DNA of 10,630 nt from a virus. Positions within the stretch are counted from its first letter, which is position 1. Each line of letters opens with the position of its first letter. The notes under the pieces were generated by a model, which saw only the letters and a program-made list of their open reading frames with translations, ran no database searches and was not told the DNA's origin. This document shows positions 1-10,630 of this stretch, one piece after another. The position numbers and the translations under genes were made by a program. The DNA is taken from UHGV virus genome UHGV-1631556. One strand, 5' to 3'.

Positions 1-7494: not shown

Positions 7495-8347
7495 TGTTTG
7501 CTGTCTCCTTTAACAGAAAAGAAAAGGCCTCATCCGGCGACATCACGTCGTCGGCAAGCCCTGCCTGCACCCCTTCGTCAGCCCGCAACGTCCGGGCCTC
7601 AAGTGCACGCACCGCATCCGCGCTGATGCCACGGTTGCGGGCAACGGTTTCGATAAAAAGCGTGCCTGCAGCGTCAGTGTCCGCCTGAAGTGCCGCCTGT
7701 GCCGCCTCACTCAGCGGACGCAGCGGACTGGTCTCCGCCTTCCGGCTGCCGCAGGTGATGATGGTCACGTTCAGCCCCTCATCCTTCATCTGGCGCGACA
7801 TGTCACAGTGCACGTAGATGACACCGACGGATCCCACGCCGCCCGTGCGGGGGACCAGGATCCGGTCTGCGGCGCTGGCAAGGGCATAGGCCGCCGAGTA
7901 CGCCGACTCCGAGAGAATGGCGTGCACCGGTTTCTGCCCGCGACAGGCAAAAATCGTGTCCACCAGATCAAAACACCCGGCCACTTCTCCGCCGGGTGAA
8001 TCGATATCAAGACAGATGCCCTTCACATCAGGGTCGTTAAGCGCCGTCAGAAAATTTCGCCGGATGCCGTCATACCCCGTCATGCCGGAGTAAGGCCGTA
8101 GCGTCCCCAGTTTCTGTACCAGGGTGCCGTGCACGGGAATGATGGCGATCCCCTCCAGAATGTCGTACCCGCTTTCAGGGGCGGGACGGCAGAAATCGTC
8201 TTCATCATCGTCATACCAGGCCCCCGTTTTTATCCGGGTGATCCCGAGTCGTTCTGCCAGTGCCGTAACAATGATTTCCGCTTTTCGCGGATGAATGGCC
8301 AGCGGCGTGTTCAGCAGGCGCTGGCTTAACAGTGCAAGTTGATTCAT
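7487..8347 (-). CDS. Prohead protease, S49 peptidase family (lambda gpC protease domain-like)
   Basis: 286 aa; ...EGIAIIPVHGTLVQKLGTLRPYSGMTGYDGI...DIDSPGGEVAGCFDLVD... parallels lambda C (...NGIAVLPVSGTLVSRTRALQPYSGMTGYNGI...DMDTPGGMVAGAFDCAD...); ATGA overlap with the portal stop. Confidence 0.85.
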   Translation of the reverse strand: MNQLALLSQRLLNTPLAIHPRKAEIIVTALAERLGITRIKTGAWYDDDEDDFCRPAPESGYDILEGIAIIPVHGTLVQKLGTLRPYSGMTGYDGIRRNFLTALNDPDVKGICLDIDSPGGEVAGCFDLVDTIFACRGQKPVHAILSESAYSAAYALASAADRILVPRTGGVGSVGVIYVHCDMSRQMKDEGLNVTIITCGSRKAETSPLRPLSEAAQAALQADTDAAGTLFIETVARNRGISADAVRALEARTLRADEGVQAGLADDVMSPDEAFSFLLKETANNG

Positions 8348-9947
8348 GAAACATCAGGCTCCTTCGGCTCTGCCGGGTCACTGCCCGTCGGTGTGGGGGC
8401 AAACTGCTCTGCCTGAAACCAGGAAGGCGGTGTCAGGCCTCTTTCCTTAAAGGCCCGCTCTTCTCGCGCCCGCTGATCGAGAATGTCCTCGAAATCTTCC
8501 CCCACGTTCTCAGCCACTTCGATTTCCAGCGTGGACATGCCGGCCTCCATCGCCAGAATCGCCCCTTTTTTCTCCGCGACCGGATCCACCCAGCCACGCC
8601 CCGGTCCCATCCAGTGGGCACGGGTGTAAGCGGCCCGCGCCGCCAGAAAATCCGGTGCGCCTGCAGGCAGCGGCAAATCCTCTTCTTCGTGCAGCTCTTC
8701 CAGAAACGCCGTCAGCACCGGCTGGGCAAAGCCAACCGCAAACTCATCACGACGGCGGGTCAGTGTTTTCCACGCCTCAAGGAGTGCCGCGCGGGCAGAG
8801 CTGTAGTTAACGTCCGACCAGTCCTGTGTCACCTGCTGGGTGGACAGACCCAGTGCAGCGGCAATATTCCTGAGCACCGTGCCCTCGAACTCCTTAAAGT
8901 TACTGACCGGGCGGGCGGCGCTCACGGCTTTTGGCTCTTCGCCGGGGAACGTGATGGGAATACGCACGCCCGACATCGAAATCCGGTTAGTATCGTGATA
9001 CTTCATGCGCGCATCCTGGTAGCCATTAATCACCTCCGCGTCACTCATCAGATCTTCTGTCAGTTTCGGGTCATAGGGCGACGTGATGAAAAAACCGAAC
9101 ATGGCATTGATGATGGCGGCTTCCAGCTCCACCTGGTCGTACTTGATAAGCATTTTCAGACGCTGAACCACGGGATTGAGAATACCGACGCCACGATGCT
9201 GGCCCGCACGGTCATGATCAAAGTCATGCACCACCACCGGCCTTCCCCACGACGTTTCACGCGGCACTGCCGCTCCACCAGTCCCCCATGTGTGCGGACC
9301 GGATGTGATAGGCTACCGGCACCCCGTCCGCGTCAATTTCCACACCGCCACGAATATGCGGCATGTCAAACGCATCGTTCGGGTTACTCAGCCGGTCGGG
9401 GTCAATCACCTGTACCACCGTACCGTAACGCCCGCGACCGGGGGCTATTCTGTCCGGTCGCCAGTGGATGACCGCCGATCATCTTGTGGCGGAATGCCAG
9501 CCGGAAAAGCTGCGGCAGGGTCTGTCTGCGTTCAAGGTCGCAGTAACACCCGGCATCACTGGCCCAGTTGCGCCAGTGTGCCTCCACACAGCGCCCGTAC
9601 TCATCCGCCCAGTCTGCATCAAATGCCCGGTTGCCGGTCATCTCTGCCAGCATCCGGTAGTCAGGCTTCATCCTCGGGCGAAAAACCACCCCCATGGCAT
9701 TGTCCAGCAGACGGGTGATACTGCCATTCGCCCAGCCGTCATTGCGGACAAGGTCGCGCATTCTGGCAACCATACGGCTACGCCAGATATTCACTTCATT
9801 GTCCGGTGACCACAGTACCGGGTTCCAGCCCGCCACCGAACCGTGCGAGAAACCGGCAGAGTCGTAGGGGATCCGCCCGCTGTCATTCAGTGCGCGTTTT
9901 TTTTCCGTCTGTTGCGGAAAAGGTCTGCCATTTTTATCGACTATCAT
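8344..9947 (-). pseudogene. Portal protein, lambda gpB-like, disrupted by two frameshifts (or two sequence errors)
   Basis: N-terminal part 9402-9947 (...MRDLVRNDGWANGSITRLLDNAMG...) and C-terminal part 8344-9267 (...VPRETSWGRPVVVHDFDHDRAGQHRG...) both resemble lambda B but are in different frames. The bridging segment ~9265-9480 reads in the third frame (...RLSNPNDAFDMPHIRGGVEIDADGVPVAYHI..., cf. lambda ...RISNPNNTGDSRNCRAGVQINDSGAALGYYV...). Frame changes fall within 9402-9479 and 9264-9313, windows containing a G5 run (9440-9444) and a C5 run (9283-9287). Confidence 0.6.
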
Positions 9948-9955
9948 CGCTCACC

Positions 9956-10177
9956 TCAGTAACGCACGCTCAGAGACCTTCTCGTCCTAATCCCCAGCGC
10001 CCGCTGGAGCGTCGCGATCAGCGCCAGCAAATCAGCACTGCTGGCCTGTGAATAAGTCACGGTGCGCGTGCCGTCTCCCTGTGCATAGGAGAAACTCACG
10101 CCACGCCGCCCTGAAAGCAGCTCAATATAGGCCGCCTGAGCTTCATTCAGTGCCGCCTTCAGTTGTTCTTTTGACAT
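9956..10177 (-). CDS. Head-tail joining protein, lambda gpW-like
   Basis: About 73 aa from ATG 10175-10177 (MSKEQLKAALNEAQAAYIELLSGRRGVSFSYAQGDGTRTVTY...), similar in pattern and size to lambda W (68 aa); located between terminase and portal as in lambda. The track's start at 10189 is a GTG. Confidence 0.7.
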   Translation of the reverse strand: MSKEQLKAALNEAQAAYIELLSGRRGVSFSYAQGDGTRTVTYSQASSADLLALIATLQRALGIRTRRSLSVRY

Positions 10178-10630
10178 TCCGGCAAACACGCCGGGGGGAT
10201 TCCTGCAAGCCTCATATGCAGCGGTATTTTCTTACGGGGTATCTCCGGTGCTTTTGCGCCCGGCATACTTAAACTGATTTTTTCTTCCGGCTGCGCGGGA
10301 GGCGGCTCCATGAATGACAGATCCTGCGCCGCCCGTTCAGCCAGACGGTTCAGTTTCAGACCGTGATGCAGCAGCCCCTTCAGGGCCGCGTAACCGTACA
10401 CCATACAGTCCAGCGCCTCATTCGCCCGTCCGGCAGACAGCTCCCAGACACGGTACACCTGCCCGCCGTTCTCCTTACGCACCAGACGCTCAGAGAGCAG
10501 CTGACTGAAATAATGCAAATCCAGAAACGACGGAAAATGGATACAGCCTGCGGCAGGCGCGCCTGCCGGATCCGGCTCAATATGGAGCCGGTGCCTGATG
10601 TCGTCCTTCGCGGAGTTCACCCCCAGAATG
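10159..10630 (-). CDS. Terminase large subunit, C-terminal end (gene begins beyond the window end)
   Basis: Frame is open from 10630 down to the stop at 10159-10161; position directly upstream of W and portal matches lambda gpA. Contains ...GQVYRVWELSAGRANEALDCMVYGYAAL..., which I read as the conserved C-terminal region of lambda-type large terminases. Confidence 0.65.
   Translation of the reverse strand, partial: ILGVNSAKDDIRHRLHIEPDPAGAPAAGCIHFPSFLDLHYFSQLLSERLVRKENGGQVYRVWELSAGRANEALDCMVYGYAALKGLLHHGLKLNRLAERAAQDLSFMEPPPAQPEEKISLSMPGAKAPEIPRKKIPLHMRLAGIPPACLPECQKNN

Follow-up and report, generated by a model that had tools for sequence, protein, structure and literature searches.

Does the phage represented by this sequence really carry a broken portal gene? 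The window, by which we mean the whole stretch of viral DNA that was analyzed (10,630 nt), holds a lambda-family portal gene on its minus strand (8344-9947) that is spread over three reading frames, and such a structure could reflect a decaying prophage, programmed recoding, errors in base-calling or a fault of assembly. Our analysis indicates that the split portal is not a biological feature. It is very probably a local assembly artefact, and the same holds for all three losses of sequence described below, in place of prophage decay; the real phage most likely has an intact portal of 546 aa.

A portal gene in three reading frames

The initial annotation had described lambda gpB-like similarity running across three minus-strand frames, and this was confirmed by translation and by three consecutive matches to PF05136 (Phage_portal_2). 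Across 8344-9947 the portal sequence is read first in frame 1, then in frame 2 and finally in frame 3; the fragments in the list of open reading frames (9402-9947, 181 aa; 9257-9418, about 70 aa; 8344-9267, 307 aa) cover successive profile positions (4-119, 125-178 and 194-354), with scores of 93.6, 48.3 and 154.4 bits, all above the gathering cut-off of 32.9 bits. The portal of an intact relative scores 333.6 bits against the same profile and matches the solved structure of lambda gpB (8k38) with an E-value of 9.6e-65. As assembled, the window portal is not a single open reading frame; its homologs all are, with lengths of 546 or 554 aa, and a three-frame structure was found in none of them.

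The gene lies in a morphogenesis block that fills the window on the minus strand and that combines, according to gene calls and Pfam matches, a lambda-like head with a contractile tail. The head module comprises a gpA-type large terminase (terL), gpW, the gpB-type portal, an S49 protease, a decoration protein and an E-type major capsid protein, in a lambda-like gene order that gene calls and Pfam matches also show in the intact prophages, and the tail module comprises sheath, tube and a tape measure with an SLT domain. Upstream of the portal are the 3′ end of terL with the gpA nuclease domain (10159-10630; PF20454, 70.3 bits) and the head-tail joining gene gpW (9956-10201; PF02831). In the rest of the block (1-8347) every gene called is full length: the S49 prohead protease, a 193-aa protein, the decoration protein, the major capsid protein, a head-tail joining protein, the tail sheath, the tail tube, a tail assembly protein and the 5′ part of the SLT/tape-measure gene. 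The window is a section of an E. coli prophage or phage, an ordinary representative of a known kind.

The window corresponds to an entire contig from a human-gut metagenome, ena:ERZ773149:NODE_3133_length_10630_cov_2.919149, whose SPAdes-style name reports a k-mer coverage of about 2.9 (cov 2.919). The GC content is about 0.6 and flat along the window, so that local composition gives no reason for a loss of coverage.

Three missing segments

A megablast search of complete E. coli genomes with the portal gene identified nine prophages that carry it, and in the eight full-length matches, all annotated as an intact “phage portal protein,” the 1604-nt query aligns to 1641 nt. Alignment with two of these intact portals (1641 nt, 546 aa; E. 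coli prophages) placed the missing sequence in two gaps. After gene position 471, 14 nt (GACGGCGATGCGCT) are absent at window junction 9477|9476; after gene position 680, 23 nt (GTGACACGATGCACTGGGAACGC) are absent at 9268|9267. Both junctions fall inside the intervals to which the frame changes had been assigned, and the earlier reading of two changes in the same direction, each equivalent to one extra base, was also correct: the losses of 14 and 23 nt are both 2 mod 3, and this is why the arithmetic worked. Together with the frame changes, conserved sequence equivalent to 12 codons has gone missing. We attribute the three-frame state to assembly, since putting back the 14 and 23 nt gives a single open reading frame of 546 aa, which has one substitution (S57N) and is otherwise identical to the intact E. 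coli prophage portals (545/546).

Comparison of the whole window with the intact prophage L001 revealed that a further 15 nt (GAGTGAGACGATGAT) are absent at junction 10203|10202; outside the three losses the two sequences are collinear with no net indel. The portal had been taken to be the only affected gene of the block, a view that does not survive this observation, as the 15-nt loss takes out the terL stop codon together with the Shine-Dalgarno sequence and the ATG of gpW. In terL as assembled, the last three codons and the stop are swapped for an out-of-frame tail of 13 codons. In gpW as assembled, translation could start only at an internal GTG or ATG; the gene is called as 77 aa from a GTG at 10189, and intact relatives have 83 aa.

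All three junctions lie within 936 bp, and each shows some microhomology in the minus-strand sequence: 2 nt (GA) at the 15-nt loss (10201-10203), 1 nt at the 14-nt loss (9459-9477) and 3 nt (GTG, 9267-9265) at the 23-nt loss (9265-9268). A search of the junctions for spurious overlaps (10 nt or longer, two mismatches or fewer) found none, the best 10-mers having four to five mismatches. At the 14-nt loss there is a longer and less perfect resemblance: positions 9476-9459 (GGCGGTCATCCACTGGCG) form an 18-nt pseudo-overlap that is identical at 13/18 positions to the true sequence GACGGCGATGCGCTGGCG, and the true overlap there is only 4 nt, GGCG. The junctions in the portal are also near-palindromic (GCGGCA g TGCCGC at the 23-nt loss; GATGATCG g CGGTCATC at the 14-nt loss); for each of the two, only about 2% of window positions give a match. 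A hairpin-related deletion signature was considered on account of these palindromes, and was judged a probable coincidence once the joins proved to be assembly breaks; a CRISPR or other self-targeting origin of the clustered deletions was likewise considered and dropped.

The closest intact relative, the E. coli prophage L033 (GCA_017769305.1, contig DADTDV010000049.1), differs from the window over 9718 nt by three SNPs and exactly these three gaps. Five of the six differences fall in window 9268-10630, and there is a single SNP in the 1-8347 region, to the extent that the L033 alignment, which spans window 913-10630, covers it. No 1-nt indel is present in the 9.7 kb aligned. Some 33 related loci all retain these segments at every site that their alignment to the window covers, and a variable-gap junction pattern gave no match in genome_contigs; elsewhere the pattern recovered the intact 23-nt site only, in nine viral contigs and two metagenome contigs. 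A megablast search of the phage collection with the portal gene gave no match, and the nearest named phages, Serratia phage BZS1 and Citrobacter phage phiNP, have a portal identity of only about 67%. Lesions of other kinds are on record in related prophages: terL is annotated as frameshifted in one from a complete genome, and the E24377A prophage has a portal-to-capsid deletion.

The three joins cluster in 2 kb that share few 55-mers with a sister prophage type, recognized by a portal of 554 aa; the remainder of the contig shares about 50-100% of its 55-mers per 500-nt bin with that type, mostly near 90%. Prophages of both types (546-aa and 554-aa portals) co-occur in E. coli strain “numer 3.” If both were present in the sample, coverage of the type-specific part would be about half that of the rest.

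Contig boundaries in other assemblies

The 77-aa gpW provided a handle on further assemblies, in that its protein cluster includes a second contig, L036 (ERZ28661960, SAMEA2737846, 1172 nt). We attribute this contig and four others (L037-L040) to the same reads on the grounds of common contig ends and 100% identity; one record names run ERR589841, project PRJEB6997 and human gut as its source, and two others name sample SAMEA2737846. L036 shares its starting base with the window contig and matches it without a difference over 1155 nt, a stretch that takes in the 15-nt loss and the two local SNPs. Past that point it runs on with the intact GACGGCGATGCGCTGGCG, so keeping the 14-nt segment, and then ends. 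L040 (k119_52787, 744 nt) begins at window 10202 (GAATCCCCCC, GAATCC), where the 15-nt loss has its right edge, also carries the 14-nt segment intact and stops 4 nt beyond it. The ends of L036 and L040 are the exact end of the 18-mer that matches the right flank in the window at 13/18 positions; superimposing these 18-mers and retaining the right-hand copy recreates the 14-nt “deletion” of the window.

At the 23-nt loss, a look-up of the C-terminal portal fragment with V taken literally as its first residue yielded three contigs that begin at window 9267 (GTGCCGCG), the right edge of the missing segment: L037 (from the same assembly as L036, 9253 nt), L038 (ERZ914724, a k127 contig whose record names ERR589841, PRJEB6997 and human gut metagenome) and L039 (ERZ27262678, a k119 contig). 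Downstream of 9267 all three are 100% identical to the window, L037 outside a private loss of its own. Expressed in L033 coordinates, the 15-nt segment occupies 3241-3255, L040 occupies 3256-3999 with the 14-nt segment inside it at 3982-3995, the 23-nt segment occupies 4205-4227, and L037, L038 and L039 start at 4228. The starts of L037-L039, and both the start and the 744-nt length of L040, had been predicted from the artefact model before these contigs were looked up. Each of the three junctions thus coincides with contig ends elsewhere: that of L040 at 10202, those of L036 and L040 at the 14-nt site, and those of L037-L039 at 9267. The 14-nt segment itself is seen in L036 and L040; at the 15-nt and 23-nt sites the other assemblies show contig boundaries only, and the 15-nt join is common to two assemblies, those of the window and of L036.

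The private loss in L037 is of 14 nt (GCGAAACGCCGGTG) in the decoration gene, at about window 6692-6705; the window is intact there, and L038 and L039 both end at this site, a fourth break point. In an unrelated metagenome scaffold, L027, the same portal gene is split by ten Ns and a duplicated GCTG. Losses of this kind are assembler-specific, as seen in the private loss of L037 and the N gap of L027. Within the collection, the exact fragment proteins are confined to contigs attributed to this sample. The C-terminal portal fragment, searched by its 306-aa suffix, gave no match in the protein collection, and a query with a short peptide from the frameshifted tail yielded no candidates, a result that carries no information.

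These observations suggest how the losses could have arisen. At a coverage of about 3x, there would be three places where the reads fail to meet or share no more than a few bases; the assembler would then have joined the flanks through a short or imperfect overlap, dropping 15, 14 and 23 nt, and two of these joins would fall in the portal, each shifting the frame by the equivalent of +1. We infer both the exact joining step and, from the other assemblies, that reads spanning the junctions were missing. Under Lander-Waterman expectations at 3-5x base coverage, a few gaps of zero coverage should occur per 10 kb, and three joins would be unsurprising. The SPAdes scaffolder accepts overlaps scoring above 0.7 and favors longer over very short ones, a rule that would fit the join at 13/18.

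A sibling contig of low coverage, L014 (cov 2.4), was compared with its nearest reference and has no microdeletions, only a single extra C; this control spoke against an artefact until the same-sample assemblies turned up, and it indicates that the artefact is not universal. The SPIRE paper reports megahit as its assembler (PMC10767986), but records in the naming style of ERZ28661960 contain both an N gap (L027) and a private microdeletion (L037), so that the assembler behind ERZ28661960 may not have been megahit; if this second assembler does no gap joining, the 15-nt join could be read-supported.

Alternative readings and comparison with known systems

Real decay of the prophage, in which deletions in a bacterial chromosome inactivated the portal, terL and gpW, has in its favor the microhomology of 2, 1 and 3 nt at the junctions, deletions with 1-3 nt of microhomology being a normal route to pseudogenes. 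The 15-nt join made in two assemblies and the genuine lesions of related prophages, namely the frameshifted terL and the E24377A deletion, point the same way. Against this, the 14-nt segment is intact in two contigs apparently derived from the same reads, all three junctions are contig boundaries in other assemblies, and the exact fragment proteins are confined to contigs attributed to one sample. Three deletions of at least 14 nt against three SNPs over 9.7 kb are, moreover, far from the usual relation of indels to substitutions; the ordinary accumulation of mutations gives a far lower ratio of such indels. We therefore regard decay as very unlikely. A mixed origin, with an artefact at the 14-nt site and, at the 15-nt site, at the 23-nt site or at both, real variants of the sampled population that happen to sit at contig breaks, would accommodate the fact that only boundaries are seen at these two sites in the assemblies of this sample, as well as the 15-nt join made by two pipelines. 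Yet the right edge of each loss is just where the graph-only contigs begin, as would be expected of a gap in coverage; graph-only assemblers would have read straight through a deletion that had read support; and the assembly that shares the 15-nt join (L036/L037) makes a private 14-nt loss of the same join type elsewhere; we hold this combination to be highly improbable. There is a very slight chance that the sampled E. coli population truly carries at least one of two losses, that of 15 nt in terL/gpW and that of 23 nt in the portal. If so, clustered lesions would very recently have inactivated the packaging/portal module of a prophage otherwise 99.97% identical to intact copies, and the two near-perfect palindromic junctions might hint at an unusual mechanism of loop excision.

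The initial annotation left the choice between decay and technical error, and proposed that two homopolymers had each gained a base. A technical error is indeed what we favor, and decay is not supported; it is the homopolymer explanation that the run lengths refute. The G5 and C5 runs are present as described, on the plus strand at 9440-9444 and 9283-9287, and neither is a lesion: in gene coordinates they sit at 504-508 and 661-665, and no intact homolog in the alignment differs from the window in their sequence or length. Taking one base out of each run does yield an open frame of 533 aa, as anticipated, but this is a false positive, 13 residues short and with two scrambled stretches, in contrast to the 546 aa restored by re-insertion; the 9.7 kb compared with L033 are also free of the 1-nt indels such errors would leave, and the likelihood of two base-calling errors is practically negligible. 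Hardly any credence attaches, either, to programmed recoding, in which the portal would be made through two +1 ribosomal frameshifts: the frame structure itself suggests it and nothing else does, the homologs of 546 or 554 aa are all single open reading frames, and the frame changes coincide with conserved sequence that has been lost.

Given that local assembly artefacts are the preferred reading, the biology of the phage is unaffected, and its portal is most likely an intact one of the ordinary lambda type. The split had been thought decisive for whether the element is functional. The lesions are very probably absent from the DNA itself, and therefore the split cannot decide this; as an assembly break, the lesion in the window has no bearing on the functionality of the phage. 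The wider point is one of caution, in that contigs from short-read metagenomes of low coverage can hide, where gaps were joined, microdeletions of 14-23 nt that are clean and N-free; these have exactly the look of microhomology-mediated deletions and create false pseudogenes. Their false products stand in the protein collection as separate entries: here a “portal” of 181 aa and another of 307 aa, a gpW of 77 aa and a terL with a false tail. Scans of such contigs for decay, recoding or pseudogenization should check the coverage given in the contig name and make a comparison with alternative assemblies or the reads.

On its face, the window resembles cryptic or defective prophages, with a split portal, a terL lacking its stop codon and a gpW lacking its start codon; unlike the lesions of such prophages, these are not reproduced by other assemblies apparently made from the same reads, and they occur in no other genome. 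With E. coli prophages that have a lambda gpB-type portal (PF05136; 8k38) it shares both the protein family and the gene order, differing from them in that the gene is interrupted as assembled, and it departs from lambda itself in having Mu-like sheath and tube genes for its tail. A further parallel is with local assembly errors, in which a join has no supporting read, a problem already described for metagenome assemblers (Chen et al., 2020, Genome Res; PMC7111523). As in those cases, the consensus at the joins apparently has no read support, the joins lie where coverage fails, and wrong protein-coding sequences enter public databases. What sets the window apart from them is that its microdeletions, of 14-23 nt, are clean, N-free and unflagged by the sequence, and that three joins within 936 bp mimic microhomology-mediated deletion.

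Interrupted genes in related contigs

The homologous portal gene in L027, an unrelated metagenome scaffold (ERZ28625774), is divided into segments of 200 and 350 aa because a duplicated GCTG followed by ten Ns lies within it (L027:4057-4070). Here too the portal gene is affected, in this case by an artefact of scaffolding.

The decoration gene of L037, a contig from an assembly attributed to the window's own sample (ERZ28661960), is broken into 82 and 53 aa by a private loss of 14 nt (GCGAAACGCCGGTG) at L037:2563, with a 4-nt microhomology, GCGA. The site corresponds to about 6692-6705 in the window, which is intact there, and two contigs with k-mer-based names (L038 and L039) both terminate exactly at this point.

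Apparent frameshifts also occur in terL. The low-coverage sibling contig L014 (ERZ773216 NODE_5080, coverage 2.4) carries one extra C, which may be real or an error, at L014:1040 relative to a 99.5%-identical reference, and its terL as assembled is divided into two ORFs by this base; terL is likewise annotated as frameshifted in a complete genome, L002 (NZ_CP027550.1).

Palindromes at the false junctions

Of the three false junctions in the assembled window, two read as near-perfect palindromes: GCGGCA g TGCCGC at 9262-9274, and GATGATCG g CGGTCATC, with one mismatch, at 9468-9484. For each of the two, an equally good palindromic match occurs at only about 2% of window positions. The palindromes are probably a coincidence; alternatively, read coverage may tend to drop out beside inverted repeats.

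Mosaic structure and prophage relatives

Comparison of 55-mers with the sister prophage type, which has a 554-aa portal (L015 and L016), indicates that the block is a mosaic with a type-specific packaging end. Below about 8600 most window 55-mers are common to both types (in bins of 500 nt the shared fraction runs from roughly 50 to 100% and is usually close to 90%), and the figure is 0-27% in the part carrying terL, gpW and the 5' portion of the portal gene (8600-10630), within which all three false joins fall.

The gene for a 193-aa protein (6913-7494) holds 20 of the 45 mismatches to the intact E. coli prophage L001 and, against the same prophage, a few 1-nt indels at 7063-7073 that compensate one another; it is identical in L033, the closest intact relative. 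This has the look of recombination between prophage variants over a small patch. The GC content is about 0.55-0.65 along the whole window. E. coli typically has roughly 0.51, so the window lies well above its host's usual value, as would fit a phage module that moves horizontally.

No enterotoxin genes like those of the L015 sister prophage are found in the window. In that prophage, from E. coli strain numer 3 (L015:1-432; NZ_CP141863.1 1160271-1161416), genes with the annotations enterotoxin A family and heat-labile enterotoxin IIA B chain lie just upstream of the lysis genes; it appears to be an LT-II-encoding prophage.
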